A DNA stretch of 64,000 nt from a virus (IMGVR_UViG_3300037475_000162:888-64887), one strand, 5' to 3'. Shown: positions 1 through 64,000, numbered from the stretch's first letter. Notes: generated by a model from the letters alone, not told the origin. Numbers and translations: made by a program.

Positions 1-123
1 GCCAGTTTCCGCGGCAACTGCCCGCCGTCGCGCGAGTTGTCCCTTGCCCTGACGAAGGTGGAAGAGGCGCTCTTCTGGGCCAACGCCGCCATCGCCCGCA
101 ACGAAAAGGACCCCCGACCATGA
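1..123 (+). CDS. Partial (5'-truncated) Acb2/Tad1-hairpin-like protein, candidate cyclic-nucleotide sponge
   Basis: Frame +1 reads ASFRGNCPPSRELSLALTKVEEALFWANAAIARNEKDPRP*; resembles the Tad1-type SRExxxALTxxEEAxxW helix. Confidence 0.65.
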   Translation, partial: ASFRGNCPPSRELSLALTKVEEALFWANAAIARNEKDPRP

Positions 124-623
124 AGTCTCTCGCAATCTTCCTGCTCGCTCTGCCCGCTCTGGGACTCATCAGCCCCACTGCGGAGGCCGGCAAGTTCGCC
201 AGGGGCGGTAAGGCCAGGGCCGTCAAGGCTGCCAAGGCAGCCGCGGCGAAGGTCGCTCCCGCGACCCGCAGCACTCGCAGCGCCTCCCACCGCGGCAACT
301 TCCGCCACGGCTACTATCGCGACGGCCGCTTCCACGGTTACGGATCGGCCGGCTACGTCGCGCCGGCCGTCGCCGACCCCGGCGTTGTCGTGGTCCCTGC
401 GCCCGCTCCTGTCCCCGTCGCCGACCCCGGGCTCACCGCTCGCATCGCTCGCATCGAGGCCGCCCTGGCCGCGCCGCCCGCATACGCACCCGCGCCGGCC
501 TACGCGCCGCCGCTGTACTACAGCGCGCTGGTTTACAGCTACAGCTACCCGGCCTATTTCTCCGGCGGGTATTACGGCGGATACCGTGACGGCCGCGGAA
601 GTTGCCGCGGCCGTCATCGCTGA
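120..623 (+). CDS. Exported low-complexity (Ala/Pro/Tyr/Gly-rich) protein
   Basis: Signal peptide MKSLAIFLLALPALGLISPTAEA; ATGA overlap with the upstream gene. Confidence 0.7.
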   Translation: MKSLAIFLLALPALGLISPTAEAGKFARGGKARAVKAAKAAAAKVAPATRSTRSASHRGNFRHGYYRDGRFHGYGSAGYVAPAVADPGVVVVPAPAPVPVADPGLTARIARIEAALAAPPAYAPAPAYAPPLYYSALVYSYSYPAYFSGGYYGGYRDGRGSCRGRHR

Positions 624-711
624 CCACCCGGGCCGCGCCGGGATGTGCGCGATACTCGCGCGGACTACCCCGGCGCCGGCCTGGACCATCTCGACCACTG
701 AGGGACCGACC

Positions 712-1293
712 ATGCATGACTCGCTGTGGATCGCCCTGCTTGCGAAACTCGCCTGGCTCTGCCAGCACATCGGCCTGGATCTGACCGCCGGCCTGGCGCT
801 GGTGAGCGCCGCGACCGGATCGCTGACCGGCTGGGCAGTCCGCCGCACCGTGCCACCCATCGGCCGGCTGGCCTGGCGCGGCGTCAGCGGAGCCTGCCGC
901 TGGGCGTTTAGCACGCCCGAACTGTCGCCGGTCGCTGCGGGCGTCCTGAAGGCGCTGGAAGTCGGTCCGGTGCGATTGAACATGGGCGGCATCGACGCGC
1001 CGCGCATCCGGGCCGCATGGGGCAACACCGGCAACAAGCCCGCGAAGCGGCTGATGTCCTTGTGGCTGTTGCAGCCCGGCGCTTCCGCCCGGTGCATCCT
1101 GCCGCTGCTGGCTCGCCGCGAGCGCCGCCTGATCGAGGCGAAGGCCTACGAGATCGGCCGGCAGCTCCAGAGCGAGGCCGACGAGTACGCGAAGACCGAA
1201 GCGGCCGAGGCGCTGGACCCGCCGGCATGCACGATGACGGACGGCCTGACCGGCGACGCTGGCAAGTACGTCAACGGCCGCCGCGTCGGCTGA
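712..1293 (+). CDS. Hypothetical membrane protein
   Basis: ATG at 712 after GAGGGA; hydrophobic N-terminus. Confidence 0.55.
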   Translation: MHDSLWIALLAKLAWLCQHIGLDLTAGLALVSAATGSLTGWAVRRTVPPIGRLAWRGVSGACRWAFSTPELSPVAAGVLKALEVGPVRLNMGGIDAPRIRAAWGNTGNKPAKRLMSLWLLQPGASARCILPLLARRERRLIEAKAYEIGRQLQSEADEYAKTEAAEALDPPACTMTDGLTGDAGKYVNGRRVG

Positions 1294-1464
1294 GACCACG
1301 AGGGAACGGGTCCGCCAGCGCCGGCGTCGGGGAGAGGCCGCGGCGTCTGGCGGGCCTTCGATGGCGCGAGGAAGAGCGATGCTCTGGCTGTCGCTGACGG
1401 GGCTGTACCTGCTGGTGCTGATCGGCGTCGCGGTGTGGCCGCGGAGGCCGCGGAGGCGAGACTG

Positions 1465-1821
1465 ATGCCGGGCGGGTTCTTCAGGCGGCTGTTCGGCGCT
1501 CCGGAAGCGGAACCCGTTCACGGGCCGATCGGGCACGACCCGCGCTATCACACCGTTTCGCCCGAGCGGTTCTTCGCCGACCCGGCCATGTGGGAAGCCG
1601 CCCCCTCCACGTCGCACCTGCACTCGTGGGCCTACTATGCCCAGGGCGGCGAGAGCGAGTTGCGGGTGCGGTTCAAGGACAAGCATTCGGGAGGCGTGTC
1701 GGCAGAGTATTTCTACCGCCGCGTGCCGCAGGCGGTGTTCGACGGCTTCCGCAAGGCGGCGCATCCGGGGCAGTTCGGGCATCGCTACATCTGGTACGCC
1801 TACGAGACGGGCGACGTGTGA
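1465..1821 (+). CDS. KTSC-domain protein
   Basis: STSHLHSWAY...LRVRF...EYFYRRVPQAVFDGFRKAAHPGQF...YI fits the KTSC pattern. Confidence 0.7.
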   Translation: MPGGFFRRLFGAPEAEPVHGPIGHDPRYHTVSPERFFADPAMWEAAPSTSHLHSWAYYAQGGESELRVRFKDKHSGGVSAEYFYRRVPQAVFDGFRKAAHPGQFGHRYIWYAYETGDV

Positions 1822-1824
1822 AAT

Positions 1825-2388
1825 ATGGCCGACAAGGGCAAGCTGCCGCCGCTGCAAGAGCGGTTCTGCGAGGAATGGCTCAAGGACCCTTGCGGCGCCC
1901 GCGCTTACATGGCGGCCGGTTACAAGGCGAAGAACGCCGACGTTGCCAATGCCGCCGCCGCCCGCCTGTTAGGGAATGTTAGGGTTCAGGAGCGCATCGC
2001 CGAGCTGCAAGCCGAGCGCAAGAAGCGCGTCGAGATCAAGGCCGACGACGTCCTCCGCGAGCTGCTGCTCATTGCGACATCGGACATCGGGCAGGTACTC
2101 GACTTCACCAGGGGCGATCCGACGCTGCGGCCCGCGAACGAGATTCCGGAGAACGCCCGCCGGGCGCTTGCCTCGGTCAAGGTGAAGCGGACGGTGGAAG
2201 GATCGGGCGAGAACGCCCGCAACGTGGAGATCACGGAGTTTCGCTTCTGGGACAAGCTCGGGGCGCTGGACCGCCTGGCGAAGCATCTGGACCTGCTCAA
2301 GGATCGCGTGGAAGTGACGGGCAAGGACGGCGAGGCGATTGCATTTATCGAGGTGCGCCATCGCGACAGCAGCGGCGAGCCTGGTTGA
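1825..2388 (+). CDS. terS: Terminase small subunit
   Basis: QERFCEEWL...AYMAAGY...AARLL...VQERI and DKLGALDRLAKHL; lies directly before terL. Confidence 0.9.
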   Translation: MADKGKLPPLQERFCEEWLKDPCGARAYMAAGYKAKNADVANAAAARLLGNVRVQERIAELQAERKKRVEIKADDVLRELLLIATSDIGQVLDFTRGDPTLRPANEIPENARRALASVKVKRTVEGSGENARNVEITEFRFWDKLGALDRLAKHLDLLKDRVEVTGKDGEAIAFIEVRHRDSSGEPG

Positions 2389-3820
2389 GGAAGGCGAGCG
2401 CGGCGGCAAGCGCTTCCTCGCCTACAACTTCCATCCCGGGCAATCCCGCGCGTGGGCGTCGAAGAAGCGCATCGTCGCCGTCATCGCCGGAGCCCGAAGC
2501 GGCAAGACCAGCTTCGGGCCGCTGTGGCTTCACCGCGAGATGCGGTCGCAGAGGCCGCGCGACGCCATCGTGGCCGCACCGAGTTTCAAGCTGCTCGACA
2601 AGGCGGCCGTGCCGGAGACCGAACAGTTCTTCGCCCGCATGCTTCGCCTGGGAACGCTGAATCGCCAGCCGCTGGAGTTCCGCTTTTCCGACGAGGGGTG
2701 CAGGCGGATGTGGCGGTGCGTCCCGGACCGCCGGCCGCGCATCCTGTTCGGCCACGCCGACGATCCCGATTCGCTGGAAGCGATGACGGCCGGCGCCGGT
2801 TGGCTTGACGAGTGCGGCCAGAACCGCTTCAAGCTCGGCTCGTGGGAAGCCGTGCAGCGCCGCCTCAGCATCGACCAGGGCCGCGTCTTGCTGACCACGA
2901 CACCCTACAACCTGGGATGGCTGAAGCAGCTCATTTACGACAAGTGGGAGGAGGAGAAGAGGAATCACCCGGAGATCGACCTGATCCGCTTCGATTCAAC
3001 GCTGAACCCGGCGTTCCCGCCTGACGAGTGGGAGCGGGCGCGGCGCGACTTGCCGCGGTGGAAGTTCGACATGTTTTACCGGGGGATCTTCACCCGGCCG
3101 CCGGGGCTGATTTACGACAGCTTCGACAGCAAGGACCACGTTCGTCCGCCGTTCAAGATCGAGGACGCCTGGGAGCGTTTCGTCGGCATCGACTTCGGCG
3201 GGGTCAACACGGCTGCGACGTTTTTTGCCGCGGAGCAGGACCGGCGGGGCGCGCCGACCGGCCGGCTGATCTGCTACCGGGAGTACCACCCGGGCAAGAA
3301 ATCCCCTGCCGAGCACGTCAAGGCGATCCTCGAAGGCGAGCCGCGCATTCCGACGTGCGTGGGCGGCGCCGGCAGCGAGGACGACTGGCGGGACAGGTTT
3401 GCCGAAGCCGGACTGCCGATCCTGAAGCCAGAGGTGCGGGACGTCGAGGTCGGCATCGATGCGGTGTGGAGCTGCTTCAGCCGCGGCATGGTCAAGGTCT
3501 TCTCGACCCTGACGGGCCTGCTGGACGAACTGGCCAGCTACTCGCGCGTGCTCGACGATTCCGGCGAGCCAACGGAAAAGATCGACGCCAAGGATACTTA
3601 CCACCTCCTTGACAGCGCCAGATACATCCTCGGCTGGCTGCGCGGCGACGCCGAGGACACCGGTGATCTGACGCAGCCCGCCGCCGCCCGCTCGATGATG
3701 TCGCGTCTCGTCGAGGAGATCGAGCCCGGCACGTTTGCCGCGGACCGCGACGAGCCCGCTTCGGCCGGCGACATCGGCATGGGCCAGTGGGGCGATGCGG
3801 GAATAATGCCGTGGCGGTGA
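2339..3820 (+). CDS. terL: Terminase large subunit
   Basis: Walker A AGARSGKT, Walker B WLDE, LTTTP coupling motif, nuclease motifs GIDFG and HLLDSARY; exact start uncertain. Confidence 0.93.
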   Translation: MHLSRCAIATAAASLVEEGERGGKRFLAYNFHPGQSRAWASKKRIVAVIAGARSGKTSFGPLWLHREMRSQRPRDAIVAAPSFKLLDKAAVPETEQFFARMLRLGTLNRQPLEFRFSDEGCRRMWRCVPDRRPRILFGHADDPDSLEAMTAGAGWLDECGQNRFKLGSWEAVQRRLSIDQGRVLLTTTPYNLGWLKQLIYDKWEEEKRNHPEIDLIRFDSTLNPAFPPDEWERARRDLPRWKFDMFYRGIFTRPPGLIYDSFDSKDHVRPPFKIEDAWERFVGIDFGGVNTAATFFAAEQDRRGAPTGRLICYREYHPGKKSPAEHVKAILEGEPRIPTCVGGAGSEDDWRDRFAEAGLPILKPEVRDVEVGIDAVWSCFSRGMVKVFSTLTGLLDELASYSRVLDDSGEPTEKIDAKDTYHLLDSARYILGWLRGDAEDTGDLTQPAAARSMMSRLVEEIEPGTFAADRDEPASAGDIGMGQWGDAGIMPWR

Positions 3821-3830
3821 GGACCGACGC

Positions 3831-5351
3831 TTGATCGCGCAGACGCTATCCCTGATCGGCCGGGCCGCCAACAACGTGGCGAAGGCCCTGCTGCCGCCGC
3901 GGAACGAGTTGCCCGCCGGCGGCGACTACGGCGCCGGCCAGGCCCCCGGACCCAACAGGGGCGGCATTCCGGCCGAGCTGAAGCGCGAGGGCCTCCCCTG
4001 GCGCGGCCCGGAGATCGAGGCGCGCAGCGAGGTCGGCCGCGAGGTCGCCCAGGAGCGGCTGCGCAGCGGGCCGGCGGGGGTGGTGTACCCGTGGTTCACC
4101 AGCAACGCGATCAACGACGGCAGCCGCGAGACGCAGACGATGCGCGGCGACTACCGGATGATGGAGAGCGACCCCAACGTCAGCGCCGCCGTCAAGGGGC
4201 TGATTTTCTCGGTGGCGACCCAGGACCTGACCATCACGCCGGCGAAGCGCGGCGACCCGGCCAGCGAGATGCACGCGGAATTCATCCGCTGGAATGTGAC
4301 GAAGCGCCTCGCGGGCGGCAGTTTCGGGCTGATCTGGGACATGCTCTCGGGAGGATTGCGCGACGGCTACAGCCTGCTCTACAAGAGCTACGGCGTGCAG
4401 CGCGACGGCCTGTGGGGCAACCCGGCGAAGTGGCCGCTGCGGCAGGTCAAGGCCGTGGACGTCGGCAACGACGCAGTGCCGCAAACGGACAGCCACAGGA
4501 ATGTTGTCGGCGTTCTCGGGCTGAGGTACAATGCGGGAGTTGAACTGTCTCCTTCCGAGTTCATCTACTTCCGCCACTGCCCCTCGTACAACAACCCGCT
4601 CGGCGTCTCGGCCTTCCGCTGCGTGTGGAGGGCGTGGAAGTTTACGCAGGCGATCTGGCTGCTGCGCGGGATTGCCAGCGAGAAACGGACGACGCCGTTC
4701 ATTCACGGCTCTTACCGCACGTCGAGCCAGAAGGCGCAGCTCGAGGCGATGCTGGCGAAGGTGTCGTCGCAGAACTGGGCCAGCCTGCCCGAGGGCGTGC
4801 TGCTGAAGGCGCTCGACATCGCCCAGGGCAGCGAGGAGCATTACAAGAGCGTAATAGGCGACTTGCAGGAGCTCATCTATCTCGGCATCCAGCACGGAAC
4901 GCTTCAGGCGCTGACGGGCGGCGAGGGCGAGGAGCGCGGCAACAGCAAGGTCCACAAGTCGCAGACCGACCTCGTCCGGACGGCCCTCTCCAAGATGGTC
5001 GAGGCGTGCCTCAACGACTACGAGGCGGGCTGGATTCGCGAGTGCATCGATCTGAATTTCCCCGACGCGGACGATTACCCCGTCGCCACGCTGGGCAATC
5101 CCAGCGTGGAGGAGTTGATCCAGCTGATGCAGCTCTACAAGGGATTGCAGGAGCTGGGGCTGAAGCTCGGCAAGGATCGGACCTACGAACAGTTCGCGAT
5201 CCAGCCGCCGGAGAGCGACGACGACGTGCTGGAGCCTGCGGCGAAGGAGCAGACGCCTGTACCCGGACTGCCCGGTCCGGGAGCGCCGTCCGACGATGTG
5301 CAGCCGCCCGAACCCGAGCCGGTCGGGGGAGGGGTGAAGCATGCCGCATAG
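3831..5351 (+). CDS. Portal protein (Mu gp29/DUF935-like)
   Basis: Follows terL; 506 aa; YRMMESDPNVSAAV, NPLGVSAFR and SKVH motifs. Confidence 0.8.
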   Translation: MIAQTLSLIGRAANNVAKALLPPRNELPAGGDYGAGQAPGPNRGGIPAELKREGLPWRGPEIEARSEVGREVAQERLRSGPAGVVYPWFTSNAINDGSRETQTMRGDYRMMESDPNVSAAVKGLIFSVATQDLTITPAKRGDPASEMHAEFIRWNVTKRLAGGSFGLIWDMLSGGLRDGYSLLYKSYGVQRDGLWGNPAKWPLRQVKAVDVGNDAVPQTDSHRNVVGVLGLRYNAGVELSPSEFIYFRHCPSYNNPLGVSAFRCVWRAWKFTQAIWLLRGIASEKRTTPFIHGSYRTSSQKAQLEAMLAKVSSQNWASLPEGVLLKALDIAQGSEEHYKSVIGDLQELIYLGIQHGTLQALTGGEGEERGNSKVHKSQTDLVRTALSKMVEACLNDYEAGWIRECIDLNFPDADDYPVATLGNPSVEELIQLMQLYKGLQELGLKLGKDRTYEQFAIQPPESDDDVLEPAAKEQTPVPGLPGPGAPSDDVQPPEPEPVGGGVKHAA

Positions 5352-6198
5352 CAGCGTGTTCCCCCGGCTGACGGAGGCCTTGCGACCGCGGCTGTTCCCA
5401 CGGCTGGCGCACGCGCTGGAGCGATTCGCGGAGAAGGGCTGGGACGAGAAGAAGCATCCGCGCGGCCAGCCGGGCAACAAGGGAGAGTTCGGCCCGGGCG
5501 GCGCAGACAGCAGCAAGAAAGAGACGAAGCCGGGAGGCAAAGAGACGAAGCCGGCCGCGGGCAAGACGGAGAAACCGAAGCTGGCCGGCAAGCCGCAGAA
5601 GCCGCCGCCGCAAAAGCAGATGAGCGAGAAGGCGCTTCGTGCAAAGGCCGCTCACGTCATGGTGGACAGGGACATTCAGCGATACACGGAGGAGCATAAC
5701 GAGCCGCGTTTCGCAAAGGTGGTCGGCGGCGAGAGCCTCCCCGACAGCGAACCGTACGACGTCGGAACGGCTCGCGATCTGATCGAGCTGAAGACGCTGG
5801 TGAAGAACGGCAATGGCAAGCTCACGATGGACAAGTACGCCCAGGTGCGGAAGGTCGTCAAGGAAGAGGAAACCGGCAAGGTCTTCCACACGGTTGTCAG
5901 CGACGATCAGCAGGTGTTCAACAGCCTGGGCGAGGGGCGGCACGACGACAGCAAGCGAGTGTACTACTACCGCCGCGGCGTGGCCGGCAGCGCCCGTATA
6001 GCGGCCATGCTCAAAGTCGAGAGCGAGGCCGAGTTGAAGAAGCTGATGGCCATGCCGGAGGACCAACTTCCGCCAGCGGCGAAACGCACAGACGGCAAGC
6101 TGCGATCCGGCAAGTGGGAATTCGTGCAGACGGGAAATCGCGGCGCGGGGTATTACCGCAACAAGGACACCGGCGAGGAGGCGCATCCCAAGAAATGA
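5341..6198 (+). CDS. Head-associated basic protein with a putative PD-(D/E)xK nuclease-like domain
   Basis: N-terminal WDEKKHPRGQPGNKGEF motif; E...PYDV...LIELKT pattern; occupies the MuF slot between portal and protease. Confidence 0.55.
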   Translation: MPHSSVFPRLTEALRPRLFPRLAHALERFAEKGWDEKKHPRGQPGNKGEFGPGGADSSKKETKPGGKETKPAAGKTEKPKLAGKPQKPPPQKQMSEKALRAKAAHVMVDRDIQRYTEEHNEPRFAKVVGGESLPDSEPYDVGTARDLIELKTLVKNGNGKLTMDKYAQVRKVVKEEETGKVFHTVVSDDQQVFNSLGEGRHDDSKRVYYYRRGVAGSARIAAMLKVESEAELKKLMAMPEDQLPPAAKRTDGKLRSGKWEFVQTGNRGAGYYRNKDTGEEAHPKK

Positions 6199-9100
6199 GC
6201 GTCTACATCGCCACCTCCGAAGCGCCGCCCGCATTCGTCGCCAGCAACACCGGCTGGGGAGAGTTCTGCCGCTGGGCCGAGCATCTCGAAGGCGCGCCTG
6301 CGGCGGCGCACCTCGCGGCCTACGGATGGACGGACGACGTGGAGGAGTTGGCCGGCGAACTGCAAGACGCGACCGGTGCGGACGACGACGTCAAGGCTGT
6401 GGCGGCCACGCTTTGCGGTTTGCTCGACGGCGCCGAGACCGTGGTTGTCACGGACGGCGTGTCGCCCGGCGACGGCGGCAGCGACCCCGACAGCTTCGGC
6501 GAAGACCATCCGTCTCCTGACGACGCCCCGGATCTCGCCGAGTTTTACGCCTCCCTCTGCAACGACCTCGCCGCGGCCGGCGACGACCCCGGCGACGTCG
6601 CCGACGAGGCGAGCGAGGAGCTTGCCGCCGACGGCTGGAGCATCGTGGAGGACGGCGGGAAGTGGAAGGCGAGCCATGAGAGCGAGGCGGACGCCGACGA
6701 GGAAGCGGAAAAGTTCACCGAGCGGGCGCCGAAAGGCGGCGTGTCGATCGGGGGCAAGTTCTTCGCCGGCGGCAAATGGATTCCCAACAAGGATCTCGCC
6801 AACGCCTCCCCGGAAGACAAGGCGAAGCTCGCCGCCGCGAAGGCTGACTCCGACACGAAGGCCGCCGGCCGCAAGCAGGAGCGCGCCGGTCGCGGCAGCA
6901 TCGACGTCAGGGGCCTGCAAGACCGCCTGGCGAAGCACGCCGGCGCCCACACGCTGACAGGCAGGGAGCGGGGCGGGGCGGCTGCGATTGCCACGCTCTT
7001 GCACCGGCACCACGGCGAGCTGGCGCTGCACCGCGTCGAGGAACTGGCCGACCGCGTCGAGCGGACGCTGAAGACCATCGGCGACGACCACCCCAACAGC
7101 GAGGGGCTGCGGCAGCAGTTCGGGAAGAGGCTGGCGCAACTGCACGCGGCGGCGGAGCGGCTGGGCGCGAAGGGCGTCACTGGCAAGGTGGAGAAGCCGA
7201 AGCAGGCTGCTTCACCGCAGGCAAATAAATCCGCCAATCCGGCGGCCGACGCCGCGGCGCTGCACGGCGACGTCGCCCGGCGACTGATAGCGATGAACAA
7301 GATGCCGCCGGAAGAGGCGAAGGAAGCCTACGCCGCGCTGCACAAGGACGTGGTCGATCGATTGCGGGCGATGGACGTGGCGCACCAGCCCTTGAGCGGG
7401 CTTCGCGAGATTGCCAGGGCGGTGCCCGGGGCCAACCCGCGCGGCAGCGCCCACGACGTGGCTGACTCCATTGTGCGGACCATCCTCTCGCCCATGATGA
7501 TCAGCCTGGAGGGGCATGGCACGACGGGGGCGCAGTTCCCCGAGGACGTCTTCCCTTCGCGGCCGGAGAAGACGGACCGCCGCCAGGCGGCCGAGCAAGC
7601 GAAGGCCGACCGGCAGCAGGCCGGCCTGAAGCGGCAGGAGCAGGAGCGGCAGCAGCAGGCCGCCGCCGCCTCGCCGCAGGCAAAAACCGCCGCCGCCGCC
7701 GTCAAGGCCGTCCAGCATGGAGCGGCGAACGGAACGGGCAAGGCCGACCTCGACGCGAAGCTCGACGCGCTCGATCTGCCGTCCATGTCCCCGGCCGACC
7801 TACAAGGCGCGGCGCGCGTGCTGGGGGTGAACGCCTCTGGCGGCAAGGCCGAGCTGATCGGCCGAATTCGCCGATCGGTCCATGAGATACCCGAGATCCG
7901 CCTGGCCGGCGCAGGCAGCGTATCGCCCGCGCCCGCAGCGAAGCCCGAAGGCGAGGGCGCGGCATACCTCGCCGCGAAGCTCAAGGGCATGGGCGTTCCT
8001 GACGGTCCGCGCGCCCTTCCCGCCTCGCGGCCGGGCAAGACCCCGGCCGAGCATCAGGCGGCGGTGATGGAGTCGATCCGCCGGGCCGGGCTGAAGCCGG
8101 GCGGACTGCTGTCGCTGGCGAAACTGCACCTCGCCACGGGCTTGCCGCTGGCCGACATGCACGCCGCCGTCAACGACCTGCGCCGGCAGGGCAAGCTGAC
8201 GGGCACGCGGCACGAAAGCCGTGGCGGCCTGCCGCGGGACGTGGCCGCGGCGGCGCTGACGGACCCCGGCGGCGGGCAGATTCACCATGTGAGCGTGCGG
8301 GAGGAAGGCGGCGGGCATGGGCCGGCCAGGCACGCCGAACGCTTCCCCCGCCTTGCATCCGCCCTGCTGCGGTTCAGCGAGGGCGGCGGCAGCGACCTGC
8401 ACCGGATCAACGGCATCGAGTTGTTCGCCACGGGCAACCACCGCGGCGTGGACTACACCCTCGACGACCTGAAGGACATGGTGCGGAATTTCGAGGAGTA
8501 CAGCGCCCCGCGAGAGAACAGGGCGCCGCGGCAAGCGATGCCGTTTGTGATTGGCCACGGCGAGGACCAGTCCATCCTCGAGCGCAGCGACCTGCCCGCG
8601 GCGGGATGGTTCAAGCAGCTGGGAATTCGCCCGTCGCCGATCCCGGAAGACCCCGGCCGGTACGTCCTGGAGGGGGACGCGGCCGACGTGCCGGGCAAGG
8701 TGGCGCGGCTGATCAGGAGCCGCGCCTACCCGAAGGTCAGCCTGGAGATTTACCCTCCGGAACTGCACCCGTTCAAGGGACGGGGAATGATGGCGCGTCG
8801 CGCGGCCATGCTCGGCGGCGACGTGCCCCAGGTGAAGGACCTCGACGACATCCCGAGGCCCGAGCCGATGAGCGAGCCGGCGCGACGCTGGCCGACAATC
8901 TTACGATTCAGCGAGTCCGCCACGGTTCGCGGCTGTCTCGCCTTCTTTTCCGAGGTGATCGACATGGACCCCGAACAGTTGAAAAGCAAGCTGGTCGAGC
9001 AGCACGGCATGGATCCGGCGGCCGTCGAGAAGATGCACCCCGACGCGATGGCCGAGGTGTGTAGGAAAATGGACGAGAAGGACGCGAAGGCCGGCATGGA

Positions 9101-9908
9101 CGACGACAAGGCCGACGGCTGGATGGCCAGCAAGCTCGACGAGGAGATGCCCGACGACGAGGAGAGCATGGAGAAGTACGGCGAGGCGTGGAAGAAGTTC
9201 GGCGAGTTCCGCCGCGCCTTCGGCGAGCGCTGCGCCAAGAAGTATGGCGAGCGGTTCAAGAAATTTTCCGACGGCGGGGACATGTACCAGGGCGCGAAGG
9301 ACGCCGGCTATCCCGCCGACCAGGCGGCGGCGATGGCACACAAGACGCTCAAGGACGAGGGAAAGGATCACAAGATGAGCGAGGGCGCGTTGACGGCGCT
9401 GATCCAGAAGACCGTGGCCGACGCTCTGAAAAAGGAGGTCGGCAGCAGCATCAGCAAGCTGGAGAAGTTCGACGAGGAGCTGCGCAGGGAGAAGCGCAAG
9501 GAACTGGTCGAGGGCGTCCTCGATCGGCTGGCCGACCGCATCCCGCCCGGCGAGCGCGACAACGAGCGGGCTGTGCTGGAACTGCTGGCCGACGATGCGT
9601 CCGTCCACAAGTTCAGCGAGGCCGGCGGCAAGACGTGGCAGGGCACGCGCTACCAGCAGCGCATCAAGGCGCTGGAGAAGCGCAGCCCGATCACGGCCCA
9701 GCGGATGAAGTTCGCGGAGGCCGGCGGCAGTGCGGCCGACGACGACGTTGCCCGGGTCGAGCGCTTCAGCGAGTCGCCGATCCTGGCGTCCGCGCTGGCC
9801 GCCGCGAACAAGACGCCCGCGAAGTACGTCGAGGACTTCAAGGAATTGCGCAAGAAGAACCCCCAGCTGACCGCCACGCAGTACGGGGTGCCGGCCAACG
9901 TGGCCTGA
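6195..9908 (+). CDS. Giant prohead protease/scaffold polyprotein (Mu gpI-like protease at ~8400-8860, long N-terminal cargo region, C-terminal scaffold)
   Basis: IELFATGNH...PFVIGH...PAAGW...YPKVSLEIY...AMLGGDVPQVKDL; SAP-like and wHTH-like segments upstream; ATGA overlap at 6195. Confidence 0.8.
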   Translation: MSVYIATSEAPPAFVASNTGWGEFCRWAEHLEGAPAAAHLAAYGWTDDVEELAGELQDATGADDDVKAVAATLCGLLDGAETVVVTDGVSPGDGGSDPDSFGEDHPSPDDAPDLAEFYASLCNDLAAAGDDPGDVADEASEELAADGWSIVEDGGKWKASHESEADADEEAEKFTERAPKGGVSIGGKFFAGGKWIPNKDLANASPEDKAKLAAAKADSDTKAAGRKQERAGRGSIDVRGLQDRLAKHAGAHTLTGRERGGAAAIATLLHRHHGELALHRVEELADRVERTLKTIGDDHPNSEGLRQQFGKRLAQLHAAAERLGAKGVTGKVEKPKQAASPQANKSANPAADAAALHGDVARRLIAMNKMPPEEAKEAYAALHKDVVDRLRAMDVAHQPLSGLREIARAVPGANPRGSAHDVADSIVRTILSPMMISLEGHGTTGAQFPEDVFPSRPEKTDRRQAAEQAKADRQQAGLKRQEQERQQQAAAASPQAKTAAAAVKAVQHGAANGTGKADLDAKLDALDLPSMSPADLQGAARVLGVNASGGKAELIGRIRRSVHEIPEIRLAGAGSVSPAPAAKPEGEGAAYLAAKLKGMGVPDGPRALPASRPGKTPAEHQAAVMESIRRAGLKPGGLLSLAKLHLATGLPLADMHAAVNDLRRQGKLTGTRHESRGGLPRDVAAAALTDPGGGQIHHVSVREEGGGHGPARHAERFPRLASALLRFSEGGGSDLHRINGIELFATGNHRGVDYTLDDLKDMVRNFEEYSAPRENRAPRQAMPFVIGHGEDQSILERSDLPAAGWFKQLGIRPSPIPEDPGRYVLEGDAADVPGKVARLIRSRAYPKVSLEIYPPELHPFKGRGMMARRAAMLGGDVPQVKDLDDIPRPEPMSEPARRWPTILRFSESATVRGCLAFFSEVIDMDPEQLKSKLVEQHGMDPAAVEKMHPDAMAEVCRKMDEKDAKAGMDDDKADGWMASKLDEEMPDDEESMEKYGEAWKKFGEFRRAFGERCAKKYGERFKKFSDGGDMYQGAKDAGYPADQAAAMAHKTLKDEGKDHKMSEGALTALIQKTVADALKKEVGSSISKLEKFDEELRREKRKELVEGVLDRLADRIPPGERDNERAVLELLADDASVHKFSEAGGKTWQGTRYQQRIKALEKRSPITAQRMKFAEAGGSAADDDVARVERFSESPILASALAAANKTPAKYVEDFKELRKKNPQLTATQYGVPANVA

Positions 9909-9964
9909 CCCGGACCCGCGGCAACGCGCAACCCACAATGAGACATAGAAGAGAGAGGTAAACA

Positions 9965-10756
9965 GTGGCGAATGCAACCTCCAGGGTGGCCCGCGCGGTC
10001 CGCGGCTACCGCGACGAGATCCTCACCCACAGCTACGGGACCGTCAGCAGCAAGACGCAGCTGTACACGACGGCCATGCTCGGCCTGAACGCCGGCTATC
10101 TGACCAAGTTCGACGACACCGGCGCCTACACGTTCTTCGGCCTGGTCAACGAGGACGAGGGCAACCCGGTCGTGCCCAGCGACGGCACGACCTCGGCCAC
10201 GGCCGGGGCGAACAGTCTCGGCGTGGACGTGCGACAGCCGCCCGCCTTCGAGCTGAACATCGCCAGCGTCGCCATCACCGACATCGGCCGCCGCGTCTAC
10301 GCGCTGGACGATCAGACGGGGACGCTCGATCCGTCGGCCACGACGTACGGCAACCTGATCGGCACGGTAAAGGATCTGATCTTCGCGGCGGACGGCGGCA
10401 GTCCGGTGGCGAACTACGCCCTGGTTGCGCCGATCTACGGAACGCCGGTGGGCGGCCGGTTGCAGGTCTTCAGCGCTTCAGGCGCCATCCAGCAGCGCAG
10501 CAGCATCGTGTGGCTGAAGGGCAACAGCGCCCTGGCGATGACGCTGGCCAACCCGACGACGCTCGTACAGGACGGCATGACGATCGAGATCATCGAGACG
10601 GGCACCGGCGCTCACACTGTCACCACCGGCAGCAACGGCATCAACGGGGCCAGCCATATCGCCACCTTCGGCGGGGCCGCCGGCGACAACCTCGTGCTGA
10701 TCGCCCTGGGCGGCAGCTGGTACGTGGAATCGTCCGTGGGCGTCGTCCTGAGTTGA
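9965..10756 (+). CDS. Putative head decoration/cement protein
   Basis: Between protease and capsid genes; ITDIGRRVYALDDQT...LIGTV resembles Mu-like decoration proteins. Confidence 0.6.
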   Translation: MANATSRVARAVRGYRDEILTHSYGTVSSKTQLYTTAMLGLNAGYLTKFDDTGAYTFFGLVNEDEGNPVVPSDGTTSATAGANSLGVDVRQPPAFELNIASVAITDIGRRVYALDDQTGTLDPSATTYGNLIGTVKDLIFAADGGSPVANYALVAPIYGTPVGGRLQVFSASGAIQQRSSIVWLKGNSALAMTLANPTTLVQDGMTIEIIETGTGAHTVTTGSNGINGASHIATFGGAAGDNLVLIALGGSWYVESSVGVVLS

Positions 10757-10778
10757 CCTGCGGGAATGGAGGCGGGCC

Positions 10779-11036
10779 TTGCGCATCAAGCGGACGAGAA
10801 ACGGCGTCGTGGACTGGATCGAGGGGCTGTCGCCTCTGGGCTTCGCCCTGGGCTTCACCTCCGACGGCGAGAAGGCGGGACGGTTCAGCCCGGACGTCTG
10901 TTCGCTGGTGCGCGAGAACTACGCGCCACACCCCGCCGCGGGCGTGCTGACCGCCGAGCCCGACGAGGAGCCGGCGGCGCCGGAACCGGTACGGGCCGAG
11001 CCGAAGAAACCAAGGGGCCAGAAGGCCGCCGTCTGA
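10779..11036 (+). CDS. Hypothetical protein
   Basis: GGAGG ribosome-binding site before TTG; fills the operon gap. Confidence 0.5.
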   Translation: MRIKRTRNGVVDWIEGLSPLGFALGFTSDGEKAGRFSPDVCSLVRENYAPHPAAGVLTAEPDEEPAAPEPVRAEPKKPRGQKAAV

Positions 11037-11148
11037 CCGGAACAGAGAACGACCATGCGGCCGGGGGTAGCTCCCCTTCATCACCTTCCCCGGGTGACGG
11101 TCGCTGGACACCACGGGGCACCTGCTCGGGGAGCGGGCGAGAACTGAC

Positions 11149-12117
11149 ATGGCCGTTGACGTGAATGCATTCTCCGCCCTCGCGCGGGCGGAGTTCAACA
11201 ACCAGCTGCTGGGCGCGTACGCGCACCCCTACCCCGCCGACATCAACTCTCTGGTTGACGAGTGGCCGAGCAAGGTGGCCGTCGAGACGTACGCCTACAT
11301 GACCAACATCCCGCGTTTGCGGGTCTTCAAACGGGACTCGCCCGCGGTGCAGATGGTCGCCGACAAGTGGACGGTGCCGAACGTCACCTACCGCGCCGGT
11401 CCGGTGGTCGTGCAGAAGGAGACGCTCGACGACGATCAGATCGGCGGCTACCTGCGATCCATCGCCGCATTGCCGCAGGGCGCGCAGAAGGACATCAAGT
11501 ACAAGATCCTGAACGTCTTCGCCAACGGCGACAGCAACACCTGCTTCGACGGCACGAACATGTTCGCCAGCAGTCACACCGTCGGGAGCGGCAATAACCT
11601 GATGACCGCCACGAGCGCGTCGAGCGATGCGGTCACGCACAAGATTATCGCCGTCATCACCGACGGACCGGCCAAGCCAGTCCTGTTCCAGAATCGCGAG
11701 CCGCTGAAGGACTTGCAAGACAACGGCACGCCGCAGGCGATGGAGGCCCGCGAGTTCCGCTACTGGGCCGACACGCGATTCGGCGTCAGCTGCGCCGCGT
11801 GGTTCACCGCGGTCAAGCTGACCATCACCAACACGCCGACGCTGACGGAGCTGACCACGGACATCCTTTCGATGTTCAACCGCCTGCGCACGTTCACATT
11901 GCCCAGGGGGGCGGACGTGGACGACCCCCTTTACTTCTGGGAAGGGTGGACCCCGGAAGGCAGCAACGTGACCCTGCTGTGCAACCTCCAGCTGGCGACC
12001 CTCCTCGAAACCATTCGTGACTCGGCGCTGATCGCCAGCGGCACGGGCGGCGGCGTGGTGACGAACTACCTGGCCAACAAGTTCAAGGTGATCCCGACGA
12101 GCGCCCTGGGAGCGTAA
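11149..12117 (+). CDS. Major capsid protein, Mu gpT-like
   Basis: 322 aa; ETYAYMTNIPRLR, LDDDQIG, CFDGTNMF, KPVLFQNRE and YWADTRFG parallel Mu gpT motifs. Confidence 0.85.
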   Translation: MAVDVNAFSALARAEFNNQLLGAYAHPYPADINSLVDEWPSKVAVETYAYMTNIPRLRVFKRDSPAVQMVADKWTVPNVTYRAGPVVVQKETLDDDQIGGYLRSIAALPQGAQKDIKYKILNVFANGDSNTCFDGTNMFASSHTVGSGNNLMTATSASSDAVTHKIIAVITDGPAKPVLFQNREPLKDLQDNGTPQAMEAREFRYWADTRFGVSCAAWFTAVKLTITNTPTLTELTTDILSMFNRLRTFTLPRGADVDDPLYFWEGWTPEGSNVTLLCNLQLATLLETIRDSALIASGTGGGVVTNYLANKFKVIPTSALGA

Positions 12118-12215
12118 GCCCGAGGGGGAACCGGAGACGTAACCGGGCTGGCCAAAGCGTCCGGGGCGAGTAGCCGGCAAGCCCGTCCCCTGAAACCAGG
12201 CAGGAGTGTGTCAGC

Positions 12216-12611
12216 ATGGCCGCATCACCCTCGTTCCTGCAAAGCTGCCAGGCGGCAATCGTCCTGCTGCCGCAGTACGCCGCGTTTCAGGCGGCCTGCG
12301 CAGCGCTGTCAGCCGCCGGCGAGGCCGGCCGGGCGGCAGCCTGGCAGGCGTGCTACGGCGACGGGCAGATCGGGTTGAGCCCGGCCCACGGGCTGCGCCG
12401 GGCAATCCGCGACGTGATCGTCAACGAGCAGTACGCACTGGCCGTCACGCTGTCCCAGGCTGACGCCGAGGCGGCCTACCAGCAGCTTGCGGCGCTGCTG
12501 GCTCCCGACGCGGCGCAGCCGGAGCCGGGACCGCAGGCGCGTTCCGCGGTCATGACGCAAGAAGACCTCGACCTGATCCGCACGGCCGCCGCACGGCTGG
12601 CGAGCGACTGA
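12216..12611 (+). CDS. Hypothetical protein
   Basis: AGGAG ribosome-binding site; operon position. Confidence 0.55.
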   Translation: MAASPSFLQSCQAAIVLLPQYAAFQAACAALSAAGEAGRAAAWQACYGDGQIGLSPAHGLRRAIRDVIVNEQYALAVTLSQADAEAAYQQLAALLAPDAAQPEPGPQARSAVMTQEDLDLIRTAAARLASD

Positions 12612-12625
12612 GTGAGGGATATTCA

Positions 12626-13042
12626 ATGTCCGAATTCATGGGGCCGTTGACAAAAAACCTTGTCGTCGCCGACGGCCAGGTCGGGACTGTCGCCGCAGCG
12701 GTCACGAGCAACCCCGGCAGCTGGGCGGAGCGGTACAACCTGCTCTTTTCCAACGTCGGCGCCCAGACGGAGACGCTGATCGTCACGCAGACGCGCAACG
12801 GCGGGACGCCGCGGCGGGTGCGGATCGCCGTGCTGGACCCCGGCGAGGCGCTGGAGATCACGGGGTTGCCCGTCAATGTGGCCGACATGGTGCTGGCCGT
12901 CACGACCGACGCCGGCAGCGTGGACTACCTGGTGAGCAAGGCCGGCTACGAGACGCACATGGAGTCGCGCGTCTATGACGCGAGCGGCTTGCCGAAGTCG
13001 TATCCGCAGATCTTTGAGCAGCTCGCGGCGGCGCTGGGCTGA
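12626..13042 (+). CDS. Hypothetical virion protein
   Basis: Beta-rich composition; head operon. Confidence 0.6.
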   Translation: MSEFMGPLTKNLVVADGQVGTVAAAVTSNPGSWAERYNLLFSNVGAQTETLIVTQTRNGGTPRRVRIAVLDPGEALEITGLPVNVADMVLAVTTDAGSVDYLVSKAGYETHMESRVYDASGLPKSYPQIFEQLAAALG

Positions 13043-13090
13043 GAACGGAACCGACGAGACAACCATTCCCCCTGAAAGGCAGAGGCGCAC

Positions 13091-13759
13091 ATGGCAATCA
13101 CGATGACTTTCCAGGCGAACGTCCGCAAGACGGCTCCCGAGGTGTACGGTTCCGGCGCGTTCCCGGTCGATCAAAACAACCGCGGCGACCTGTGCTTTGC
13201 TCAGGCGCTGCCCGAACGGGCTGAGCTGGTTCGGCTCGGCAATTCCTACGGCGCGCAGATCAAGGAAGGCAACGCCTTCACGGCGCTCATCACGATTCCG
13301 ACAACCCTGGCGGAACTGGCGCTGCAGAACGGCGAGTCGGCCGGCGGCAAGTCCTACGTCATCGACCGCGTGTGGGTCAAGGACGTGACGACCACGGCCG
13401 CGGCCAACTACGTCACCATCCTCGGGCAGGTGGTTGTCCCGGGAACGGCCCTGGTGGCCGATTCGGCAAACAAGACGATTCAGTCGCTCTCGGGCAAGCC
13501 CAACTACGGCGGCAAGGCGCAGCTCGCCGTGCATTCCTCTTCGGTCGGCGCGCTGCAAGACAAGTGGTTTACGCTGGGCGCCGCCGGCATCAGCCAGCCG
13601 ACCTCGACATCCATCGCCGCGGCTTACGAGGCGCTGTGCTACGGGCGGTACGTCATTCCGCCAGGCGGTACGTTCGCGCTCAACGCGCAGGAAGCGGTGT
13701 CGGGTGGAACCTGCATCCTCGGCGTGGAATGGCATGAGGTGCAGCTCGATCTCGGTTGA
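13091..13759 (+). CDS. Hypothetical virion protein
   Basis: GAGG ribosome-binding site; Thr/Ala/Gly-rich. Confidence 0.65.
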   Translation: MAITMTFQANVRKTAPEVYGSGAFPVDQNNRGDLCFAQALPERAELVRLGNSYGAQIKEGNAFTALITIPTTLAELALQNGESAGGKSYVIDRVWVKDVTTTAAANYVTILGQVVVPGTALVADSANKTIQSLSGKPNYGGKAQLAVHSSSVGALQDKWFTLGAAGISQPTSTSIAAAYEALCYGRYVIPPGGTFALNAQEAVSGGTCILGVEWHEVQLDLG

Positions 13760-13765
13760 TCAAGG

Positions 13766-13800
13766 GCGGAGAGGGCGCGAACAGTTCGCGCCCTCTCCGC
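13766..13800. terminator. 16-bp perfect stem-loop (pause, processing or terminator-like; no U-tract)
   Basis: GCGGAGAGGGCGCGAA-CAG-TTCGCGCCCTCTCCGC just after a stop codon. Confidence 0.5.
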
Positions 13801-13823
13801 GGCGTCCGCAAGCGGGAGACTCC

Positions 13824-14036
13824 ATGCAGATCGTGATTACCGAGCGCCCCGACGGCACGTTCGCCCTGGCCTGCGACGAGGACAGACCGTTCGAGACGCT
13901 GCGCCTGCTCCGGCAGGCGGCCGATGTCTTCCTCCAGCAGCAGGCGCACGCGGAGACACAGGCGCAGGCCGGCAAGATCGTGCTGGCGCGCGGCACGGTT
14001 GGGCCGCCGAACGGACGCAGGGGGCAAGCAGGATGA
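13824..14036 (+). CDS. Small hypothetical protein
   Basis: GGGAG ribosome-binding site; MQIVITERPDG... Confidence 0.5.
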   Translation: MQIVITERPDGTFALACDEDRPFETLRLLRQAADVFLQQQAHAETQAQAGKIVLARGTVGPPNGRRGQAG

Positions 14037-14162
14037 CCCGCGAGCGCCTGCTCCTGCGCCACGGCCAGCTCCTGCAGCGCCTCGCGGACCTGGGCGCGGA
14101 GGCAGCCGCCGTGCAGCGGGCGATCGATCGCGTCGAGGAGCTGCTGCGGGAGGGGGCCGGCG

Positions 14163-14330
14163 ATGACGGAGCAACTGTGGCAGGCGGCAACGGCCGTGGC
14201 GGCAATAACCATCGTGCTGCTGGCGCTGCTGGTGGTGTACCGGACGGCAATGGCCGAGGACGACGAGTTCGAGCGGCAGGCAAGGGGTGAGGACGAGGCG
14301 GGGCGGCAGGACGACGGGAGGGGAAAGTGA
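14163..14330 (+). CDS. Small single-TM protein
   Basis: MTEQLWQAATAVAAITIVLLALLVVYR...; GTGA overlap with the methyltransferase start. Confidence 0.45.
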   Translation: MTEQLWQAATAVAAITIVLLALLVVYRTAMAEDDEFERQARGEDEAGRQDDGRGK

Positions 14331-15136
14331 GCGAGGCGCGGATCATTCACGGCGACTGCCTGGAGGTGCTGCCGACGCTCCAGAGCGGCAGCGTGGACGC
14401 GGTGGTGACTTCGCCGCCTTACGATTCCATGCGGCAGTATCGCGGCGTCGCCGCCTTTGTATTTATTCCTCTGGCGTCTGAATTGTTTCGCGTTGTCGCG
14501 AACGGCGGCGTGGTGGTATGGGTCGTTGGGGACGGCGTCAAGGACGGTTCGGAATCGGGAACCTCTTGCCGGCAAGCGCTCGGGTTCATGGACGTTGGGT
14601 TTCGCCTTCACGACACAATGATTTACGCAAAGAAGAATCCGGTTCCGAGGTCGATTGCTTCGCATCGGCGATACGAGCAAGCGTTCGAGTTCATGTTCGT
14701 GTTCAGCAAGGGAAGGCCGAAGACGTTCAACGGTCTGCGCGAACCGTGCAAGGAAGCTGGCAAGGTGCGAGCGACGGGGCCGACGCATCGGGGTTCCGGG
14801 CACGACCCAATCCGGTTCAATGGAGCGGGAAGGCCGATCGGTGAAACCAAACCGCGCGGCAACATCTGGTACTACTCGGTGAAGCATGTGAAGGCGATCG
14901 GACACCCGGCAACCTTCCCCGTTCAACTGGCGATCGACCACGTCAAGACCTGGACGCTCCACGGCGACATCGTCCTCGACCCCTTCGCGGGCAGCGGCAC
15001 AACAGGCGTTGCCTGTCTGCGCGAAGGTCGGTCGTTCATCGGCGTCGAACAGGAAGCAGGATACGTCGAGATTGCCCGCAAGCGGCTGGCGGAGGAAGAG
15101 GCAAAGCAACCGTTATTCGCGGGGACCAAGCGATGA
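14327..15136 (+). CDS. DNA methyltransferase (N4-C/N6-A, beta class), orphan
   Basis: TSPPY catalytic motif followed by HPATFP and LDPFAGSGTT. Confidence 0.92.
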   Translation: MSEARIIHGDCLEVLPTLQSGSVDAVVTSPPYDSMRQYRGVAAFVFIPLASELFRVVANGGVVVWVVGDGVKDGSESGTSCRQALGFMDVGFRLHDTMIYAKKNPVPRSIASHRRYEQAFEFMFVFSKGRPKTFNGLREPCKEAGKVRATGPTHRGSGHDPIRFNGAGRPIGETKPRGNIWYYSVKHVKAIGHPATFPVQLAIDHVKTWTLHGDIVLDPFAGSGTTGVACLREGRSFIGVEQEAGYVEIARKRLAEEEAKQPLFAGTKR

Positions 15137-15333
15137 CCCGCGCCGACATCGACAACCGCCGCGCCGAACTGCTCGCCGTCCGCGCCGTCGAGGTCGCGGC
15201 CCTGGAGCGGGCGGCGGCGCACCTCGCGGCGATCGACGGCGCCATCGGCCAGGTGGACTGGACGCTCGCGCGACTCGACGAGGAGCGCGAAGAGGAACGG
15301 CGGGCGGCGCGGGAGGCGGCCAGGCGGAACTGA
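15133..15333 (+). CDS. Small coiled-coil protein
   Basis: ATGA overlap. Confidence 0.5.
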   Translation: MTRADIDNRRAELLAVRAVEVAALERAAAHLAAIDGAIGQVDWTLARLDEEREEERRAAREAARRN

Positions 15334-15349
15334 GGGGGGGGGGGGGGGG
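15334..15349 (+). repeat. G16 homopolymer between a stop codon and the next start
   Basis: TGA-G16-TGGGGCG-ATG. Confidence 0.85.
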
Positions 15350-15356
15350 TGGGGCG

Positions 15357-15803
15357 ATGTTCGTGAGCGACAACGTCATCCTGAGCGACATAGCCGGCCT
15401 GCTGAAGCTCCAGGCCGGCGCGCCCGCTCTGCCAAGCTACTGGCCCACGATCGTATCGCTGACGCACCAGCAGGCGTACGACGACATCGTTGCCGCCCTG
15501 CTGGCGCGCGGCTACGCTCCCGCTGACGTGGCGACGTGGGGCGCCGGCGCGGGGCAGTTCTACGAGCGGAAGCTGGCCCTGTTCCACGCGGCGAACGAGG
15601 GCGGCGGCTTCAGCGGCGTCAGCGACAAGTTCATCATGTCGCTGGACGTCCGCAAGCAGCTCGAAACGCTGCAACTGATGGACGGAAACAACAAGCCCAT
15701 CCTGACGACGGCCGGCCAGGTGGGCACGGTGGGCGTCGGACCGATGGACAACAGCAGCGTCTTCCGCTGGGACAGCGACGGAAGCTGGAGAGGAGAGTGG
15801 TAG
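15357..15803 (+). CDS. Putative head-tail adaptor
   Basis: Position and size; AYDDIVAALLARGY helix reminiscent of Mu gp36-type adaptors. Confidence 0.5.
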   Translation: MFVSDNVILSDIAGLLKLQAGAPALPSYWPTIVSLTHQQAYDDIVAALLARGYAPADVATWGAGAGQFYERKLALFHAANEGGGFSGVSDKFIMSLDVRKQLETLQLMDGNNKPILTTAGQVGTVGVGPMDNSSVFRWDSDGSWRGEW

Positions 15804-15806
15804 TCG

Positions 15807-16544
15807 ATGACGCTGGCGCTCTCCATTATCGACGCGGCCGACGGCACGGGCGGCACGGCGACCGTCAGCGGTTCGGCGGGCGGCAGCGCGAACAGCGTTT
15901 ACTGCGCAACATTCGCCGCAGGCGTCGGCGCGCTGGCCTGGACGCTGGCGGGGTCGCGAACAGGAGACGGGACGGTCGCAGTGGCCCCGGGGACGGGCTA
16001 CTACCTGTGGTATCTGGACTCGCTCTCCGGCGGCTCGCATGCGGTCGCGCCGCCCGTGTATCAGAACCTCAGCAGCGGCGAGCAGTCGGTTCACTACCGC
16101 TGTCTGCTGGCCGTGCAGAATCTCGTTCAGGCGCTGGGCCTGGCCGGAATGAACGCCGGGCAGATCCAGATTACCTGGCTCGATGCGGCGCGGTGTCAGC
16201 AGCTCTACTCGCTGCCTTGTGTCAGCATCAGTCCGCTGGGCCGCGAGGGACAGCCGGGGCTGCTGACCGGGCTGGACGACATCGAGTATCCGGTGCTCGT
16301 CAGCATCGAGGACGCCGGCCAGGGCGACATGAGCCTGGACATTCCAGGCCGGACGCTGTGGCGACAAAGCATCTTCCGATGCTTCCGGCATCAGAGATTG
16401 AGCGGCGTTCCGGAGATCATCACGACGGACGTGGACCCGAACCCGGTTCTCGACGAGAGATGGTTCGTGGGGCAGGATCTGCGGTTTGTGTCGTCGCTGC
16501 TGTTCCGGTTCAGGAGTCGCGAGCCCAGAGGCTTTGGCAGATAG
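15807..16544 (+). CDS. Putative tail completion/terminator protein
   Basis: Directly upstream of the tail tube gene. Confidence 0.5.
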   Translation: MTLALSIIDAADGTGGTATVSGSAGGSANSVYCATFAAGVGALAWTLAGSRTGDGTVAVAPGTGYYLWYLDSLSGGSHAVAPPVYQNLSSGEQSVHYRCLLAVQNLVQALGLAGMNAGQIQITWLDAARCQQLYSLPCVSISPLGREGQPGLLTGLDDIEYPVLVSIEDAGQGDMSLDIPGRTLWRQSIFRCFRHQRLSGVPEIITTDVDPNPVLDERWFVGQDLRFVSSLLFRFRSREPRGFGR

Positions 16545-16556
16545 CGAGGAGCGGTC

Positions 16557-17426
16557 ATGGCAGGCGTATACGGCTATCAGGGACAGCTGGCGATCGACGC
16601 GGGAGCGACCCCCACCCTGCGCTACGACTTCCAGAACGAATCATTGATCTGCGACGAGAACTTCATCGACACCAACGGGCTGCGCGGCACGCGAGCGCGC
16701 GCCTCCGAGCGCATCCGCCAGGGCAACCGCAGGGTTCACGGGCAGCTCAAGCTGATTCCGACCACGCAGGAGCTGGCGCAGCTCCTGCCGTGGATTCTCG
16801 GCACGGCCGTCAGCGGCACCACGTACGCGCTGGCGGACACCGTGCCGACGCGCTACGTCACCATCGACCGGGTGTCAAAGGTGTTCGCCTATAACGGCTG
16901 CGTCGTGGACAGGGCGACCTTCCACGGAACGCAGGGCGGGGCGCTGGAGCTGATCCTCGACCTCGTCGGCGTTGACGAGACGATCACGAATTCCGGGACG
17001 TTCGGCAGTCTGAGTCTGGACCTCAGCACGCCGCCGCTGATCTTCACCGACCTCTCGCTATCCGTCAACAGCGCGACGGACCAGTGCAAGGAGTTCACGC
17101 TGGTCGTGGACAACGACATCGATAAGGAGCGGTTCTTCAACAGTCCGACGCTCACCAGCGGCTATCCCAGGGACCGGCACATCACGATCACGCACCCCGT
17201 GCCCTACGGGGATTCGTCGGCGAGTTACGCCACGGGCGTTGCCGGCGTTGCCGTCACGGCAACCTTCACCGACAGCGCCCACGTTCTCACGTTCACGTTC
17301 GCCAATGTGAAGTACCCGCGGCGCAGCCCGACCGTGCCGGGCCGCGAGGAGATCATGCTGCCCCTGGTGGGCCAATGTTATAAAAGTGGATCTACTTTGG
17401 AGCTTGTTACGACTCTGGCGATTTAA
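16557..17426 (+). CDS. Major tail tube protein
   Basis: 289 aa, Thr-rich; precedes chaperone and tape measure; no sheath gene recognised. Confidence 0.75.
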   Translation: MAGVYGYQGQLAIDAGATPTLRYDFQNESLICDENFIDTNGLRGTRARASERIRQGNRRVHGQLKLIPTTQELAQLLPWILGTAVSGTTYALADTVPTRYVTIDRVSKVFAYNGCVVDRATFHGTQGGALELILDLVGVDETITNSGTFGSLSLDLSTPPLIFTDLSLSVNSATDQCKEFTLVVDNDIDKERFFNSPTLTSGYPRDRHITITHPVPYGDSSASYATGVAGVAVTATFTDSAHVLTFTFANVKYPRRSPTVPGREEIMLPLVGQCYKSGSTLELVTTLAI

Positions 17427-17438
17427 CGGAGGAACGGA

Positions 17439-17768
17439 ATGGGTCTCTTGATCAACGACGGCTTCACCCTGACGGCGAAGATCGCCCCGCGCGGCCCGTG
17501 GCCGGCGCTGACAGCGCGGTTCCGGCCGGCCCTGCCCGCGGCGTGCTACGAATTCCTGGAGGCGTCGCGGCCCGGCGCCGCGGCAAGGCATTCGGCCGCG
17601 GTCAAGCTGCTGACGGCGCAGCTCGTTTCGTGGGACGTGACCGACGACAAGGGCGAGGTTCTGGCGGTGACCCCCGCGAACCTGCGCAAGCTGCCCATGA
17701 GCTACATGGAGGAGCTGATCAACCAGGTCACCGGCTACGGCGACGCGGAGGCGGACGAAAAAAACTGA
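17439..17768 (+). CDS. Tail assembly chaperone (G)
   Basis: Ends GAA AAA AAC TGA; between tube and tape measure. Confidence 0.8.
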   Translation: MGLLINDGFTLTAKIAPRGPWPALTARFRPALPAACYEFLEASRPGAAARHSAAVKLLTAQLVSWDVTDDKGEVLAVTPANLRKLPMSYMEELINQVTGYGDAEADEKN

Positions 17769-18166
17769 GGCTGCTCGTGGTGATCCGCCGCTTTCGCCCC
17801 GAGTTCGCCGGCCGGTCCTGTGCGGACTGCAAGCGCTGGCTCTACCGGCCCGACGGGAGCAAGATGGTGCGCGGCCGGCCGCAGGACGGCGGACTGCCCA
17901 TGCTCCGGCCGCAGGGGCAGCCGACGCCCTGCCACGAGTGCCCCAAGGTGCCGAGCGACGCGCCGGAACGAACGTCGGCCCACGCGATCGAGCCCAGCGA
18001 AAAGAGCTGGCTGGCCTACCAGCACTACCTGGAGTGCGCGGCGGTGGGAAGCTTCCCGGACGACCCCATCGTAAAACGCAACGCCCGGGTGATTCGCCAG
18101 GTGGAGCAGATGTGGGAGCGACAGCCGCTGCAAACGCTGCTGACGCTGCTGACGAGGGTGGACTGA
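17758..18166 (+). CDS. -1 frameshift extension of the tail chaperone (GT)
   Basis: Slippery A7C at 17758-17765; -1 frame is open to 18166 and abuts the TMP start; contains CADC and CHEC. Confidence 0.75.
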
Positions 18167-18167
18167 A

Positions 18168-19829
18168 ATGCCGAGCCTGACGGAACTGATCGCCGCCGAC
18201 CGCGACCTGGTGGACGCCATGCAGAGCCTGCCGGATCGGCTGGCCGCGCAGCAGCGCATCGACCGCCGCGACGAGGCCCGCGCGGTCGGCGAGCGGCAGG
18301 GCGTCCTCGACCCGTACGCCGACGGCGGCAGCAAGGCGGAGCAGGCATACCGCAAGATCCAGGCGCTGGAATCGCGGATGCTGGGCGAGCACATCGGCCG
18401 CATTCAGGCGCTGGGCGCAGGGGCGCAGCAGATCGGTTCCGGCATCGGCGGCGCGGCGGGCTTTGCCGGCAAGGGCCTGGGCAACGCCCTGGGAGGAGCG
18501 GCCGGCGGGGCCGCAATGGGAACGGCAGGCGCCGTGTACCTGGCGACGACGGAGGCGCTGGGCAAGACGGCGCAGGCCATGAACATCTTCGCCAACGGCG
18601 CGATGAGCGACGCGCAGAAGCGAGATGCGTTTGCCTCGGAGTTCCTTCCTGGCGCGGACAAGCTGATTGCCTTCCGCGACGCCCTCAACGGAGTGACGGA
18701 GGCCCTGCGAAAGACCGAGCTGCGGTTTCAATTGCGCGGCCTGGAGCAGCAGCAGCAGTTTCGCGAGCGACAGACGACGGCGCAGGGGGCTGCCGAGGTG
18801 GCGCTGCACGCCACCCGGGCGACCGCCTTCGGGGCCATTGTGACGCCGCCGACGCCGCTGGGCGACCGGACGACGTGGCAAGGCGATCTGGCGCATCAGG
18901 AAGCGCTGCGGCGGATGGAGCGGCAGGACGAAATTGCCCGCGCCCGCGCCGGAGTGACGGGCGCAGGCGCGGCGCTCGAGGAAAGCCAGAAGCGCCTGGA
19001 AGGACTGGAAGGATACCGCCACAGGATCGGCGTTACCCTTGGCCTGCGGGAGAGACAGTTACGCAAGCAGCAATGGATCGAGAGGGACACACCCGAAAAG
19101 CGGCGGATGGTGGAGCGCAAGCTCGTCGAGGGCGGGTCGAACCCGTTCCTGGCCCGGACCGCCGTGGCGGCTCTCGGCGCCGGCGTCAGCAACAAGGCGG
19201 GCGTCATTGCCGCCGGCCGCGAGGTCCAGTTGGCCGCGACCGACGCGGCCAACAACGAGAAGCTGATCCAGGGCGAGATCAACCGTCAGAAGGAGCTGGG
19301 GGTGCAGCTCGCCGAAAAAGAAAGCGCCCTGCGCAAGGCGAACATCGGCGCGGCCCGGACGGAACTGGAGATCACGCGGGCGCGCATCCAGCTTGGCGTC
19401 AACCAGTCCGTCCGCGCAGGAGGGATGCAGCCCTGGGAGAGACAGCAAAGCCTGATGGCGGCGCGCTTTATCAAGCAGCACGGCCTCGCCGCGACCCCGG
19501 CATTCATGCAGCAGCAGGCCGGGGCGATGTTCCCGGAATATGTGCAAAAAGAGCGCGAAAAGTTCGGCCGGACCACGGAGGAGTACAAGGCGGGCGTCAA
19601 GGAGGGGTTCGCGAAGGACATTGACATCGTTGCGGAGCGGGCCAAGGAAGCAAAAATCTCAACGGAGGTGCGAGTGGCCGTGAACCTCGACGAGGCGGCG
19701 CTGGGCAAGCGGATCGCCGAAGCCATCAGCGACAACTTCCGCGAACTGCTCAAGAGCATCAAGGCTGAGTTCGACGCGCAGCGGAAGCATCTGGAGGCGG
19801 GAAACATCATCCGCAACCGGAGCGGCTGA
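18168..19829 (+). CDS. Tape measure protein
   Basis: 553 aa, Ala/Gly/Gln-rich helical, after G/GT. Confidence 0.75.
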   Translation: MPSLTELIAADRDLVDAMQSLPDRLAAQQRIDRRDEARAVGERQGVLDPYADGGSKAEQAYRKIQALESRMLGEHIGRIQALGAGAQQIGSGIGGAAGFAGKGLGNALGGAAGGAAMGTAGAVYLATTEALGKTAQAMNIFANGAMSDAQKRDAFASEFLPGADKLIAFRDALNGVTEALRKTELRFQLRGLEQQQQFRERQTTAQGAAEVALHATRATAFGAIVTPPTPLGDRTTWQGDLAHQEALRRMERQDEIARARAGVTGAGAALEESQKRLEGLEGYRHRIGVTLGLRERQLRKQQWIERDTPEKRRMVERKLVEGGSNPFLARTAVAALGAGVSNKAGVIAAGREVQLAATDAANNEKLIQGEINRQKELGVQLAEKESALRKANIGAARTELEITRARIQLGVNQSVRAGGMQPWERQQSLMAARFIKQHGLAATPAFMQQQAGAMFPEYVQKEREKFGRTTEEYKAGVKEGFAKDIDIVAERAKEAKISTEVRVAVNLDEAALGKRIAEAISDNFRELLKSIKAEFDAQRKHLEAGNIIRNRSG

Positions 19830-19837
19830 CAGGCTTG

Positions 19838-20596
19838 CTACTTGACCTCTTCCGCCAGCGCCTTGACGGACAGCAAAGACATCGCCCGGGAGCGGACGGC
19901 TTTTATTCCGGAGGGTACTTCAGAGCGAAGCAGTTCGGTTCTGAACTTCCAGAACTGTTCGTCAAGAGCTTCTATTTCCTCCCGTGTTGTCCCGCCGGGT
20001 GGAAGACGAAAAAGCCGAGTAGCTTCGCTGCCAAGTTTAAGAATGAGGGGCGATGACCGCAAACGGGCGACCTTGCCGGTTTCTTCGACGATCTCGTCAA
20101 AGATCAGTTTTGTTTGCGGATGACGCTCGTTGAAGCTGGCCTTGTAGTCTGGGTAATCGATCCTGTGCCGATCGAAGAACCTTTTGCGGAGTTCGAGCTT
20201 CCTGGACGCGAGATCGGCTGACGTCTGCCCGCATAGTTCGACGGCGAAGAGGCACGCTTGGGTTCCGGCGGTATCGTTCCTGATCGACTTTGGATCGTGG
20301 AACCAGGGTAACTTTCCAGCATCCCGGAGCCAGTAGAGCTTATAGGCGTCAACGGCCTGCTCCTCAAAGCTGACGGCAAGAACTGAATGGTAGTCGGCAT
20401 CGGCTCCTGACGTGGTGGCAATAGCATGACGGCCAATGGAAGGCCGTATGAGAAAGAAGCTGACCAGCCCGACGCCTACCAGTAGCAGCAGGGCAATGAC
20501 GGCAAGCAGCCAGGCAACGGCGGACGGGCCTTCTCTTCGCCGGCGACGTACAGGCGCCTGCTCCTCGCGGCTGGTGAAGTCGAGCGGATCGGACAT
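19838..20596 (-). CDS. Antisense membrane-anchored moron protein
   Basis: MSDPLDF..., TM AVAWLLAVIALLLLVGVGLVSFFLI; visibly lower GC; inserted after the TMP gene. Confidence 0.65.
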   Translation of the reverse strand: MSDPLDFTSREEQAPVRRRRREGPSAVAWLLAVIALLLLVGVGLVSFFLIRPSIGRHAIATTSGADADYHSVLAVSFEEQAVDAYKLYWLRDAGKLPWFHDPKSIRNDTAGTQACLFAVELCGQTSADLASRKLELRKRFFDRHRIDYPDYKASFNERHPQTKLIFDEIVEETGKVARLRSSPLILKLGSEATRLFRLPPGGTTREEIEALDEQFWKFRTELLRSEVPSGIKAVRSRAMSLLSVKALAEEVK

Positions 20597-20687
20597 CGGG
20601 GCTGTCTCCAGGGGTGTGCGTCTCTGCTGTGATCTTGAGGCGCCGGCCCGCAACCGGCAAGGGAAGAGGGCGGCGAGGTGATGCGCC

Positions 20688-21413
20688 ATGCAGCTTTCCT
20701 ACGGCAATTTCTCGTTCGACCCGAACTCAACGGAGATGAGTTCGCGCGTCGAGACGCTGTGGAACAGCGGCGGCCAGCCGTACGCGCAGCGGCGGACGCT
20801 CAAGGTCACGGGGTACCTCTCGGGCAACGGCCAGGATGCGCTGATCCAGCAGGAATCGGCCCTGCGGACGGCGCTGTCGGTGAGCTTCAGCGACCTGCTC
20901 TTTGTCAGCGATTCCGGGCAGCAATCGCCCGTGTCGATCCTGGGCGCGGGCAGCACGACCGGCGTGCAGATTCACAGCCTGGAGTTCTCGGCGACCAGCA
21001 AGGAGGGGGAATACACGACCGTCCGCAACTTCTCCTTCGTCGCCGAGGCGGAGTATCCGCTGGCCAACAGCGTCCCGCTGCTGCTGGCGTTCCGCGAGAC
21101 GATCACCGTCTGGGGCGGCGGCCCCATCTGGAAGTTCCGCATGGCGGTCAACGGCCCGCCGCAGAAGCAGCTCGTCTACCCGCAGTCGATCTATTACGCG
21201 ACCCAGCAGGGCGAGCTGACCGGCTATCTGGTGGCGCGGACGCCGCCGCCGCCGCTCTGGCCGGGGGCGCTGATGCACGCGGGGCGGATCGGCGACCGCG
21301 GCCCCGACCGCAAGGGCTTCGGCCATTACCAGGGTGAGACGATCACGTGGCAGTACGATTTCGAGGCGTCGGCGCCGTTCCCCAATGCCCGGCCGAACGT
21401 GTGGATCAAGTGA
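20688..21413 (+). CDS. Putative distal tail protein
   Basis: GAGGTG ribosome-binding site; first + strand gene after TMP. Confidence 0.55.
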   Translation: MQLSYGNFSFDPNSTEMSSRVETLWNSGGQPYAQRRTLKVTGYLSGNGQDALIQQESALRTALSVSFSDLLFVSDSGQQSPVSILGAGSTTGVQIHSLEFSATSKEGEYTTVRNFSFVAEAEYPLANSVPLLLAFRETITVWGGGPIWKFRMAVNGPPQKQLVYPQSIYYATQQGELTGYLVARTPPPPLWPGALMHAGRIGDRGPDRKGFGHYQGETITWQYDFEASAPFPNARPNVWIK

Positions 21414-21420
21414 GGGACTG

Positions 21421-21609
21421 ATGCGAACCCGGCGGGAAACAGAGGAACGTCAGGCCTCGCTGCGCAAGCTCCTGGAAGACCTGGAGCATCGCCGCCAGTC
21501 TGCCGGCGATCGTCGGGACTGGGACGGCGTCACTGATTTGCAGGAGCAGATCGACAGCGCCCGGACAAGACTGACCGTCCTTGCGTGGGTTCTCGGGGAG
21601 GCGGACTGA
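21421..21609 (+). CDS. Small coiled-coil protein
   Basis: GAGGGA ribosome-binding site; TGATG overlap with the next gene. Confidence 0.5.
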   Translation: MRTRRETEERQASLRKLLEDLEHRRQSAGDRRDWDGVTDLQEQIDSARTRLTVLAWVLGEAD

Positions 21610-23201
21610 TGGCAACCATCCTCTGGCGAGGCGGCGCGGCAGCCGTGGCCCAGGTCGTCAACCTGACGGTCGGCGGCCAGCCGCTGCCGGGCGACCTCTT
21701 CAGCGTGACGATCAACGGCAACGCCGTCTCGTTTACCGAGGGGGCGACGGCGACGATCGCCGACGTGGTGGTGGGCGTGCAAACCGCCCTGGCCGCCAGC
21801 CTGACCCCGGAGTTTCAGGAGGCGACGTGGACGGCGGCAAGCCCGGCCGTCGCCGGCACGGCCGTCGCCCCCGGCTCGCCGTTCACGGCCTCGGTCAACC
21901 TGACGAAGGCGAACCTCGCCGTCCCCGTGCAGGCGGCGACCAGCGGCACGACGGGCGGGAGCCTGACCAACGGGACCAGCTACTACTACGTCGTCACCGC
22001 CACCAACAGCAACGGCGAGACGACGGCGAGCAACGAGCAGAGCTATGCGGCGACGACCCTGGACCCGACGGCGATCCTGACGTGGGCCGCCGTGCCCGGC
22101 GCGACGGGCTACAAGATTTATCGCTCGACCAGCAGCGGCGCCTATGGGGCCTCGTCGCTTTTGCACACGGTCGGCAGCGGCGCGACGGTGACGTACAACG
22201 ACACGGGAACGGCGACCGGGGCCGGCCAGCCGCCGGGTTCCAACGGGGCGCTGTCCACCGCGACCTTCGCCCTGACCACGCCGACGGCGAGCAGCGGGCC
22301 CAACGACGTCAGCGTGCCGGGCAACTGGAGCACGGGCAGTCTGCCGGCCAACGGCGACAGCGTCTATCTGACCAGCTCGGCCGTGCCGCTGTTGTGGAAC
22401 CTGGACGCGCTGGCGGCCGTGACGCCGGCGCTCGTGCAGGGCGACAGCACGTTCACGGCCAACGTGGGCCTGCCGCGGACCAACCCCAACGGCTATCCCG
22501 AGTACCGGCCGCAATACCTGCAGTTCAGCGGCGCGACGGCGTTCAACCTCGTCGTGGGGGCCGGCGGCGGCTCGCAGATGCTCCAGTTCGATTTCGGCGC
22601 GGGACAGGTCGCCGCCAACGTCGCCGCGCCCGGCTCGCCGTCGGTCCAGGGCCGGCCCGCGGTCATCCTCAAGGGGACGCACGCCGCCAACACGCTCAAT
22701 GTGACGCTGGGCAACGTCGGCAGCGCCATCGACCCGGGCGAGGTGAGCACCTGGGCGACGGTAAGCAGCGGCTACCAGAGCAGCCCGACGACCGACGTGA
22801 CGCTGCTGCTGGGCGCCGGCTGCACGCTGACGACGATCACGCAGGACGGCGGCCAGCTCACCGTGCAGTCCAACACAACCACGCACACCGTCCGCGGCGG
22901 CGCGGCAACGATCCTGGGGGCCGCCACGGTCGGGACGCTCGACGTGGAGAACGGCACCGTCTACGACCAGTCCACCGGCACGAAGACAACGGTGACCGTC
23001 GGGCCCTTCGGAACGATCGACGCGCGGAGCAACCCGCAAACCAAGACGTACACGAACACCACGGTCAACGGCGGCGGGACGCTGCTGGATCCCAACAAGA
23101 CGATCACGTTCACCAACCCGATCAGCGTCCCCGACGGCGTGGGGGGTCAGTTCGGGGCGAACATCGACTTCGGCACCAATACGCATCTTCAGAGGTCGTA
23201 A
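21609..23201 (+). CDS. Tail protein with an FN3-like segment and beta-rich C-terminus
   Basis: GTSYYYVVTATNSNGET and LTWAAVPGATGYKIYRS; Thr/Gly-rich. Confidence 0.7.
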   Translation: MATILWRGGAAAVAQVVNLTVGGQPLPGDLFSVTINGNAVSFTEGATATIADVVVGVQTALAASLTPEFQEATWTAASPAVAGTAVAPGSPFTASVNLTKANLAVPVQAATSGTTGGSLTNGTSYYYVVTATNSNGETTASNEQSYAATTLDPTAILTWAAVPGATGYKIYRSTSSGAYGASSLLHTVGSGATVTYNDTGTATGAGQPPGSNGALSTATFALTTPTASSGPNDVSVPGNWSTGSLPANGDSVYLTSSAVPLLWNLDALAAVTPALVQGDSTFTANVGLPRTNPNGYPEYRPQYLQFSGATAFNLVVGAGGGSQMLQFDFGAGQVAANVAAPGSPSVQGRPAVILKGTHAANTLNVTLGNVGSAIDPGEVSTWATVSSGYQSSPTTDVTLLLGAGCTLTTITQDGGQLTVQSNTTTHTVRGGAATILGAATVGTLDVENGTVYDQSTGTKTTVTVGPFGTIDARSNPQTKTYTNTTVNGGGTLLDPNKTITFTNPISVPDGVGGQFGANIDFGTNTHLQRS

Positions 23202-23203
23202 CG

Positions 23204-25189
23204 ATGGCGGGCGGCGTCATTCACGGAACGGCAAGCTGGCCTGGCGTTATCGCCGTGGAAAGTTGCGTCTATACCATCAGCCATGGCGTCACGCCCGGCA
23301 CGGCCGTCCTGCGCGTGCAGCCGCAGTTGACCGCCATCCCGCCCTACGGGAACCTGACGATCAGCGACGGGCAGCGGCTGATTTTGATTCGCGACGCGCG
23401 CATGGACGCGCTGAAGATGCACCAGGACGAGTCCGGCGTGTACTGGACGCTGGAGATCGTCGATCGCCGCTGGCGGTGGCGCGACCTGGGGGCGCTGTCG
23501 GGCTGCTACAACCAGCTCGACCCGTTCGGCAAGCTGATCCCGTTCACGATCCGCAGCCCGAAGGAGCTGGCGAAGATTTGCCTCGACGCGATGGGAGAGG
23601 CGAGTTACGTCATCGACTTCCCCGAGGGGCTGAACTACCCCGGACCCTTGACCAGCCTGCCCATCACGAACATCACGGGGACGAACCCGCCGGTCAACTG
23701 GGTGGGCGTGCCGCCGGTGCAGGCGCTGGCCCAGCTCGCCGAGCAGTACAGCCTCCGCGTGATCCTGCGTCTGTCGGACAACACGGTCCTGGTGACCGTC
23801 CCGGGGGTGGGCGGCAAGCTGCCGCCCGGCAGCGTCCACCGCGCCGGCCCCAGCCTGAAGAACCCCGAGGCGCCGGACAGTATCGCCGTGCTGGGCTCGC
23901 CGACCAAGTACCAGGCGCGGCTGGTCATGCGCGCCGTGGGCGAGGAGTGGGACGGCAGCTATCGGCCCATCGACGAACTGTCCTATGCGCCGCCGAAGCG
24001 CAAGGACGGCAAGTCGCCGTGGATCACCTGTTTCCCGCCGATGTTCGGCATGAACCTTGACGGCACGACAAAGGTAGGCATCCAGGCGACCCAGCGGCTG
24101 ACCATCGCCGACGCACTGAAGCTGGCGCAGCGGTCGGTCTACAAGTGCTACCAGCTGGTGAACCTGGCCGGGGACTGGTCGTATGGCATCGCCGTGCCCG
24201 GGATCACGGGGAGACTCATCCGTCCGCAGCAGGTGGTGTTGCAGGACACGCAGGTTGATCAGATCGTGCCGACCGCCAACGACCTGGGGATCATCGACAA
24301 GTTCACGGGCCAGCCCTTCACGGTGAACCTCTACAACGGCTGGTCGCGCGACAAGCCGGCGGCGGCCTACGGGGCGCACTACAAGGATTTGAACCCCGGC
24401 GTCTGGTACAAGAAGCGCGCCAAGCAGGTCAACACCCTGCCGACCGATCAGATTTTCGTGCCGTTCAGTCTCGACCCGGCGCGCTACCTGATGACCTTCA
24501 GCGACTACGTCTACCAGCTTGTGGCGCCGAAGAGTACGCCGCCGTCGCCCTTTGTCCCGCCGCAGACGACCGGCTCGCTGCTCGACGGCTTCGGCACCAC
24601 CACGTTGACGTTCAAGGACGACCCCGACCCCAGGCCGGACGGCTTCATCTATCCCACGGTCGTCACCCTGCAAACGGGCATTTTCGTCCGCGACCCGCTG
24701 ACCAACAGCCCCTACTGCTACTTCAAGGTGATTCCCACGGGCAACGCCGCGGGAACCACCCCCCGCGTCTATTCGCACCCCGACGTGCAATTGAACATCA
24801 CCTGCGACTTCGACCCAAAAAACATGCCGGTGAAGGCGCGGATTCTGGAGGCCGACCCGCTGCTCCGCGCCGACAGCTACCTGGCGGCGCACCTGGCGGA
24901 GTTCCTCGTCTCCGGCGGCACGACGGTCGATTACAACGGCATCATGGCGATCGACCTGGACGGGGCCGTCCAGCAGGTGACGTGGTCGATCGGCGGCGAC
25001 GGCGCGACGACGACGGCGAGCGTCAACAGCGAGCATTCCGCGTGGATTCCGCCCTACCCGGTGCGACGCCGCGCGGAGGCGCTGCCGCCGGAACTGTCCT
25101 CCTCGCCCGGCGCGGGCGTCAGCGACGGCCTGGTCAGCATGCCCACGACGACTGGCGCGCCGGGCGCAGCCCCGGGGGAGGCCCGATGA
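23204..25189 (+). CDS. Putative tail hub/baseplate protein
   Basis: Start at MAGGVIHG; tail operon position. Confidence 0.6.
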   Translation: MAGGVIHGTASWPGVIAVESCVYTISHGVTPGTAVLRVQPQLTAIPPYGNLTISDGQRLILIRDARMDALKMHQDESGVYWTLEIVDRRWRWRDLGALSGCYNQLDPFGKLIPFTIRSPKELAKICLDAMGEASYVIDFPEGLNYPGPLTSLPITNITGTNPPVNWVGVPPVQALAQLAEQYSLRVILRLSDNTVLVTVPGVGGKLPPGSVHRAGPSLKNPEAPDSIAVLGSPTKYQARLVMRAVGEEWDGSYRPIDELSYAPPKRKDGKSPWITCFPPMFGMNLDGTTKVGIQATQRLTIADALKLAQRSVYKCYQLVNLAGDWSYGIAVPGITGRLIRPQQVVLQDTQVDQIVPTANDLGIIDKFTGQPFTVNLYNGWSRDKPAAAYGAHYKDLNPGVWYKKRAKQVNTLPTDQIFVPFSLDPARYLMTFSDYVYQLVAPKSTPPSPFVPPQTTGSLLDGFGTTTLTFKDDPDPRPDGFIYPTVVTLQTGIFVRDPLTNSPYCYFKVIPTGNAAGTTPRVYSHPDVQLNITCDFDPKNMPVKARILEADPLLRADSYLAAHLAEFLVSGGTTVDYNGIMAIDLDGAVQQVTWSIGGDGATTTASVNSEHSAWIPPYPVRRRAEALPPELSSSPGAGVSDGLVSMPTTTGAPGAAPGEAR

Positions 25190-26610
25190 ACCGCATCCAG
25201 CAGCAGGCGCAGAGCCAGGGGTGGATTCCGCCGATCAACTGGATGATCGTGCAGAACACCGACGACACGCCCGTTCCCCCCTACGGGGTGATGGGCGTTG
25301 ACGACATCGACGACGACGGCAACATCCAGATCAGCCAGTACGACGGCACGCAGGTTACGTTCCTCATCAACAGCGGCGGCTCGATTGCCCCGCAGGCGAA
25401 CGGCCAGGGACACACGACCTTTCCGGCGATCGTGGCGTATGACGGCGACGACGACCCCGAGGCCGGCGAGACGTGGGGGCCGGTCAAGGGGTCGTGGAAG
25501 CTGGGGGCGGCCGGCAGCGGCTTTACGATCCTGGGCGGCAGCAGCAAGGGACTGACCACGGCGACGGACAGAGGCGCGGAGGACTGCTGCACGGCCTGGG
25601 TGCGCATTCTCTGCGCCGCGGCAGGGGCGGCCGGCTATCCCGGGCTGGTGCAGTTCTATGACACCACCTTTTTCCCCGGGTCGTTCGTTGATTTGGACGG
25701 CCGCAGCACGACGGCCGGGGCCTCGGTGGCGTCGGGCAAGCAGACCGTGACGCCCGCGTCGATGGCGGGCATCCGCATCGGCCAGACGCTCATGCTGGTG
25801 GACGGCAACTGCAAGACCGTGGTGGCGACGGTTACGGGCACGAACACCACCGCCCGCGGCACGGCAAACCTGACCGACGACGCAGTGGCGTCCGTCACCG
25901 TGACCCAGGGCGGCAGCGGCTACACGTCGGCGCCCAGCGTGACGTTCAGCGGCGGCGGCGGCTCGGGGGCCAGCGGCACGGCAACGATTGCCGGCGGCGC
26001 GGTGACGGGCGTGGCGATGACCAGCACCGGCAGCGGCTATACGTCGGCGCCGACGGTGACGTTCGCCGCCTCGCCCGCAGCGGCAAGCAGTTTCACGGCC
26101 GACTTCGGCAGCGCCCTTGCCGCCTACCCCGTGACCGGCGTGACGATCACCGACGGCGGTTCGGGCTACGGCGGCACGGCCCCCACGGTTACGTTCAGCG
26201 GCGGCTCGGGCAGCGGGGCGGCCGGCACGGCAAACCTCGACCCGACGGGCGATTTCGTGGTCTCGGTCACGATGGACACGACCGGCAGCGGCTACAACCC
26301 CACGGCCCCGGACGTGAGCTTCAGCGCGCCCGGGGGCATGGGCGGCGTGACGGCGACAGGCACGGCGGACGTGGGCGGTCCGGTAACGATTTATCTCTCT
26401 GGCGTGTGGGTGCAGTTCTGGCCGCAGGATTACACGCCGGAGAAGAACGACGTGAGTGAACCCGTGGTCTTCCTCGCCACGCGCGAGGAAGACGCGCCCG
26501 ACGGCGTGGCGGTGTACCTGGCCGAGGGCGGCATAACGGCCGTCTGGCTTTGCCCGAACGGCAAGAGCGTCACCACCTACACGGGAAAGGCGGTGGCGCA
26601 AAGTGGGTAG
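25186..26610 (+). CDS. Tail fibre/spike-like protein with V-x-x-V-T-x-T-x-x-G-S-G-Y-T-S-A-P-x-V-T-F repeats
   Basis: Four imperfect GSGY...P.V[TS]F repeats at ~25880-26330. Confidence 0.7.
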   Translation: MNRIQQQAQSQGWIPPINWMIVQNTDDTPVPPYGVMGVDDIDDDGNIQISQYDGTQVTFLINSGGSIAPQANGQGHTTFPAIVAYDGDDDPEAGETWGPVKGSWKLGAAGSGFTILGGSSKGLTTATDRGAEDCCTAWVRILCAAAGAAGYPGLVQFYDTTFFPGSFVDLDGRSTTAGASVASGKQTVTPASMAGIRIGQTLMLVDGNCKTVVATVTGTNTTARGTANLTDDAVASVTVTQGGSGYTSAPSVTFSGGGGSGASGTATIAGGAVTGVAMTSTGSGYTSAPTVTFAASPAAASSFTADFGSALAAYPVTGVTITDGGSGYGGTAPTVTFSGGSGSGAAGTANLDPTGDFVVSVTMDTTGSGYNPTAPDVSFSAPGGMGGVTATGTADVGGPVTIYLSGVWVQFWPQDYTPEKNDVSEPVVFLATREEDAPDGVAVYLAEGGITAVWLCPNGKSVTTYTGKAVAQSG

Positions 26611-27103
26611 ACGAATCATCCCGCAGGGCTGGCCGTGCTGCTGTCCGGAGTCGAGCAGCAGCAACTCCAGCTCCAGCGGTAGTTCGCGGTCGGGGGGCGG
26701 CCCGTGCGACCCGGGGGCGTTCAACGCCCTTGATCTAGACATCGTTTACACGGGGTCCTTTTTCCTGACCGTCAGCGCCCCGGGGTTCCCCTTTGACGGG
26801 GTAGTGGTGGAGTTAACCTACCAGGGGCCGCCGGCCCCGCCGCCACCCATCGGAGGACCCGTCGTATGGTCGGGGACCGCCCTGGGGTGCGAGGTGGACC
26901 TTGTGCTCGCCACGTTCACCAGCGAATTCGACTCGACGGTGTACTGCGCCGTATGGGAGATCGGCTTCATCAACTGCTGTCCACAGACGATCACCGGGCA
27001 GGCGGACGTTAGCCCCAGCCGCATCACGTCCTCGACGACGATGGCGTTCAGCAACTGGGTCAGCAACGGCTGCGGCATCACCAGCGCGACACTCACGCCA
27101 TGA
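26603..27103 (+). CDS. Cys-rich protein with a poly-Ser tract
   Basis: PCCCPESSSSNSSSSGSSRS. Confidence 0.6.
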   Translation: MGRRIIPQGWPCCCPESSSSNSSSSGSSRSGGGPCDPGAFNALDLDIVYTGSFFLTVSAPGFPFDGVVVELTYQGPPAPPPPIGGPVVWSGTALGCEVDLVLATFTSEFDSTVYCAVWEIGFINCCPQTITGQADVSPSRITSSTTMAFSNWVSNGCGITSATLTP

Positions 27104-27309
27104 TCTGCAAACTCGACAGGCGCGGCTACTGCAAGCGGCATGGCGAAATTCATCAGGGCCGCGTCCTGTACTGGTCGCAACTGGACACGGAGCAGGGCGA
27201 GCAGGTGCGGCTCAGTCTGGACCAGGCGGCGCCGGGACGAAGCAACAAGCGGCGGCGCGGCAAGCCCCGGCTGTCCTTCGACGAACTGGCCCGGCAGAGG
27301 AAGCACTGA
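27100..27309 (+). CDS. Small basic protein
   Basis: ATGA overlap. Confidence 0.5.
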   Translation: MICKLDRRGYCKRHGEIHQGRVLYWSQLDTEQGEQVRLSLDQAAPGRSNKRRRGKPRLSFDELARQRKH

Positions 27310-27330
27310 TGCGAGCAGAAGGCGGCAGGC

Positions 27331-28764
27331 GTGCCCTGCCCGGAGACAACGACGGTGTTTGATCGCGTGTACCTCATCAATCTGGAGAGCCGGCCCGACC
27401 GCCTGGAGGCGTTCCGCGAGCGGCAGAAACTGCGCGGCTGGAAACTACCCGACCCCATCGTTTATCCGGCGATCCACGGGGACACGGTGGGGGCGCCGAA
27501 GCGGTTCACCGAGGGGGGCGGGGCGCACGGATGCCGGCAGAGCCATGTTCGCATCCTTGAGGACTGCCTCATGGACGGCGTCGAGAGCGTGCTTGTGATG
27601 GAGGACGACGCCGAGTGGTTTGACGAGGTGTGGCTGCGCCTGGAGTCGTTCTTGAAAGTGGTTCCCGCCGATTGGGACTGTCTCATGCTGGGCGGCTGGC
27701 ACGAGCGGCCGTCCACGCCGGTCGGGCCGGGCGTCTGCCGGGCGGTGAAGGTGGGAGGAACCCACGCCTACGCCGTGCGCGGCCGGGCCATGAAATCCTT
27801 GCTTGCTCTGTGGTACGACTGCACGGTGCATATCGACTGGGCGATGAGCGACCACTGGCAGAAGAAATGGAACACCTACTGCCCGACGCCCTTCCTGTTC
27901 GGGCAGGGGGCGGGCCGCAGCGACATCAGCGGCCGATCGCGACTTCAGCCGCAGTTCGGCGGCCCCGCCGCGCCCATCGCCGCAGTTCCCGGCGATCGCG
28001 TCTACAGCCACGCCGGGGACTGCGGCGATCTGATTGCCGCGCTGCCCGTACTGGCGGCGCGGCCGGGCGCGCTGCGGCTGGTGCAGCACGCCTGCACGGG
28101 CAAGCGCATGACCCGCGACCGGGTCGAATCGCTGCGGCCCTTGCTCGAAGCGCAGAGCTACGTTCGCGGCGTCGAGTGGGCCGACGCCTACGACGGCGAG
28201 CGCCTCGACAAGGGAATCCGCCAGTATTACCAGCCGCATTTGAACATCGCGGACATGCAATGTGACGCCTTCCACGTCGCCCACTGGCCGCGCGGGAAAC
28301 CGTGGCTCCGCGTGCCAGAGGTGCGCAAGGTCGCCCGCGTGGCCCTGGCCCGCAGCGCCCGCTACCACACCGCCGCCTTCCCGTGGAAAGAGGTGCTGGC
28401 GAAGTACGGGTCGGAGGCTGTGTTTCTCGGGACCGTCCAGGAGCATGCGGCGTTCTGCGCGGAGGTGGGGCCAGTCCCCTACCATCCCACGGCCGACTTC
28501 CTGGCGCTGGCGGAAGTGATTGCCGGCGCGGAACTGGTCGCCGTGAACCAGACGGCGATCTTCTGGCTGGCGGAGGGATTGAAAAAGCCCGTGCTGCTGG
28601 AAGTCTTCCCCCCGGCCGACAACTGCAACTTCGCCCGGCCGGCCCACGTCCACGGCCTGTCGGAGGGCGCATTGCCGGAGATCGAGGATCTTGCGGCGGC
28701 GAACGTCGCCACGCCCCCGGCGGTTGTGCGGACGGGGCGGCGGGTGATCGGAGGCGCCCCATGA
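27331..28764 (+). CDS. Two-domain glycosyltransferase (GT25-like plus GT9/heptosyltransferase-like)
   Basis: VYLINLESRPDR, GCRQSH, LVMEDDA, GTHAY, HID (GT25); GDCGDLI and LAEVIAGAELVAVNQT...LAEGLKKP (GT9-like). Confidence 0.85.
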   Translation: MPCPETTTVFDRVYLINLESRPDRLEAFRERQKLRGWKLPDPIVYPAIHGDTVGAPKRFTEGGGAHGCRQSHVRILEDCLMDGVESVLVMEDDAEWFDEVWLRLESFLKVVPADWDCLMLGGWHERPSTPVGPGVCRAVKVGGTHAYAVRGRAMKSLLALWYDCTVHIDWAMSDHWQKKWNTYCPTPFLFGQGAGRSDISGRSRLQPQFGGPAAPIAAVPGDRVYSHAGDCGDLIAALPVLAARPGALRLVQHACTGKRMTRDRVESLRPLLEAQSYVRGVEWADAYDGERLDKGIRQYYQPHLNIADMQCDAFHVAHWPRGKPWLRVPEVRKVARVALARSARYHTAAFPWKEVLAKYGSEAVFLGTVQEHAAFCAEVGPVPYHPTADFLALAEVIAGAELVAVNQTAIFWLAEGLKKPVLLEVFPPADNCNFARPAHVHGLSEGALPEIEDLAAANVATPPAVVRTGRRVIGGAP

Positions 28765-29882
28765 AGGCGGTCGTGGTCCTGGGAGCGGCAAGCAGCGGCA
28801 CGAAGATGCTCACGGAGTGCCTGGTGCGCGGCGGCTACTGGGGGGACTTCGGGTTCGAGCAGCGCCTGGACAGCCTGGATTTCGCCCAGGCGGGGAAGTG
28901 CGACATCGTCTTCCGCCGCAGCTATCCGCACGGCGAGGACTGGCCCGACCTGGCGGAGGTCGTGCAGCGCCTGCGCCGGGCCGGTTACGAGGATGTCGAG
29001 CCGTGCGTGGTCCAGCGCGACCGGGAGTGCGCGGCGCGGTCGCAGGTGCGCATGGGACACAGCCCGAGCCTTGCCGAGGCGCGGCGGAAGGTGGACCAGG
29101 CGACGGCGCTGATCCTCCGGCAGATCGCCGCCTGCGGGGCGGTCCCCCACGTCGTGAGCTACGAGGCGTTTGTCGCGGACGCCCAGGTGCGCGACGCCTT
29201 CTGCGCCCGCTTCCGGATCGCCCCGCCGGAGATGGATTTCCGCGACGAGAACCAGAAGTATCAGGCCGGGTCAACGGCCTTCGACGTGGCCGAATACTTC
29301 TGGGACCGCGACCCCTGGCCGGGCAACGATCCCACGGTGGACTGGCGGCGGCTCTATCAGGAGAAGCACCGGCTCGCCGTGTTGCTCCAGCCGCAGAGCG
29401 TGGCCGAGATCGGCGTGCGGGCGGGCTATTCGGCGGCGGCGTTCCTGGCGGCCGGGGCGGCCGGGGCGATGTCTTACACGGGCTTCGACCGGGGCGACAC
29501 GGGCGGCTGGGGCGGCACTCCGGGGGCGCTGGCGCACGCCCGGCGCATGCTGCCGGAGCGGTTCCCCGGCGCGGCCGTCGCGATCACCGAATGCGACACG
29601 CAGAAGGTCGCGGAACTGTCGGCGCGGGACGTGGACCTCTTTCACGTCGATGGGGACCACTCGCGAGACGGTTGCCTCCGGGATCTGGAGCTGGCCCTGG
29701 CGTGCCGGCCCCGGTGGATCCTGGTGGACGACTGCACTCACCACGCCGACACGGTGGGCCGGGCCGTCGCGGCGTTTCTCCAGCGGCACGCGCTGCCGCA
29801 TGTCATGCTGGACACCGTGCGCGGCGACTGCCTCATGCAGGTTTGCCCGGCGACTGGAAAACGGCGCAGGATCGAGGGGTGA
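28761..29882 (+). CDS. Sulfotransferase-like domain fused to a class I SAM methyltransferase
   Basis: VVVLGAASSGTKML, VQRD and VSYEAFV (sulfotransferase-like); EIGVRAGYS, FHVDGDHS and LVDD (Methyltransf_24-like). Confidence 0.75.
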   Translation: MKAVVVLGAASSGTKMLTECLVRGGYWGDFGFEQRLDSLDFAQAGKCDIVFRRSYPHGEDWPDLAEVVQRLRRAGYEDVEPCVVQRDRECAARSQVRMGHSPSLAEARRKVDQATALILRQIAACGAVPHVVSYEAFVADAQVRDAFCARFRIAPPEMDFRDENQKYQAGSTAFDVAEYFWDRDPWPGNDPTVDWRRLYQEKHRLAVLLQPQSVAEIGVRAGYSAAAFLAAGAAGAMSYTGFDRGDTGGWGGTPGALAHARRMLPERFPGAAVAITECDTQKVAELSARDVDLFHVDGDHSRDGCLRDLELALACRPRWILVDDCTHHADTVGRAVAAFLQRHALPHVMLDTVRGDCLMQVCPATGKRRRIEG

Positions 29883-29892
29883 GGGACAAACC

Positions 29893-30342
29893 ATGAGTGA
29901 TACAGACCTTCTCACGCTCATCAAGGCCACGCCGGCGCTGCGGGCGCTCGCGGATTCCGGGCAGGACAACACCCTGGCGGCGGCGGTGCCGAGCTACGCC
30001 ACGACAGCCGTTCCCGCGCCCTTCAGTGCGGCGCAGATCATGGGGGCCGTCAGCGCGGCCAGCCGCAAGGCCATCGTCTCCAGCGGCGTCTATCTCGGCA
30101 TTCAGCAGACGATCGCCGCGCAGGACCGCACGGCGGCGGCGGCGGAAACCGCCCTCTGCGCCAGCACGGGATTGATCACCGCCGACGAGGCGACGGCCAT
30201 CATGGCGATCCTCGCCGCCACGGTGACAACGCCGGATACTTCCGTGACGCATCAGCAGGCGTCGCGCGTGCTGGCGCCGCTGCGGGCGAGGGACGAGGGC
30301 GGCAGCGTCCGGGCCGCGCCGATCGACTGGAGCGCCGCGTGA
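29893..30342 (+). CDS. Hypothetical virion protein
   Basis: GAGGGA ribosome-binding site. Confidence 0.6.
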   Translation: MSDTDLLTLIKATPALRALADSGQDNTLAAAVPSYATTAVPAPFSAAQIMGAVSAASRKAIVSSGVYLGIQQTIAAQDRTAAAAETALCASTGLITADEATAIMAILAATVTTPDTSVTHQQASRVLAPLRARDEGGSVRAAPIDWSAA

Positions 30343-30770
30343 GAATCCACACGCGGCAAACCATGTTCGCCCAGAGCGACGGACCCGCCGGCTCGCTGGC
30401 CGTAACGCTGGCCAGCCCGACGACGGTCGGCAACGCGGTGCAGGTGTACCTGCGGTTCTCGCCACTCACGGGGACGCCGACGCTCATGGACAGCTTCGGC
30501 AACCCGTACACGCGCACGGCAATCTTTACGCTTGTCGATGGCGAGGCGATGGGGTTCTGGCTCGCCGATATCGTGCGCGGCGGGGCCTATCACACGCTGA
30601 CCATCAGCTCACAGGGCGGGTCGCAGAACCTGGAGTGCGCCTTCAGCGAGCTCGCCACGGCAGGACACGGCGAGCAGCACAGCGAGCGGGAAATCCTGCT
30701 CGCGATCCTCGGAGAGTCTTCCCAGCAAACGGCGCTGCTTCAGCGCCTTGTGACAGCCGAAAGGGCGTAA
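30339..30770 (+). CDS. Hypothetical protein
   Basis: GTGA overlap. Confidence 0.55.
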   Translation: MRIHTRQTMFAQSDGPAGSLAVTLASPTTVGNAVQVYLRFSPLTGTPTLMDSFGNPYTRTAIFTLVDGEAMGFWLADIVRGGAYHTLTISSQGGSQNLECAFSELATAGHGEQHSEREILLAILGESSQQTALLQRLVTAERA

Positions 30771-30771
30771 C

Positions 30772-31248
30772 ATGACGATTCCCGCATACAGTCCGGTCCC
30801 GGTCAACAATGCCAGCATCGTGAGCTTCATCACGACCGATCCGCTTTCCCTGGGCCTGGCGGCGATCCGCACGGCCAGCCCGGGGGCCGACGCGCCGCTG
30901 CTGGCCGTGCTGACGCCGGCCGGGGCGAGCTATCCGGTTCCCAGCAGTCCGATCACGGCGGCGGCGCTCCTGGATCTCGTCAACGCAGGCGAGTTCAGCA
31001 GCATGACCAACGCCGAATTGACCCAGCTCCAGACGCTCCTGACGGCGGGGTCGATCAACGTGGGAACGGCGCCCGCCCAGGCGAAGCTGAATTCCCTCTT
31101 CGCCGACTTCCCCACCTCCCTCGCGGCGATCCGGGCGACGTACACGCGCAACGGCTCGCCGTGGGAATACTGGTTCGGCGCGGGGGCCGCGCCGACGACC
31201 AGCATCCTCGACGCGGCGCGGAACAGCGGCGGCGGGAGCCAGTTCTGA
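30772..31248 (+). CDS. Hypothetical virion protein
   Basis: Tight operon spacing. Confidence 0.6.
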   Translation: MTIPAYSPVPVNNASIVSFITTDPLSLGLAAIRTASPGADAPLLAVLTPAGASYPVPSSPITAAALLDLVNAGEFSSMTNAELTQLQTLLTAGSINVGTAPAQAKLNSLFADFPTSLAAIRATYTRNGSPWEYWFGAGAAPTTSILDAARNSGGGSQF

Positions 31249-31286
31249 TTCCGGTCTGGCGGAAATAACACCACGGGAGATAGAAA

Positions 31287-31760
31287 ATGGCCGCCGTGCC
31301 GACGCTTGAAGGGCTACTCAACAGCGCAAATCCGCAAACCGTCGTCACAGGCGCGAACCTTAACGCGCTTTCGAGCGGCAGTTTCGTGCTGGGCGCTGCG
31401 TTCAGCAACGTCACGGCCGACGGCAAGGGCGGCGGGTTCCCGTGGGCCTACGCACAACTGCACCTGGACTCGATGACGGTGTCGGCCGGCGGGGCGGTCA
31501 GCGGCTGGTTTCTCACCGCGCCCGACGGCAGCACCTACGAGCAGGGCGGGACGGGGGTGCAACCAAACCGCCCCTTCGACTTCAACTTCACCCCGGTCGC
31601 GCAAACGGCGGCCGTGGACGTGGACCAGCTGGTGCGCGTGCCGATCTGCGCGAACATCAAGGTGCTGCTGTGGAACAACAGCCTGGGGGCGGCGACGCCT
31701 TCCAACACCAATGGCTATCTGAAATTATGGTACGTCACCGAGATGCTGCCGACGGTGTAA
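31287..31760 (+). CDS. Hypothetical beta-sandwich virion protein
   Basis: GGGAG ribosome-binding site; beta-rich. Confidence 0.6.
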   Translation: MAAVPTLEGLLNSANPQTVVTGANLNALSSGSFVLGAAFSNVTADGKGGGFPWAYAQLHLDSMTVSAGGAVSGWFLTAPDGSTYEQGGTGVQPNRPFDFNFTPVAQTAAVDVDQLVRVPICANIKVLLWNNSLGAATPSNTNGYLKLWYVTEMLPTV

Positions 31761-31763
31761 GCC

Positions 31764-32618
31764 ATGACCAACGACCTTTACCCTGACCGCTTCAACCGGG
31801 ATGAGTTCGGCCTGATCGACGGCGAGCAGCCGATCGACTGGACAAACCGCCTGAATGACGGGCTCGTCTTCGCCCCGGCGATCGGGCAGGCGCCGCCGGG
31901 GTGGACCGGCTCGCCGACGACCGTTTTCGACATGGTTCGCGGCGGAAAGACGCCAAACGACGGCGTGATTCACGGCGGCGTGACGTGGCAGCCGGGGCCG
32001 TTCGGGTCGTGCCTGGCGTTTGATGGGAGTACAGAGTATGTGAGTATCCCAGATTCGCCGTCGCTGCGTCCAGCGCAAATTTCTCTGGCGCTGTGGACCT
32101 GCTCTTTTAGCTATTCCACGCTAACCGTGCTGTGCGGAAAACAGCGCTCGGGCAGCCTTTTCCCCACGTCAGCCAGCTACGGCCTGGTTTTTCGCACCGG
32201 ACCGGCGCGCATGACTTTTACGATATGCGACGGGTCGGACAACGAATATTATGCCGCGTCCACGGGTCAGGTTACGGGTGTGTGGCAACACTGGGTGGGA
32301 ACGTATGACGGGACCACGCAAAAACTGTATCTGGACGGAGTCCTGCAAGATATGCAGTCGCAAGGAATAGCGATTGCTCAAACGGCAAGCAAGCCTTTCC
32401 TGGTGGGTGGGTACACGCCCATTGGTATGTTGACGATTCCGAATTTCCCGTTCAACGGTTCCCTGGACGGCCTCCGCATCTTCTCCCGCGCCCTCTCGCC
32501 CGCCGAGATCGCCCAGGACTACGCCGACCCGTTCCGCTGGTGCCGGCGTGGGCGGCGGGTGCTGCGGGGGGCGGCGGCAAGCGGATTGCTGCTCAGGCGA
32601 CGGAGGGCGATGGCATGA
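31764..32618 (+). CDS. LamG/concanavalin-A-like lectin domain protein, candidate receptor binding
   Basis: LAFDGSTEYV, WQHWVGTYDG..KLYLDG and FNGSLDGLRIFSRALSPAEI. Confidence 0.85.
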   Translation: MTNDLYPDRFNRDEFGLIDGEQPIDWTNRLNDGLVFAPAIGQAPPGWTGSPTTVFDMVRGGKTPNDGVIHGGVTWQPGPFGSCLAFDGSTEYVSIPDSPSLRPAQISLALWTCSFSYSTLTVLCGKQRSGSLFPTSASYGLVFRTGPARMTFTICDGSDNEYYAASTGQVTGVWQHWVGTYDGTTQKLYLDGVLQDMQSQGIAIAQTASKPFLVGGYTPIGMLTIPNFPFNGSLDGLRIFSRALSPAEIAQDYADPFRWCRRGRRVLRGAAASGLLLRRRRAMA

Positions 32619-33445
32619 TCCACTCGCTGAACGCGACAAGCCAATCAATTGATGTCCAGATCGTGGACGACGCCGGCTTACCAGTTCTCGGCCTGGTCGC
32701 CGCAACCTTCCCGGCCGTGATGTACTCGCTGGCCGGCGCAAACGCGGACGTATCCGTCACGCTCTCGGACCTGGCGACGATCACGACGGCCTGGAGCGCC
32801 GGCGGGGTGAAGGAGCGGGCCAACGGGGTCTATCGCCTCGATCTGCCGGATGCCGCGTTCGCCGCGGCCGGCGAGGTGAAGGTGTTCGGCGAGACGAGCG
32901 GCAAGCACCTGCTCAGTCCGTGGATCGACGTTGGCGTGCTGCCAGCGAATATCACCGCCTTGCTCATCACCAGCAGCGGACACATTGCGAATGTGGACAC
33001 GCTCGCGACCTACACCGGCAACACGGTGCAGACCGGCGACGCCTACGCGGCCGTCACGGCGCTTGGCGCCCGCCTCAACGCCGGCAGCGTGCAGTACGTC
33101 GGCCCGGCCGTCGGCGTCGGCGGTGCAGTGAAGCTGTACCAGGGCAGCGCCAACCTCATCGCGCTGGGAAACCCGATCGGCCCCATCCCGATTCCGCTGG
33201 CGGTGCAGGACCTGACCGGATACCTGCCGTCGGCAATCCAGATGCGATGGCAGGGGGTGACGCTGACAGCAAGCGCCATCACCTCGCCGGGGACGAGCAA
33301 TCAGAGCGTCACCTTCGAGGCGAATTCCATCGCCACGGCCGCAATGCAGCCCGACGTAACCACGTACTTCATCTGGGCGCTGTCCGGCACAACGTCGAAT
33401 CGGCTCGACGTGACCGGCACGATTCAGATAGTAGCGACCATCTAG
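32615..33445 (+). CDS. Hypothetical virion/baseplate-like protein
   Basis: ATGA overlap; GVYRLDLPDAAFA; Thr-rich. Confidence 0.6.
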   Translation: MIHSLNATSQSIDVQIVDDAGLPVLGLVAATFPAVMYSLAGANADVSVTLSDLATITTAWSAGGVKERANGVYRLDLPDAAFAAAGEVKVFGETSGKHLLSPWIDVGVLPANITALLITSSGHIANVDTLATYTGNTVQTGDAYAAVTALGARLNAGSVQYVGPAVGVGGAVKLYQGSANLIALGNPIGPIPIPLAVQDLTGYLPSAIQMRWQGVTLTASAITSPGTSNQSVTFEANSIATAAMQPDVTTYFIWALSGTTSNRLDVTGTIQIVATI

Positions 33446-33477
33446 CAGACGCTTCACCCTTTTGCAGGAGCATCATC

Positions 33478-33708
33478 ATGGCAGCCATTCCGCAGACAAT
33501 CCTCGACGCACTCTCTTCGGTCCAGTCCGACGCCGACGCGCTCGCCTCCGCCGTCGCCGCCGACCAGTCGGCCGACGCAGCGCTCGCCGCGGCGCAGGCC
33601 AACAAGCAGGGCACGGCCGCTGCCGTGGTCGCGGCGAAATCGCACCTGGCGACGGACCTCGGCGCGCTGATCGGCCTGGAGCAGCAGACCTACGCGCCGC
33701 CTGCGTAA
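33478..33708 (+). CDS. Small Ala-rich helical protein
   Basis: AGGAG ribosome-binding site. Confidence 0.55.
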   Translation: MAAIPQTILDALSSVQSDADALASAVAADQSADAALAAAQANKQGTAAAVVAAKSHLATDLGALIGLEQQTYAPPA

Positions 33709-33775
33709 CAGACGCTGTCGCAGAGGCGCTGAATCAGGTATCATCGGGACATCGGACACAGAGAGGTGAACCGCC

Positions 33776-34057
33776 ATGAGCACCGACAAGAGCGGAGCGG
33801 GCGCGCCTGCGCCGGACGGAGCCGTTCTGCTGCGCGGCGTGGAGGAGCCGGCGGCCGTGCAGCAGCGATGCGAGGACGCCCTGCCCGAGCGGCTGACCGT
33901 GGCTGGCCTGGGAGCGACGGCGGTGATCTGCGTGGCGTGCATCGGCGTCGCCAACGTCGTCGGCCGCGAGGCCTCGCCCATGCTGGAGCGGCTGGCCACG
34001 GCGGCGATGTGTTTGCTCGGCGGGTACCTGAGCCGGACGATGAAGCAGGGGAAGTAA
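33776..34057 (+). CDS. Small two-TM protein (holin-like)
   Basis: GAGGTG ribosome-binding site; two hydrophobic segments and a basic C-terminus. Confidence 0.45.
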   Translation: MSTDKSGAGAPAPDGAVLLRGVEEPAAVQQRCEDALPERLTVAGLGATAVICVACIGVANVVGREASPMLERLATAAMCLLGGYLSRTMKQGK

Positions 34058-34074
34058 GAGGATGGAGCGAAGCA

Positions 34075-34338
34075 ATGAACCTCACGCCGGATCGCATCTG
34101 CTGGCTGGCGGCGATTGTCGGAACGATTGCCGCCCCGGTCAACATGCTGGGCCTGTGCGTCGCCTTGCATCTGGGGAGCCGGCCCTGGGCCGTCGTGGAG
34201 GCTGTCGCCTTTGTGGGCGGAGCATGGGGCGCGATCGTCGCGATTGACGAACTGAAAGAACGATGCGTGACGCGATTTTGGGCGCAGATGAAGGAACTGC
34301 ACGACCCACGCATCGGCGCCCGGGAATCCGAGGAATGA
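34075..34338 (+). CDS. Small membrane protein
   Basis: GGAG ribosome-binding site; two hydrophobic segments. Confidence 0.5.
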   Translation: MNLTPDRICWLAAIVGTIAAPVNMLGLCVALHLGSRPWAVVEAVAFVGGAWGAIVAIDELKERCVTRFWAQMKELHDPRIGARESEE

Positions 34339-34438
34339 AACGGGCCGCCCGTCGCAGTGAACGACCGGCGGCCCAGAGTACGCGAGCCCGACAGGCTCTT
34401 TCAGGGATAATACCACCCCGCAAGGAGCTTGACAAGCC

Positions 34439-35047
34439 ATGAGCGACGTCAGTGAACCGATCTTCGGCGGCGACGAGCCGAGCACGGCGGAAGTGATCGC
34501 CGGCTACATGCGCCGCGCCCGCCGCGAATCCATCGAGCGGACCCGGCGGATTTCGCCTGCCGCGCCGGTTGCCGCCGCGCCTGCGCCGTCCGCCGTGCGG
34601 AGCTGGAGCAGGCGCCTGTACCTGGCTCCGATTCTGCTCGTGCTGACGGGCGTGGTGCTGCTGGAGGCGCGGGGCTGCACGGCAGGCGGGGCCCCAGTCC
34701 CGAGGAAGAAGGCCGCGCCGCCGGCGAAGGCGCTGACGGCTGACGACCTGGGCGGCGAATGGTCGGTGATGTGGGACGGGAACGATGGACGCATGAGTTT
34801 CGGCATCGGCGGGGTGTACAGCCACGGCGACGGCGGATATCTGTTTGTCGGCCGCTGGGAGGTGCGAGACGGCCGGCTCTACGTCGTCGAGGCGATGCTC
34901 CGCTCTGACGGCAGTTACGGGGCGTGGGTGGAGTGGTCGAGCGCGCCGGTGAAGGACGGCGCCGGATGGAAGGGCGCGGCGGAGGGAGCGTATCCCGGGG
35001 CAAGGTGGTCGCTGAGTCCGCCGGCGAAGATCAAGCCCGACGCCTGA
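34439..35047 (+). CDS. Membrane-anchored protein with a Trp/Gly-rich beta domain
   Basis: AAGGAG ribosome-binding site; TM LYLAPILLVLTGVVLL. Confidence 0.55.
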   Translation: MSDVSEPIFGGDEPSTAEVIAGYMRRARRESIERTRRISPAAPVAAAPAPSAVRSWSRRLYLAPILLVLTGVVLLEARGCTAGGAPVPRKKAAPPAKALTADDLGGEWSVMWDGNDGRMSFGIGGVYSHGDGGYLFVGRWEVRDGRLYVVEAMLRSDGSYGAWVEWSSAPVKDGAGWKGAAEGAYPGARWSLSPPAKIKPDA

Positions 35048-35063
35048 GCGGCGCGCAACAGAA

Positions 35064-35092
35064 AGGGGCGCAGGTATCAAACCTGCGCCCCT
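35064..35092. terminator. Stem-loop between convergent genes
   Basis: AGGGGCGCAGGT-ATCAA-ACCTGCGCCCCT, 12-bp perfect stem. Confidence 0.6.
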
Positions 35093-35111
35093 CTGCGTTC
35101 TGCCCCGACGG

Positions 35112-35309
35112 TCAGTTCGCGACCGCCGCCTTCGCCGGCTTCGCCCTCGCGTGGCCGTTGCTTCCGGCTTTCTTCGCGGCATTCTTCGCGCCGGCAAGCT
35201 GCTCCTTCGCCTCGGCGAGGTCGCGGGTGATCGCGCCGAGCTGGTCGCGGCACGCTTCGCGGCGAGTGGACAGGCGCTCGACCTTCTTCGTCAACTGCTT
35301 CACGGACAT
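35112..35309 (-). CDS. Small basic coiled-coil protein
   Basis: AGGGAG ribosome-binding site on the minus strand. Confidence 0.55.
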   Translation of the reverse strand: MSVKQLTKKVERLSTRREACRDQLGAITRDLAEAKEQLAGAKNAAKKAGSNGHARAKPAKAAVAN

Positions 35310-35433
35310 TGCTTCTCCCTTCGTGTCGTGATTCGGGGCGACGCGCTCGCGCGCGATGCGCCAGTGTACCCGGAGACAGCGGAGAGCGGAAGGCTGATTC
35401 CGCTACGAAGGTGGGCGCCGGAGGGCGGGAGGA

Positions 35434-35985
35434 TCACCATGACAGCCTTCCGTTGGCATCGATGTTGTACTCCGGCCGAAGAGTCCTCACGAAGTTCTCT
35501 TCCAGAGCTTCGTGCTGGCGAGGATGAGCCGGAAGGAAGAAGACGGAATCAAATCGCTTACGGCCCTCCCCGATGTGATTGAGCATCCGGCTGAAGAGGC
35601 AGACGGTCGCGCCAACGTATACGACAGCTCTCTTTCGACAGAGGAAGTAGACGCAGGGGATGCGCTGGATCAGCGAAGCCTGCATGAGGCCCTCGACGCT
35701 GGCCAGTTCACGCGGGGCGTTCTCGTTCGCCGGCTCGGAAGGGTCAACGAAATTCAGGACGTCAACCCGTTCGACAACCAGCGTGCCGGGAACGTATCGG
35801 ACCTGGGTGGCGTGAAACCATTCCGAAAACTCGCGGAGACGAAAGTAACGATAGCGGCCGCCGACGATGTAGTGAGGACACTCGCCAGCGGCGCACCACT
35901 CCTCGAGGAGTTCGGGCGGAAGATGGAAGTGGGCAGCGATGTCGGAGAGGGGCAGAAGCTCTTTGCTTGACGCTTTGTGCGGCAT
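35434..35985 (-). CDS. Excisionase-type HTH fused to a GIY-YIG nuclease domain
   Basis: LLPLSDIAAHFHL...W...GECPHYIVGGRYRYF, then PCVYFL...VVYVGAT..L.SR..H...LE...RP.YN. Confidence 0.7.
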   Translation of the reverse strand: MPHKASSKELLPLSDIAAHFHLPPELLEEWCAAGECPHYIVGGRYRYFRLREFSEWFHATQVRYVPGTLVVERVDVLNFVDPSEPANENAPRELASVEGLMQASLIQRIPCVYFLCRKRAVVYVGATVCLFSRMLNHIGEGRKRFDSVFFLPAHPRQHEALEENFVRTLRPEYNIDANGRLSW

Positions 35986-36188
35986 GGAGAAACCCTCGCG
36001 CCGGGACTACCGCATTTCTACCGGAAACCCTTCGGTAGGTACAGGGAAAGTTATCGAGTTTTCTCGTCTTTCGGTCCGGTGAAATCTTGTTTGGCGCATA
36101 CCACTGAATACTGTATCCTCTTGTGGTTCGGCCGGTTGAGCAAACGGCGTTCATCCGGACGCGAACCGAAACGCTCGCGCGCCGCTCT

Positions 36189-36230
36189 TTCATACGGAGA
36201 AGGTCGCTGGTTCGATCCCAGCCATCGGCA
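36189..36230 (+). other. attP-like core: 3' half of a tRNA with a CAT anticodon (elongator Met or Ile2)
   Basis: TTCATAC loop, GGAGA, AGGTC, T-arm GCTGG-TTCGATC-CCAGC, acceptor strand CATCGGC-A; the 5' half (GCCGATG...) is absent upstream; 118 bp before the integrase. Confidence 0.8.
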
Positions 36231-36347
36231 CTAACTGAAAAGTCTTTCCACATAGTCACTTACATCATGACAGCGCGGCAGCCTACCGGCCTGGGAAAGA
36301 CGCGCGAATCGCGGTAGAATACCGAAGTCCCTGCCGGAGCCAGCCTC

Positions 36348-37520
36348 ATGGCGCGAGCCCCGCGAGTGCCCAGCTACCGACTCCACAAGGCCAGCGGCCA
36401 GGCCGTCGTCACCTTTAGCCGCCACGACGTATACCTGGGCGCCCACGATTCCCCCGAATCCCATGCGCTCTACAAGCGAAAGGTAGCCGAGTGGCTGGCG
36501 GCCGGTTGCCGCCAGCCGCCGCCGGCGGGATCGGCCCTGACAGTGGCCGAATTGATGGCCGCGTACTGGGCGCACGCCAAGACGTACTACGTCAAACACG
36601 GCAAGCCCACCGGACCGCAGAGCCGCATCAGGAGCACCATCTCCATCGTGAACGAGTTGTACGGCGACGATCCGGCCGTGGGATTCAGTCCGCGCGCGCT
36701 GAAGGTTGTGCGGGAAGCGATGGTGGCAAAGGGCTGGAAGCGGAGCACGGTCAACCAGTACACCCAGCTCGTCGTGCAGTCGTTCGCGTGGGCTGTAGAG
36801 GAGGAGTTGGTTGCCGCGAGCGTGCATCACGCGCTCATGGCTGTCGCGCCGCTGAGGAAGGGGCGCACCGCGGCTCCGGAGTCGGAGAAGGTCGATCCGG
36901 CGCCGGAAACATCCATCGACGCCGTACGCCCGGTGCTGACGCCGATGCTCTCCGATGTGATGGACTTCCAGATCCTGACCGCCGCACGGCCTGGCGAGGC
37001 GCTGGCGGTGCGACCGTGCGACCTGGACCGCGAAAGCGAGGTGTGGCTGTACCGGCCGCGGGCGTTCAAGACGGAGCATCACGAGGACGCCGAGCGAGTC
37101 ATCTACATTGGCCCCCGCTGTCAGGCGATTCTGCGTAGGCGGTGGCCGGCCGGGGAAGAGGAGTTCTTCTTTTCGGCAGCGGCCGCAATGGAGGAGCGCT
37201 CGCAGGCGCTACGGGCCGCGAGAAAAACGCCCGTGCCGCTGTCCCAGCAGAACCGCCGCGCCAGGCGGCGAAAGCGACCGTGGGGAAAGCAGTACCGCGT
37301 CTCCAGCTATCAGCACGCCGTTGCCAGGGCGTGCGAGCGGGTCGGGTGCGAACACTTTTACCCCCACCAGCTTCGCCACAACGCCGGAACGCGGATCAGG
37401 GCGGAATTCGGTCTGGAGGTTGCCGCAGTGATCATGGGGCACGCACACCTCTCCACCGCAGAAATCTACGCGGAACAGGATCTTGCCGCAGCCGTCAAGG
37501 CCATGAAGGTCGTTGGCTGA
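36348..37520 (+). CDS. int: Tyrosine integrase
   Basis: AARPGE (R), KT, HQLRH, MGH and EIY catalytic motifs; N-terminal PSYRLHKASGQAVV...YLG as recalled from planctomycete integrases. Confidence 0.95.
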   Translation: MARAPRVPSYRLHKASGQAVVTFSRHDVYLGAHDSPESHALYKRKVAEWLAAGCRQPPPAGSALTVAELMAAYWAHAKTYYVKHGKPTGPQSRIRSTISIVNELYGDDPAVGFSPRALKVVREAMVAKGWKRSTVNQYTQLVVQSFAWAVEEELVAASVHHALMAVAPLRKGRTAAPESEKVDPAPETSIDAVRPVLTPMLSDVMDFQILTAARPGEALAVRPCDLDRESEVWLYRPRAFKTEHHEDAERVIYIGPRCQAILRRRWPAGEEEFFFSAAAAMEERSQALRAARKTPVPLSQQNRRARRRKRPWGKQYRVSSYQHAVARACERVGCEHFYPHQLRHNAGTRIRAEFGLEVAAVIMGHAHLSTAEIYAEQDLAAAVKAMKVVG

Positions 37521-37604
37521 CGGAAAGCGCAATCGCGTCAATGTCCGTTGAGATTCCGTGAAGTCCGGCATAGACTGACGGGGAGTCCCCGAGGGCCGCC
37601 CCAC

Positions 37605-37955
37605 ATGTCTCCAGAAGATCCGGTCATCCTCCGCATCCGCGAGGCGCTCGACGCGGCCATGCATCGACAAGAAGATCCGTGCGCCGCCGCCCGGCTGTGC
37701 CGGATCGAGCGGGCCGTGGTCGAATCCCTGCTGCACATCGACAGCCGCCGCACCCTCCCCCAGCTCCGCGATCTGATCGAGGAACGCCTCGGCGAGCCGG
37801 TCAGCGAGGGAACGCTCAAGGCGCTCCTGGCTCGCATGACCGCGCCCGAAGTCGGCATCCTCGACAGCAGCCGCCACAAGCGCCCCCACGGCTACGGACT
37901 CACCCCTTCCTTCCGCTCCCTTTTTCATCCCGAAGAGCGCAACGGCAGCGGCTGA
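37605..37955 (+). CDS. Winged-HTH-like protein
   Basis: RTLPQLRDLI...VSEGTLKALLARM...GIL...GYGL. Confidence 0.55.
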   Translation: MSPEDPVILRIREALDAAMHRQEDPCAAARLCRIERAVVESLLHIDSRRTLPQLRDLIEERLGEPVSEGTLKALLARMTAPEVGILDSSRHKRPHGYGLTPSFRSLFHPEERNGSG

Positions 37956-38183
37956 CGCCCGACCGCCGTTGTACGACTTTGCACGATCTCACCGGACTTC
38001 ACCGAGCGCAAACCAACGTCGTACGATCAGACCATAATCAAGACTCGCCTTGTAGCGTTTTCGCGCGCAGATAGCTGCTGCGCACGCGATTTTTGCGAAA
38101 TCTGGCAAAGTCTCGTGGTCCGACAACGACGGGAGAGATTATCCTGCATCAGCCAAGTCGGAACACGAAAGGCAGGTGAGGCG

Positions 38184-38567
38184 ATGGCAAGCGAGACGAT
38201 CAGCCTGGAACCCCTCGAGGAGTTCGACGGCGAGAAGAGCATCGACTTCCGGGAAGCGCGAAAAATGATCCGGGGCCGCGGCGGCATGGTGTCGCTGGAG
38301 GTGCTCAGGCGGTGGGCGAACCCCGAACGGGGGCACAAGCCGCGGGGAGAGACGGGCCCGACGCTGGTGTTCCCGGCAGTCAAGCTGGCCGGCGAGTGGC
38401 GGACCATGCCGAGCTGGGTCGAGGCCTTCGAGCGGGAACGGGTGCGCCAGGGCCGGGGAGCGAGCCGGCCGCAGCCTGTGCGCCCGGAGAGGACGCCACG
38501 GCGGGCAACCGCTGACCACCGCCGGGCCCAGGAGTACCTGAAGAAAGAGGGGATGGGGGCGAAGTAA
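38184..38567 (+). CDS. Excisionase-like (DUF1580/MerR-like) DNA-binding protein
   Basis: IDFREARK...VSLEVLRRW...G...FPAVKLAGEWRT. Confidence 0.65.
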   Translation: MASETISLEPLEEFDGEKSIDFREARKMIRGRGGMVSLEVLRRWANPERGHKPRGETGPTLVFPAVKLAGEWRTMPSWVEAFERERVRQGRGASRPQPVRPERTPRRATADHRRAQEYLKKEGMGAK

Positions 38568-38623
38568 CGGGCCATGCGCTGACGCGCCGCCAGGCCGGCG
38601 GCTGAACCTACGGGAGATCGACC

Positions 38624-38854
38624 ATGAGCGACGAGCAGACGGCAGAGCAGCTCCAACCCGGCGACGTCGCCGTGCTGAAGTCAGGAGGCCCGTTGCTGAC
38701 CGTTCTTGACGTCGGCCGGCACACCAGCTTTGTCTGGTGCCGGTGGGCGAACAGCGACGGTGGCATCAACGAGTCAATGTTTCCGGCCTGGTCTCTCACG
38801 AAGGAGACGGCGCTGGCGCTGTCGCGGGAATGGCAGCAGGAGCGGAATCGCTGA
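38624..38854 (+). CDS. YodC/DUF2158-family protein
   Basis: LQPGDVAVLKSGGPLLTV...VWCRW...FPAWSL. Confidence 0.8.
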   Translation: MSDEQTAEQLQPGDVAVLKSGGPLLTVLDVGRHTSFVWCRWANSDGGINESMFPAWSLTKETALALSREWQQERNR

Positions 38855-39019
38855 CCACGACGAGGGCGTCCTGGGGAACATGGCCTTGAGCAGAACGTGA
38901 TCGCCGGAAAACCACATGCAGTTGACGTCGGTGGTCGAACGTGCGTCGTGGCCGGTGATCGTCATGTTCGGACCGCCCGACGCCAGGCGCACGACAGCGC
39001 CGATCTCGTGTTTCGCCAT
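38774..39019 (-). pseudogene. Second YodC/DUF2158 copy, convergent, with an apparent 1-nt frameshift near 38875
   Basis: IGAVVRLASGGPNMTI...VNCMWF...AMFP; the family-like QDALVVV continues only in a shifted frame. Confidence 0.6.
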
Positions 39020-39197
39020 GACTGGTCTCCCTTGGCGGGATGCGCCTGCCCTCGGCCGCAGAAGGAGTGCCGCAGTACGAGGGCAGGCCGGCCGGTTCAT
39101 GAGGCCAGCCGTCCCGCTGCGGAGCATTGTACGCGAAAGGAGGGAAAGCGCCGCCAGGCCGGCGGACGCGAGGAGGTGGGGCGGCCCGGAGGGAGGG

Positions 39198-39467
39198 TCA
39201 GGAGTCGGAGGAGCGGCCGTGCTCATGCTGGATCGCCTTGGCCTGCTCCTCGTACTCGTGAAGGTGCTTGGAAAGCACGAGCCGGACAAGGTTGGAGACA
39301 TCCAGCTCAAGCCATTCAGCGATGAAGTCGAGCCGATCGGCGAGCTTCTGAGAGGCGCGAAAGCTGATTGGCCGGCCGTCGCTGGCCGCAGCGTTCGGCG
39401 ATTCCTGTTTTTTCTTCGCCACGGGAGAAACCTGTCTGACATCAGGCGACGTTGTTGCCACAGGCAT
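39198..39467 (-). CDS. Ribbon-helix-helix repressor candidate
   Basis: PISFRASQKLADRLDFIA...DVSNLVRLVL; divergent from the early operon. Confidence 0.7.
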   Translation of the reverse strand: MPVATTSPDVRQVSPVAKKKQESPNAAASDGRPISFRASQKLADRLDFIAEWLELDVSNLVRLVLSKHLHEYEEQAKAIQHEHGRSSDS

Positions 39468-39607
39468 AGCGTAACTCCTTTGCTGTATACCGGATAGGTG
39501 GATAGCGCAAATTCCTTGCCAAACTGTCAGACGTGGTATATTTTACCCGTTTTTTCTCAGTCAGCGTCAAAGAAAAGCGCCTCATTCTGATTTTATGTAT
39601 TTCTAGC

Positions 39608-39635
39608 TTGACGGAGTCTGACAGAAGAGTATACT
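39608..39635 (+). promoter_or_regulatory. Sigma70-type early promoter with a candidate operator in the spacer
   Basis: TTGACG-N16-TATACT in an AT-rich intergenic region; spacer contains GTCTGACAG, with an inverse copy CTGTCAGAC at 39524. Confidence 0.65.
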
Positions 39636-39687
39636 ACTCTCAGACGCGAAACGCAAGCCGACGCCCCCAACCCGCGAGGCCCCGACC

Positions 39688-39900
39688 ATGACGACCGCTG
39701 CCCCCCGACGCGGGTTCAAGCACACCCCCTGCCCGAAGTGCGGGGAGGATGGGATTATCCAGATCAGCCTCGACGACGTCGGGGACTGCCACTGCAACGA
39801 GTGCGGCGAGGACTTCACCCTCGCCGACATTCGCGCCTTCATCGAGGCGTGGACGCCGATCATGGCGTGGCTTGCAACGTGCCCCGTCCGCGCCGAGTAG
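39688..39900 (+). CDS. Zinc-ribbon protein
   Basis: CPKC...CNEC. Confidence 0.65.
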   Translation: MTTAAPRRGFKHTPCPKCGEDGIIQISLDDVGDCHCNECGEDFTLADIRAFIEAWTPIMAWLATCPVRAE

Positions 39901-39936
39901 CCCCCGAACCTTCGCCCCACAACCCATCGGTGCCCC

Positions 39937-40425
39937 ATGTGCCAGATCACAAGTCCGACCGCCCCGCCCGCAGCAAAGCCAGCGCCCGCCGATCGGTCGG
40001 CCGGCTATGACCACCAGGGCTGTTCCTGGACCTCGCCCGGCCCCGCAGACGCTCTCCGCGCCGGCAACGGAGCCTTTCTCCGAATCACCGTCATGCGGCA
40101 ACGCCAGGAGAAGCGGTACGGGCCGTACACGATGGTTCCCTACACCGAGTTCTACCTCGTCACCTGGGATGCCCGCGCCCGCGAGTGGGTTCTCCAGCAC
40201 GACGCGGAGGGATCGGGTTCCGGCGAGGGGTTCGTCACCTACCGACTCGATCTGTCCTGGGGCTCGTGCGAGCGGGTCAATCCGCTGGGCGACCGCGAGC
40301 TGTGCCCGGCGATGGCGCACGGGCAGAAGCAGCTGTGCAAGCATTTGAGATCACTCAGGGCGGCGTTGACGCACATCGGGGTTGACCCGGTCGCCGGGCC
40401 GGTCGCGAAAGTGGGTGCCGCATGA
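39937..40425 (+). CDS. SWIM-like zinc-finger protein
   Basis: CPA...CKHL. Confidence 0.5.
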   Translation: MCQITSPTAPPAAKPAPADRSAGYDHQGCSWTSPGPADALRAGNGAFLRITVMRQRQEKRYGPYTMVPYTEFYLVTWDARAREWVLQHDAEGSGSGEGFVTYRLDLSWGSCERVNPLGDRELCPAMAHGQKQLCKHLRSLRAALTHIGVDPVAGPVAKVGAA

Positions 40426-40631
40426 GCACCAGCATGAAGGACCGCATCGCCGCCCTGGAGCAGCAGCACGCCGAAGACGAGCGGCTGCTCGCCGCTTGCG
40501 AGGCGGCCCTTCCTGCAATGGAGAAAGCCCTGTCCATCCGTCGCGCCATGATCGGCCCGGTTGATGGCGGCATCAGCCGGACGGTCGAGATGCTTCGGGC
40601 GGCAATCGAGACGGCGAAAGGCGGTGCGTGA
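40422..40631 (+). CDS. Small hypothetical protein
   Basis: ATGA overlap chain. Confidence 0.55.
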   Translation: MSTSMKDRIAALEQQHAEDERLLAACEAALPAMEKALSIRRAMIGPVDGGISRTVEMLRAAIETAKGGA

Positions 40632-40927
40632 TGCCCGGCCCCTACGAGGTCTACGCCCTGATGCACCACGGCGCGATCTACACCCTCCGTCCCACCGTGG
40701 GCGACCTCAAGAAGGCTTTCCGCTGGGTGGGGTTCCGCGACGGCGACCGATGCGGCTTCTTCAAGACGCGGAAGGCGTTCGAGGAGTTCGTCGCCCGCGA
40801 GCCGGCCCTTGCCCCGCTGGGGCCGCACGCGGAGGCGAGTTTCCGCGCGGAGACGTGGAGCACCTATGAGGGATCGCGCGTGCTCCAGCAGCTCGCGGAG
40901 AACGCGAAGAAAGCGGGTGGGCAATGA
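40631..40927 (+). CDS. Hypothetical protein
   Basis: Overlapping stop and start. Confidence 0.55.
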   Translation: MPGPYEVYALMHHGAIYTLRPTVGDLKKAFRWVGFRDGDRCGFFKTRKAFEEFVAREPALAPLGPHAEASFRAETWSTYEGSRVLQQLAENAKKAGGQ

Positions 40928-41253
40928 CCGCAAGAACGTGGCGGACATGGACGCACCGGGGAGAGCAAAGGCTGATCGAGTTGCGCAACGCCGGCTGCAC
41001 GCGGCAGCAGATCGCCGACGATCTCGGCCGGACGTTCGGCTCGGTTGCGAACCGCTTGCAGCAGATGGGGATTGTCTGGGAGCGGCCCCTCTCGGATCTG
41101 ACCCTTGCGCTGATTCGCCCGCACAAGGTCAAGGACGTGGCCCGCCGCTTCGGGATAACGCGGTGGGCCGTGAGCAAGGCGAAGCGCGAGATGCGCCTTC
41201 GCGGCGTCGGCGTCTGGTACGGGCGTCCTCGCCCGCGCCGGGCCGTCGCCTGA
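40924..41253 (+). CDS. Double-HTH DNA-binding protein
   Basis: WT..E..L..L...G.T.QQIADDLGRT..SV.NR and VKDVARRFGITRWAVSK. Confidence 0.7.
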   Translation: MTARTWRTWTHRGEQRLIELRNAGCTRQQIADDLGRTFGSVANRLQQMGIVWERPLSDLTLALIRPHKVKDVARRFGITRWAVSKAKREMRLRGVGVWYGRPRPRRAVA

Positions 41254-41362
41254 GAACACCGGCTGGGGGCCGCGTTTAACCGAGCGCGACCACCTCCTGC
41301 GACAGGGGCAACCGCAGGAGCGCCCCCGGCCGGCGAATACAGCCTGGAGAGGAGACTGCCGA

Positions 41363-42010
41363 GTGAGCGACTGGACCAATCTCCTGAGCGCCGCCGCCGC
41401 CGATCCGGCCGACGTGCTGCCCCGCATGCAGATGGCGGACCATCTGCGCGACGAGGGGCGCAGCGAGGCGGTTGCCCTGGAGTCGTTCGGGCCGATGCCG
41501 TTTTCGTGGTGGTCGAACGAACGGCTGTTTTTCGACAGCAGCAGCGGCAGCGGCAGCGGCAGAGGCAGCGGCAGCGGCATCGGCAGCGGCATCGGCAGAG
41601 GCAGCGGCATCGGCAGAGGCAGCGGCAGAGGCAGCGGCAGCGGCAGCGGCAGCGGCAGCGGCATCGGCAGCGGCATCGGCAGCGGCATCGGCAGCGGCAG
41701 CGGCAGCGGCAGCGGCAGCGGCAGCGGAGTCTTCTTCATGGAAACCGGCAAGGCGTACCTCGTTCACTGCGGCGACTGGCACACGATTGTCGGGCGCGTC
41801 GTCCGCCAGGCCGGCCCATTTCTCTACGAGATGGAGACGGTCTCAAAAATCTCCGAGACGAACAACGGAGATTGCTGGGAGGAACTGGCGGGCGGAAACG
41901 TACAGATGCGCGCCGCCTGCAACTACAAGCACTACAAGGTGCGCGCCCTGGTGCCCTTGAATGTGCTCTGTTTTGAATGGCTCGGATTACTTCCACAGGA
42001 GGCCCTCTGA
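41363..42010 (+). CDS. TIGR02996-like N-terminus, (Gly-Ser/Ile/Arg)n linker, small C-terminal domain
   Basis: LLSAAAADPADVLPRMQMADHLRDEG; GGAGAGGAG ribosome-binding site. Confidence 0.65.
   Translation: MSDWTNLLSAAAADPADVLPRMQMADHLRDEGRSEAVALESFGPMPFSWWSNERLFFDSSSGSGSGRGSGSGIGSGIGRGSGIGRGSGRGSGSGSGSGSGIGSGIGSGIGSGSGSGSGSGSGVFFMETGKAYLVHCGDWHTIVGRVVRQAGPFLYEMETVSKISETNNGDCWEELAGGNVQMRAACNYKHYKVRALVPLNVLCFEWLGLLPQEAL
41537..41727 (+). repeat. Hexamer tandem repeat (GGCAGC/GGCATC/GGCAGA)n, about 30 units
   Basis: Read directly from the sequence. Confidence 0.95.
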
Positions 42011-42157
42011 CGGGAGAGGAGCAAGGATGCTCGATGACTGGCAGTTGGTGTCGCAGATCGTGGCCGTGGAGATCGCCGGTCCCTGCCTGTTGGCGGCCCT
42101 GGGGCTGGCGGTGTACCTGATGGAGCGGTGGACCCGGCCGGCAGGAGATCCGAGACG

Positions 42158-43279
42158 ATGAATTTGCCCCTACTCGCTCCGACCACTGACAACACCATCG
42201 CCTCGACGCCCGAGGTGGACGGACTGCTTGCCGCTGAGGCCCCCGTGGCAATCGGTGTCAGCGGCGGAAAGGACTCCTGCGCCATGGCCTTCGCTCTCGT
42301 CGAGCAACTCGACGGCATCGGGCACGCTGGCCCGCGAATCCTCATCCACAGCGACCTGGGGCGGACGGAGTGGAAGGACAGCCTCCCCACCTGCGAGAGG
42401 CTGGCGAAGGCAACCGGCGTTGAACTCGTCGTCGTCCGCCGCAAGGCCGGCGACATGCTGGCCCGCTGGCAGGGCCGGTGGACGAACAACGTCGAGCGAT
42501 ACCTGACGCTCTCCTGCGTCAAGCTGATCCTACCCTGGTCCACGCCGTCGATGCGGTTCTGCACGTCGGAACTCAAGATGGACGTGATCTGTGCGGAGCT
42601 GGTCCGCCGGTTTGGCGGCCGGACCATCCTCAGCGCCAGCGGCATCCGCGCCGATGAGAGCGCCAACCGGGCCCAGGCCCCTGTTGCCAAGCGGCAGCCG
42701 AAGCTGTGCCGCGCGTCGCGCAAGCCGGTGCGGATCACAACCGGCCTGGACTGGCACCCCATTCTCCGCTGGTCGGTCGATGACGTGTGGAGTCTGTGCC
42801 GGCAGCGGGGCTTCCTCATGCATGAGGCGTACACGCGCTACGGCAGCAGCCGGGTTTCCTGCTGCTTCTGCATCCTGGGAAACAACGGCGACCTTCTCGC
42901 CGCCGCCGGGTGCGACGACAACCACGACCTGTACCGGCAGATGGTTGCCCTTGAGGCTGTGTCCACGTTCGCCTTCCAGGGCGGCGAATGGCTTGGAGAC
43001 GTGGCCCCGCACCTGCTCACAGCCGAAATACTGGACGGCGTCCGGCAGGCCAAGGAGGCGGGCAAGCGTCGTGAGGCAGCAGAGGCTCGCATCCCGAAGC
43101 ACCTGCTCTACACCAAGGGCTGGCCTACCTGTGTGCCGGCCCACGAAGAGGCGGTCCTGCTGGCGTCCGTCCGGCTCGCCGTGGCGACCGCCGTTGGCCT
43201 GACACCTACATTCACCGACCCCGACCAGATCATCGCCCGTTATGAGGAGCTTATGCGCATGAAGGCAGAACGAAACTGA
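42158..43279 (+). CDS. PAPS-reductase-family (PP-loop) protein
   Basis: VSGGKDS, CTSELK, GIRADES..RA, PILRW and Y...SSRVSCCFC. Confidence 0.88.
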   Translation: MNLPLLAPTTDNTIASTPEVDGLLAAEAPVAIGVSGGKDSCAMAFALVEQLDGIGHAGPRILIHSDLGRTEWKDSLPTCERLAKATGVELVVVRRKAGDMLARWQGRWTNNVERYLTLSCVKLILPWSTPSMRFCTSELKMDVICAELVRRFGGRTILSASGIRADESANRAQAPVAKRQPKLCRASRKPVRITTGLDWHPILRWSVDDVWSLCRQRGFLMHEAYTRYGSSRVSCCFCILGNNGDLLAAAGCDDNHDLYRQMVALEAVSTFAFQGGEWLGDVAPHLLTAEILDGVRQAKEAGKRREAAEARIPKHLLYTKGWPTCVPAHEEAVLLASVRLAVATAVGLTPTFTDPDQIIARYEELMRMKAERN

Positions 43280-43485
43280 CAGCCCCTCCCCTCCGCGCCG
43301 TCGGGACGTTCCCGGCGGGAGCCACGTGGGAATCGGGTCTGCGGAGGGGAGGCGACCCACGAGGCAAGACGGAGTCCAGCGTCCGATGTCGCGACCAGCA
43401 GCCTTCCGCGAGTCTCTGGTCCACCTCCTGGCACGAGGTCGCGACGATCGGCGCTCCGTTACGGCGCCCCGCGAGGGGGCAGGTC

Positions 43486-43944
43486 ATGGCGGCCTGGCCG
43501 AAGCCGGTTCAATCCCGGCGCGTGGGACTGAGACGAAACGATGACTTCGCCCGAGCAATGGAGGCAATCGTGACGCATCCGAACGGACTGCACATCACCG
43601 GCGACGAGAGCATGGAGGAGGACTACGGCACAGCCTACTTCAGGGACGAGCTGCTGCTGCACGTCCTGCCGAACTGTCTGATCGCGGACGGCGGGCTCCG
43701 CTACCGCGACCCGCCGGAAGCCGTCAGCCACGCCTTCGCCATCGTGGACGAGGTCATGCGGCGACGGCGGGACGGCAGCATGCCGCAGCCGGACATGCAC
43801 GCCGCTTGCGACAGCGAGACGGATCTCATCGACCTGAGCGCCGCGCCGGCGCTGGACGGCATGGGGGATCCGCTGGTGCTGCGGACAGAGCAAGCCCGGC
43901 GCATCCCGATCGCGAAGCATCACGAGATCGATCCGAGGGACTGA
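43486..43944 (+). CDS. Hypothetical protein
   Basis: In the operon direction; start uncertain. Confidence 0.45.
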   Translation: MAAWPKPVQSRRVGLRRNDDFARAMEAIVTHPNGLHITGDESMEEDYGTAYFRDELLLHVLPNCLIADGGLRYRDPPEAVSHAFAIVDEVMRRRRDGSMPQPDMHAACDSETDLIDLSAAPALDGMGDPLVLRTEQARRIPIAKHHEIDPRD

Positions 43945-43949
43945 AAGCC

Positions 43950-44225
43950 ATGAACTGCCCCAACTGCGGCGAAGAGTGCGAGCGGGACGAGGTCGATGTC
44001 GGCGTCGGCATCATTTACGGTCCCTGGGGCTGCTCCTCGTGCTGCTGGTCGTCTGATCCGCGATACGACCGCTCGGGGGGCGTCTCGCCCAAAGCAAAAG
44101 AGAACCCCGGCTGGTATGTGGACCAGTGGGGCGGCATGCAGCGCATCAGCGCCATCGCGGAGAGCGCCGAACGGTTCGGCATTCCCCGCGAAGTTGTTGA
44201 GGAAGCATTCCGGGAGGACGGCTGA
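43950..44225 (+). CDS. Zinc-finger protein
   Basis: CPNC...DVGVG...CSSC. Confidence 0.65.
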   Translation: MNCPNCGEECERDEVDVGVGIIYGPWGCSSCCWSSDPRYDRSGGVSPKAKENPGWYVDQWGGMQRISAIAESAERFGIPREVVEEAFREDG

Positions 44226-44509
44226 TGCCCTTCTTCCACGATCGAACCTGCCCCTGTCCGGTCTGCCGCGAGCAGCTTCGCCAGACGCTGCGTCCGCGCC
44301 GCATTCCCGCGCCGCGCTATCGGACCTGCGACCTGTGCGGCGACCTGGTGGAGGTGCTGCCGGGCCAGCCGTCGCCGTGTCCGACGTGCGAGGCGGCCCA
44401 GCAGCGGGCGGCGAAAGTGAGCTTTCGGCCCGTGGACGTGCAGGCGCCTGCGGTGGACGCGGCCGATCTGCACCGATGGGCGGATGACGGAGGACAATGC
44501 CATGCCTGA
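44225..44509 (+). CDS. Cys-rich zinc-finger protein
   Basis: CPVC, CDLC, CPTC; TGATG overlap. Confidence 0.55.
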   Translation: MPFFHDRTCPCPVCREQLRQTLRPRRIPAPRYRTCDLCGDLVEVLPGQPSPCPTCEAAQQRAAKVSFRPVDVQAPAVDAADLHRWADDGGQCHA

Positions 44510-44750
44510 AGGCGTCCCGGATTACATCGGCTACGGCCCCATTGACCCGCGCATGGCCGCACTCCGTTGTGCGGAGAAGACGGCGCGGGAGAACGTGTAT
44601 CGGGACAAGCGGTATGCAAAAGCGAAGGCGAGTCAGATGCGGAGAGCGACGGGCGAGCCGAAGCTGATGAGTTTCAGGTGCCACCACTGCGGCAAGTACC
44701 ACCTGGGGAAGCGGAAGCCGCCCCAGAGCGCAGAAGACCACGGAGGGTAA
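44502..44750 (+). CDS. Small zinc-binding protein
   Basis: K.RY...A...FRCHHCGKYHLG. Confidence 0.6.
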   Translation: MPEGVPDYIGYGPIDPRMAALRCAEKTARENVYRDKRYAKAKASQMRRATGEPKLMSFRCHHCGKYHLGKRKPPQSAEDHGG

Positions 44751-54020: not shown

Positions 54021-54424
54021 AGATCTTCCTCAGCAGCAGATACTCTCGCCGCCTTGAGATGTGCGACGTGCGGGAAGTGCTGGAGGCGAAAGGCCACACG
54101 GTCACAAGCCGCTGGCTCGACACCATGTGGCGCGAAACCGACGAGCACGGGAGCGCGTCGGCCCCGCCTGCACACCGTGCGGAGTACGCCGTCAAGGACC
54201 TCGAAGACGTGGCCGCGGCCCAGTGCCTGATCGCCTTCACCGAACCGCCGCGCAGCAACGGCCGCGGCGGACGGCACGTGGAACTGGGCGCCGCGCTGGC
54301 GCTGGGCAAGCGGGTCGTGGTGGTTGGGTTCCGGGAGAACCTCTTCTGCCACCATCCAGCCGTGGAGTTCTTCGACTCGGCCCAGATCATGCTGCACACC
54401 CTCTTCTTCCGTCCCCTGGAGTAA
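54017..54424 (+). CDS. Nucleoside 2-deoxyribosyltransferase-like protein
   Basis: MKIFLSS...TSRW...DLEDV..A..L...GGRHVELGAALALGK. Confidence 0.75.
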   Translation: MKIFLSSRYSRRLEMCDVREVLEAKGHTVTSRWLDTMWRETDEHGSASAPPAHRAEYAVKDLEDVAAAQCLIAFTEPPRSNGRGGRHVELGAALALGKRVVVVGFRENLFCHHPAVEFFDSAQIMLHTLFFRPLE

Positions 54425-54430
54425 CCTGTT

Positions 54431-54919
54431 ATGGCAACCGCCTCTCCCCTGAAACCGCCCATCGACGTCCTGGAGATCCCCCTCGAGGACCTGGTCCTGC
54501 CCCGCGGCGTCCTGCGCAAGCTCCAGGACGTCGGCTATCGCACGCTCGGCCAGCTGTGGAAGCTGGCCCCGTCGGGCCCCGACGAGCTGACCGAGGCCCT
54601 TGCGTCGATCAAGGGCATCACGGCCCAGAAGGCCGGCGAGGCCTCCGAGGCTGTCTGGGCGATGATCGCCGCCCGCGAGATCGCCGCCCGGCAGGATGGC
54701 GCAGAGCAGGCGCCTGCACCCGCCGCCGACGGCGCCCCCTTCGACGCGCTCCTGGCCGAGATCATGCCGCCGGAGTGGGCCCAGGCGCTGGACCGCGCCG
54801 GCATGGTCACCATCCAGGATGCCCGCGACGCCGCGGCGATGGCGCAGACGCCGCTGGCGCTGGAACTGGCGAAGCACCCAATTGGAGGAAGACCATGCAG
54901 CCAACGCCTGAAGACATGA
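54431..54919 (+). CDS. RNA polymerase alpha-CTD-like / HhH protein
   Basis: LEIPLEDLVL...LRKLQDVGYRTLGQL...LASIKGI..KAGE; second degenerate copy ALDRAGMVTIQD. Confidence 0.6.
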   Translation: MATASPLKPPIDVLEIPLEDLVLPRGVLRKLQDVGYRTLGQLWKLAPSGPDELTEALASIKGITAQKAGEASEAVWAMIAAREIAARQDGAEQAPAPAADGAPFDALLAEIMPPEWAQALDRAGMVTIQDARDAAAMAQTPLALELAKHPIGGRPCSQRLKT

Positions 54920-55158
54920 GCCGCGATCTTGTGGCCGACCTCGCCGTGATCGAGGCAAGGCCGCAGGATGTGGCTGGTATCACAGCAAAACTGATCTGCC
55001 GGGAGCAGGCGTGCCCCGCCGCGATCCGCCGCGCCTGGGCGGCCGAGGCGATCCTGGCGCGGCTGGTCGAATATTGCCCCAGAGGGAACGACGACGTGGG
55101 CGCTCTGTGGCAGATCGTCCAGGACGCCCGGGTGCTGCTGGGGAAGGAGCAGTCATGA
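54895..55158 (+). CDS. Hypothetical protein
   Basis: GGAGG ribosome-binding site. Confidence 0.5.
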   Translation: MQPTPEDMSRDLVADLAVIEARPQDVAGITAKLICREQACPAAIRRAWAAEAILARLVEYCPRGNDDVGALWQIVQDARVLLGKEQS

Positions 55159-55400
55159 TCCCCACCCAGGAGCTGCTCGACGCCGTCCGCGCCGTCTTTC
55201 GCGACGAGCTGGACACGTCCGCCTTCCTCGAAGACGCCGCGCGCTGGGAGAAGATCGCGCTGCAGGCCCGCGAAATTCGCCGGCTGCGCGCCGAGCTGCG
55301 GACGCTCCGGCGGATGCTGCTGGGGTTTGCGGAGCGGATTTATCTCCAATCGGAACTGCTGAGCCGGAAGGCGGAGAAGGTGGACGCCGGCAGGGAGTAA
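55155..55400 (+). CDS. Hypothetical coiled-coil protein
   Basis: AAGGAG ribosome-binding site; ATGA overlap. Confidence 0.5.
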   Translation: MIPTQELLDAVRAVFRDELDTSAFLEDAARWEKIALQAREIRRLRAELRTLRRMLLGFAERIYLQSELLSRKAEKVDAGRE

Positions 55401-55404
55401 CGCC

Positions 55405-55743
55405 ATGACCCAGAAAGAACACGCCAAACTGATCCAGCTTCTCGACCAACCCGGCGCCGTCCAGGTCGCAGTGCGCCACCTCTGGCAGCGCCACGTTCAA
55501 TTTCTCGCCGTCGTGCAGATCGTCCGCGAGCTGGAAGACATCCATGCCCGCACGCGGTTGTGTCAGCTCAAAAAGCTGATCCAGCAGGCCTGGGACCGCA
55601 TCGAGAGTCGCCACGAACGCTCGGGGGCCCCGATGCCTCCCGAGATTTGCGAGGCGCAGGACGATTTCCGACGTGCGATCCGTGACTGGTTTTCGCTGGA
55701 CTGCACTTGCAGCGCCTGTCAGTCCAGCGACCCAAAAGAGTAG
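55405..55743 (+). CDS. Hypothetical protein
   Basis: GGGAG ribosome-binding site. Confidence 0.5.
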   Translation: MTQKEHAKLIQLLDQPGAVQVAVRHLWQRHVQFLAVVQIVRELEDIHARTRLCQLKKLIQQAWDRIESRHERSGAPMPPEICEAQDDFRRAIRDWFSLDCTCSACQSSDPKE

Positions 55744-55912
55744 CGCCGCGCACGGACCGCGCGGCGGGGCGTCAGGACGACGCGCGCAGGGCCGGGGTCA
55801 TGGCCGGGATTGATACCTGACCATTTCCGCGCGCCGTCCGTCGAACTGCTGCCGCGGCGCGGGAACAGCAGAGGGAGGATGGCTGCGAAGCTGGCGTTTG
55901 GACAGTCACCAC

Positions 55913-55949
55913 GGTAGACTACGGTACTCTAGTATGGTAGACTATCGGC
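55913..55949 (+). promoter_or_regulatory. Promoter/operator for an apparently leaderless XRE gene
   Basis: TAGACT-N17-TAGACT with extended TG; ATG 6 nt downstream; GGTAGACTA direct repeat. Confidence 0.55.
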
Positions 55950-56246
55950 ATGAGCGACACACCATCTATCCCTGAGTCCTACTTCTCCCGGCGACTGGTC
56001 GAGTTGCGCGAGGCTCGCGGCCTGAGCCGCTACCGGCTGGCGCAGCTTGCCACCGCGGCCGGTTATCCGATTACGGACGCCGCGCTCGCCAAGCTGGAGC
56101 GCGACAGCCGGCCCTATCTGGAGACGGCCGCTGCACTGGCCGCCGCACTTGGCGTCCAGATCGCCGAACTTGTTGACCCGGACCGTTTTCCGCAGGCCGA
56201 AAAGAAAAGCGGAAAAAATCCGAAGAAAATGCAAAACTGCGGTTGA
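55950..56246 (+). CDS. XRE-family HTH repressor
   Basis: RLVELREARGLSRYRLA...LAKLE...P....A.ALA.ALGV...L. Confidence 0.88.
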   Translation: MSDTPSIPESYFSRRLVELREARGLSRYRLAQLATAAGYPITDAALAKLERDSRPYLETAAALAAALGVQIAELVDPDRFPQAEKKSGKNPKKMQNCG

Positions 56247-56271
56247 CTACGATACCGCAGTAGCGTATCAT
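56241..56271 (+). promoter_or_regulatory. Near-consensus sigma70 promoter with an operator-like copy
   Basis: TTGACT-N17-TATCAT; GGTTGACTACGATAC matches GGTAGACTACGGTAC at 55913 (13/15). Confidence 0.7.
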
Positions 56272-56337
56272 TGAGCATGTGAGACAACGAGGACGCCGGC
56301 CCGCAACACGCGGCCGGCAGACGAAGGAGACGAGACG

Positions 56338-56595
56338 ATGGCGATTCCAATTCCGTGCGGCCCAGGGCGCATACAACTCAGCGATGGCCGGATCGTGGAT
56401 GTCCCTCCGCGATCCCACCAGATCGCAGAGGAGGTGCGGATTCGCTGGACTGACCACCGGTTTACCCCGCCGTTGGTCAGCGAGCATATCGCGTTCGGCT
56501 GCTCGCGCAGCGAGCCGGCGTGCTGGATCACCCAGCGGCCGAACGGCACGCGATTGTGGATCTTGTGCAGCGAGTGCGAGGTTGTCTCCTCCTGA
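56338..56595 (+). CDS. Small hypothetical protein (array gene 1)
   Basis: AAGGAG ribosome-binding site. Confidence 0.6.
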   Translation: MAIPIPCGPGRIQLSDGRIVDVPPRSHQIAEEVRIRWTDHRFTPPLVSEHIAFGCSRSEPACWITQRPNGTRLWILCSECEVVSS

Positions 56596-56680
56596 CCCCC
56601 TCCCCCCGCCTCCCCGGACGTTCCGGGGCGGCGGGATCGAGACGCCTGATGAGTGACCCCCATCTCTGGAGACGAGAGCG

Positions 56681-56893
56681 ATGGACGAGCACTTCCTGGT
56701 TCTCCGCCGAGAGTTCGGCGGAAACTCTGGCCCGGGAAATGGGTGGGCGGCCCGGGACGAGGTGCAGATTATGGCTGCTGCGCGCACGGAGGCGGCGGCC
56801 CGCCGCCTCCAGAAGAACCTCGGCGGCTGGGTCGAGCGGGCCAAGGGTCCGCTCCGGAAATACGAGAGGAACGAATTCCTCCGGTACTGCTGA
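56681..56893 (+). CDS. Small hypothetical protein (array gene 2)
   Basis: Stop codon abuts repeat 1. Confidence 0.55.
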   Translation: MDEHFLVLRREFGGNSGPGNGWAARDEVQIMAAARTEAAARRLQKNLGGWVERAKGPLRKYERNEFLRYC

Positions 56894-56947
56894 CCCCACC
56901 CCTTCGCCCGCCGCGCCGGCCGGTTGCCGGCAGGGAGGATTCAGACG

Positions 56948-57367
56948 ATGGCAAAGGAACTGGAGATCGTCGCAGCGTCCTACCGGCGCGGCTTCACCGG
57001 CCGCGACCACCTTCTTGACGACGACGATTTCCGGCCCATCGTTGGCCGGATCTTCAGCAGCGAGGCGAAAGCCTACGCTGCCGCCGAAAAACTCAAGCGG
57101 AGTGGGGCGCCCGTCAGTCTGGTGCTGGTCGCGCCCAAGGAGCCGACCAGCGACTATTCCGGGGTGACCAGGGTGGCCGTGTCGTGGATCGGGTCGATCC
57201 ACGACGGATATTACGACGCGGAGGTTTGGGCGGGCGATCAGCAACTTGACGGCCCGTCGAATCCCCTCTTCCCGGTCGGCGTTCGCGACCGGGAATACGG
57301 CTACACAGACGAGTTGCGTCGGGAGTTGCGCCGGGCGTTCCCGCGGGCAGAAATCGATATCCGCTGA
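56948..57367 (+). CDS. Hypothetical protein (array gene 3)
   Basis: ATG right after repeat 1; stop before repeat 2. Confidence 0.7.
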   Translation: MAKELEIVAASYRRGFTGRDHLLDDDDFRPIVGRIFSSEAKAYAAAEKLKRSGAPVSLVLVAPKEPTSDYSGVTRVAVSWIGSIHDGYYDAEVWAGDQQLDGPSNPLFPVGVRDREYGYTDELRRELRRAFPRAEIDIR

Positions 57368-57423
57368 GTGACCCCCTTCGCCCACCGCGCCGGCCGGCAG
57401 CCGGCAGGAAGGATTGAGGCGAT

Positions 57424-57645
57424 ATGTGGGAGATCGAAGAACTGACCGAATCGGGCCAGTATTCCGGCGAGGGGATCGCCGATGGATCGACGACGGTGAG
57501 CCTCTACGACGCCGTCGCCATGATCGCGGATTTGGGACGGGACGGCGACTTTCGCGTCCTCTCCGAAGGAGAGGAAGCCTGGTCGGGCACTCGCGCCGAA
57601 GCGAACGAGTGGTGCGATGAGATGCTCGCCGCCAGGGGCCGCTGA
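57424..57645 (+). CDS. Small acidic protein (array gene 4)
   Basis: Bounded by repeats 2 and 3. Confidence 0.7.
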   Translation: MWEIEELTESGQYSGEGIADGSTTVSLYDAVAMIADLGRDGDFRVLSEGEEAWSGTRAEANEWCDEMLAARGR

Positions 57646-57698
57646 CCCACGCCCCCTTCGCCCACCGCGCCGGCCGGCAGCCGGCATGGAGGATTGAG

Positions 57699-57980
57699 AT
57701 GATGCCGACGACGGCCGATATCGCCTCCCTCTGCGCCGCCATCGACGCCGGGGACGCCGCCTGCCTGCCGATTCTGGCGGACGCCCTGGAGGAGGCTGGC
57801 GATCCGCGGGCGGCGGGGCTGCGGCGCAGCAAACGCCCTGGGTGCAGCGTGGGGCACTACTCGGATTACGGCTGGTATTACAGCTATGTGGTGGGGTGCG
57901 GCGGGATCACCCCGCCGACCTACTACCCCACCCGCCATGAGGCCTTCCTCGCCCTGGCGGCGGCGCTGGCCGACGTGTAA
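57699..57980 (+). CDS. TIGR02996-like protein (array gene 5)
   Basis: LCAAIDAGD..CLPILADALEEAGDPRA. Confidence 0.7.
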   Translation: MMPTTADIASLCAAIDAGDAACLPILADALEEAGDPRAAGLRRSKRPGCSVGHYSDYGWYYSYVVGCGGITPPTYYPTRHEAFLALAAALADV

Positions 57981-57992
57981 AGGAGATACGCT

Positions 57993-58502
57993 ATGGTGCT
58001 GACGGCCGATATCGCCTCCCTCTGCGCCGCCATCGACGCCGGGGACGACGGCGCCCTGCCGATCCTGGCGGACGCCCTGGAAGAGGCTGGGCTGCTGCCG
58101 GAGATGTGCCTGTCCATCTGCATCCCGGAGGACAACCCCCACGGGCAGAATGCCGAATTCGACGTGCGGCCTGAAGGGGAACCCCACGCGCACGGCCGGC
58201 GTCTCGCGGCCCCGGGCCGGCCCTTCGACGGCGACGAAGGGCGCGCCAGCGGGGGCGGCCGGACCGGCTACTACGAGCCGGACGAGTGGCTCGTCCCCGA
58301 GGCGGCCGCTCGCCTCGTCTGGTCGTCATGGTCCGATGACGGCGACGGGACATACGCCTCCCTCACGGAGTGTCTGGCGTTCGTGCGGGAATATCGCGGC
58401 CGGCCCGGCGACTTCCCCGGGCTGGCCGAACATTACCCCCATGCCGCAGCTGCGTACAGGGCGGCCGCCGTGGCCGCCTACCAGGAGTCCGCCCATGGCT
58501 GA
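57993..58502 (+). CDS. Paralogue with the same N-terminus and an unrelated C-terminus (array gene 6)
   Basis: AAGGAG ribosome-binding site; first ~90 nt nearly identical to the 57699 ORF. Confidence 0.7.
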   Translation: MVLTADIASLCAAIDAGDDGALPILADALEEAGLLPEMCLSICIPEDNPHGQNAEFDVRPEGEPHAHGRRLAAPGRPFDGDEGRASGGGRTGYYEPDEWLVPEAAARLVWSSWSDDGDGTYASLTECLAFVREYRGRPGDFPGLAEHYPHAAAAYRAAAVAAYQESAHG

Positions 58503-58932
58503 GCCCCTCGTCCCTCGCGACCCGCTGGGCATACCCCGGCGGGTACTCTTCCGCTGCTGCGCGGACGTGCTGTTCGCGCAGGCCGACCGCCTGCGTTCGC
58601 TCACGCCCTCCCGGTCGGGAGGCCGGCGCGGCCCAGGCGCGTACGCCGGCGCGGCGGCCAAGGTCGAGGCGCGCCGGCGCATCGCCCAGAACCTGGCGGC
58701 GCACGCCGTGCGCCTCCGCGCGATGGACCGGGACGCCCTGGCCCTGGCCGGCCCCACCGTTGACGCCGCCGTGGCCGGCTACCTGCTGGCGTGGTGCGCC
58801 GGGGCGGAGGAGATGTGGCGGGAGCTGGACCTGGAGCTCCTGGAGCAGTACGGGCGCAGTCCGCTGCCGAGCCTGGATCGGCACGACCTGAGCGGGGTGT
58901 GCCAGGCCGTGGCGGATGCGTGCCGGGAGTGA
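58495..58932 (+). CDS. Hypothetical protein
   Basis: AGGAG ribosome-binding site; overlap. Confidence 0.55.
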   Translation: MAEPLVPRDPLGIPRRVLFRCCADVLFAQADRLRSLTPSRSGGRRGPGAYAGAAAKVEARRRIAQNLAAHAVRLRAMDRDALALAGPTVDAAVAGYLLAWCAGAEEMWRELDLELLEQYGRSPLPSLDRHDLSGVCQAVADACRE

Positions 58933-58989
58933 GTCGCCCGACGTATATCATGTGCGGCCCACTGTTGGCCGCGAGAAAAGGAGACGGCA

Positions 58990-59178
58990 ATGGCAATTCC
59001 CGAGCGCGTCCTCAAAGCGGCGCGCGACGACAGCAAGCAGCTCTGGGAGGTGACCGAGTGGCAGGGTGGTGTGCTTGTGCGCATCGTCACCACAGAGGAG
59101 TACCGTTACGCCGCGATGGTCGCGGCAGACATGCGCCGTGCGGGGTTTGCTGCGGGTATTCGGCCTGCGGTGAGCTAG
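58990..59178 (+). CDS. Small hypothetical protein
   Basis: AAGGAG ribosome-binding site. Confidence 0.55.
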   Translation: MAIPERVLKAARDDSKQLWEVTEWQGGVLVRIVTTEEYRYAAMVAADMRRAGFAAGIRPAVS

Positions 59179-59375
59179 CCCTGCCCCTCTCTCCAGCCTC
59201 TCCTTCGCGGGGAGGCTGGGTGCGTTTCCGCCCCCTCCCCTCCTTTCCCATTCTTCCGCGCGGTACAATCCATCTGTCGGTGTCCTGTCCACGCCGCTTG
59301 GCGTCAATGCAGGACGCGCGTTCTCCCCCGCGCCAGTCTGGGATCTCCACTCCCCTCCGCGAGGAGACGCGCGCC

Positions 59376-59888
59376 ATGTCCGCACCTGGCTCTTCCCCCG
59401 CGCCCGGACCGCGCCCCGAAGTCACACGCCCTGACGCCCTGGCTCACCTCGACCTCGTCCACCACGGCGTCCGCCGCTACCGGCGGCGCTACCGCAGCAC
59501 GGTAACCGGCGAGGACCTCTTCCAGGAGGCCGCCGTGGCCGTCCTGCTGGCGCTGGCCGCGTACGATCCGCCGGCGCACGGCCCGATCGACGACTACATC
59601 TCGCGCAAGGTCGCCAGCCGGCTGCGCAGCTACTGCCGCCGCGAGGCCCGCCAGGCCGTCCGCGAGCAGCCGCTGGACGACGCCGCGGGCCCGGACGCCA
59701 GCGACGTCCGCGGCGAGGTCCTGGCGCTGGCGTCCGCCGTGCTGCCCGACGAGCAGCGAGAGATCGTCTGTCTGCTCATCGACGGCTGGACGGTGGCGCA
59801 AATCGCCGAGCTGCTCGGCTCTCCCGAGGGTACGATTCGCTGGCTGAAGGCCGAGGCCTTTGCCCGGCTGCGTGCGGCCGACGAATAA
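59376..59888 (+). CDS. Sigma-70/ECF-type sigma factor, candidate late-gene activator
   Basis: Region 2 LV...RRY...EDLFQEA..A.L; region 4 LPDEQREIV.L...GWT..QIAELLG..EGTIR. Confidence 0.8.
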   Translation: MSAPGSSPAPGPRPEVTRPDALAHLDLVHHGVRRYRRRYRSTVTGEDLFQEAAVAVLLALAAYDPPAHGPIDDYISRKVASRLRSYCRREARQAVREQPLDDAAGPDASDVRGEVLALASAVLPDEQREIVCLLIDGWTVAQIAELLGSPEGTIRWLKAEAFARLRAADE

Positions 59889-60007
59889 TTTTGCGAATCG
59901 CGCCAACACTTTTGCCCCGATCCTGTCCCTATATCTGTGGAGCAACAGAGAAGAGAATAAGCCACAAGGCTAGTCGCGTAAGAAATGCGCGCCGAGAGGA
60001 ACCCCGC

Positions 60008-61099
60008 ATGACCGCACGTCGCAAGACCGGCGCTCGCCCTTCCCCGCGGCACGTCCTGGCCGGCGCCACCCCTCACCGGATCGTCGGCGCCACTCCGGCA
60101 GCGTGGATTCAACTTCCGCAGAAGCTCTCCATGTGGCTCAACGACGTGGACGGCGACTGCGTGACGGCGGAAGAGGCGTTCGCTCGCGCCTGTTCCGGCA
60201 TCCTGATTGCCGACGCCACCGTGCAGGCCTGGGCGTCGGCCCACGGCGTTCTCAACGGCGCCGACCTGGCCGAAGTCCTCGACTGGATGGCGCAGAAGGG
60301 CTTTGCCCAGGACGGCAACCTCTACGGCGCCGGCGGCAAGTCGTCCATCGACTACACCAGCGCCGCCGTGCTGCAAAACGCGATCTATCACGGCCCCGTC
60401 AAGATCGGCGTCGCTGCGGCTCAGCTCCAGAACGTGGTGGGCAACGGCAACGGCTGGTTCGCCGTGGGCTTCAGCACGGATCAGAACCTCGACCACTGCG
60501 TCTCGCTGTGCGGCTACGGTACGCTGTCCTGGCTCGCCCAGCAGCTCGGCGTCTCGGTCCCCGCCGGCATCGACGGGACGAAGCAGGGCTACGCCCTCTT
60601 TACCTGGGACACGGTCGGAATCATCGATGCGGCCAGCATGGTCGCCATCACCGGGGAGGCCTGGCTGCGGACTCCGACCACGGTTGTCGTCGGCGCCAAC
60701 CCGGTTCCGGCCGATCCGGTGTACACGCCGGTTCCGCTTCCGCCCGCGCCTCCAATCCCGGTTCCTCCCGTGCCGGTTCCCGCCGGCCCAACGGAGGAGC
60801 AGGTGCAGGGGGCGGTTGACGCCCTCTGGGCGCACCACCGGCTGGTGAGCAAGGCGCAGATCGACCAGGCGATTCAGCAGGTCTTTGCGGCGCACGCCCC
60901 CGCGGCGGCCGGCTTCGCCCTGCCGTCGATCGATTGGCGGAGTATCGAAGAGCAGGTTCGCGCCTGGATCGCGGAGTTCGGCCCGCTCGCGAAGCCCGCG
61001 ATTCTGCAAGCCATCGACGCCTCGTCCATGAGCGCCGCGGAGAAGATGCTGGCGACGTCGCTGGTCAACTACCTGCTGCCGGGAAGCGCGGCGGCCTGA
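60008..61099 (+). CDS. Papain-like cysteine peptidase with a Pro-rich linker
   Basis: LNDVDGDCV.A (catalytic Cys), DHCV.LCGY (His), FTW. Confidence 0.6.
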   Translation: MTARRKTGARPSPRHVLAGATPHRIVGATPAAWIQLPQKLSMWLNDVDGDCVTAEEAFARACSGILIADATVQAWASAHGVLNGADLAEVLDWMAQKGFAQDGNLYGAGGKSSIDYTSAAVLQNAIYHGPVKIGVAAAQLQNVVGNGNGWFAVGFSTDQNLDHCVSLCGYGTLSWLAQQLGVSVPAGIDGTKQGYALFTWDTVGIIDAASMVAITGEAWLRTPTTVVVGANPVPADPVYTPVPLPPAPPIPVPPVPVPAGPTEEQVQGAVDALWAHHRLVSKAQIDQAIQQVFAAHAPAAAGFALPSIDWRSIEEQVRAWIAEFGPLAKPAILQAIDASSMSAAEKMLATSLVNYLLPGSAAA

Positions 61100-61112
61100 C
61101 GCGGGAGCGTCC

Positions 61113-61322
61113 ATGAGCCTCACCGACGCCGGCCTGGCCGTCTTCGTCGTGGTCGTCGTCCTCGACGCGTTCGGCCTGCTGCTGGATCTGGCAATCCTCC
61201 TGGAGTACGGCCTCGAAGCCACGATCACGCGGCGGGTGAGACGGCGGCCCGTCCTGGGCCTGCCCATCGTTGCCGCGCAGATCGCGGCGGCGGCGGGGAT
61301 CGTGGTCCACCTGTACGGGTAG
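61113..61322 (+). CDS. Small two-TM protein (holin-like)
   Basis: Two hydrophobic segments around RRVRRR. Confidence 0.5.
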   Translation: MSLTDAGLAVFVVVVVLDAFGLLLDLAILLEYGLEATITRRVRRRPVLGLPIVAAQIAAAAGIVVHLYG

Positions 61323-61347
61323 GAGTCTCACGGGGCGAGGGCAGGGG

Positions 61348-64000: not shown

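Follow-up and report, generated by a model that had tools for sequence, protein, structure and literature searches.

The window that we analysed, 64,000 nt given on one strand, comes from a 64.9-kb phage record from soil; the phage is temperate and high-GC, and has a Mu-like head module. It contains an operon of eight small genes, in which the starts of genes 3, 4 and 5 are each preceded by a near-identical intergenic repeat unit (R1–R3). A diverged full unit (c4) and a truncated unit (c5) lie further upstream in the same operon. These features, together with others to which we refer below, are:

43279..43320, + strand, related 3′-end element outside the array: TGA, CCCCTCCCC and a 9-bp hairpin with the GGACGTTCC apex of c4
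47662..48597, + strand, gene for a RecT-like single-strand annealing protein (PHROG 561, E 1.5e-18)
55950..56246, + strand, gene for an HTH_3 (Cro/CI-type) regulator, 98 aa (Pfam HTH_3 E 3.7e-9, above cut-off)
56243..56271, + strand, sigma-70-like promoter TTGACT-17-TATCAT heading the operon (10/12 consensus matches; a consensus match only)
56295..56318, + strand, leader hairpin GCCGGCC ... GGCCGGC (predicted fold), directly 5′ of the Shine-Dalgarno (SD) sequence of gene 1
56338..56595, + strand, gene 1, 85 aa, Cys-rich (GC3 0.80; no family at cut-off)
56591..56644, + strand, c4, diverged full unit: TGA, C-rich tract, longer hairpin and SD-like GGGAT, with an ATG at 56649
56650..56683, + strand, c5, truncated unit: 5′ end TGAGTGACCCCC, SD and ATG without the hairpin core, beginning 1 nt after the start of the c4 ATG
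56681..56893, + strand, gene 2, 70 aa, basic, pI 9.84 (GC3 0.83; no family)
56898..56949, + strand, repeat unit R1: hairpin 56915-56931, SD GGAGG, ATG at 56948 (covariance model 83.0 bits)
56948..57367, + strand, gene 3, 139 aa, an ORFan (no family)
57372..57423, + strand, repeat unit R2: hairpin 57389-57405, SD GAAGG, ATG at 57424 (covariance model 84.4 bits)
57424..57645, + strand, gene 4, 73 aa, very acidic, pI 4.05, between the two most similar units
57652..57703, + strand, repeat unit R3: hairpin 57669-57685, SD GGAGG, ATG at 57699 (covariance model 84.4 bits)
57699..57980, + strand, gene 5, 93 aa, member of a widespread small-protein family without assigned function
57993..58502, + strand, gene 6, 169 aa, with a 12-nt spacer and no repeat unit upstream
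58495..58932, + strand, gene 7, 145 aa, whose start overlaps the gene 6 stop (ATGGCTGA)
58953..58973, + strand, unrelated 7-bp hairpin (predicted fold), directly 5′ of an SD AAGGAG and an ATG
58990..59178, + strand, gene 8, an ORF of 62 aa
59192..59220, + strand, 12-bp hairpin followed by GUGCGUUUCC, likely operon terminator (fold -25.1 kcal/mol, z -2.09)

The promoter at 56243-56271 is one of two sites found in a promoter scan of 52500-60500 (the other is at 59860-59889; shuffle mean 0.5), which found no promoter-like site inside R1–R3, c4 or c5. All five copies lie in one orientation between this promoter and the terminal hairpin at 59192-59220. The fold of that hairpin was equalled by 6 of 200 shuffles, and a terminator scan missed it because it has no 5-T run. 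Coding-type GC3 values of 0.79–0.89 are found for the genes that flank the units. The product of 55950-56246 also matches PHROG transcriptional regulator/repressor families. The sole integrase-family gene, at 36348-37520, is 20 kb from the array.

On the mRNA a unit reads, 5′ to 3′, upstream stop codon, C-rich tract, short all-G/C hairpin, strong SD and start codon; the gene that follows takes both its ribosome-binding site and its start context from the unit. R1–R3 are 52-nt direct repeats (repeat family D5); with R2 as the reference copy (100%), R1 is 87% and R3 92% identical. The TGA-to-ATG gaps that they occupy measure 54 nt (R1), 56 nt (R2) and 53 nt (R3). In each, GCCGGC pairs with GCCGGC in a 6-bp stem around a loop of 5 nt, and a ribosome-binding site (GGAGG or GAAGG) lies 6–11 nt 5′ of the ATG. 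The initial annotation, which had described three near-identical units filling the gaps between a TGA and the next ATG and supplying a hairpin and a ribosome-binding site, was correct on both counts. A 24-nt core at ≤3 mismatches gave three matches in the window and none in each of 100 dinucleotide shuffles, and the full 64,887-bp record holds only the same three copies.

The borders of the units coincide with stop and start codons in all three copies. Ungapped pairwise identity is 0.91–1.00 over a 34-nt core and 0.71–0.79 over the 14 nt that follow it. Intermediate values are found in the 10 nt 5′ of the core (0.10–0.50) and in the 23 nt past the 14-nt tail (0.39–0.57), and the outer flanks are at 0.15–0.35, against a random expectation of 0.28 ± 0.075. 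Since the spacers are 87–100% alike and the adjacent coding DNA is at background, duplication followed by divergence cannot account for the pattern, which argues for recombination or gene conversion. The junctions (stop, hairpin, SD, start) between the unrelated small genes look portable, as the initial annotation held. A second local homology, a 90-nt repeat (family D6, 93% identical) coding for the first 33 residues of genes 5 and 6, indicates that recombination or duplication is active in the region. Its products are the sole significant pair in a BLASTP comparison of 14 neighbouring proteins (57699 versus 57993, 85% over 33 N-terminal residues, E 1e-14); the N-terminal 33 residues of gene 6 either were copied from gene 5 or are common to the two.

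The c4 copy was the fourth-best match of the covariance model, aligning end to end (22.6 bits, E 0.008), and has 42 of 59 positions (~70%) in common with each of R1, R2 and R3. Its TGA-to-ATG span is 53 nt; length, hairpin and SD position are kept despite ~30% divergence, and the predicted fold has a stem of 12–13 bp. The ORF beginning at the c4 ATG (56649-57167), with GC2 0.80 and GC3 0.68, is non-coding in composition. The 12-mer TGAGTGACCCCC, at ≤1 mismatch, has two matches in the window, in c5 and at the 5′ edge of R2. A graded series of decay can be seen among the copies, from R2 and R3 (identical over their first 35 nt) through R1 (91%) and c4 to the truncated c5, and the decayed c4 followed by the truncated c5 looks like a cassette from which the gene has gone. 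The leader hairpin at 56295-56318 has a unit-like layout with a different sequence, and is a weak covariance match (7.2 bits, E 7.5).

We propose, giving it about an even chance, that the units repeat one ‘punctuation’ element between the cistrons of a single promoter-driven operon of small ORFan genes, with an origin in recombination. The copies would have arisen at a common spacer where homologous recombination or gene conversion, through the phage RecT-like protein or the host's recombination, brought in, replaced and removed ORFans. R2 and R3 would then be young, c4 old and c5 the scar of a lost gene; the copies would be markers of homologous recombination among the ORFan genes and a possible substrate for it. 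In the RNA, the hairpin would insulate neighbouring cistrons from each other or stabilise them: it would protect the upstream message at its 3′ end or, after processing, the downstream one at its 5′ end. It might also attenuate read-through.

It is possible to do without any special function, and to see in the units an ordinary spacer (a weak hairpin and a good SD) that was recently copied locally, whether by illegitimate or homologous recombination or by gene conversion, and is as yet undecayed. That there are only three near-identical copies, within 800 bp of one genome, and that the element was found nowhere else in the collections searched would agree with this, as would an unexceptional hairpin, the recent local copying suggested by the adjacent 90-nt coding repeat, and the decay of the older copies c4 and c5. 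We consider it unlikely in view of borders placed exactly at stop and start codons in 3/3 copies, and of the length, hairpin and SD position that c4 keeps at ~30% divergence. Established single-strand-annealing biology moreover leads one to expect that direct repeats of 35–50 nt next to a RecT-type recombinase would soon disappear if they were neither young nor under selection.

The 6-bp hairpin is short and unexceptional for the GC content of the genome (67%). Fold energies of R1–R3 are not better than those of shuffles (z 0.81, -0.13 and 0.53). An equally good hairpin lies within 60 nt upstream of 14 of 69 gene starts (20%) versus 17% of 3000 random windows, and a phage-wide rule of a hairpin before every SD was accordingly rejected. 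Across R1–R3 and c4 all 24 hairpin pair cells are paired, compared with 9–64% in slid controls, and in c4 pairing is kept via double changes at two of the six pairs (G-C to C-G and C-G to A-U). This result was equalled by 31 of 500 shuffles, with an alignment that had been fitted to the covariance model; structure conservation is barely testable because there are only three good and one or two decayed copies in one genome.

Predicted SD accessibility differs among the units (0.38, 0.65 and 0.15), so no uniform translational switch is apparent, and anti-SD sequestration as a uniform mechanism was rejected. The terminator scan (52500-60500, + strand) found no sites, and the units lack the U-tract of an intrinsic terminator; an A/T-rich hexamer is absent from them and their hairpins run into A/G-rich SD sequence. 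An Rfam scan of the window at gathering thresholds gave no match, and two chance matches only, both within genes, were found below threshold in 55800-59400. A restriction-site role for GCCGGC was rejected (196 sites observed and 192 expected in the genome). A dimeric DNA-binding protein would find an equally suitable site in the palindrome GCCGGC-N5-GCCGGC.

This core could be a DNA operator for a phage regulator (the HTH_3 protein of 55950-56246, or a small basic protein), exerting control of the roadblock or ‘stoperator’ type over the operon. The inverted repeat (6+6) is perfect and its half-sites are spaced by one helical turn, its arms are invariant in R1–R3 where the loop varies (CGGTT versus CGGCA), and an HTH regulator gene lies immediately upstream. 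The RNA fold is statistically no better than shuffles, and DNA binding, with control of this type, was proposed for comparable inverted repeats, those of the extended start-associated sequences (ESAS) of Cluster K mycobacteriophages, by the authors who described them (PMC3203893). We hold an operator to be quite unlikely, because c4 has an altered arm sequence and retains pairing, which favours structure over a sequence-specific protein site, and because the hairpin at 43296-43318 has one G-U pair, equivalent to an A-C mismatch on the opposite strand. GCCGGC is in addition common in this genome (196 versus 192 expected), with three further pairs elsewhere at similar spacing (3–8 nt), and conservation extends asymmetrically beyond the palindrome, 17 nt on its 5′ side and 14 nt on its 3′ side.

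The genes between the repeats had been taken for unrelated genes of 70–140 aa, some of them acidic, with an anti-defence role. They are unrelated save for the N-termini of genes 5 and 6, and three neighbouring proteins are acidic (pI 4.05, 4.41 and 4.78); the lengths range over 70–169 aa. None of the eight operon proteins (56338-59178) reaches a curated cut-off in Pfam or NCBIfam, and none matches a PHROG. A search of 5.8 billion sequences with the gene 3 protein returned one match besides itself (54% identity over 45% of the query). Members of the gene 5 family have in common a helical module at the N-terminus and a helix at the C-terminus, both conserved; an AF2 model of gene 5 from a 14-sequence alignment (pLDDT 71.6) had no PDB match with E < 4. 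For a single-sequence AF2 model of gene 4 (pLDDT 80), Foldseek against PDB gave a best E of 0.63, which is not significant, and BFVD a best E of 0.029, to uncharacterised phage proteins and within the noise range; the best VIA Z-score was 4.3, with phage T4 Dmd at 4.0 and AcrIF9 at 3.6, all within the noise range. With no family at cut-off and no PHROG for the eight proteins, and nothing above noise for two fold models, the anti-defence role is unsupported. A planctomycete repeat-companion domain was considered for the N-terminal module that gene 5 has in common with gene 6, and was rejected, there being no NCBIfam match, eight relatives included.

The element was also sought beyond this genome. 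Two patterns had no match in IMG/VR, and a 23-nt pattern had 12 matches in a metagenome collection, all chance, with resemblance to the unit stopping where the pattern ends. No match to the operon was found by BLASTN among GenBank phages, and the covariance model found none at E ≤ 1 on nine fetched loci (132 kb). Partial matches of 23–48 nt, centred on the GC palindrome and never full length, occur in 17 of 401 genomes of the phylum of Isosphaeraceae MAG G001, a genome chosen via a weak helicase match only (45%, 68 aa). Syntenic relatives were probed for with the 402-aa, 694-aa, 139-aa and portal proteins and the gene 5 family, and the loci returned share the probe gene only, so that the collections searched yielded no syntenic relative; in two other viral contigs the gene 5 homologue is not preceded by such a unit. 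The expectation that the repeat would recur across metagenomes with other genes between its copies was thus not borne out in IMG/VR, the metagenomes, GenBank phages or the 401 genomes. The 11-mer CCCCTTCGCCC was mildly enriched in one genome (18 versus 4 for a control). A host-borne repeat family based on it was rejected: 30 of the 31 contexts inspected were coding-like or unrelated, and one had a stop, a C-rich tract and a hairpin.

These searches bear on the interpretation first placed on the array, namely dedicated RecT-driven cassette shuffling, with the repeats as joints and an anti-defence payload exchanged between phages. The RecT-like protein that it invokes is indeed encoded (47662-48597), the architecture of unit plus small gene is repeated three to five times, c4/c5 resembles the scar of an emptied cassette, and the proteins are small, acidic and without assigned function. 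There is precedent in the promoter-early stem-loops (PeSLs) of T4-type phages, in which recombination between motifs is reported to give indels and mini-circles (PMC2839356). We nevertheless find this interpretation very improbable: there is no second genome with the element (no viral-collection match for two patterns, 0/12 metagenome matches that extend), gene 5 homologues in two other viral contigs stand without the unit, no site-specific recombinase is nearby, the only integrase-family gene being 20 kb away, and no protein is linked to an anti-defence family or fold. A long shot, in our estimate, is that the units are the joints of an integrase-free, homology-driven cassette system, in which the RecT-like annealase would insert and delete cassettes, and swap them between co-infecting relatives, at units of ~35–50 nt; one cassette would consist of stop, C-rich tract, hairpin, SD and start, followed by a single small gene. 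Were this true, the early operon would be a recombinase-independent ‘integron’ sampling host-takeover or counter-defence genes, and the emptied cassette at 56591-56683 would be a deletion event caught in place.

One DNA run, stored as contigs, and no RNA run was listed as containing the region. Unitigs break at the repeats, no joints were reported, and depth is 9.7–11.9 over 57377-58030 versus 14.8–15.4 in the flanks. The 35-nt unitig common to R2 and R3 has a depth of 29.4, ~2x that of its flanks (~15), which was counted against a common R2–R3 deletion variant in these contig data; junctions of deletions or circles that span an exact repeat of 35 nt would be invisible in contigs, and depth is taken as uninformative on deletion variants.

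Several known arrangements resemble the array in part. In temperate phages, short common ‘boundary’ or ‘linker’ sequences at gene borders enable homologous exchange of unrelated neighbours; these are common to different phages at orthologous junctions, whereas the copies here are paralogous within one genome. Integron attC sites are long bipartite palindromes with inverse core sites, and are not known to carry the SD of the next gene. As with attC, repeated imperfect palindromes here separate unrelated, mostly promoter-less small genes in one orientation under one promoter; unlike attC, the unit has only a 6-bp stem, no adjacent integron integrase, and the SD of the next gene on board. Unlike a CRISPR array, the spacings between units are 474 and 280 nt and are occupied by ORFs with coding GC3. 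The initial annotation was therefore right to separate the array from CRISPR arrays and attC sites.

To call the system distinct from everything known would overlook two published analogues, PeSLs (PMC2839356, PMC4122927) and the start-associated sequences (SAS) and ESAS of Cluster K mycobacteriophages (PMC3203893). PeSLs (Arbiol et al. 2010, PMC2839356; Comeau et al. 2014, PMC4122927) contain a strong sigma-70 promoter in an AT-rich context and number ~50 per genome, and their shuffling and mini-circles have been demonstrated (PMC2839356). The units share with them a repeated composite intergenic motif from the upstream stop codon to the next SD and start, a G/C-rich stem-loop (here a 6-bp stem and 5-nt loop in R1–R3, longer in c4), and a position before small ORFans in a plastic early region, where PeSLs are proposed to serve as a homology patch for modular shuffling. 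They differ in having no promoter in any unit, with a single promoter at the operon head, and in number (three copies plus one or two decayed).

SAS and ESAS occur in 11–19 copies per genome and are conserved across six phages (Pope et al. 2011, PMC3203893). The described SAS is, like the unit, an asymmetric conserved motif with an SD core a few bases before the ATG, and both are restricted to non-structural genes of different families; the units too lie in one orientation. ESAS adds an inverted repeat with a variable spacer directly 5′ of the SD motif, and its phages are, like this one, high-GC and temperate. Against the 17-bp arms and variable spacer of ESAS, the inverted repeat of R1–R3 has 6-bp arms and a fixed 5-nt spacer, and where departures in ESAS lose RNA pairing, the one diverged copy c4 keeps it. 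On direct reading, the 3′ part of the unit, GGAGGATTGAG, matches the published 13-bp SAS consensus in the SD core only, and the copy number here is three to five in one genome.

On the best reading, drawn by analogy, the units would work like a promoter-less PeSL or an ESAS site. We attach modest weight to this, as a pattern of which T4-like phages and mycobacteriophages have other forms and which is here seen in one genome only. If the reading holds, conserved junction elements around ORFans would be reused not only in T4-like coliphages and in Cluster K mycobacteriophages but also, as a hairpin plus SD without a promoter, in an unrelated soil phage that is temperate and high-GC and has a Mu-like head module. 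It would support shared regulatory spacers as a general route by which accessory genes are gained and lost without breaking expression, and it would mark 56338-59178 as a plastic early region of the phage and a place to seek host-takeover genes.

Two looser relatives of the unit had been named. The one within the operon proved to be c4 (56591-56644; E 0.008, 42/59), but the one at 43283 was not recovered by the covariance model at E ≤ 10 in the window, though the exact 9-mers CCCCTCCCC and GGACGTTCC (three and two occurrences in the window) are common to it and to the copy at 56597/56616. At 43279-43320 the next start codon does not follow for ~200 nt downstream. Here the C-rich tract and hairpin occur by themselves at the end of a gene, and no start comes after them, which fits a 3′-end RNA role for the 5′ half of the unit.

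The record is linear (64,887 bp, CheckV completeness 99%), with a G+C content of 67% and almost all genes on the + strand. No close cultured phage was found by tblastn (portal identity at most 24%), the array region had no DNA match among the phages searched, and the sole genome match for the phage is a weak one (45% over 68 residues) in an Isosphaeraceae MAG. Its features include the following:

Mu-type portal and gpT-type major head protein, both present in the record
36348-37520, tyrosine-integrase-family gene
47662-48597, RecT-like annealing protein
49621-51705, primase/helicase-type AAA protein
55950-56246, Cro/CI-type HTH (HTH_3) gene
56243-56271, sigma-70-like promoter TTGACT-17-TATCAT
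59192-59220, 12-bp hairpin ending the gene string (z -2.09)

A repeat search bears out the three near-identical units of the initial annotation as 52-nt copies at 56898-56949 (R1), 57372-57423 (R2) and 57652-57703 (R3), with identity of 87-100%; as described there, every copy fills the gap between a TGA and the next ATG, which measures 53-56 nt. These are all the copies present in the whole record, and their 24-nt core, matched three times in the window, was matched in none of 100 shuffles. Pairwise identity of the copies reaches 0.91-1.00 in the first 34 nt and 0.71-0.79 in the 14 nt that follow; it is intermediate in the blocks adjoining the units (0.10-0.50 for the 10 nt on the 5′ side, 0.39-0.57 directly beyond the 3′ tail) and 0.15-0.35 in more distant flanks, where random expectation is 0.28 ± 0.075. 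The core folds into a hairpin of 6 G/C base pairs closed by a 5-nt loop; the loop differs between R1 and R2/R3, with the arms unchanged. We regard the repeat observation as solid.

The genes behind R1-R3 (139, 73 and 93 aa) and their neighbours are indeed unrelated, with one exception, the genes at 57699 and 57993, which are related in their first 33 residues only. A GC3 of 0.79-0.89 supports the coding status of the array genes. A 90-nt direct repeat (57710-57799 and 58001-58090; 93% identity, with no difference over its first 47 nt) makes up the 5′ ends of the adjacent genes at 57699 and 57993; beyond it the two are unrelated. It represents a module swap or a partial duplication within the array. 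Of the eight operon proteins, none reached the curated cut-off in Pfam or NCBIfam or matched a PHROG. For the 139-aa protein one homologue was found among 5.8 billion sequences. The 93-aa product of gene 5 (57699-57980) is a member of a widespread family of proteins, 120-150 aa long, in which an N-terminal helical module and a C-terminal helix are both conserved, and gene 6 (57993-58502, 169 aa) joins an N-terminal module of this type to a different C-terminal family. AF2 models of gene 5 (pLDDT 71.6) and the 73-aa gene 4 (pLDDT 80.0) gave no significant structural neighbour. Since no family or fold matched, the anti-defence role first proposed for the array genes is only a guess.

A covariance model built from R1-R3 and run without filters scores these three at 83-84 bits. 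Its next match, aligned over the full model (22.6 bits, E 0.008), lies at 56591-56644 (c4), where a looser relative had been noticed by eye; matches ranked after it have E of at least 0.04 and are noise-like. This diverged unit has 42 of 59 positions in common with each of R1-R3. It starts at the TGA of the gene at 56338-56595 and reaches an ATG (56649) after 53 nt, a span equal to that of R1-R3; in between lie the C-rich tract, a hairpin longer than theirs and an SD-like GGGAT. The frame opened by this ATG has a non-coding pattern (GC2 0.80, GC3 0.68), so it opens no believable gene. Two bases past the ATG begins TGAGTGACCCCC, a 12-mer found elsewhere only at the 5′ edge of R2, and after it a truncated unit (c5, 56650-56683), lacking the hairpin core, carries the SD and ATG of the gene at 56681. 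The simplest reading is a cassette that lost its gene by deletion, so that start and stop came to lie almost side by side, and on that reading the five consecutive junctions (c4, c5, R1, R2, R3) would derive from one element seen at different ages.

The second looser relative, near 43283, fared less clearly: the covariance model missed it, yet it has CCCCTCCCC and the hairpin apex GGACGTTCC in common with c4. It has a predicted 9-bp stem and lies at the end of a PAPS-reductase-like gene with no start codon behind, so the 5′ half of the unit can occur alone, as a 3′-end feature. A very stable 11-bp intergenic hairpin at 46231-46259 (-30.7 kcal/mol, z -2.85) is followed by CCCCTTACCC and then by an SD region (AGGAGATTG) resembling that of the units, the order of hairpin and C-tract being reversed.

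Pairing was examined in an alignment of four copies (R1-R3 and c4) fitted to the covariance model. All 24 of 24 pair cells are paired, with both-sided changes at 2 of 6 pairs, in c4 only; slid controls gave 9-64% pairing, and 31 of 500 shuffles equalled the aligned copies. Pairing conservation thus argues weakly for an RNA structure. The fold energies of the units were not better than those of shuffles, and no Rfam family or tRNA was found. The unit is not a canonical intrinsic terminator, and a uniform SD-masking switch finds no support, as the SD accessibility predicted for the units ranges between 0.15 and 0.65. A hairpin, unrelated in sequence to the units, also stands directly before the SD in the first gene of the operon and in the gene at 58990. 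Hairpins before starts are not a phage-wide rule (14 of 69 starts, against 17% of random windows); with upstream hairpins so near background frequency, what is significant is the repetition of the sequence rather than the stem. In a scan of 8 kb the promoter at 56243-56271 is one of only two promoter-like sites, neither within a unit. That the unit acts in DNA, its palindromic core serving as an operator, we consider quite unlikely.

Two other start-proximal motifs were seen in this phage. Three consecutive genes starting at 53568, 54017 and 54431 have a common start context, in which 7-9 nt separate TCCCCTGGAG from the ATG (53550-53588, 54000-54020 and 54412-54450); predicted SD accessibility is low there (0.06-0.25). 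This may be a second translation-initiation motif that the phage reuses. Two copies of the 9-mer GGTAGACTA, spaced 17 nt apart, stand in the 55 nt ahead of the HTH_3 gene start (55895-55949), in what looks like an operator layout.

The check first proposed, a search of metagenomes for the repeat with other genes between copies, gave 12 matches, all of them coincidences. Two patterns gave no match to the element in IMG/VR, the covariance model found nothing in nine fetched loci, and 401 genomes of the candidate host phylum (taken from the weak Isosphaeraceae match) gave partial GC-palindrome matches only. A portal probe for relatives had no match, each ‘related’ locus has only the probe gene in common with the phage, and no such unit precedes the gene-5 homologues of two viral contigs. 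A dedicated cassette-exchange system, for which unrelated genes between like repeats would speak, is very unlikely beside these searches. The C-rich 11-mer was dropped as a bacterial family after 31 contexts were inspected and no family was apparent. Among these, a bacterial contig (G047:C95, ~8147-8184, minus strand) matches the start of R2 over 16 identical nt (GTGACCCCCTTCGCCC) directly after an apparent stop codon, followed by a G/C hairpin and T-rich tail, terminator-like; being isolated, it was judged a coincidence.

A single sequencing run contains the region, in the form of contigs. At the repeats its unitigs are interrupted; the shared unitig of 35 nt stands at roughly twice the flanking depth (29.4 versus ~15), the lower depth across 57377-58030 could be noise, and no joints were listed. 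A distant relative (38% helicase identity) has its own 53-nt intergenic element in three copies (846-898, 1420-1472 and 2852-2904 of its own locus), each with an A-rich tract, a -35-like TTGCG and the perfect palindrome TGTGTGACCACACA, which looks like a promoter plus operator.

The unit is distinct from CRISPR arrays and integron attC sites, as was first stated. The closest published systems are the promoter-early stem-loops (PeSLs) of T4-type phages and the (extended) start-associated sequences (SAS/ESAS) of Cluster K mycobacteriophages. With PeSLs the units share a composite stop-to-start layout, a stem-loop, association with ORFans and a proposed shuffling role, whereas the promoter that defines PeSLs is absent. 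With ESAS they share an SD-containing motif just before the ATG, a single orientation and a non-structural location, but match neither the consensus sequence nor the copy number. An inverted repeat lies upstream of the SD motif in the units as in ESAS, with 6-bp arms instead of 17 bp and a spacer fixed at 5 nt in R1-R3. The unit is a variant of known junction elements, seen in one genome.

We put at about even the chance that the unit is intercistronic punctuation acting in mRNA. Position and sequence show that its 3′ half is the translation-initiation region of the next gene. The hairpin, by analogy with intercistronic stabiliser hairpins and PeSL stem-loops, would insulate or stabilise neighbouring cistrons or attenuate read-through; PeSL stem-loops lowered downstream reporter expression (PMC2839356). 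The multiple copies would be traces that homologous recombination or conversion acting on a shared spacer left during ORFan gain, replacement and loss, as suggested by the sharp borders, unrelated genes, graded decay, emptied cassette and neighbouring 90-nt coding repeat. That the copies are instead recent and function-less, the near-identity of R1-R3 notwithstanding, seems unlikely.

Elsewhere in the phage, a 257-aa protein (62984-63757) has a Cytochrome_CBB3 (cytochrome c) domain (E 1e-6, above cut-off), an auxiliary gene unusual in phages. A nucleoside 2-deoxyribosyltransferase-like protein (54017-54424; E 3.5e-6, slightly below cut-off) and a PAPS-reductase-domain protein (42128-43279; E 1.6e-8) are hints that the early region encodes functions in the modification of nucleotides or DNA. 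ORF 41363-42010, whose product has a weak TrAA12-like match, contains a low-complexity coding repeat: about 240 nt (41500-41740) of CAGCGG/CATCGG/CAGAGG units recurring with a periodicity of 12/18 nt. A run of ~10 G ahead of the 694-aa helicase/primase gene (49600-49612) and one of ~10 C ahead of the gene at 52517 (52478-52490), in a genome otherwise without such runs, could be slippage-prone sites or assembly artefacts.
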